Position numbers and translations under genes: made by a program. A stretch of DNA of 32,000 nt from Moritella sp. JT01 (GTDB lineage Bacteria; Pseudomonadota; Gammaproteobacteria; Enterobacterales; Moritellaceae): NCBI RefSeq assembly GCF_001574435.1, contig NZ_LOCN01000001.1, forward strand, positions 297,801 to 329,800. The letters run 5' to 3'. The notes beneath the pieces were generated by a model, which was not told the origin of the DNA, did no database searches, and saw only the letters and a list, made by a program, of their open reading frames with translations. Positions 1-32,000 of the stretch are shown one piece after another; position 1 is the first letter of the stretch; every line of letters starts with the position of its first letter.

Positions 1-116
1 GTAGTTAATTTATAGCCAAATAAGTTAAAAACAAGCCTTTCTGTTTAAAAATGTGATTAAATTTCAAAAACACTTTATCTTTAGATAAAACGCTGTATTA
101 TACGCTCCATTGCTGC

Positions 117-207
117 GGAGGGGTGGCAGAGTGGCCGAATGCACTGGTCTTGAAAACCAGCAGGGGTTAATAGCTCCTCGAGAGTTCAAATCTCTCCTCC
201 TCCGCCA
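117..207 (+). tRNA. tRNA-Ser (anticodon UGA), copy 1 of 3 identical copies
   Basis: 91 nt. Acceptor stem GGAGGGG/CTCCTCC followed by G-CCA. Anticodon loop CTTGAAA gives anticodon TGA. Long variable arm (AGGGG..CTCCT). T-arm AGAGTTCAAATCTCT. Closely resembles E. coli tRNA-Ser(UGA). Confidence 0.93.
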
Positions 208-220
208 TCTATATAGAGAA

Positions 221-251
221 AGGCGCTATCTGAAAAGGTAGCGCCTTTTTT
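221..251 (+). terminator. Rho-independent terminator after tRNA-Ser copy 1
   Basis: Stem AGGCGCTA / TAGCGCCT with a 10-nt loop, followed by a T6 run. Confidence 0.75.
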
Positions 252-518
252 GCATTTTAGCATCCCTCATCTATCTAATTTTGACAGTGAATATTCTCAC
301 GATTTTGGTTTAGCCGAACTTCTTGCTTTACTCGCATATTGTGTCGTTTCGTTAACATAACGTTTATTTATCTTTATCCATATCAATTCGCACACTCTAT
401 TTGTTGGATTACAGTGCGAAGCGAGTGAAAAGTAAACGGTCAGGTCGTTGGACGTGTTTTTTTAGCTTCTAGATATTTACAACGCTCAATCATATCTCTA
501 CTATACGTTCATTGCTGC

Positions 519-609
519 GGAGGGGTGGCAGAGTGGCCGAATGCACTGGTCTTGAAAACCAGCAGGGGTTAATAGCTCCTCGAGAGTTCAAATCTCTCCT
601 CCTCCGCCA
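519..609 (+). tRNA. tRNA-Ser (anticodon UGA), copy 2
   Basis: Sequence identical to 117-207, located 402 bp downstream of copy 1. Confidence 0.93.
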
Positions 610-622
610 TCTATATAGAGAA

Positions 623-653
623 AGGCGCTATCTGAAAAGGTAGCGCCTTTTTT
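623..653 (+). terminator. Rho-independent terminator after tRNA-Ser copy 2
   Basis: Same AGGCGCTA...TAGCGCCT hairpin plus T-run as at 221-251. Confidence 0.75.
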
Positions 654-893
654 GCATCTTAAGCCTTATTCTTCTTTCATCACGCCACTGCTTCTTTGCC
701 ATTATTCTTCAGTGTAGTTTATTCCCACCGTTATTCTCGGATAAACATATCGAATCTGATATTTTTTAAACACTTGCTTTACGCTGTCGCTAGGAAGTTG
801 ATCAAGTTGGTTTTATTTTGTGCGAAGTTTGAAGGTTTGGTCTTTTTACTTTACAACTGGACGCTGTATCTCTATTATACGCTCCATTGCTGC

Positions 894-984
894 GGAGGGG
901 TGGCAGAGTGGCCGAATGCACTGGTCTTGAAAACCAGCAGGGGTTAATAGCTCCTCGAGAGTTCAAATCTCTCCTCCTCCGCCA
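894..984 (+). tRNA. tRNA-Ser (anticodon UGA), copy 3
   Basis: Sequence identical to 117-207, located 375 bp downstream of copy 2. Confidence 0.93.
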
Positions 985-996
985 TCTATATAGAGA

Positions 997-1030
997 AGCC
1001 GGTACTTATTTATTTGAGTACCGGCTTTTT
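997..1030. terminator. Hairpin terminator between convergent tRNA-Ser copy 3 and the minus-strand small CDS (possibly bidirectional)
   Basis: 10-bp stem AGCCGGTACT / AGTACCGGCT with a 10-nt loop and T5 on the + strand. It lies between the tRNA 3' end (984) and the stop of the minus-strand CDS (1060). It differs from the terminator of copies 1 and 2. Confidence 0.7.
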
Positions 1031-1059
1031 GCTATTTGGTATTATTTAATCTCTCTAAT

Positions 1060-1221
1060 TTATTCAGTTTCTTCAAGCTGTGCGGCACGTTGTGCATTCC
1101 ATCGTTTTCGTTGTTCGTAGTAATAATCCCAAACACAAGGGCAGCAAGCGCCACCACCACAACAATCATCATCTGCGGGTGGGTAGGGTTTTTCTATTAA
1201 CTGTGGTTGCGGTTTTTCCAT
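1060..1221 (-). CDS. Small (53 aa) Cys-rich protein, oxidoreductase-like-domain family (function unknown)
   Basis: I shortened ORF 1060..1275 to the internal ATG at 1221 (MEKPQPQLIEKPYPPADDDCCGGGACCPCVWDYYYEQRKRW...), which has an AAGGA Shine-Dalgarno about 9 nt upstream. The P-rich segment followed by DDCCGGGACxxCVWDxY matches my recollection of the small Oxidored-like domain proteins (Pfam Oxidored-like). No homology search was run. Confidence 0.6.
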   Translation of the reverse strand: MEKPQPQLIEKPYPPADDDCCGGGACCPCVWDYYYEQRKRWNAQRAAQLEETE

Positions 1222-1325
1222 TGATTTATCCTTTTCGCTAGCGATAGACAAAATGTAACATATTTTCAATGGCACTGATCAAATCAGTGGTGGTTAATTA
1301 ATAAGCTGTATTATCAATAATAAAA

Positions 1326-1367
1326 ATGTATAAGGCCTTTATATAGATATATAAAGGCCTTATACAT
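1326..1367. repeat. 42-bp near-perfect palindrome (20-bp arms, 2-bp spacer) in the divergent intergenic region
   Basis: ATGTATAAGGCCTTTATATA-GA-TATATAAAGGCCTTATACAT. The arms are exact reverse complements. An A-rich run lies on the left flank, which reads as a T-run on the minus strand. Confidence 0.9.
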
Positions 1368-1595
1368 AGCTTGATATTTCATGTTTTTTTAGTAACTATG
1401 TTTATTTTGCTAACTGAACCGCATTTTAGCTTTAAAGTAATATAGTTATTAAATTATTGATATATAATGCCATATTATTATTTTGTATAAATATATTAGC
1501 TTCTATGGTTAACTTAAGCGTAAAAATAACAACCTATTTTTGGCCATCTAATGTATTATGTTCTTTAGAAATTATGTGTATGCGGAGATATTCTT

Positions 1596-2240
1596 TTGAT
1601 TAATGTATTCCTTGTCGATGATCACGAATTAGTCCGTACCGGGATTCGCCGAATTCTTGAAGATGTACGTGGTATTAAAGTCGTGGGTGAAGTTTCATGC
1701 GGAGAGGATGCCGTTCAGTTTTGTCGAGAAAATCAACCTGATGTGATCTTGATGGATATGAACATGCCAGGTATTGGCGGATTAGAAGCTACTCGCAAAA
1801 TTTTACGGAACAATGCTGATATTAAAATTATCGTATTAACGATACACACGGAAGAACCATTCCCAAGCAAAGTAATGCAAGCTGGTGGTGCAGGCTATTT
1901 AACTAAAAGTGCAGCACCTGACGAAGTGTTAAGTGCAATTCGTAAAGTACATAGTGGTCAGCGTTATATTGCACCTGAAATTGCACAACAGATGGCATTA
2001 AGTCAATTTTCGTCTGCAGATGAAAACCCTTTCCAAAGTCTGTCAGAGCGTGAATTACAAATCATGATGATGATTACGAAAGGGCAACGAGTGGTCGATA
2101 TTGCCGAACAATTACACCTTAACTCTAAGACGGTTAATGCTTATCGCTATCGCCTATTCAGTAAGCTTAATATTAATGGTGACGTAGAACTGACTCACCT
2201 TGCGATCAGGCACGGTATCTTAGATGCAGATACACTATAA
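1596..2240 (+). CDS. uvrY: Two-component response regulator UvrY/GacA/VarA (REC + LuxR-type HTH)
   Basis: TTG start gives MINVFLVDDHELVRTGIRRILED..., collinear with E. coli UvrY (MINVLLVDDHELVRAGIRRILED...). Receiver Asp lies in DVILMDMNMPGIGG. C-terminal HTH is LSERELQIMMMITKGQRVVDIAEQL..KTVNAYRYRLFSKL. GGAG Shine-Dalgarno upstream. Sits in the conserved uvrY-uvrC synteny. Confidence 0.93.
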   Translation: MINVFLVDDHELVRTGIRRILEDVRGIKVVGEVSCGEDAVQFCRENQPDVILMDMNMPGIGGLEATRKILRNNADIKIIVLTIHTEEPFPSKVMQAGGAGYLTKSAAPDEVLSAIRKVHSGQRYIAPEIAQQMALSQFSSADENPFQSLSERELQIMMMITKGQRVVDIAEQLHLNSKTVNAYRYRLFSKLNINGDVELTHLAIRHGILDADTL

Positions 2241-2299
2241 TCAAGCATGACCTTACTTAATTTAAATTGAGAAAGATGCCTTCGGGCGTCTTTTATTTT

Positions 2300-4153
2300 A
2301 TGCCTTCAAAAGAACAATTCAATCATCAAGATTTCTTGAAAACCGTTTCACACCAACCCGGTGTTTACCGTATGTATGACCATAAAGATGTGGTTATTTA
2401 TGTCGGTAAAGCGAAAGATCTACATAAACGCCTAACCAGTTATTTTAGAAAAACCGTCGATCGTGAAAAAACGCGTGTATTAGTCACCCATATTACGAGT
2501 ATTGATGTCACCGTTACGCATTCTGAAACCGAAGCGTTAGTGCTTGAGCATACTTATATTAAACGCTATCAGCCACGTTATAATGTTTCACTACGTGATG
2601 ATAAGTCTTACCCTTACATTTTGATAACCGATCATAAGCATCCGCAATTAACGTCTATTCGTAATAAAAATAAGCGTAAAGGCCAATATTTTGGTCCCTA
2701 TCCAAGTGGCAGTGCTGTACGAGAAAGTTTGCATTTAATGCAAAAGCTATTTCCTGTGCGTCAGTGTGAAGATAGCTATTATCAAAATCGTTCACGTCCG
2801 TGTTTACAATTCCAACTTAAGCGGTGCTTAGGCCCTTGTGTAAAAATGGACAATCCTGAGGAATATCAACAGCAAGTTGAACTGGCTGCACTATTTTTGA
2901 AGGGTAAAAATATTGACGTGATTAATGAATTAGTGATTAAGATGGAGAAAGCCAGTCAACAGTTAGCATTTGAAGAAGCGGCACGCTATCGCGATCAGAT
3001 ACAAGCATTAAGAACGATTCAAGAGCAGCAGTATGTAATATCTGATTTAGGTGAGATGGACGTTATCGGGTTTGCCTTTAAAAATGGTATCGCCTGTGTA
3101 CATTTGTTATTCGTACGCTCGGGTAAAGTGTTTGGTAGTCGTAGTTATTTTCCTAAAGTGCCTGCAAATACAGAAATGAGTGAAGTGATTCAGGCATTTT
3201 TATTACAGTATTACTTGAATAAAGAGACTGAACAGGCGATCCCTAAGGAAATATTGTTAACGGAACTTGCTGAAGATAATGACTTGATTGAATCAAGTTT
3301 AAGTCAACTTGCGGGTCGTAAAATAAAGCTAACTAGCCCTAAACGAGGGGACAGATCTAAGTTTTTAAGGTTGGCGCTTACTAACGCTGAAACGGCTTTA
3401 ACAACAAAGCTAGCAACGAAAAGCACGGTACTTAATCGTTTTAAAGAATTAGAAAAAGTATTAAAATTTGATGGTAAAATCCAACGTATGGAATGTTTTG
3501 ACATTAGTCATACCGGCGGTGAACAGACGGTTGCTTCATGCGTTGTATTTAATCGAGATGGGCCCAATAAAGCAGATTATCGACACTTTAATATCAGTGG
3601 GATCACGGGCGGGGATGATTATGCCGCGATGGCACAAGTATTGGAACGCCGCTTTAAGAAGGTTACTGAAGTCGACAAAATACCTGATATTCTATTCATC
3701 GATGGTGGTAAAGGGCAAATGACACAGGCGGAGCAAGTGCTAACTCAATACGCTGATAATTTTACTGTTAAACGGCCCAAAATCATTGGTATTGCTAAAG
3801 GCGTGACGCGTAAAGCAGGTTTAGAAACGTTAATCTTGTCGGGTGCGTTGGATAATGTACCTGATATAGAATTCTACTTACCCAGTGATTCAGCAGCGTT
3901 GCATCTTGTTCAACATATTCGTGATGAATCTCACCGTTTTGCGATTACTGGTCATCGCGCTCGTCGTAATAAAGTTAAACGTACCAGCCCTTTAGAAAAT
4001 ATTGCAGGTGTTGGACCGAAGCGCCGCCAAGCATTACTTAAATTTATGGGCGGATTACAGCAATTACGTCGTGCGAGTAGGGAAGAAATAGCAAAAATAC
4101 CAGGTATAAGTATTGATTTAGCAGAAAAAATTTATGATTCATTGCATCAATAA
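2300..4153 (+). CDS. uvrC: Excinuclease ABC subunit C (UvrC)
   Basis: GIY-YIG motif (GVYRMYD...[14 protein letters not shown]), UVR domain ([14 protein letters not shown]), C-terminal HhH ([35 protein letters not shown]). Start moved from the TTG at 2267 to the ATG at 2300 ([16 protein letters not shown]...) to match the E. coli N-terminus. The start is uncertain by 11 codons. Confidence 0.93.
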
Positions 4154-4193
4154 GCAAGATATAGGACTATAGGGATGTTTCAATTTCAAAAGC

Positions 4194-4781
4194 ATGAGAA
4201 TAATGAAAAACATACCAAATATTTTAACTTTGTTTCGCGTGATTTTAATTCCTTTTTTTGTTCTCGCGTTTTATTTACCAATTGAAAATTCGTTTTATAT
4301 TGCTGCATGGATCTTTTTTGTTGCAGGTGCAACTGACTACCTTGATGGTTATTTAGCTCGACGTTGGGATGTATCAAGTAAACTGGGTGCTTTCCTTGAT
4401 CCTGTCGCAGATAAAATAATGGTTATCACTGCATTAGTGATGGTTGCGGGTGATCACGACCGTATCGCAGCGACTGTCGGCGAACACAGTGCATTGTGGA
4501 TCATGATCCCAACACTCATCATGATTGGCCGAGAGTTGGCTATTTCAGGCTTACGAGAATGGATGGCGGACTTGGGCAAACGTGCTAATGTTGCTGTCGG
4601 TAATGCGGGTAAATGGAAAACAAGCCTTCAAATGATGGCGTTAGGCGGTTTCGTTTGGCAACAAGGCCCTTGGATGGTTTACCTTGCTTATATCGTGTTT
4701 TATGCCGCGATGGTGTTAACGATTATTTCTATGGTGCAGTACTTTTCTGCGGCGTGGGGCGAGTTAATGAGTGATGATTAA
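4194..4781 (+). CDS. pgsA: CDP-diacylglycerol--glycerol-3-phosphate 3-phosphatidyltransferase (PgsA)
   Basis: NIPNILTLFRVILIPFFVLAFYLP plus the CDP-alcohol phosphatidyltransferase motif DYLDGYLARRWDVSSKLGAFLDPVADK. Collinear with E. coli PgsA. The alternative start at 4203 (MKNIP) is equally plausible. Confidence 0.92.
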   Translation: MRIMKNIPNILTLFRVILIPFFVLAFYLPIENSFYIAAWIFFVAGATDYLDGYLARRWDVSSKLGAFLDPVADKIMVITALVMVAGDHDRIAATVGEHSALWIMIPTLIMIGRELAISGLREWMADLGKRANVAVGNAGKWKTSLQMMALGGFVWQQGPWMVYLAYIVFYAAMVLTIISMVQYFSAAWGELMSDD

Positions 4782-4915
4782 AGTATAATTTCTATCGGCG
4801 ATATCGGTTGTTTTGGAGTATCGCGCCATTTCGGTGGTATTACCCCCTTTTTAGCTAAAAAACAGACCGGTTAGGTTGAAACGTAAGCGTTTTAATCAAT
4901 GCGATTAAAAGGGTG

Positions 4916-4943
4916 TTGACTCTGTCTTTTAGGTCTGTAGAAT
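4916..4943 (+). promoter_or_regulatory. Sigma70-type promoter of the tRNA Leu/Cys operon
   Basis: TTGACT, 16-nt spacer, TAGAAT, then a GC-rich discriminator (GCGTCAGC) typical of stable-RNA promoters. Located about 70 nt upstream of the first tRNA-Leu. Confidence 0.6.
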
Positions 4944-5011
4944 GCGTCAGCACATAGGGGCTAAAGCAGTTTAATTAAAACAGCTTAGATGATATGTAAA
5001 AAGAATTCTGT

Positions 5012-5097
5012 GCCCGAGTGGTGAAATCGGTAGACACAAGGGATTTAAAATCCCTCGCTTAATAGGCGTGCCGGTTCAATTCCGGCCTCGGGCACCA
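5012..5097 (+). tRNA. tRNA-Leu (anticodon UAA), copy 1
   Basis: 86 nt. Acceptor GCCCGAG/CTCGGGC followed by A-CCA. Anticodon loop TTTAAAA gives TAA. Long variable arm. Similar to E. coli leuZ. Confidence 0.93.
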
Positions 5098-5148
5098 ATT
5101 TCTTTTTGTTAGATATAACGTTAAACATATACTTTAAATAAAATATTT

Positions 5149-5222
5149 GGCGGGTTGGCAGAGTGGCTATGCAGCGGATTGCAAATCCGTGGACCTCGAT
5201 TCGACTTCGGGACCCGCCTCCA
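5149..5222 (+). tRNA. tRNA-Cys (anticodon GCA), copy 1
   Basis: 74 nt. GGCGGGT...ACCCGCC-T-CCA. Anticodon arm GCGGATTGCAAATCCGT. Collinear with E. coli cysT. Confidence 0.92.
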
Positions 5223-5289
5223 TGATTTAAGCTTGAAAGAGCAAGTTTGTTGGTTCTGCACTGGAACGAATAAATTATAAAAATTCAGT

Positions 5290-5375
5290 GCCCGAGTGGT
5301 GAAATCGGTAGACACAAGGGATTTAAAATCCCTCGCTTAATAGGCGTGCCGGTTCAATTCCGGCCTCGGGCACCA
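5290..5375 (+). tRNA. tRNA-Leu (anticodon UAA), copy 2
   Basis: Identical to 5012-5097. Confidence 0.93.
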
Positions 5376-5462
5376 ATTAATACAAATACTAGAAATAGTA
5401 TATCTCGCTAAGATGTAAAATTAGCACCCTGTATTAGCAACGAAAGTTGTGATGGCAGGATA

Positions 5463-5536
5463 TGGCGGGTTGGCAGAGTGGCTATGCAGCGGATTGCAAA
5501 TCCGTGGACCTCGATTCGACTTCGGGACCCGCCTCC
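5463..5536 (+). tRNA. tRNA-Cys (anticodon GCA), copy 2
   Basis: Identical to 5149-5222. The Cys-Leu spacer is also duplicated, with 2 substitutions. Confidence 0.92.
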
Positions 5537-5604
5537 ATGATTTAAGCTTGAAAGAGCAAGTTTATTGGTTCTGCACTGGAACCAATAAATTATAAAAATT
5601 CAGT

Positions 5605-5690
5605 GCCCGAGTGGTGAAATCGGTAGACACAAGGGATTTAAAATCCCTCGCTTAATAGGCGTGCCGGTTCAATTCCGGCCTCGGGCACCA
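5605..5690 (+). tRNA. tRNA-Leu (anticodon UAA), copy 3
   Basis: Identical to 5012-5097. Confidence 0.93.
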
Positions 5691-5698
5691 ACTTTTAT

Positions 5699-5727
5699 AA
5701 AAAACCAGCTTATAGCTGGTTTTTTTA
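5699..5727 (+). terminator. Rho-independent terminator ending the tRNA operon
   Basis: AAAAACCAGCT-TAT-AGCTGGTTTTTTT: a 7-bp GC-containing stem extended by A/T pairs, followed by a T7 run. Confidence 0.8.
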
Positions 5728-5946
5728 TGCCTGAAATTTACCTATGCACTAAAACCAGCGATTTCCTTTGTTCGGAATTATCTGATTTAATCAAAGTCGG
5801 CTTGTTCGGATAACGTTTTGTATTGTAGTTTTTGGTGTTAGTCGATTCCACATTGAACTGTAAACAATTGTCGATTGTAAAATCGTTGTGATAATAAGCA
5901 TATTGAATTTATTTTCAACCATCTGATATATATATAAAGGTTTTCA

Positions 5947-5974
5947 TTGACTCATATTTAGAATGCGGTAAAGT
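5947..5974 (+). promoter_or_regulatory. Candidate sigma70 promoter for the solo tRNA-Leu
   Basis: TTGACT, 16 nt, TAAAGT, then GAGCGC. A TAGAATGCG block shared with the 4916 promoter is also present, but at a non-functional spacing from the TTGACT, so the exact -10 is uncertain. Confidence 0.4.
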
Positions 5975-6019
5975 GAGCGCATATCCGGTTAGGCAGCTAG
6001 CTTAATTGTTTATCACTCA

Positions 6020-6105
6020 GCCCGAGTGGTGAAATCGGTAGACACAAGGGATTTAAAATCCCTCGCTTAATAGGCGTGCCGGTTCAATTCCGGCCTCGGG
6101 CACCA
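6020..6105 (+). tRNA. tRNA-Leu (anticodon UAA), copy 4 (solo transcription unit)
   Basis: Identical to 5012-5097, separated from the array by a terminator and 330 bp. Confidence 0.93.
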
Positions 6106-6115
6106 AATTTAGAAA

Positions 6116-6143
6116 AAGGCTTACCATTAGGTAAGCCTTTTTT
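6116..6143 (+). terminator. Rho-independent terminator after the solo tRNA-Leu
   Basis: AAGGCTTACC-ATTA-GGTAAGCCTT: a 10-bp stem followed by a T-run. Confidence 0.85.
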
Positions 6144-6228
6144 GCTTTCTGGCATTTAAAATAATTCTTGTTTCTTCTATTCCAAGTGCTTATGATACGT
6201 AATTATACTTTATGATTATTTGTCTTCT

Positions 6229-6702
6229 ATGCTACTTCGATTGATGCGCTATTTTACTCTGTTATTTGTTATGGTTATGGGCTTTAATGCTCAGGCTGAC
6301 ACATACACAGAATTAGCGATACCATCAACACCGTTATTAGCGCCAGCCTCTTTACTTGTAAATGCGAATGAAGCGGGTACTGCTTACCAAGATGTCGGTG
6401 AATCAGAACAACCCCCTGTCTCATCGCCAACTCATGCTTATGAATTTGCTTTAACGGAAACCTCCCGTTATACCAGTGCTGGTCGTTTACGGTTAAATAA
6501 TCCCGAACCGGACTATCAGATAGAGATTGAATTATCGATTCCACCATCAGCGTCGTTGGTGATCGGCTATGCGGTAAATATTAATTTCGAGCAATACTGG
6601 TTAACCGGCACATCTTTTTCTAAGTCGCGAATATCGGGCTGGAAAGACAGTAATTTATTATATTCTCACCGCCAATACCCCGCTGTTATTACCTCTGTTT
6701 AG
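6229..6702 (+). CDS. vemP: VemP-like secreted translation-arrest (secretion monitor) leader peptide for secDF
   Basis: About 157 aa from the ATG at 6229 (the track ORF starts at the TTG at 6220). N-terminal signal peptide MLLRLMRYFTLLFVMVMGFNAQA|DT. No other recognisable domain. The C-terminus ...GTSFSKSRISGWKDSNLLYSHRQYPAVITSV resembles the Vibrio alginolyticus VemP arrest motif as I recall it (HRISGWKETNAMYVALNSQ). Located directly upstream of a secDF pair that lacks yajC. The identification rests on motif recall plus context; no search was run. Confidence 0.62.
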   Translation: MLLRLMRYFTLLFVMVMGFNAQADTYTELAIPSTPLLAPASLLVNANEAGTAYQDVGESEQPPVSSPTHAYEFALTETSRYTSAGRLRLNNPEPDYQIEIELSIPPSASLVIGYAVNINFEQYWLTGTSFSKSRISGWKDSNLLYSHRQYPAVITSV

Positions 6703-6925
6703 ACAAAAATGTAAGTATTAACCATACTGCTTTTTTGTTGTATTTATCTGCTTAACTATCCTAGTTTCACTAGACATAATTACTAGAAATAGTACTGAAC
6801 ATAACGCGTTCATAACGCTCTTGTCAGGCTCTATAAGCAAGTTAATCACCAATATGCCTGCGTTTTATGTAAGAACGTTATATATCTATTTTCTATATAT
6901 ACCTTTTATATAGAAACGGGCATTG

Positions 6926-8764
6926 ATGGACAGCGATCAAATGACAAAAAAATTAAATTCAAAAGCCCAACGTAAACGATTAAACCATTATGCAGGTTGG
7001 AAGTATGTGGTTCTAATCTGCACTGTCTTAATTATGCTATTAAGTGCGATCCCTACTTTATATGGTGAAAATCCGGCACTGCAAATTAACCATAAACAAG
7101 GTCAACAACCTGCTATTCACGTGCTTAAGCAGACACTAGAAGAAAGTAATATTGCGGTAACACGTATCGATCAAGACATGGATAAAACCACGATAGTGTT
7201 AACAGACTCTAGCACTCAAACACGTGCTAAGGCGATACTCGAAGCCATATTGCCTGCAAATGATGACATTACTTTAGCACTCGTTTCTGCCGCGCCGTCT
7301 TGGTTACAGAGTATGGGACTAAAGCCGATAAAATTAGGTTTGGATCTACGTGGCGGTGTGCAGTTCTTGCTAGATGTTGATATGGAACCGGTATTCAATA
7401 TCAGAGCACAGCAATTGGTAGATAACTTACGGGCTGATTTTCGTGAGGAAGGGTTTCGAGGTGTTCGAATTAGCATTAATCATAATAATAGTTTGCAACT
7501 GAACTTGCCCACCAATGAAGAAAAAGTCACATTATTGAAATTAATGCACAACAGCTATCCACAATGGAAAGTAACTCAGAGTTCGGGGTTATTGGTTGAG
7601 GTGAGTATTCCACAAGCTGAAAAGACCGACATCATTAACCTAACTGTGCAGCAGAATTTACAAACAATGCGCAGTCGTATCGCAGAGTTAGGTATTACTG
7701 AAGCGATGGTTCAGCGCCAAGGTGAGCATCGTATCCGTATTGAATTACCCGGTGTGCAAGATCCTGCGACGGCAAAAAACGTTATCGGCGCGACAGCCAG
7801 TCTTGCCTTTCATGAGCTTAAAAACACAAGCAATGGAAGTATGCTCGTGAATAATAATCAGGGGATGCCAATACGTATTGATCGTGATGCCATATTAGGT
7901 GGTGAACACATTATTGATGCGCGAGCCAGTGTTGGTGAAATGGGGGCAGCAGAAGTTAATATTACGTTAGATAACGCCGGTGGTAAAAAAATGTCGAGCT
8001 TTACCAAGCATAATATTGGCAAGCCGATGGCAACGCTCTATAGCGAGTACAGTCGTAACGCGGATGGTTCTACCAAAAAGACTAGCAACATTATTAGTGT
8101 CGCCACCATTCAAGCCCAGTTAGGCAGTCAATTTAGAATCACGGGTGCAGGTAGTATGGTTGATGCAAAAGAGCTTGCATTGTTGCTACGTGCGGGGTCG
8201 TTAACTGCACCAGTGACGATTGTTGAAGAAAGAACGATAGGTCCTTCACTGGGGGCCGAGAATATTCAAAATGGCTTCTCAGCATTAGCGCTCGGGCTAG
8301 GTTTAACCTTGGTATTTATGGCGCTGTGGTATCGTCGCCTAGGCTGGGTTGCGAATGTCGCACTCATTGCCAATATTATTATTTTATTTGGTTTATTGGC
8401 TCTGATCCCTGGTGCTGTCTTAACGCTACCGGGTATTGCAGGGTTAGTACTTACTGTTGGTATGGCCGTCGATACAAATGTACTGGTGTTTGAGCGTATT
8501 CGAGACAAATTACGAGAAGGACGTAGTTTTGCACAAGCTATTGATCGTGGTTTTGATAGTGCATTCGCTACGATTGTTGATGCCAATATCACCACCTTAA
8601 TTATTGCGGTTGTACTGTATTCGGTCGGTCGGGGACCTGTGCAAGGATTCGCTTTAACGCTGGGCTTAGGTATCTTAACCAGTATGTTTACAGGCATCTT
8701 GGTATCACGTGCATTAATTAATAAATTATGGGGTCGTGATACTCGTCATGACTTGAAGGTATAG
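6926..8764 (+). CDS. secD: Protein translocase subunit SecD (probable second, VemP-associated paralogue)
   Basis: HYAGWKYVVLI...LYGENPALQI N-terminus, LGLDLRGGVQFLLDVD, large periplasmic domain, C-terminal TM bundle with VDTNVLVFERIRD. Start ambiguous: TTG 6923, ATG 6926 or ATG 6941. No yajC upstream. Confidence 0.93.
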   Translation: MDSDQMTKKLNSKAQRKRLNHYAGWKYVVLICTVLIMLLSAIPTLYGENPALQINHKQGQQPAIHVLKQTLEESNIAVTRIDQDMDKTTIVLTDSSTQTRAKAILEAILPANDDITLALVSAAPSWLQSMGLKPIKLGLDLRGGVQFLLDVDMEPVFNIRAQQLVDNLRADFREEGFRGVRISINHNNSLQLNLPTNEEKVTLLKLMHNSYPQWKVTQSSGLLVEVSIPQAEKTDIINLTVQQNLQTMRSRIAELGITEAMVQRQGEHRIRIELPGVQDPATAKNVIGATASLAFHELKNTSNGSMLVNNNQGMPIRIDRDAILGGEHIIDARASVGEMGAAEVNITLDNAGGKKMSSFTKHNIGKPMATLYSEYSRNADGSTKKTSNIISVATIQAQLGSQFRITGAGSMVDAKELALLLRAGSLTAPVTIVEERTIGPSLGAENIQNGFSALALGLGLTLVFMALWYRRLGWVANVALIANIIILFGLLALIPGAVLTLPGIAGLVLTVGMAVDTNVLVFERIRDKLREGRSFAQAIDRGFDSAFATIVDANITTLIIAVVLYSVGRGPVQGFALTLGLGILTSMFTGILVSRALINKLWGRDTRHDLKV

Positions 8765-9684
8765 TGAATATGAACAAAAACAATAGAAATAAATACAGTA
8801 CATTACGTTATATCAGTAGTGCTATGTCAGTGGTTTTTATGCTTATCGCAATTGCATTTATTAGTATTAATGGACTGAACTGGGGCTTGGACTTCACTGG
8901 TGGCGTTATCACCGAAGTGCAGCTTGATCCAAGCATTACAATGAGTGAGATCTCACCATTATTACAGTCAGTACTTAATCAAAATGTCAGTGTGATTGAA
9001 GGGGGAGAACTTGGCCGCTGGATCTTACGTTATGCTGAGCCTGCTGCAGGCATGAGTATTCCGGATATTACGCAGGTACTCGCGCCATTGGCAACCAATA
9101 TTCAAGTATTAAACACCAGTATTGTTGGCTCTCAAATCGGTCAAGAGTTAGCGGAGCAAGGTGGTCTTGCACTCTTAGTGTCTATGCTGTGTATCATGGC
9201 GTATTTAAGCTATCGTTTTGAATGGCGTTTGGCGTCGGGTGCATTATTTGCCTTAATACACGATGTGTTATTTGTACTCGGGGTATTTGCTGCGCTGCAA
9301 CTTGAGTTTAACCTGACGGTATTTGCGGCGATATTGGCGATTATTGGGTATTCATTGAATGATTCTATTATTATTGGGGATCGTATCCGCGAGTTACTTA
9401 TTCTTAAGCCAACCTTAGCGATAGCTGATGTGAATAATGAAGCGATTGCGGCAACGTTCTCTCGCACTATGGTGACATCGGGTACCACCTTAATGACAGT
9501 TTCGGCATTATGGTTACTTGGCGGAGGACCTTTGAACGGATTCTCTACTGCGATGTTCATTGGTTTAATTGTCGGCACATGGTCATCGATTGCTGTTGCG
9601 ACGACTTTACCTGAATGTTGGGGCTTAAATGCCAAACATTATCAGGTTGTTGAGCGAGAGGATCGATTTAGCGAAGGCTTGTAA
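8764..9684 (+). CDS. secF: Protein translocase subunit SecF
   Basis: GLNWGLDFTGG, YRFEWRLASGA, GYSLNDSIIIGDRIRE, collinear with E. coli SecF. The GTG at 8764 overlaps the secD stop by 1 nt; the ATG at 8770 is an alternative start. Confidence 0.93.
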   Translation: MNMNKNNRNKYSTLRYISSAMSVVFMLIAIAFISINGLNWGLDFTGGVITEVQLDPSITMSEISPLLQSVLNQNVSVIEGGELGRWILRYAEPAAGMSIPDITQVLAPLATNIQVLNTSIVGSQIGQELAEQGGLALLVSMLCIMAYLSYRFEWRLASGALFALIHDVLFVLGVFAALQLEFNLTVFAAILAIIGYSLNDSIIIGDRIRELLILKPTLAIADVNNEAIAATFSRTMVTSGTTLMTVSALWLLGGGPLNGFSTAMFIGLIVGTWSSIAVATTLPECWGLNAKHYQVVEREDRFSEGL

Positions 9685-9705
9685 GTTTCAGATTGTTGCT
9701 AATTT

Positions 9706-9745
9706 AAGCGCGTGGGTTTGGCTAATAGCCCCGCGCTTATTTATG
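9706..9745 (+). terminator. Candidate terminator after secF
   Basis: AAGCGCGTGGG...CCCCGCGCTT: GC-rich stem with one bulge and a 12-nt loop, followed by a T-rich ATTTATG. The weak U-tract lowers confidence. Confidence 0.5.
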
Positions 9746-9956
9746 ATCAGCGGATCTATCTGTAGATATTGTGATATAGCACAGACTATTTTTATCCTAA
9801 TATCTAATTAACTCATCCGACTATTTCATCTTTATTTAGGAATGTGTACTATAGCGATGTCAATTAATTGGCGGAGGTTAATTTTTGACACACTTTAGCT
9901 GTAGTTAAAGTGATTTAATTATTTTAAGTTTAAGCAAGGTTAGCGCAGGCTGTAAT

Positions 9957-11423
9957 ATGGATACTACTGAGTCAGTTTTTGTAATTGATGAGAATATTGA
10001 ACGCAGAAAAAATTTAGAAACAATCTTGTCCTTTCTTGGTGAAAGTTGGCAGAGTTATGATTCCCATATCAATATTAATGCGAAGATCGATCTTGCTGCC
10101 AATAGTGTTATCGTTTCTTCAGATAATTACTCAGAAAAGGAATTATCTGCATTACTTGATGCTAACCCAATGAATCCGTTTTTGACTTTTGGTGTACAAA
10201 GCACTGCATCAGAGGAAGGTAATTTAATTGGTCATATCGAGCTGCCTTTATCTTATCAACAACTGACACTCTTACTTGGACGTTGCCAATCTTATCGCCA
10301 ATGTGTGGCGAGTAAGTTAGGACAATCAGCATCCGCGTCAAAAGCATTAATTAAGCAGTTGGTTGGTCGTGGTGATGCGATCCAAAGTGTCCGTCATTTG
10401 ATCACGCAAGTGGCGAAAAAAAGCGCGAATGTTTTAGTGTTGGGTGAATCCGGCACGGGTAAAGAAGTGATTGCCCGTTCAATCCATGATGCATCATCAC
10501 GTAACAATGGTCCATTTGTCCCTATTAACTGTGGTGCTATTCCGGCTGAATTATTAGAAAGTGAATTATTCGGTCATGAAAAAGGTGCATTTACCGGCGC
10601 GTTTTCAGCCCGTAAAGGACGTTTTGAACTGGCCTGTGGTGGTACTTTATTTCTTGATGAAATCGGTGATATGCCACAGCCAATGCAAGTGAAATTATTA
10701 CGTGTTTTACAAGAACGTGTTTTTGAACGCGTGGGTGGCAGTAAAGCAATTAAAGCTGATGTCAGGATTATTGCGGCAACACACCGTAATTTAGAAAAAA
10801 TGATCCTTGATGGTGAATTCCGTGAAGATCTCTATTACCGTTTAAATGTATTTCCAATTGAAAGCCCTGCATTACGTGAGCGCCCAGATGATATCCCATT
10901 ATTGATCCAAGAGTTATTACGTCGACACGAAGCAGAGCATGATGCGACAATCTTATTTACGCAACGGGCAATGGAATCGTTAATGCAACATTCATGGCCC
11001 GGTAATGTACGTGAGCTATCGAATTTGATCGAACGTTTACTTATCATGACGGCTGGTAATATTGTTGATATTGGTGAGCTACCTGCTAAATATCGTTATA
11101 ACGATGATGGTGAAAGTCAGATTGTGAGTTCAGAATTACCGAGTGAATTAGCAGAGCGTGACGCTATTTCGGCTATGTTTAATGATGATATTTTTGCCGA
11201 TGTAGAAGAATCACAAGAAGATGGTTTCTTCTCGATGCCAAATAGTTTGCCTGAAACGGGTGTGAATCTTAAAGAGATGCTGGCTGAATTCGAAATTGAC
11301 ATGATCAAACAAGCCCTCGATCAACAAGCGCACGTTGTCGCCAGAGCGGCGGATCAACTTGGCATGCGTAGAACGACACTGGTTGAAAAAATGCGTAAGT
11401 ATGGATTACAGAAAGAAGCTTAA
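9957..11423 (+). CDS. flrA: Sigma54-dependent flagellar master regulator FlrA/FleQ
   Basis: FleQ-type N-terminal domain. AAA+ core with [56 protein letters not shown]-terminal Fis-type [24 protein letters not shown]. Positioned before flrBC. Confidence 0.92.
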
Positions 11424-11473
11424 ATAAATGTAACCAAGCGTAAATTTACTTATCATTGATAAAAAACGAGAAA

Positions 11474-11497
11474 GCTCAACATAATGTTGGGCTTTTT
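11474..11497 (+). terminator. Rho-independent terminator after flrA
   Basis: GCTCAACAT-A-ATGTTGGGC hairpin (one G-U pair) followed by T5. Confidence 0.7.
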
Positions 11498-11533
11498 GTG
11501 TTTAAAACCAGGTGGTTACATTGTTTGAATTGT

Positions 11534-11549
11534 TGGCACACTAAATGCA
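11534..11549 (+). promoter_or_regulatory. Sigma54 (-24/-12) promoter for flrBC
   Basis: TGGCAC-ACTAA-ATGCAT matches TGGCAC-N5-TTGCW with correct GG/GC spacing, about 40 nt upstream of the flrB ATG. Confidence 0.8.
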
Positions 11550-11587
11550 TTGTTAGGTGTGAGTCAATTTTTTAGCGGAGTGCTACC

Positions 11588-12643
11588 ATGGTACAAGAAT
11601 CTTATCCCGGCGAATTAGCAGAACTACGAGCGCACAAAGATCGTAGTGAAAAGTTAGTAGAAGCATTGCCGTCAGGGTTGGTTATTCTTGATGGCAACGG
11701 TATTGTCATTGAAGTCAATAAAGTTGCCGTGCAATTACTTGGCGAGCCATTGATCGATTCACGTTGGATGGATGTGATTCAACGTGCGTTTACCCCTAAA
11801 GAAGATGACGGACATGAAATATCATTAAAGAATGGCTGTAAAGTTCAACTTTCGATCACGACACTTGGCACGCAACCTGGTCAGTTAATCATGTTGACAG
11901 ACTTAACGTATACACGTCATTTACAAGAGCGTGTCAGTCATATGAAACAGTTGTCGTCGTTGGGACGAATGGTAGCGTCATTAGCACACCAGATCCGCAC
12001 GCCATTATCAGCGGCATTATTATACGGCTCTAATCTTGCTAACCCGAATCTCCCGCCAGCATCAAAGAAACGTTTTCAAAGTAAACTGATTCAACGGCTT
12101 AATGATTTGGAAAACCAAGTTAATGACATGCTGCTATTTGCACGCACGGGCAAAGATTTAGTGGTTGAAGAGATTTCACTGCAGAACTTATTAGTGCAAG
12201 TGCAAGCGGGCAGCGAAGCTATGATGTTGCAGACTGGTAGCAACATGGACGTGACACTACCCGAACCCGATTTATTAATTTTAGCTAATCGCAATGCATT
12301 ATCTAGCGCGATTGGTAATTTGATACAAAATGCATTACACGCTTGCGGTCAAGGGGCTAACCTCGCTATTTCTGCCGTCCGATCCGGTGACGACAAAGTC
12401 GCAATTGTGGTATCTGATGATGGTCCTGGGATCTCAAAACTCATGCAAGTAAAAATTTTAGAACCTTTCTTTACCACCAAATCACAGGGCACGGGTCTTG
12501 GCCTCGCCGTTGTACAAAGTGTGGTAAAAGCACACCATGGCAGTTTAGAGTTAGACTCAACTGTCGGTGAAGGCAGTCGTTTTAGTATAATCGTACCGCT
12601 ACATCGCGTAGCAGAACCTCAACCAATGGTAATAGGTGGATAA
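11588..12643 (+). CDS. flrB: Flagellar sensor histidine kinase FlrB/FleS (cytoplasmic, PAS-HisKA-HATPase)
   Basis: N-terminal PAS-like region, H-box SLAHQIRTPLSA, N-box LIQNALHA, G-boxes DDGPGI and GTGLGLA. No TM segments. Confidence 0.9.
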   Translation: MVQESYPGELAELRAHKDRSEKLVEALPSGLVILDGNGIVIEVNKVAVQLLGEPLIDSRWMDVIQRAFTPKEDDGHEISLKNGCKVQLSITTLGTQPGQLIMLTDLTYTRHLQERVSHMKQLSSLGRMVASLAHQIRTPLSAALLYGSNLANPNLPPASKKRFQSKLIQRLNDLENQVNDMLLFARTGKDLVVEEISLQNLLVQVQAGSEAMMLQTGSNMDVTLPEPDLLILANRNALSSAIGNLIQNALHACGQGANLAISAVRSGDDKVAIVVSDDGPGISKLMQVKILEPFFTTKSQGTGLGLAVVQSVVKAHHGSLELDSTVGEGSRFSIIVPLHRVAEPQPMVIGG

Positions 12644-14039
12644 CAGTATGTCCCATTCTCAAATTCTTGTAGTTGAAGATGATTTAGGTCTTCGTGAAGC
12701 CTTGGTTGATACCTTATTAATGGCTGGTTATGAATGCGATGAAGTTGATAGCGGTGAAAGCGCACTGATTGCATTAGGTAAAAAACCCTATGATATGGTC
12801 GTGAGTGATATCCAAATGGGTGGCATGACGGGATTAACTTTACTGCATAATATTAAACAAAAATACCCCGATTTACCGGTATTGTTAATGACGGCCTATG
12901 CCAAAGTAGATGATGCGGTAACGGCAATGCGTAATGGTGCTGTTGACTACATTGGTAAACCTTTCTCTCCAGAAGTATTGATTAATCAGGTTGGTCGTTA
13001 TGTACCACCACAAAAAATAGCTAAGCGCACACCTTGTTACGGTGATGAGAAAACAGAGCAACTATTAAGTTTGGCGCGTAAAGTGGCCAAATCAGATGCA
13101 ACCGTCATGGTGACAGGCCCAAGTGGAACGGGTAAAGAAGTGCTATCACGTTATATTCATGATAATTCGCTGCGTTATGACGGTCCATTTGTGGCGATTA
13201 ACTGTGCGGCGATCCCAGATAATATGTTAGAAGCAACACTGTTTGGTTATGAAAAAGGCGCATTTACTGGCGCGATACAAGCATGCCCAGGGAAATTTGA
13301 GCAAGCACAAAACGGTACCATTTTACTGGATGAAATCTCGGAAATGGATTTATCGCTGCAAGTTAAATTATTACGGGTATTGCAAGAGCGTGAAGTTGAG
13401 CGCTTAGGTAGCCGTAAAACCATTAAACTTAATATACGCATCATTGCTACCAGTAACCGTAATATGAAACAAGCTGTCGCGAATGGTGATTTCAGAGAAG
13501 ATTTATATTATCGCTTAAATGTATTCCCATTAGCTTGGTTACCGTTAACTGAGCGTAAAGGTGATATTTTACCGATAGCAGAGCATTTATTAAAATCACA
13601 CTGTAAGCAAAATAATATTCCAACACTAGAGTTACTTAACTGCGCGAAGGCGAAGTTACAGATTTATCATTGGCCGGGTAATGTACGTGAATTGGACAAC
13701 GTGATCCAACGCGCGATGATTTTAGCGGTTGATGGAAAAATAAAAGATGCAGATCTTATTTTAGAAGATTTTACAGCCGCAGATTTACAAGTAATAGTAC
13801 CGATTGGTCAAGCGCCAAAGCTGAATATTAAAGCAGAAATCCCTATGCGCCGCATTAATTTACCCAATGAGCCTTTAGGTAACGAATTACGTCAACAAGA
13901 GTATCAAATTATTTTGGAAACGTTGATCGGCTGTAATGGCGTGCGTAAAAACGTTTCAGAGACATTGGGTATCAGTCCACGTACATTGCGCTATAAATTA
14001 GCAAAAATGCGAGAACAAGGCATCGAAATCCCTGCATAA
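12636..14039 (+). CDS. flrC: Sigma54-dependent response regulator FlrC/FleR
   Basis: REC domain (ILVVEDD, VVSDIQMGGMTG, KPF). AAA+ core [51 protein letters not shown]. Overlaps flrB by 8 nt; the ATG at 12648 (MSHSQ) is an alternative start. Confidence 0.92.
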   Translation: MDNSMSHSQILVVEDDLGLREALVDTLLMAGYECDEVDSGESALIALGKKPYDMVVSDIQMGGMTGLTLLHNIKQKYPDLPVLLMTAYAKVDDAVTAMRNGAVDYIGKPFSPEVLINQVGRYVPPQKIAKRTPCYGDEKTEQLLSLARKVAKSDATVMVTGPSGTGKEVLSRYIHDNSLRYDGPFVAINCAAIPDNMLEATLFGYEKGAFTGAIQACPGKFEQAQNGTILLDEISEMDLSLQVKLLRVLQEREVERLGSRKTIKLNIRIIATSNRNMKQAVANGDFREDLYYRLNVFPLAWLPLTERKGDILPIAEHLLKSHCKQNNIPTLELLNCAKAKLQIYHWPGNVRELDNVIQRAMILAVDGKIKDADLILEDFTAADLQVIVPIGQAPKLNIKAEIPMRRINLPNEPLGNELRQQEYQIILETLIGCNGVRKNVSETLGISPRTLRYKLAKMREQGIEIPA

Positions 14040-14070
14040 CTATTTATAAAAAACAATCGTTATAAAAAAG

Positions 14071-14103
14071 GCCGTAATCAATTGAAATTACGGCTTTTTT
14101 TGT
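14071..14103 (+). terminator. Rho-independent terminator after flrC
   Basis: GCCGTAAT-CAATTGAA-ATTACGGC followed by a T9 run. Confidence 0.85.
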
Positions 14104-14119
14104 TGGCATGTTAATTGCT
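14104..14119 (+). promoter_or_regulatory. Sigma54 (-24/-12) promoter for the fliE operon
   Basis: TGGCAT-GTTAA-TTGCT, immediately after the flrC terminator and about 40 nt upstream of the fliE ATG. Confidence 0.8.
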
Positions 14120-14160
14120 AAATTCAAGGTAGGTCAAAAATATGACAATGAGGATAACCA

Positions 14161-14490
14161 ATGAATATCGCAGCCAATAATCTTTACTCTGAAATGCAAA
14201 GCATGTCGTTACAGGCGACTAAATTTGAAGCAGATCCTACCGCGATAAAAGTGCCAACCACAACATCAGCCAATTTTGGTGATATGTTGCAGCAAGCAAT
14301 GGATAGTGTGAACGGATTACAGCAAAATACTGGCGATTTACGCACCCGTTTCGATCAAGGTGATCGCAGTGTGTCCCTAAGTGATGTTATGATAGCATCG
14401 CAAAAATCGGGGATAGCATTCGATGCTACGGTACAGGTTCGTAACAAATTGATCGAATCTTATAAAGAAATAATGAGTATGCCTGTTTAA
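14161..14490 (+). CDS. fliE: Flagellar hook-basal body complex protein FliE
   Basis: 109 aa. FGDMLQQAMDSVNGLQ and the conserved C-terminus VRNKLIESYKEIMSMPV. GAGGA Shine-Dalgarno upstream. Confidence 0.9.
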   Translation: MNIAANNLYSEMQSMSLQATKFEADPTAIKVPTTTSANFGDMLQQAMDSVNGLQQNTGDLRTRFDQGDRSVSLSDVMIASQKSGIAFDATVQVRNKLIESYKEIMSMPV

Positions 14491-14512
14491 TCTCGGGTAA
14501 AGGAGTAACTCT

Positions 14513-16222
14513 GTGGCTGACATAGCTTCAAATACAGGTATCGTAAGTAATGACGATATGGGTAATGATTTAGCGCAATTAGATGAGAATGAGCAAAAAA
14601 GCTCAGCATTTGGTTTTTTTACTAATGCCGATATCTTACGTCAAATCATTCTAATCTTAGCATTAGCGATCTCGTTAACCTTAGTGGTATTTATTTTACT
14701 CTGGGGAAAAGATCCTGAAATGCGTCCTTTAGGCATGTATCAAACAGCTGAACTCATTGAAACCCTCGAATTTTTAGACCAACAGAAAATAGAATATAAA
14801 ATTAATGGTGATACGGTCTCTGTTCCTGCTGAGCAGTATCAAGACATTAAATTACGATTACGTCGTTCAGGACTCGTCACTGCTGAATTACAAGGTGACG
14901 ATATTTTGATGAAAGATATGGGCTTTGGTGTCAGTCAGCGTGTCGAACAAGAACGTTTAAAACTGGGTCGTGAACGTCAAATATCACGGGCATTAACAGA
15001 ATTTAAACATGTATCAAAGGCACAAGTATTATTAGCAATCCCAAAAGAGAATGTGTTTGCTAAGCGTGATAAGAAACCCAGCGCAACAGTCGTATTGACG
15101 GTACGTAACAGCAGCGCAATCTCACAAGAAAATATTGATGCTATGGTGCAATTGGTTGCTTCTGCTGTTCAAGGCTTAGAGCCAACCCGCGTGACCTTGA
15201 CTGATCAAAATGGCCGTTTATTGAACTCGGGCAGTCAAGACATGATGGCAGTAAAAGGCCGACGTGAATTTGAAATGGTAAAAAATCATGAACGTGAGTA
15301 CCGAGAAAAAATAGATTCTATACTTATCCCTATCTTAGGTGTCAGTAATTATACCGCTGAAGTTGATGTATCAATGGACTTTAGTGTGACAGAGCAAACA
15401 CAAAAACGTTTTAATCCCGATTTACCTGCAATACGCAGTGAAATGTTATTGGAGCGTCAATCGATCGGTAATGCTAGTCAAGGTATTCCGGGTGCATTAA
15501 CCAATCAACCACCATTAGACGCGGATATACCTGAAGAGGCCGCTGGAGACAATGTCGCTGCTCGTCCTATTGGCCAATCTCAAAAAGAATCAACGCGAAA
15601 TTATGAACTTGATACAACGATCAGTCACACTAAATCACAAACTGGTATTATTCAGCGCTTAAGTGTGTCTGTTGCGATAGATTACATTAATAGTACGGGT
15701 GCAGATGGAACATTGGTGAGAGAACCTCGTAGTCAAGCTGAACTCGCCAATATTCGTCGTGTCTTACAAGGTGGTGTGGGCTTTAATGTTAACCGAGGTG
15801 ATGTTCTTGAGGTTGTTTCAATCCCATTTCATCGTCCTGAATTGGCTGCGATGGCTGAACTTCCAATTTGGGAAGAAGAATGGTTTTGGCGTGCCGTACG
15901 TATTGCAGCTAGCCTAATCGTGATTGTGATATTAATCATGGCCATTATTCGTCCTATGATTAAACGCTTAATTAACAATGAACCTGAAGAAAAACTAGAA
16001 GATTTAGACTTAGGTATCAGTGCGATTGAAAATGACGAAGATATGCAATTGCTTACTGCCGATACCGATGTTGATACCGACTTTGCAATGCGCAGTGGTC
16101 ATTTACAGTTACCTAACTTACACAAAGATGAAGACTTGCTCGAAGCGGTTCGTGCACTGGTTGCTAACGAACCTGACTTAACTGCATTAGTAATTAAAGA
16201 ATGGATGATAGAAGATGCCTGA
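14513..16222 (+). CDS. fliF: Flagellar MS-ring protein FliF
   Basis: 569 aa. GTG start with AAGGAG Shine-Dalgarno. N-terminal TM, YscJ/FliF ring-building motifs, second TM (IAASLIVIVILIMAII), acidic C-terminal FliG-binding tail. Confidence 0.92.
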   Translation: MADIASNTGIVSNDDMGNDLAQLDENEQKSSAFGFFTNADILRQIILILALAISLTLVVFILLWGKDPEMRPLGMYQTAELIETLEFLDQQKIEYKINGDTVSVPAEQYQDIKLRLRRSGLVTAELQGDDILMKDMGFGVSQRVEQERLKLGRERQISRALTEFKHVSKAQVLLAIPKENVFAKRDKKPSATVVLTVRNSSAISQENIDAMVQLVASAVQGLEPTRVTLTDQNGRLLNSGSQDMMAVKGRREFEMVKNHEREYREKIDSILIPILGVSNYTAEVDVSMDFSVTEQTQKRFNPDLPAIRSEMLLERQSIGNASQGIPGALTNQPPLDADIPEEAAGDNVAARPIGQSQKESTRNYELDTTISHTKSQTGIIQRLSVSVAIDYINSTGADGTLVREPRSQAELANIRRVLQGGVGFNVNRGDVLEVVSIPFHRPELAAMAELPIWEEEWFWRAVRIAASLIVIVILIMAIIRPMIKRLINNEPEEKLEDLDLGISAIENDEDMQLLTADTDVDTDFAMRSGHLQLPNLHKDEDLLEAVRALVANEPDLTALVIKEWMIEDA

Positions 16223-17258
16223 TTCTAATAAACAAGTAGCCACAACGCCAAAGTTTGATGCAACGACCTTAACAGGTATTGAGCGCTCTGCGATCCTAAT
16301 GTTGAGTTTAAATGAAGCCGATGCTGCCACTATTTTTCGCCAGCTAGAGCCGAAACAAGTACAGCGCCTTGGTATGGCAATGGCATCAATGAAAGATTTT
16401 TCTCAGGTTAAAGTAGCAGGTGTACACCGTGCGTTCATTGATGACATTCAAAAGTTCACTAATATTGGCGTGGGCAGTGAAGACTTCGTTCGAAATGCAT
16501 TAACAGCTGCGCTGGGTGCTGACAAAGCCGGTAATCTGGTTGATCAAATTATCATGGGTAGTGGCGCTAAAGGTCTCGATTCATTGAAATGGATGGATGC
16601 ACGTCAGGTGGCTAGTATTATCCATAATGAGCATCCGCAGATCCAAACTATTGTATTATCTTATTTAGAACCAGAGCAGTCAGCTGAAATTTTATCGCAG
16701 TTCCCAGATAAAGTACGTATCGATTTAATGATGCGTATTGCTAATTTAGAAGAAGTACAGCCAGCCGCACTGCATGAATTAAACGAGATCATGGAGAAAC
16801 AGTTTGCTGGTCAATCTGGCGCTCAAGCCGCGAAGATGGGTGGCCTGAAAGCGGCCGCCAATATTATGAATTACCTCGATACCAATATCGAAGGCCAATT
16901 AATGGATGCTATTCGTGAGTCTGACGAAGAGATCAGTCAGCAGATCCAAGACCTTATGTTTGTGTTTGAAAATCTGATTGATGTGGATGACCGTGGTATT
17001 CAAGCATTACTGCGTGAAGTGGCACAAGAGCAATTACAAAAAGCACTTAAAGGTGCTGACGATCAGCTTAAAGATAAGATCTTTAAGAATATGTCGAAAC
17101 GTCAAGTTGAAATTCTGGAAGATGATCTGGAAGCGATGGGACCAATTCGTGTTAGCGAAGTGGAATCTGCGCAGAAAGAGATCTTATCAATCGCGCGTCG
17201 CTTAGCGGATAGTGGTGAAATTATGCTGGGTGGAGGTGGTGGTGATGATTTCTTATAA
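16215..17258 (+). CDS. fliG: Flagellar motor switch protein FliG
   Basis: 347 aa. LTGIERSAILMLSL, MFVFENL, torque-helix region EILEDDLEAMGPIRVSEVESAQKEIL. Overlaps the fliF stop by 8 nt. Confidence 0.93.
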   Translation: MPDSNKQVATTPKFDATTLTGIERSAILMLSLNEADAATIFRQLEPKQVQRLGMAMASMKDFSQVKVAGVHRAFIDDIQKFTNIGVGSEDFVRNALTAALGADKAGNLVDQIIMGSGAKGLDSLKWMDARQVASIIHNEHPQIQTIVLSYLEPEQSAEILSQFPDKVRIDLMMRIANLEEVQPAALHELNEIMEKQFAGQSGAQAAKMGGLKAAANIMNYLDTNIEGQLMDAIRESDEEISQQIQDLMFVFENLIDVDDRGIQALLREVAQEQLQKALKGADDQLKDKIFKNMSKRQVEILEDDLEAMGPIRVSEVESAQKEILSIARRLADSGEIMLGGGGGDDFL

Positions 17259-17285
17259 TAACATGATTATTAATGGTAAATTATC

Positions 17286-18089
17286 ATGACTGAGTCTTTG
17301 AAGCCAACGTTCGCACCGCTTGATAGTAGTGGTGAACATCAAATTGAAGATTGGTATTTACCGGACTTTGAAAATACGCAAGCTGCCGCACTGAATACTA
17401 ATGCGCTTGGTATGAAATCCGATTGGTATGAAGGTAAGCTTGCGCCAGGTGAACAGGTTGAAGAAGTTGAACCTCAGCCAATGACGGCCGAAGAACTTGA
17501 TGCGATACGCCAAGCGGCGTATGACGACGGTTACAATGAAGGGAAAGAGCAGGGCTATCAAGATGGATTTACGAGCGGTACCGCTGAAGGTCTTAGCCAA
17601 GGTGAAACGGAAGGTTTGGCGCAAGGTCTAGCGCAAGGCTTAGCTGATGGTCAGCAACAAATTGTTGATAAAGCGGCGGCTTGGGAGCAATTGCAAACGC
17701 AAATGCATACACCTCTTGCCGCGGTAAATAGCGAAGTTGAAAACGAATTAATTCGCGTAGCAACAGGCTTAGCAGAAGAATTAATTAAAACCGAAGTGAC
17801 GTTTAATCACGATATATTACTACAGACATTAAAGCTCGCGTTGGATGCTTTACCTGTGCTTGAACAAAAAATTACCATTACATTACATCCTGATGATTTA
17901 GCGGTGATTAATGAATACTATTCGGTTGAAGAGTGCGTAAAGCGTGATTGGGTATTAATTTCAGAGCCGATGATGAAACAAGGTGATCTGGTTATCAATA
18001 ACGAGGTATCTTCGGTCGAACTGTTAATGGAACAGCGTATAAAACAGATGATGCGTCAGTTCCTTATTGCTAATAAACCGGGTGCATAA
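17286..18089 (+). CDS. fliH: Flagellar export apparatus protein FliH
   Basis: 267 aa. Characteristic glycine-repeat segment ([41 protein letters not shown]). Positioned between fliG and fliI. Confidence 0.88.
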
Positions 18090-19426
18090 TGACGGAATTA
18101 CTGACTCGTTTACAACAACTAAAAACCGACTCATTGGCGAGTAAACCCACTGTCGCCGGTAAGCTGACGCGTGTCGTCGGCTTGACACTCGAAGCCGTTG
18201 GTTGCCGGGCTGCGATTGGCAGTTTGTGTTCTGTCGAAACCGATAATAGTTTGATGGATGCCGAGGTTGTCGGTTTTGATGGTGATAAGTTATTCTTAAT
18301 GCCCAGTGAACAGGTCACTGGTATTATTCCCGGCGCAAAAGTAACACCACTCAATGAAACCCAAGGTATTCCGGTTGGTATGGAACTACTTGGTAGGGTA
18401 TTAGATGGTGTCGGTAAACCGATTGATGGTAAAGGCGAGATCATTACTGGACAAACTACGTCTTTTACGGCCAAGCGTATTAATCCGTTGGCGCGTAAAA
18501 AAATATCACAACCACTTGATGTCGGCGTTAAAGCCATTAATGCCATGCTCACCGTAGGTCAAGGTCAGCGTATGGGGCTTTTCGCTGGTTCTGGTGTCGG
18601 TAAGAGTGTGTTGTTAGGTATGATGACGCGTGGTTCGACCGCTGACGTTGTGGTTGTCGGTTTAATTGGTGAGCGTGGCCGTGAAGTAAAAGAATTTATT
18701 GAAGAGATCCTCGGTGAAGAAGGGCTTGCGCGCTCTGTTGTTGTTGCTGCGCCTGCAGATTCATCACCACTGATGCGCCTAAAAGGTTGCGAAACATCAT
18801 TAGCGATAGCAGAATACTTCCGTGACCAAGGCTTGAATGTATTGCTGTTAATGGATTCATTAACCCGTTTTGCACAAGCGCAGCGTGAAATTGCTCTCGC
18901 GGTGGGAGAGCCTCCTGCAACGAAAGGTTATCCGCCATCAGTATTTGCAAAATTACCGCAGTTGGTGGAGCGTGCTGGTAATGGCAGTGAGGAGCAGGGC
19001 TCGATTACCGCATTCTTTACCGTATTAACCGAAGGTGATGATTTACAAGATCCCATTGCCGATGCATCACGCGCAATTCTTGATGGTCATATCGTATTGT
19101 CACGAGAGTTAACGGATGCTGGACACTATCCTGCGATTGATATTGAAAAGTCGATTAGCCGAGTTATGCCAATGGTCACAACTGATTTCCATCAAGCCGC
19201 CGCTCGTGGATTCAAGCAAGCTTACTCGCTATATCAGCAGAACAAAGATCTGGTTGCTATTGGTGCTTATAGTCAAGGTGCCGATGCTAAAATTGATCGC
19301 GCCATTCGTTTAAAACCAGCAATGGACCAATTCTTACAGCAAGGCATGAAAGAAGTTATTCCGTTCTCGCAATGTGAAGAAATGCTTGCTGCTATCGCGC
19401 CGCATCTCGGCGTGGCAACCTCATAA
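18089..19426 (+). CDS. fliI: Flagellum-specific ATPase FliI
   Basis: 445 aa. Walker A GSGVGKS, Walker [11 protein letters not shown], and PPSVF...ERAG typical of T3SS/F1-type ATPases. Confidence 0.95.
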
Positions 19427-19444
19427 TGAAACAGTGTCAATATA

Positions 19445-19891
19445 ATGTCTAATACAGCGCTACAACGAGTCTATCAGCAATTTGAAGAACAAGAAAAACA
19501 CGCCGCGAGAGCTTATGCGCTGATCCAACAAGATGCTGAGCGTTACCATAGTCAAATGCAGCAATTAAGTGATTATCGTAAACAATATTTACAGCAATTC
19601 ACTGAACGTGGGGAAGAAGGTATCTCAGGTAGTAGTTATGCGCATTATCATAACTTTATGAAAAAACTAGAATTAGCTGAATTTGAGCAGAAACAAGCAC
19701 TCGATAATATCAAACAAACAGTCAATAATAAGCATGCGGATTGGATGGAAATTCGTAAGAAGCGTGATGCGCTGGGTTTATTATTAGATAAACGCAAAGT
19801 CGCTGCACAGCTTGTCGAACAACGACGCGAGCAAAAAGATCTTGATGAATTTTCTAACTTCCAATATTTCAAGCGTAAAAATAACCGATAA
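19445..19891 (+). CDS. fliJ: Flagellar export chaperone/stalk protein FliJ
   Basis: 148 aa. Coiled-coil, Q/K/E-rich, DYRKQYLQQF. Positioned after fliI. Confidence 0.85.
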   Translation: MSNTALQRVYQQFEEQEKHAARAYALIQQDAERYHSQMQQLSDYRKQYLQQFTERGEEGISGSSYAHYHNFMKKLELAEFEQKQALDNIKQTVNNKHADWMEIRKKRDALGLLLDKRKVAAQLVEQRREQKDLDEFSNFQYFKRKNNR

Positions 19892-19950
19892 TACGATTAA
19901 TCTAGCCATATTTAGCGATTCATATTTTACCATCATTATTAATAGTAATT

Positions 19951-19966
19951 TGGCGTGAATTTTGCA
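19951..19966 (+). promoter_or_regulatory. Sigma54 (-24/-12) promoter for the fliK operon
   Basis: TGGCGT-GAATT-TTGCAT, 45 nt upstream of the fliK ATG. Confidence 0.75.
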
Positions 19967-20011
19967 TTTATTTCGCTATAACTTTTTATTGATGACATTT
20001 AGGCTTGAACT

Positions 20012-21601
20012 ATGACTTTCTCTCTACATAAATCAACAGCGATGACTGATACACAGGCGGCGAATAATAAATCGCAAGCGCTTAATGTCAAAGGCGATAC
20101 AGCTGAAAATATGGCGAGTGATGGGGAGTCGAGTACGCCTGAAAGTAGCTTTTCTAAGCTATTTTCTATCTTTAGTAGCAATAATAAAACAGATGCTATC
20201 GTCGGACAAACAGCCATTGATAGCGCTGATAATATAACGGTGGAGAGTGCGGCTGAGAGCTCTTTACTTAGTGCTGAGCCTGGTTCTGACGCGAGTATCG
20301 ATGATGGTTTTATCGCAGGGCGGATAGCTAAGACTAATGAGGTTGAAGCGATAGCTGGCGATGACTTAAATGTAATAAGCCAAGATGACAGCTTGCTTAA
20401 AAATGAAAGTAGCGATGACTTTTTGGCGCGTCTCGATCAATCATCTATGCTGTTGCAAAGTAATGCTGCGAGTGACGCAGGGGCATATATTCAGGGTAAA
20501 GCTAACGGTAATGAATTGCCTTTACAAGCAAAGGGGGCGAATATTGCCTCATCAGCCCCCGTTAGTATGACTGACTTATCCACGCCAGATAGTCGTGTGG
20601 CAGGTACGACGGATGTTAGTAATAATGAGCTGACACAAGTATTGCAAATGAGCGCGTTATCTACAGAGCTAACAGCTCTAACAGATTCAACAGATTCAAT
20701 AGATTCAATAGATTCAATAGATTCAATAGATTCAACAGATACGATCACAGCGTCAACGTTAGTCGGTATGTCGACAGTCGCTGGCCTTACTGATAATAAT
20801 CCTCGATTTACGCAAGGCGATTTATTAGCTACGGGCGATTCAATTAATGATGATGGCACACTTGATCCTGAACTCTTAGGTGGCGCTGGGAAGGTAAACT
20901 TAGCCACTGGTTTTGGCGAAACAGGGTTGGCGAAAAATAAACCTGTTGGTCAAGCTAATGGCATGGCCGCAGGGATCAGCAGTGCAGTAACAGAGAGTAA
21001 TTCAGCACTAGAACAGCTGGATATGACATCGCCTGAACCCATTGAGCAATTAGATTTTGCGCAAATTATGGAATCAGCACGTAAGCAAGAGCCGTTAGAC
21101 CAAACCACTCGTACCTTGGTAAAGACACCAGTATTAACGGACGCGGAACAACAAGTATTAGAGAAACGGGTTAATCTTAATAACAATCTCGCGACCTCTG
21201 AATTAAATGAAAAAATCGCTATTATGGCGGGTAAAGAATTACAAACAGCGACAATCCGCTTAGACCCGGCAGAATTAGGTAGTATGAATATCAAATTGGT
21301 TGTGCAAAACGATCAAATACATGTGACAATTCAAGCGCAGAATAATCAAAGCCGCGATTTACTTGAACAACAAATGCCGAGATTACGAGAAATGTTACAG
21401 CAACAGGGCATGACACTGGGTGAGACGCAAGTGCAAGCCGACAATGGGCAGCAGCAATCTGCATTTCAACAGTCAAGACAAGAAAACGGACAAAAAAATA
21501 GCAATAACGAAGCGAATTATACGATAGATTCACAGACTGAAGTCCCTGTTACTACTCAGTATTGGCAAGACTCGGCTAAAGGGGTAGACTTTTACGCCTA
21601 A
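20012..21601 (+). CDS. fliK: Flagellar hook-length control protein FliK
   Basis: 529 aa. Low-complexity S/T/D/A-rich N-terminal and central ruler region. Conserved C-terminal T3S4 domain (ATIRLDPAELGSMNIKLVVQNDQIHVTIQAQNNQSRDLLEQQMPRLREMLQQQG). Confidence 0.88.
   Translation: MTFSLHKSTAMTDTQAANNKSQALNVKGDTAENMASDGESSTPESSFSKLFSIFSSNNKTDAIVGQTAIDSADNITVESAAESSLLSAEPGSDASIDDGFIAGRIAKTNEVEAIAGDDLNVISQDDSLLKNESSDDFLARLDQSSMLLQSNAASDAGAYIQGKANGNELPLQAKGANIASSAPVSMTDLSTPDSRVAGTTDVSNNELTQVLQMSALSTELTALTDSTDSIDSIDSIDSIDSTDTITASTLVGMSTVAGLTDNNPRFTQGDLLATGDSINDDGTLDPELLGGAGKVNLATGFGETGLAKNKPVGQANGMAAGISSAVTESNSALEQLDMTSPEPIEQLDFAQIMESARKQEPLDQTTRTLVKTPVLTDAEQQVLEKRVNLNNNLATSELNEKIAIMAGKELQTATIRLDPAELGSMNIKLVVQNDQIHVTIQAQNNQSRDLLEQQMPRLREMLQQQGMTLGETQVQADNGQQQSAFQQSRQENGQKNSNNEANYTIDSQTEVPVTTQYWQDSAKGVDFYA
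20681..20740 (+). repeat. In-frame 9-bp tandem repeat, about 6.7 copies (A[C/T]AGATTCA, encoding (T/I)DS)
   Basis: acagattca acagattca atagattca atagattca atagattca atagattca acagat, translated TDSTDSIDSIDSIDSIDSTD, inside the fliK ruler region. Confidence 0.95.
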
Positions 21602-21655
21602 ACAGTTTAATTAGCATTTATTTAGCGTAATATAAGATTCGATTTAAGGACGATA

Positions 21656-22165
21656 ATGGCCGACGACAACGATTTGAAAATAGATGATAAAAGTAAAGGT
21701 AATAAAAAAATCATTATTATTGCGGTGATTTTAATATTAACGCTTGCAGGGGCTGGCGCGGCGTTTTTCTTTTTAAGTGGGGATGATAGAGACACTACCG
21801 ATAGCGCAGAACCTGTGACTGAAAGTGTCGATAGAAGTGTAACTGAAACGGCATATTATGTTGCTATGCCACGTCCTTTTGTTTTTAATATTATAGGATT
21901 AAAACGCGAACGCTTAGTGCAGATTAAAGTTCAATTAATGGTACGCGGTAGTGACAATCAAAAATTAGCGAAAACCAATGTCCCTTTAATTGAAAGTACC
22001 TTGTTGCAAGTTTTTAGCGCAACCACAGAGCAGCAGCTCGCTACATATGAAGGCAAAGAATTATTGCGTTCAGATTCATTGCTGAGTGTGCATGAAATTT
22101 TGATTAAATATACTGGAAAAAGGGTTGTTGAAAAGATCCTATTTTCTGGTTTTGTAATGCAGTAG
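21656..22165 (+). CDS. fliL: Flagellar basal-body-associated protein FliL
   Basis: 169 aa. Single N-terminal TM (KIIIIAVILILTLAGAGAAFFFL). FliL-type periplasmic domain (YYVAMPRPFVFNI...LVQIKVQLMV). Confidence 0.88.
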   Translation: MADDNDLKIDDKSKGNKKIIIIAVILILTLAGAGAAFFFLSGDDRDTTDSAEPVTESVDRSVTETAYYVAMPRPFVFNIIGLKRERLVQIKVQLMVRGSDNQKLAKTNVPLIESTLLQVFSATTEQQLATYEGKELLRSDSLLSVHEILIKYTGKRVVEKILFSGFVMQ

Positions 22166-22172
22166 GTTATGT

Positions 22173-23219
22173 GTGAGTGATTTATTAAGTCAAGACGAGA
22201 TTGATGCGCTATTACACGGTGTTGATGATGTTGAAGAAGATGAGTTTGACTCCGTAGAAGAGAGTGGCAATATTGTCGATTTTGACTTTTCATCGCAAGA
22301 CCGTATTGTGCGTGGACGTATGCCTACGCTGGAGTTGGTGAATGAACGTTTCGCACGGCATATGCGGATCAGCCTATTTAATATGATGCGTCGTACAGCC
22401 GAAGTGTCCATTAATGGCGTGCAGATGCTGAAGTTTGGTGAGTATGTTCACACATTATTCGTACCAACCAGTTTAAACATGGTACGTTTTCGTCCATTAA
22501 AAGGCACGGCGTTAGTCACCATGGAAGCACGGTTAGTGTTTATTTTGGTCGAAAACTTTTTTGGTGGTGATGGTCGTTATCATGCAAAAATTGAAGGTCG
22601 TGAATTTACGCCAACCGAACGCCGTATTATTCAAATGCTATTAAAGATTGTCTTTGAAGATTATCACGAGGCATGGGCACCGGTTATGGATGCGGAATTT
22701 GAATATCTTGATTCTGAAGTAAACCCGGCAATGGCAAATATTGTAAGTCCCACCGAAGTGGTGGTGGTGAGTTCATTCCATATCGAGCTTGATGGCGGTG
22801 GTGGTGATTTCCATATTACCATGCCATATTCTATGCTCGAACCGATTCGTGAGTTGCTCGACGCGGGTGTGCAAAGTGATAAAGAGGATACTGACGAACG
22901 TTGGAGCTCGGCATTACAAGAAGAAATTTTAGATGTTCCGGTAGAGTTAAGTACAAGATTGCTTGAAACTGAGCTTTCATTAAGGCAGATCATGGAATTG
23001 AAAGCGGGGGATATCATCCCGATTGATATGCCAGAAGACCTTACCGTTTTTATTGAAGATTTACCGAGTTATAAAGCCAAACTTGGCCGAAATAGAGATA
23101 ACGTTGCGGTTAAGATTAGTAAAAAGTTAAAAGTAAGTAATTTAACTAAATCAGAGATTGACCACGTTGCATTACGTGGTGGGCTATTGAATTTAGGCGA
23201 TAAAAATGACGATAAATAA
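22173..23219 (+). CDS. fliM: Flagellar motor switch protein FliM
   Basis: 348 aa. GTG start. N-terminal CheY-P binding motif LSQDEIDALL. GGXG motif (ELDGGGGDFHITMPYS). C-terminal SpoA domain. Confidence 0.94.
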   Translation: MSDLLSQDEIDALLHGVDDVEEDEFDSVEESGNIVDFDFSSQDRIVRGRMPTLELVNERFARHMRISLFNMMRRTAEVSINGVQMLKFGEYVHTLFVPTSLNMVRFRPLKGTALVTMEARLVFILVENFFGGDGRYHAKIEGREFTPTERRIIQMLLKIVFEDYHEAWAPVMDAEFEYLDSEVNPAMANIVSPTEVVVVSSFHIELDGGGGDFHITMPYSMLEPIRELLDAGVQSDKEDTDERWSSALQEEILDVPVELSTRLLETELSLRQIMELKAGDIIPIDMPEDLTVFIEDLPSYKAKLGRNRDNVAVKISKKLKVSNLTKSEIDHVALRGGLLNLGDKNDDK

Positions 23220-23228
23220 GGTATTGAC

Positions 23229-23612
23229 ATGAGTACAGATCAAGATCAGATGGCAAATGATTGGGCTGCAGCAATGGCTGAGCAAAGCAGTGTTGAGGCC
23301 ACTGAATTAGAAGATTTTAACAATGATGAGGTTCCATTCTCGGCGGTCCAGCAACAAAAGCTAGACAGTATTCTTGATATTCCAGTTGTGATTTCGATGG
23401 AAGTTGGTCGTAGTAAAATTAGTATTCGTAATTTATTACAGTTAAACCAAGGCTCTGTTGTTGAACTCGATCGCATTGCGGGTGAACCGCTCGATGTCAT
23501 GGTTAACGGTACATTGATTGCTCACGGTGAAGTCGTTGTCGTCAATGATAAATTTGGTATTCGTTTAACTGACGTTATCAGTCAAACCGAACGTATTAAA
23601 AAGCTTAAATAA
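23229..23612 (+). CDS. fliN: Flagellar motor switch protein FliN
   Basis: 127 aa. SpoA domain LLQLNQGSVVELDRIAGEPLDVMVNGTLIAHGEVVVVNDKFGIRLTDV. Confidence 0.93.
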   Translation: MSTDQDQMANDWAAAMAEQSSVEATELEDFNNDEVPFSAVQQQKLDSILDIPVVISMEVGRSKISIRNLLQLNQGSVVELDRIAGEPLDVMVNGTLIAHGEVVVVNDKFGIRLTDVISQTERIKKLK

Positions 23613-23613
23613 T

Positions 23614-23937
23614 ATGAACGATATCGATATGCTGCAATGGCTATTATCATTGCTTGTAGTTATTGCGGTTATCGTAATACTCGCTTTTTTGGCGAAAAAG
23701 GCGCGTGTATTTGGCAGTAATCACCAACAGCTAAACGTTGTCGCAACATTACCGCTAGGGCCGAAAGAACGTATCATGGTCGTACAAGTGGGGTCAGAAC
23801 AAGTGCTACTAGGTGTGACAGGACAACAAATCAATCTGCTCAAAGAACTTGAACAACCACTGGTAAATAGCCAACCAGAACTCAATCCATTTGCTACTAA
23901 ATTAGCCCAGATGATGAAACAGCATAATGAAAAATAA
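23614..23937 (+). CDS. fliO: Flagellar biosynthesis protein FliO
   Basis: 107 aa. Single TM ([20 protein letters not shown]). ...[24 protein letters not shown] motif. Positioned between fliN and fliP. Confidence 0.85.
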
Positions 23938-24673
23938 GTTTACGGTATTACTGTCGCTGGTACTGCTCTTCTTCACTTCTGCTGCATGGGCTGATAATTC
24001 GGTGATGTCGGCGGTGAAAGTGATCACAAACAGTGATGGCTCACAGGAATATTCGGTGTCATTGCAAATTTTAGCCATGATGACGGCGCTGAGTTTTCTA
24101 CCCGCTGCGCTGATCATGATGACCTCTTTTACTCGCATCATCATTGTACTGTCTATTTTACGCCAAGCCTTAGGGTTACAACAAAGCCCCTCTAATCAAG
24201 TATTAGTGGGTATCACTTTATTCCTGTCCTTTTTCATTATGTCGCCTGTATTTGAGCGTATTAATGACAATGCGCTACAGCCTTATTTGAGTGAAGAACT
24301 GACCTCGATGCAAGCCTTTGAACAGGCTAAATTGCCGATGCAACAATTCATGTTGGCACAAACCCGGGTGACCGATATTGATACCTTCATGCGGATAGCG
24401 AAAGTCGAAGCTAATTCTCCAGAAGAAGTCCCTTTCCGCGTATTGATCCCCGCATTTGTTACCAGCGAATTAAAAACCGCCTTTCAAATTGGATTTATGG
24501 TGTTCATTCCATTTTTGATTATTGACTTGGTAGTGGCGAGTATTTTGATGGCGATGGGTATGATGATGTTATCTCCGATGATTGTTTCATTACCTTTTAA
24601 GCTTATGTTGTTCGTGTTAGTCGATGGCTGGAGTTTAATTATGGGCACGCTTGCGGCTAGTTTTGGTTTATGA
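23927..24673 (+). CDS. fliP: Flagellar export gate protein FliP
   Basis: 248 aa. Signal peptide, then [42 protein letters not shown], which is highly conserved in FliP. Overlaps fliO by 11 nt. Confidence 0.94.
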
Positions 24674-24739
24674 CGACGCTCTTTATATACAAGTTCATCA
24701 ATCGGCTTATAAGCCTGTTAATAAGTAATAGGGAGCATC

Positions 24740-25009
24740 ATGGCACCTGAAGTCTTTGTCGATATATTTAGACAAGCATTATGGACCGTATTACTGCTGG
24801 TATGTGCGGTTGTTGTTCCGGGGTTATTAGTCGGTTTAGTGGTCTCTGTCTTTCAGGCCGCGACCTCAATTAATGAACAAACATTAAGTTTCTTACCACG
24901 TTTAATCGCGACCTTGTTGGCACTCATTTATGGTGCGCATTGGGGCTTTGCCCGTTTGATGGATTTTTTTACCAATATGATGCTCCAGATCCCACAAGTT
25001 GTAGGCTAA
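24740..25009 (+). CDS. fliQ: Flagellar export gate protein FliQ
   Basis: 89 aa. VSVFQAATSINEQTLSFLPRLIA motif. Confidence 0.93.
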   Translation: MAPEVFVDIFRQALWTVLLLVCAVVVPGLLVGLVVSVFQAATSINEQTLSFLPRLIATLLALIYGAHWGFARLMDFFTNMMLQIPQVVG

Positions 25010-25012
25010 TTA

Positions 25013-25798
25013 GTGGAGATTCTATCGGCTGATATTATGACGTTTATGGCCAGTTATATTTGGCCGTTTGCACGCCTTTCTGGCATGGTTATGGTCATGA
25101 TAGTCAGTGGTGCGAAAACAACGCCACCCATGATCCGGTTATTTTACTGTCTTGCGCTCACCGCGATGGTCGCGCCTGTATTACCACCTATGCCTAATGT
25201 CGAACTGTTCTCTTTGGGCAGTTTTATGATTATCCTGCAACAGAGTCTGATTGGTATTGCGATTGGTTTTGTCACCGTCATGCTGATTCAGACATTTGTT
25301 ATTGCGGGGCAAATTATTGCGATGCAAACCAGTTTAGGTTTCGCTGCGATGGCCGATCCTGGATCCGGTCAGACTTCACCTGTTATTGGTCAAATCTATA
25401 TTTTATTAGGCACTCTGGTTTATCTATCCGTTAATGGTCATTTATTTATGATCGAAACAGTCGTTAAATCTTTTGAGACACTTCCGGTGTCCGCGTCTGG
25501 TTTAATGGCTGTTCAGTACTATGAAATAGCGGGCTGGATGTCGGTAATGATCGCTGCTGCATTGAGTATGTCATTGTCTGCGGTTGTTGCTATGCTCGTG
25601 ATTAACTTTTCATTTGGTGTGATGACCAAAGCTGCACCGCAACTAAATGTATTTAGTTTAGGTTTCGCGGTTGGTATGGTGGCAGGCTTATTTATTATTT
25701 ACTTATCATTAAAAAGTTTTATGTTTCATTTTAATGCCCAATGGCAGAGAGCGGGTGAATTGATTTGTTCGCTGCTCAATAATGCTTGTGCGTATTAA
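25013..25798 (+). CDS. fliR: Flagellar export gate protein FliR
   Basis: 261 aa. GTG start. Polytopic membrane protein with the FliR motif MTKAAPQLNVFSLGF. Confidence 0.92.
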   Translation: MEILSADIMTFMASYIWPFARLSGMVMVMIVSGAKTTPPMIRLFYCLALTAMVAPVLPPMPNVELFSLGSFMIILQQSLIGIAIGFVTVMLIQTFVIAGQIIAMQTSLGFAAMADPGSGQTSPVIGQIYILLGTLVYLSVNGHLFMIETVVKSFETLPVSASGLMAVQYYEIAGWMSVMIAAALSMSLSAVVAMLVINFSFGVMTKAAPQLNVFSLGFAVGMVAGLFIIYLSLKSFMFHFNAQWQRAGELICSLLNNACAY

Positions 25799-25833
25799 CG
25801 CCGCTCACCACATTAGGATAAAGGTATTTCCTC

Positions 25834-26964
25834 ATGGCTGAAAAAGACGGACAGGAACAAACCGAAGACGCCACCGAGAAAAAGATCACCCAAGCCAGAG
25901 AGAAAGGTCAGGTAGTACGTTCGAAAGAACTCGCGACGACCTTGGTACTGACGGCAAGTGGTGCCGCTTTCCTTGCTTTTGGTGATGCACTCGCCCGTGC
26001 GCTAGTGACTAATATGACGCGTTTATTTAAACTCGACCGTGAAGATGTATTCAATCCTGATGCCTTGATCGAAATTGTTGGCGCGAGTGTTAAACCGTTA
26101 TTTTGGCCCCTGTTCGGTATTATGATTGTGGGATTTTTTGCCGGTATTATTGGTAATGTTATGATGGGGGGCATGGTTTTTAGTGGGGAATCTATTCGTC
26201 CGAAAGCATCAAAAATGTCACCTAAAGCAGGTCTTAAAAGAATGATGGGACCGCAAGCCATGGTTGAATTGATTAAATCAATTGCCAAGGTTACGGTTGT
26301 CGTGACGATTGCCTTGTTGGTGCTAAAAGTGCAGTTTTTACAGATTATGGAGTTTAGTCTCCAGCCATTGCATATTTCGATTGTCCAATCGCTGAGTTTT
26401 TTGACTGATATTTTTATTTGGTTGTGTGCATCTTTGATTATTATTGTCGCGATTGATGTGCCTTACCAATATTGGAAACATGCGAAAGAATTGCGGATGA
26501 CCAAGCAAGAAGTTAAAGATGAAATGAAAGATGTGAATGGTAATCCACAGTTAAAAGGCAAGATCCGACAAATGCAGATGGAGGTATCGCAACGTCGTAT
26601 GATGGGTGATGTTCCTGACGCTGATGTGATTATTACCAATCCAACACATTATTCTGTGGCGTTAAAATATGAAAAAACCGGTAACACCGCCCCTAAAGTT
26701 GTGGCTAAAGGTGTTGATCAAGTGGCATTCCGTATTCGTGAAATGGCGAAAGAACACAAAGTACCAATCTTAGAGTCTGCGGCTTTAACACGTGCTATTT
26801 ATCATACCACTGAGATTGATGATCCAATACCTGAAGGGTTATTTATCGCGGTAGCACAGATACTTGCCTATGTTTATCAGCTTGAACAATTTAAACAACG
26901 TAAAGGTAATCGGCCTAAACCGCTACCAAAAACCATAGATATTCCTGATGACCTAAAATATTAG
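25834..26964 (+). CDS. flhB: Flagellar export switch protein FlhB
   Basis: 376 aa. N-terminus EQTEDATEKKITQAREKGQVVRSKEL. Four TM segments. NPTH autocleavage site (ITNPTHYSVALKY). Confidence 0.94.
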   Translation: MAEKDGQEQTEDATEKKITQAREKGQVVRSKELATTLVLTASGAAFLAFGDALARALVTNMTRLFKLDREDVFNPDALIEIVGASVKPLFWPLFGIMIVGFFAGIIGNVMMGGMVFSGESIRPKASKMSPKAGLKRMMGPQAMVELIKSIAKVTVVVTIALLVLKVQFLQIMEFSLQPLHISIVQSLSFLTDIFIWLCASLIIIVAIDVPYQYWKHAKELRMTKQEVKDEMKDVNGNPQLKGKIRQMQMEVSQRRMMGDVPDADVIITNPTHYSVALKYEKTGNTAPKVVAKGVDQVAFRIREMAKEHKVPILESAALTRAIYHTTEIDDPIPEGLFIAVAQILAYVYQLEQFKQRKGNRPKPLPKTIDIPDDLKY

Positions 26965-27002
26965 TGTCATTTGTGGACTTCAACACTGAATGCTTTTGCC
27001 TT

Positions 27003-27018
27003 CGGTATGATTATTGCT
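27003..27018 (+). promoter_or_regulatory. Candidate sigma54 promoter for flhA
   Basis: CGGTAT-GATTA-TTGCTT has correct GG-N10-GC spacing and a good -12 TTGC, but a non-consensus base 5' of the GG. Located 36 nt upstream of the flhA ATG. Confidence 0.45.
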
Positions 27019-27053
27019 TTATACTATCAAGCATAAAATTTTGAGGTCTCGTA

Positions 27054-29153
27054 ATGCAAGTAGCAGCAAATCTGTCAAAAATCTGGGGTAAAAGAGCGAT
27101 TGCGCTAGAAAATATCGGTACCCCGATAGTTGTGTTAGCTACACTCGGCATGGTTGTATTACCGATACCTGCATTCCTATTAGATGTGTTCTTTTCTTTT
27201 AATATCGCTTTATCGTTATTAATTCTGCTTGTTTCTATATACGTCAATAAACCACTTGATTTTGCTGCATTTCCGACGGTTTTGTTAATTGCAACATTAC
27301 TACGCTTAGCCCTGAATGTAGCATCAACGCGAGTGGTGTTGTTAGAAGGGCATAATGGCGGTGATGCTGCGGGACAAGTTATCGATGCCTTTGGTTCTGT
27401 TGTGATCGGCGGGAATTTGGCGGTGGGCCTCATCGTGTTTATGATTTTAATGATTATTAACTTTGCCGTGGTGACCAAAGGTGCGGGACGTATCTCGGAA
27501 GTAAGTGCGCGTTTTACGCTCGATGCTATGCCAGGTAAACAGATGGCCATTGATGCCGATTTGAACGCCGGTATTATTGACCAAGAGCAAGCCAAATTAC
27601 GCCGAGAAGAAGTTACTCAAGAAGCTGATTTTTATGGTTCGATGGACGGTGCCAGTAAATTTGTAAAAGGTGATGCGGTTGCCGGTTTATTGATTTTATT
27701 TATTAATATTATCGGTGGCCTTATCATTGGTGTTTCACAGCATGATTTAAGTTTTGCGGAAGCGGGTGAGATTTACACATTATTGACCATTGGTGATGGT
27801 CTGGTTGCGCAGATACCGTCACTACTCTTATCGATCGCTGCAGCGATAATTGTTACCCGTCAAAATAAAGACGAAAAACTCGGCACCCAAGTCACGAGCC
27901 AAATGGTGGCTAATCCCAAAGCATTGGCTGTTGTTGCTGTCATTATGACGGTAATGGGGTTAGTACCGGGTATGCCACACCTTGCTTTCATCGGTTCTGG
28001 TGTGCTTACTGGCACTTGGGCTTGGTGGTTAATGAAAGCAGCAGCTAAGCGTGAAGAAGAGAAAACCAATATTCCAGAAAATACCGCCATTGACGCGACG
28101 TTGAATGATCAAAAAGATCTGGACTGGGATGATGTTAAACCGGTAGATACGATTGGTTTGGAAGTAGGTTACCGTTTAATTCCGATGGTTGATAAGAGCC
28201 AAGGTGGTGAGTTATTAAACCGTATTAAGGGTGTTAGAAAGAAACTTTCTCAAGAATTGGGTTTCTTGGTGCCCGCAGTGCATATTCGTGACAATCTCGA
28301 ATTACCACCAAATTGTTATAGTATTAACATTATGGGGGTCTCAAATGGCGAAATTGAAATTTTCCACGATAAAGAATTAGCCATTAACCCTGGTCAGGTT
28401 TACGGCAAGATCGATGGGATTGCAACCATCGATCCTGCTTTTGGCTTACCGGCTTTGTGGATTAATCCCCAACAGCGTGATCAAGCGCAAACCTTGGGTT
28501 ATACAGCTGTTGACTCTGCGACAGTTGTTGCGACACACTTGAGTCAGTTGTTACTGAACAATGCCGCACAATTACTCGGTTATGAAGAAGTGCAGAATTT
28601 ATTAGATGTGTTAGCGAAAACACACCCTAAATTGGTCGAAAGCTTAGTCCCTGAAATTTTACCGTTAGGGGTTGTTGTGAAAGTATTGAAAGGACTTTTA
28701 CATGACAACGTGCCAATTCGAGATATTCGCACCATTGTTGAAACAATGGCTGAATATGGTACCAAAACACAAGATCCAGAAGTGTTGATTTCTGCTTGCC
28801 GTGTAAGTTTACGCCGCATGATTGTTCAGGATATAAATGGTATCGACAGTGAATTACCTGTTGTGACACTGGCACCAGAATTAGAGCAAATATTACACCA
28901 GTCTTTACAGGCAGCAGGTAGTGAAGGTGCGGGTATTGAACCTGGTTTAGCTGAACGGATGCAAACCTCATTAACAGAGGTAGCACAAAATCAAGAATTA
29001 GCGGGACAACCGGCGATCTTACTTACCTCTGGGGTATTAAGGTCAACATTGGCGAAATTTGTGAAATACTCAATACCCTCATTACGCGTATTATCATATC
29101 AAGAAGTACCTGATGATAAACAGATTAGAATTGTCAGTGTTGTTGGTCAATAA
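27054..29153 (+). CDS. flhA: Flagellar export gate protein FlhA
   Basis: 699 aa. FHIPEP family: RFTLDAMPGKQMAIDADLNAG, GSMDGASKFVKGDA, large C-terminal cytoplasmic domain. Confidence 0.95.
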   Translation: MQVAANLSKIWGKRAIALENIGTPIVVLATLGMVVLPIPAFLLDVFFSFNIALSLLILLVSIYVNKPLDFAAFPTVLLIATLLRLALNVASTRVVLLEGHNGGDAAGQVIDAFGSVVIGGNLAVGLIVFMILMIINFAVVTKGAGRISEVSARFTLDAMPGKQMAIDADLNAGIIDQEQAKLRREEVTQEADFYGSMDGASKFVKGDAVAGLLILFINIIGGLIIGVSQHDLSFAEAGEIYTLLTIGDGLVAQIPSLLLSIAAAIIVTRQNKDEKLGTQVTSQMVANPKALAVVAVIMTVMGLVPGMPHLAFIGSGVLTGTWAWWLMKAAAKREEEKTNIPENTAIDATLNDQKDLDWDDVKPVDTIGLEVGYRLIPMVDKSQGGELLNRIKGVRKKLSQELGFLVPAVHIRDNLELPPNCYSINIMGVSNGEIEIFHDKELAINPGQVYGKIDGIATIDPAFGLPALWINPQQRDQAQTLGYTAVDSATVVATHLSQLLLNNAAQLLGYEEVQNLLDVLAKTHPKLVESLVPEILPLGVVVKVLKGLLHDNVPIRDIRTIVETMAEYGTKTQDPEVLISACRVSLRRMIVQDINGIDSELPVVTLAPELEQILHQSLQAAGSEGAGIEPGLAERMQTSLTEVAQNQELAGQPAILLTSGVLRSTLAKFVKYSIPSLRVLSYQEVPDDKQIRIVSVVGQ

Positions 29154-29200
29154 CACGTAAATAAAAAATTTAAGTAGCGAACTGAACTAAGGATGTTAAG

Positions 29201-30697
29201 TTGAAAATAAAGCGCTTTTTTGCCAAAGATATGCGAGCGGCATTGGCTGAAGTCAAAGAGGTTCTTGGCCCTGACGCTGTTATTATGTCTAACAAAAAGG
29301 TCACCGGCGGCATTGAAATAGTTGCTGCTGTGGATTTCTCTGAAAGTAAGCCTGTCGCAGCCGAAAAAGCACGCGAACCAAAAACTGTAGCAAATAAATC
29401 AGACCGTCAACTTTCTGAAGACTCCGTCAATTTATCGGCATCTAAATTCAGTTTCAAAAGATTAATCAATAATGAACTGTCACAGCAAGCAGAACCAGAT
29501 CGAGCCGTCGCGCCAAATGACTCATTAGCGAGCTTATTAGCGCGTCAGCAAGAACATAAACAGCAAATGTCACAAGTAATAAATAACGATGATAATGCGC
29601 GTGAAAAAAATAATTGGGATACCAGTTTTTTAAAGAAACCGGTCGCTCGTCGCTTTGCTGAACGTCCAAATACTGCTCCGGCGACACTTGCAGAACAAAA
29701 TGAAATGCGTGATGGTATGGCGCGCTCTTCTCAACAAAATGGTTATAAGCAGTTTGAGTCTACGGCACCGAAAAGTGACAACCAACAAGACATTAGTGCG
29801 ATGAAGGCAGAGCTTGCTTCAATCCGAAAGTTGCTTGAGCATCAAGTATCAGGATTACAGTGGCAGGAAGTTGAACGTAATGAACCTATTCGTGCTATGT
29901 TGATCAAACATTTGGTTAAGATTGGTTTTACCGAAGAGGTTGCAGACCAACTAGCTAACTCTGTGGCTGAAAACTGTTCGATTGAGTCGGCTTGGGATCA
30001 GATTGAAGCGTTACTGACGGACAGCGTTCTCATTGCGCAAGATGATATTTTAAGTAAAGGTGGTGCAGTTGCATTAGTTGGCCCAACGGGCGTGGGCAAA
30101 ACGACAACTATCGCCAAATTAGCGGCAAAATTTGCCATGTTACATGGTTCAGAGAATGTTGCGCTGATTACGACTGATACATATCGTATTGGTGCTCACG
30201 AACAATTAGCGACTTACGGCCGTATTATGGGGTGTGTTGTTAAAGTTGCCCGTGATGAAGCAGAATTGGCACAATACTTGTATCAATTAAGAAGTAAACG
30301 TTTAGTTTTGATTGACACTGCCGGTATGGGACAGCGTGACAAACGTTTATCCGAACAGCTAGAAACATTAGTTAATAATGAAAAAGTCGTTATTCGTAAC
30401 TATTTGGTTGTCCCGGCAACTGCGCAGCGTAGAGTTGTACAAGAAACATTAGAGCATTTTCACCACATTCCGTTAGCGGGCTGCATTTTAAGTAAAGTGG
30501 ATGAAAGTTTAAGCTTAGGTGAGATTTTAAGCGTATTAATACAACATGAACTACCTATTGCATATATCACAAATGGGCAAAGGGTTCCTGAAGATATAGA
30601 TTCAGCCAATGCGCAGCAATTAGTTCGTACTGTACTGAACAGAGATACGCTAGAAGAACAAAACGATACGCATTTTTGGTTAGGCGATGATAAATAG
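29201..30697 (+). CDS. flhF: Flagellar placement SRP-type GTPase FlhF
   Basis: 498 aa. TTG start with AAGGA Shine-Dalgarno. MKIKRFFAKDMRAALAEVKEVLGPDAVI N-terminus. G1 LVGPTGVGKTTTIAKLA, G3 LIDTAGMGQRD, G4 LSKVDES. Confidence 0.92.
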   Translation: MKIKRFFAKDMRAALAEVKEVLGPDAVIMSNKKVTGGIEIVAAVDFSESKPVAAEKAREPKTVANKSDRQLSEDSVNLSASKFSFKRLINNELSQQAEPDRAVAPNDSLASLLARQQEHKQQMSQVINNDDNAREKNNWDTSFLKKPVARRFAERPNTAPATLAEQNEMRDGMARSSQQNGYKQFESTAPKSDNQQDISAMKAELASIRKLLEHQVSGLQWQEVERNEPIRAMLIKHLVKIGFTEEVADQLANSVAENCSIESAWDQIEALLTDSVLIAQDDILSKGGAVALVGPTGVGKTTTIAKLAAKFAMLHGSENVALITTDTYRIGAHEQLATYGRIMGCVVKVARDEAELAQYLYQLRSKRLVLIDTAGMGQRDKRLSEQLETLVNNEKVVIRNYLVVPATAQRRVVQETLEHFHHIPLAGCILSKVDESLSLGEILSVLIQHELPIAYITNGQRVPEDIDSANAQQLVRTVLNRDTLEEQNDTHFWLGDDK

Positions 30698-30699
30698 TA

Positions 30700-31575
30700 A
30701 TGAATAAAAATATTTTTTTCGATCAAGCAAGTGGTCTAAGACAAATGAGTAATAACAAAAAAGTTAAAGTTATTGCCGTTTCAGGTGGCAAAGGTGGCGT
30801 AGGTAAAACTAACGTAACACTGAACATGGCAGTATCACTCGCGGCCCAGGGCAAGCGAGTCATGGTTTTAGATGCCGACCTTGGGTTGGCAAATGTCGAT
30901 GTTTTACTCGGCTTACGTGTACATAAAAATATTTCTCACGTTATTTCAGGGGAATGTACATTAGATGATATTTTGATTGAAGGTCCTAATGGGATCTTAA
31001 TCGCGCCAGCAACCTCTGGTACGCGTTCGATGGTTGAGTTATCAATACAAGAACATGCTGGCTTAATCCGTGCGTTTGCAGAATTGAAAACACCGATTGA
31101 TGTGCTGCTGGTTGATACTGCTGCGGGTATTTCGGAGATGGTATTAAGTTTTTGCCGTGCTTCACAAGATATCATCATGGTGGTGTGTGATGAACCGACA
31201 TCAATCACGGATGCTTATGCATTAATTAAATTACTCTCCAAAGAACACGGTGTTCATCGTTTTAAAATTGTGGCCAATATGGTGCGCAGTTTACGTGAAG
31301 GCCAAGAATTATTTACTAAATTGACGCGTGTAACGGATCGGTTTTTAGATGCAACATTAGAGCTTGTTGCTTGTATCCCGTTTGATAACAGTGTTCGTCA
31401 AGCCGTTCGTAAACAGAAAGTGGTTGTCGAAGCATTTCCAAAAGCGCCCGCTTCATTGGCGTTTAGAGCGTTAGCAAGTCGAGCTGCAACTTGGCCAGTA
31501 CCGAATAAAGTCGGCGGTCATTTGGAGTTTTTCATTGAGAACCTGTTTGAAAACAAATCTAGGGTAGAAGATTGA
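30700..31575 (+). CDS. flhG: Flagellar number regulator FlhG/FleN (MinD/ParA-type ATPase)
   Basis: 291 aa. N-terminal FlhF-activating DQAxxLR motif (DQASGLRQM). Deviant Walker A SGGKGGVGKT. C-terminal amphipathic helix (LEFFIENLFENK). Confidence 0.92.
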   Translation: MNKNIFFDQASGLRQMSNNKKVKVIAVSGGKGGVGKTNVTLNMAVSLAAQGKRVMVLDADLGLANVDVLLGLRVHKNISHVISGECTLDDILIEGPNGILIAPATSGTRSMVELSIQEHAGLIRAFAELKTPIDVLLVDTAAGISEMVLSFCRASQDIIMVVCDEPTSITDAYALIKLLSKEHGVHRFKIVANMVRSLREGQELFTKLTRVTDRFLDATLELVACIPFDNSVRQAVRKQKVVVEAFPKAPASLAFRALASRAATWPVPNKVGGHLEFFIENLFENKSRVED

Positions 31576-31576
31576 A

Positions 31577-32000
31577 GTGAATAAGGCATCCGCTTACAGT
31601 AACATCCAGTCGCAACAGAATCATGCTGTTGAGCAATTCGGTTTTTTAGTAAAACGAATTGCCCATCACTTGCTTCTCCGTTTGCCGCCGAGTGTTCAGT
31701 TAGATGATTTAATCCAGTCGGGTATGATTGGATTACTGGATGCTGCGCGCAACTTTGATGGCTCTAAAGGCGCTAGCTTTGAAACTTATGCCGGTATTCG
31801 TATCCGCGGCTCAATGATTGATGAAATGAGACGTGGGGATTGGGTTCCAAGATCGGTACATAAAAATGGCCGTGATATTGCTGCCGCCATTGACCGTATC
31901 GAAAAACAAACGGGTACGGATGCAAAAGATACTGATATTGCTGAAGAATTAAGCGTAAGCCTGACTGACTACCATAGTATGTTGATGGATGTTAATAGTG
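31577..32000 (+). CDS. fliA: Flagellar sigma factor FliA (sigma28), 5' partial, runs off the window
   Basis: Not in the ORF track because there is no stop codon within the window. The GTG at 31577, 1 nt after the flhG stop, translates to VNKASAYSNIQSQQNHAVEQFGFLVKRIAHHLLLRLPPSVQLDDLIQSGMIGLLDAARNFDGSKGASFETYAGIRIRGSMIDEMRRGDWVPRS..., i.e. sigma70 region 2 with the FliA-type sequence. Confidence 0.9.
   Translation, partial: MNKASAYSNIQSQQNHAVEQFGFLVKRIAHHLLLRLPPSVQLDDLIQSGMIGLLDAARNFDGSKGASFETYAGIRIRGSMIDEMRRGDWVPRSVHKNGRDIAAAIDRIEKQTGTDAKDTDIAEELSVSLTDYHSMLMDVNS

Follow-up and report, generated by a model that had tools for sequence, protein, structure and literature searches.

A probable Moritella orthologue of the Sec-monitoring arrest peptide VemP in an operon with an accessory-type secD-secF pair

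The open reading frame at 6229-6702 on the plus strand of the window (the whole 32-kb stretch of DNA analysed here) is very probably, at roughly 85%, the Moritella orthologue of the Sec-monitoring arrest peptide VemP, sharing an operon with secD and secF genes of the accessory type. The VemP identity of this Moritella sp. JT01 ORF is correct but already known: the 2024 survey of Fujiwara et al. (Supplementary Data 3, PMC10987492) lists it as AKG98_RS01355, with VemP given under AP, the motif WKDSN and a predicted P-site position, and lists an ORF of Moritella sp. PE36 as VemP as well. VemP homologues of Moritellaceae, Shewanellaceae, Psychromonadaceae and Alteromonadaceae all appear in that dataset, and the suggestion of an earlier sequence-only reading that the ORF extends the known range of the class was wrong, since both Moritellaceae and this very ORF had been included. 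The Moritella-type VemP is known here from sequence alone, unlike that of V. alginolyticus, for which we draw on Ishii et al. 2015, on the structure 5NWY (Su et al. 2017, PMC5449182) and on Miyazaki et al. 2020 (PMC7793623).

The coding sequence (6229..6702, plus strand; 157 aa plus stop) was delimited from the ORF list, its translation and homology. A tRNA-Leu gene and its terminator lie on the 5' side. The frame opens at TTG 6220 or ATG 6229 and closes with the stop codon at 6700-6702. RefSeq places the start at ATG 6244, which gives a product of 152 aa; an MLxRxxR N-terminus is kept in divergent homologues, so ATG 6229 is favoured, and the resulting 157-aa product is 100% identical to a Moritella sp. 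JT01 hypothetical protein. The N-terminus, MLLRLMRYFTLLFVMVMGFNAQA followed by DT, combines a hydrophobic core with two Arg and an AQA (AxA) cleavage site, from which we predict a Sec signal peptide spanning residues 1-23 (6229..6297, plus strand) and cleaved between AQA and D; G18, N20, Q22 and A23 within it are invariant among 14 Moritella homologues. A cleavable signal peptide had been claimed for this ORF, and the claim is supported both by this site and by the published SignalP-6.0 call at residues 1-18 of the 152-aa form, equivalent to 1-23 of the 157-aa form (Fujiwara et al. 2024, PMC10987492). The product has zero Pfam or NCBIfam matches and no enzymatic or structural domain was detected with them, in agreement with the sequence-only reading, whose quotation of the C-terminus, ...SRISGWKDSNLLYSHRQYPAVITSV, was likewise exact.

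Judged by sequence, the ORF is a genuine VemP homologue, with similarity reaching well beyond the motif. Alignment of 14 Moritella sequences to six published VemPs with hhalign covered 83 columns (99.3% probability, E 2.7e-20), and the Moritella profile, searched against the whole PDB, found a sole significant match, the 5NWY "VemP nascent chain" (E 1e-4, residues 22-149). BLASTP against published Shewanella and Aliivibrio VemPs gave 45-49 bits (S. piezotolerans, 49 bits over 74 residues; A. fischeri, 47 bits over 88 residues), and V. alginolyticus-type VemPs taken alone showed weak similarity outside the motif (30 bits). By BLASTP and hhalign together, the similarity that the earlier reading had left to be checked covers about 83 residues and is not confined to the short motif, alongside the PDB match. 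A profile search of 5.8 billion proteins retrieved Photobacterium and metagenome proteins, all carrying a C-terminal R[ILV]SGWKDSN..Y and nearly all a signal-peptide-like N-terminus. The chance that this is an unrelated hypothetical secreted protein with a coincidental motif is practically nil: the ORF falls in no Pfam or NCBIfam family and a single-sequence search gave Moritella relatives only, as such a reading would have it, yet the profile search returns only proteins with the same motif, and coincidence is refuted by the hhalign E value, by VemP being the sole significant PDB match and by the published classification.

The predicted arrest sequence, R134-P151 (RISGWKDSNLLYSHRQYP; 6628..6681, plus strand), was delimited by its fit to the consensus, its conservation and the contact residues it retains. 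Its first part, RISGWKDSNLLY (residues 134-145), matches the published VemP class consensus RxxxWKxxNxxY (Fujiwara 2024, PMC10987492) with the layout R134-ISG-W138-K139-DS-N142-LL-Y145, and 12 residues separate the Tyr from the stop. In V. alginolyticus the motif is HRISGWKETNAMYVALNSQ (H138-Q156, with Q156 in the P site), which the sequence-only reading had given correctly; the length of 159 aa that it gave is consistent with Q156 being followed by FSA and with the same C-terminus in the 159-aa VemP of V. parahaemolyticus. The properties that it had put forward as VemP-like, namely the signal peptide, the length (157 aa in Moritella vs 159), the position of the motif and a place directly upstream of an accessory-type secD-secF, all match. 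In both proteins, moreover, a long stretch separates the signal peptide from the arrest site (128 residues in Moritella; family median 133), and a short, non-conserved tail follows the predicted stall site. The ribosome-contact residues of V. alginolyticus VemP are retained: R139, which contacts A752, as R134; W143 (uL22) as W138; K144 (U747) as K139; and Y150 (C2610) as Y145.

An equivalent of V. alginolyticus Arg-85, which sets the PpiD/SecDF dependence of arrest release (PMC7793623), is found at R80 (codon 6466..6468, plus strand), as placed by alignments and by its spacing to the motif Trp: R80 precedes Trp138 by 58 residues, the same distance as from Arg-85 to Trp-143. As read from the alignment, Arg occupies this position in 12/14 Moritella homologues.

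By contrast, the half of the arrest window that lies nearer the PTC in V. alginolyticus is not matched. The Moritella chain continues Y145-S-H-R-Q-Y-P151, so that the six residues before the predicted stall are SHRQYP rather than VALNSQ, with an invariant Pro in place of Gln156, and Leu153 and Asn154, both important for arrest in V. alginolyticus, are replaced by R148 and Q149. In V. alginolyticus VemP neither the P nor the A site is occupied by Pro, and a Pro codon in the A site weakens the arrest; both the exact stall codon and the mechanism close to the PTC may therefore differ in Moritella. The segment lies outside the family consensus used for classification and varies by lineage. The predicted P-site codon, that of Pro151 (CCC, 6679..6681, plus strand), was placed by offset at Trp+13, equivalent to Gln156, as in the position_Psite column of Fujiwara et al. 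(146 in 152-aa numbering). Two further differences from V. alginolyticus are the distance from the upstream tunnel Trp to the motif Trp, 14 residues in Moritella (W124) vs 19, and the tail, six residues vs three.

Conservation within Moritella supports the predicted site. Residues 133-151 are kept across 12 loci with synonymous codon variation, and Pro151 is invariant across the genus, encoded CCC, CCT or CCA. Amino-acid conservation ends there: comparison of the 12 loci shows that every position of the tail that follows (AVITSV and the stop codon, 6682..6702, plus strand) varies, its length always being six codons. Such an abrupt end is as expected for an arrest point. These patterns bear on the possibility, in our view quite improbable, that the ORF descends from a VemP and no longer stalls, encoding an ordinary small secreted periplasmic protein next to a secDF that is constitutive or otherwise controlled. 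The replacement of VALNSQ, including the important L153 and N154, would suit such a descendant, were the SHRQYP segment not itself kept by strong purifying selection in Moritella (S146, H147 and P151 show synonymous changes) and were a similar one, SHRLFP, not present in A. fischeri VemP. Upstream of the motif, about 60 residues (P92-W124) are conserved, which could mean a folded periplasmic function, yet Pfam and NCBIfam detect no enzymatic or structural domain, conservation stops sharply at Pro151 and the tunnel-contact residues are kept. Mixed evidence for an RNA switch, described below (shuffling, accessibility, Vibrio controls), would also agree with loss of stalling; against it stands the linkage to secDF, which is maintained in six or more genera belonging to at least three families.

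The VemP-class uORFs of Aliivibrio fischeri, Photobacterium, Shewanella, Psychromonas and Paraglaciecola belong to the same published class as the Moritella ORF, uDF_VemP_Enterobacterales (PMC10987492), and have in common with it a PDYxxxxE(L/F)...P....(I/V)GY....W block 5' of the motif. A. fischeri VemP, which ends ...SRVSAWKESNLLYSHRLFPAA, also shares the NLLYSHRxxP extension. In other lineages the residues after the Tyr are specific to each (YRFSQTR in Shewanella, YSQYGEQ in Photobacterium, Y(A/T)SKVTY in Psychromonas), and the tail past the predicted stall site is longest in Moritella.

Downstream of vemP lie secD, of the VemP-linked SecD2 type by NCBIfam and identity (plus strand, 6926..8764 in RefSeq, 612 aa, or 6941..8764, 607 aa), and secF (8764..9684, plus strand; TIGR00966, 256 bits, and Pfam SecD_SecF_C), whose start overlaps the secD stop. 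Against NCBIfam NF009545 the window SecD scores 989 bits, above the cut-off of 728, whereas E. coli SecD, at 646, falls below it. Identity over its first 400 aa is 55% with the VemP-linked SecD of A. fischeri, 47% with that of V. parahaemolyticus and 36% with E. coli SecD. These scores and identities place the linked SecD in the VemP-associated SecD clade, and not with the yajC-linked E. coli type. A tblastn search of the 32-kb window with E. coli YajC as query found no yajC-like sequence, and the description of the secDF pair as lacking yajC thus holds within the window. The order vemP-secD-secF is kept in every Moritella locus that reaches far enough, with vemP-secD-secF-fleQ conserved in Moritella loci, and the vemP-secD-secF synteny recurs in Photobacterium, Enterovibrio, Vibrio, Shewanella and Psychromonas. 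As a separate observation, a VemP-family ORF in Serratia species lies upstream of yqjA-mzrA instead of secDF.

If the Moritella VemP works as that of V. alginolyticus does, the predicted signal peptide would target the nascent chain to the SecYEG translocon. R134-P151 would fold compactly in the exit tunnel, contacting 23S rRNA and uL22 via the retained Arg, Trp, Lys and Tyr, and would silence the peptidyl-transferase centre, so that the ribosome would pause with Pro151 or an adjacent codon in the P site. Pulling by the translocon and a trans-side SecDF/PpiD motor would then release the stall, R80 presumably tuning the force needed. When export is poor, the ribosome would stay over 6667-6695 and block pairing of the vemP 3' end with 6926-6935; the secD initiation region at 6926-6935 might thereby be exposed and SecDF made, a last step for which the RNA evidence is weak and mixed.

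The mRNA between the two genes, about 220-240 nt (223-238 nt against about 160 nt in V. alginolyticus), contains conserved blocks. The secD initiation region (6926..6943, plus strand) is near-invariant in 11 loci and comprises an upstream ATG at 6926, a GGACAG element and ATG 6941 (MTKK...). From ATG 6926, MDSDQ is read in frame in nine loci; two others instead have a mini-ORF of 4-5 codons, with its stop codon adjoining or overlapping the ATG of MTKK. A large AU-rich hairpin, P3 (6854..6923, plus strand), identified by folding and by conservation of its basal helix in 11 loci with both-sided changes at two pairs, carries in its 3' arm (about 6917-6923) a G-rich Shine-Dalgarno candidate for ATG 6926. 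Two long-range helices are candidates for pairing the vemP 3' end with the initiation region. The first, from the MFE fold, has its 5' arm in the codons just 3' of Pro151 (6681..6687, plus strand; pairing with 6929-6935), a stretch that a ribosome stalled at Pro151 would cover. Pairing holds in 78% of cells, with both-sided changes at three pairs, but support for this helix is weak: it is broken in some loci and the compensatory changes may represent one or two events. The alternative, from the RNAalifold consensus (5' arm 6695..6701, plus strand; pairing with 6927-6933), has 95% of cells paired and zero double-sided changes. When the 3' end of vemP was compared with the initiation region of secD for duplex complementarity, most loci did no better than shuffled controls. 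Masking the footprint of the stalled ribosome raised the predicted accessibility of GGAC 6928-6931 in the window from 0.13 to 0.47, and it raised that of the initiation region in 5/11 Moritella loci (the window and four relatives); the model fails on two Vibrio positive controls, loci that carry a V. alginolyticus-type VemP, and is thus not a validated test.

The statistical weakness of this direct pairing is one reason to consider a functional VemP whose output is something other than plain Shine-Dalgarno unmasking, which we regard as unlikely. A ribosome near the vemP stop might control a hairpin directly 3' of it, with a U-run as its 3' arm (P2, 6702..6739, plus strand, from the RNAalifold consensus), and so act on transcription attenuation or mRNA stability. 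This hairpin and U-run are kept in 11/11 loci, the outer helix has 100% of cells paired, with four pairs varying one-sidedly between Watson-Crick and G-U wobble, and the constant length of the six-codon tail suggests that the distance from the stall site to downstream RNA is constrained. However, this is a weak, AU-rich hairpin (-9.2 kcal/mol, z -1.9), a terminator scan made no call there, and about 7 nt would separate it from the edge of a ribosome stalled at Pro151. Translational coupling via the conserved 5-codon leader at ATG 6926 would be another such output, in keeping with the conservation of that ATG and with the two loci in which it opens a mini-ORF that stops at the secD ATG; the characterised V. 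alginolyticus system, though, acts via unmasking of the ribosome-binding site.

Unmasking of a downstream ribosome-binding site by a stalled ribosome, the output proposed above for the Moritella VemP, is also known from E. coli SecM, a signal-peptide uORF upstream of secA with a C-terminal arrest released by Sec pulling. SecM needs a Pro codon at its stall point for arrest, which brings to mind the invariant Pro151 of Moritella. The two have no sequence similarity and different target genes, and in the tunnel SecM adopts an extended form but VemP compact helices. ApdA, ApdP and uDF_RQH, of the RAPP/RGPP motif classes, resemble the Moritella ORF in lying upstream of a secondary secDF and in having an N-terminal localisation signal; they carry an R-A/G-P-P arrest motif at the PTC, which the Moritella ORF lacks, being of the WKxxN class.

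Few force-sensing nascent chains have been characterised well; VemP is among them, and through it marine bacteria exchange one SecDF paralogue for another when export is impaired, as at low Na+. The earlier interpretation of the window ORF as a VemP-type Sec monitor is supported by our analysis. The vemP homologue runs on the forward strand from ATG 6229 to a stop codon at 6700–6702 and encodes 157 aa, with TTG 6220 as another possible start. Its N-terminus (MLLRLMRYFTLLFVMVMGFNAQA followed by DT) shows, from the sequence, the features of a cleavable Sec signal peptide, and scans of both Pfam and NCBIfam recognised no domain in it; translation and these scans bore out the sequence-only reading of the ORF, its signal peptide, the absence of a domain and the C-terminus, ...FSKSRISGWKDSNLLYSHRQYPAVITSV. 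The RefSeq start lies at ATG 6244 (152 aa), and initiation at ATG 6229 adds MLLRL. Because an MLxRxxR N-terminus is kept in divergent homologues (41–48% identity), the longer form appears more likely than the RefSeq form. Doubt attaches to the annotated start of secD as well as to that of vemP.

In Moritella sp. JT01 the ORF matches hypothetical protein AKG98_276 at 100% identity, and a single-sequence search of 5.8 billion proteins returned Moritella relatives only, a profile being needed to reach further. When we compared the ORF by BLASTP with the VemP-class sequences in Supplementary Data 3 of Fujiwara et al. 2024 (PMC10987492), Shewanella piezotolerans VemP scored 49 bits over 74 residues and Aliivibrio fischeri VemP (C-terminus SRVSAWKESNLLYSHRLFPAA) 47 bits over 88 residues, with only 30 bits for a V. 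alginolyticus-type sequence. An hhalign comparison of 14 Moritella sequences with six published VemPs gave 99.3% probability and an E-value of 2.7e-20 over 83 columns, covering window residues 70–152. Searched against the 5.8 billion proteins, the Moritella profile matched a Photobacterium protein and metagenome proteins, all of which carry an R[ILV]SGWKDSN..Y ending and nearly all a signal-peptide-like N-terminus; searched against every PDB chain, it found a sole significant match, "VemP nascent chain" (5NWY and four other entries, E 1e-4). These BLASTP, hhalign, profile and PDB matches show that the similarity to VemP extends past the short motif; a lack of such similarity, which the sequence-only reading had named as refuting it, was thus not borne out. 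The V. alginolyticus motif and length given in the sequence-only reading also proved correct (Su et al. 2017, PMC5449182): the arrest window in that protein is H138–Q156, HRISGWKETNAMYVALNSQ, with Q156 in the P site followed by three residues, FSA (PMC5449182), and the VemP of V. parahaemolyticus, 159 aa long, has the same C-terminus (PMC10987492, Supplementary Data 3).

The sequence-only reading had further suggested that this ORF would extend the known range of VemP, which fails on the published record, where both the taxonomic range and the exact gene already appear (PMC10987492, Supplementary Data 3). Fujiwara et al. 2024 reported 339 VemP-like sequences with the consensus RxxxWKxxNxxY, and a row for the JT01 assembly (GCF_001574435.1, Moritella sp001574435, NZ_LOCN01000001.1) lists the uORF AKG98_RS01355 (WP_067040195.1, 304044–304502) and secD AKG98_RS01360 (PMC10987492). 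The uORF is classed there as VemP (AP = VemP, AP_id = uDF_VemP_Enterobacterales), with motif WKDSN at 133, P-site 146 and a SignalP-6.0 signal peptide at 1–18 (PMC10987492). The nucleotide sequence in this row is that of the window from 6244 on (offset 297,800, secD 304726 corresponding to 6926), and P-site 146 of the 152-aa form is Pro151 in the 157-aa numbering. Supplementary Data 3 also contains Moritella sp. PE36, Shewanella, Psychromonas, Paraglaciecola, Enterovibrio, Photobacterium and Aliivibrio (PMC10987492). The exact gene was thus already catalogued as VemP in 2024 and, since the ORF and relatives in five families are listed there, its identity as VemP adds nothing to the catalogue. 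A literature search returned no main-text treatment of, or experiments on, Moritella VemP. The value of the present analysis lies in confirmation and in detail on the Moritella/Aliivibrio branch, with its PTC-proximal sequence distinct from that of V. alginolyticus and its invariant Pro, and on the long secD leader with its conserved RNA elements.

The secD gene downstream of vemP scores 989 bits on NCBIfam NF009545 (equivalog cut-off 728), on which the yajC-linked SecD of E. coli reaches 646 bits, below the cut-off. Over its first 400 residues, window SecD shares 55% identity with the VemP-linked SecD of A. fischeri, 47% with its V. parahaemolyticus counterpart, also VemP-linked, and 36% with E. 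coli SecD. The secF start overlaps the secD stop (TIGR00966, 256 bits), and the order vemP-secD-secF followed by fleQ is kept across Moritella, while upstream neighbours vary. On the basis of the NF009545 score, the SecD identities and this conserved module, window SecD is, by sequence, of the VemP-associated type. No yajC-like sequence was found in the 32-kb window, so within it the secDF pair stands without yajC as had been noted; a Moritella genome paper makes no mention of secD or yajC. The flagellar cluster (9957–31575) begins directly after secF, its first ORF (9957–11423) encoding a FleQ-type sigma-54 activator, as judged from the domains of its orthologues in the related loci, and the secF-fleQ adjacency is kept in all examined Moritella loci reaching that far. 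Upstream of the vemP homologue lie a tRNA-Leu gene and a terminator. The window holds two tRNA arrays, at 117–984 and 5012–6105, one with three tRNA-Ser(UGA) copies; the second comprises four tRNA-Leu(UAA) and two interspersed tRNA-Cys(GCA) genes in the order Leu-Cys-Leu-Cys-Leu-Leu, ending in an apparent hairpin terminator at about 6113–6145, just upstream of vemP.

Cryo-EM of V. alginolyticus VemP placed four residues in contact with the tunnel, namely R139 with A752, W143 with uL22 R92, K144 with U747 and Y150 with C2610, and these correspond to R134, W138, K139 and Y145 in Moritella. Similarly, Arg-85, which sets the PpiD and SecDF dependence of arrest release and is conserved among VemP orthologues (PMC7793623), corresponds to Moritella R80, both lying 58 residues before the motif Trp. 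The PTC-adjacent sequence differs, however, with V-A-L-N-S-Q in V. alginolyticus and S-H-R-Q-Y-P in Moritella, such that the important L153 and N154 are replaced by R148 and Q149. In Moritella the upstream tunnel Trp is W124, which stands 14 residues from the motif Trp as against 19 in V. alginolyticus, and the P-site position (Trp+13) holds an invariant Pro instead of Gln. Pro is absent from both the A and the P site in V. alginolyticus VemP, whose arrest is weakened by a Pro in the A site.

Across 12 Moritella loci, the amino acids of residues 133–151 are kept while their codons vary (R134 CGA/CGC/CGT; S136 TCG/TCA/TCT; P151 CCC/CCT/CCA; L144 four codons), and because codons change while residues stay, the conserved entity over this stretch is the peptide and not the RNA. 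Conservation ends at Pro151; all six following positions vary, and the tail after Pro151 nonetheless consists of six codons in every one of the 12 loci. As indirect evidence, the end of conservation fits a putative arrest point at Pro151 or beside it, and the constant tail fits a spacing constraint to something downstream.

The intergenic leader between vemP and secD is 223 nt long if counted to ATG 6926, or 238 nt if counted to ATG 6941, and an alignment of 11 Moritella loci revealed several conserved non-coding elements, including a nearly invariant block, TTGATGGACAGCGATCAAATG. The hairpin P2 (6702–6739, ACAAAAAUGUAAGUAUUAACCAUACUGCUUUUUUGU), which starts on the final base of the stop codon of vemP and has a U-run as its 3' arm, is kept in 11/11 loci; it is terminator-like but weak (-9.2 kcal/mol) and was not called by a promoter/terminator scan, which also returned no convincing vemP promoter. 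A further non-coding block at 6820–6853 (TTGTCAGG.TCTATAAGCAAGTTAATCACC), kept in most Moritella loci, gave no convincing sigma-70 promoter match and no structural role in the computed folds. P3 (6854–6923) is a large AU-rich hairpin with two covarying pairs in its basal helix, the 3' arm of which holds a G-rich candidate Shine-Dalgarno sequence for ATG 6926. An Rfam scan of 6100–7000 yielded nothing over gathering scores, the weak matches at 6100–6177 apparently being the tRNA-Leu terminator hairpin.

Annotated secD is 612 aa long (MDSDQMTKK) in JT01 versus 607 aa (MTKK) in PE36. ATG 6926 is conserved everywhere and in frame with secD in nine of 11 Moritella loci; in the related loci L002 (about 6689–6706) and L029 (about 3646–3663), the upstream ATG opens a mini-ORF of 4–5 codons, the stop of which overlaps (ATGA) or abuts (TAAATG) the MTKK start, as is typically seen in translationally coupled genes. 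We had considered ATG 6941 as the sole secD start given the broken upstream frame in these two loci, and dropped this on finding that the mini-ORFs abut or overlap the MTKK ATG. Since the upstream ATG there opens a mini-ORF reaching the MTKK ATG, both ATG 6926 and ATG 6941 are possible secD starts.

By analogy, an unmasking switch would be the most likely output mechanism. In folding, three mutually exclusive pairing partners can be drawn for 6927–6935: helix a, with 6681–6687 just 3' of Pro151 (78% of cells paired, 3 pairs changed on both sides); helix b, with 6695–6701 (95% paired, no double-sided changes); and a local hairpin at 6923–6940. When the nucleotides covered by a Pro151-stalled ribosome were masked in partition-function folding, the predicted accessibility of 6928–6931 in the window rose from 0.13 to 0.47. 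This masking effect was present in 5/11 Moritella loci (the window and four relatives) and absent in the other six, and the same modelling gave none in Vibrio loci with V. alginolyticus-type VemP. RNAduplex pairing of the vemP 3' end with the secD initiation region was no better than shuffles across 22 loci (z mostly -1 to +1). With the effect seen in 5/11 loci and not in Vibrio, and with duplexes resembling shuffles, we regard the RNA switch as unproven, not refuted.

A tentative reading, to which we assign a probability of about 0.3, is that the Moritella/Aliivibrio VemP subclass (…WK(D/E)SNLLYSHRxxP) is a hybrid arrest module, combining a PTC mechanism of its own with leader signalling, rather than a plain orthologue. 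Its PTC mechanism may be unlike that of V. alginolyticus VemP while the mid-tunnel Arg/Trp/Lys/Tyr contacts are retained; SecM and RAPP peptides rely on a proline at the stall point, as the invariant Pro would serve here. Such a hybrid module may signal via the long (about 230 nt) structured leader, and the fixed six-codon tail may fix the position of the stalled ribosome relative to a three-way RNA junction.

VemP-family ORFs also occur away from secDF. A genome scan with the Moritella profile identified one in Serratia sp. Ag1 (L019:5629–6093), with a signal peptide and the C-terminus ...NWALHSSQQQSRISGWKDSNILYRGSVTYHL / ...SRISGWKDSNILYRGSVTYHL, which lies not upstream of secDF but between exuR and the DedA-family gene yqjA, followed by mzrA. 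A second Serratia locus (L033:3501–3947) has the same exuR-ORF-yqjA-mzrA context, and 27 further relatives were found, all source-named ones from Serratia or Chania, with the Serratia/Chania consensus ending RxGGWKESNxLYRGSLTYHS. In Vibrio gelatinilyticus (L012:9319–9972), a DedA-family gene directly follows vemP-secD-secF, and MzrA (Pfam SecD-TM1, NCBIfam NF007915) is similar to the N-terminal part of SecD (window SecD residues 26–137). Given the Serratia locus, the V. gelatinilyticus dedA gene and the likeness of MzrA to SecD, the enterobacterial yqjA-mzrA operon could, speculatively, be what is left of a vemP-secDF2-dedA locus. Published screens searched upstream of secA, secDF and yidC only, and our literature search found no paper that connects VemP with yqjA or arrest peptides with DedA proteins; the Serratia ORF may perhaps be a more interesting lead than the Moritella ORF. 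At the position of the Serratia ORF, E. coli K-12 (L034:2869–2952) has the annotated 27-aa yqiM, 21 nt upstream of yqjA; yqiM (VLMYQTRRTYQNSNNIAVVHLLKPAWR) was ruled out as a counterpart, showing no similarity and no VemP motif. Further VemP-motif ORFs are found in Vibrio sp. D404a (L008:5794–6267), a Shewanella MAG (L021:5686–6102) and Glaciecola sp. KUL10 (L023:5701–6195). None of these three has secD directly downstream, the next ORFs being uncharacterised, and the Glaciecola ORF, without a Tyr at the expected position after its SGWKDSN core, carries a longer tail.
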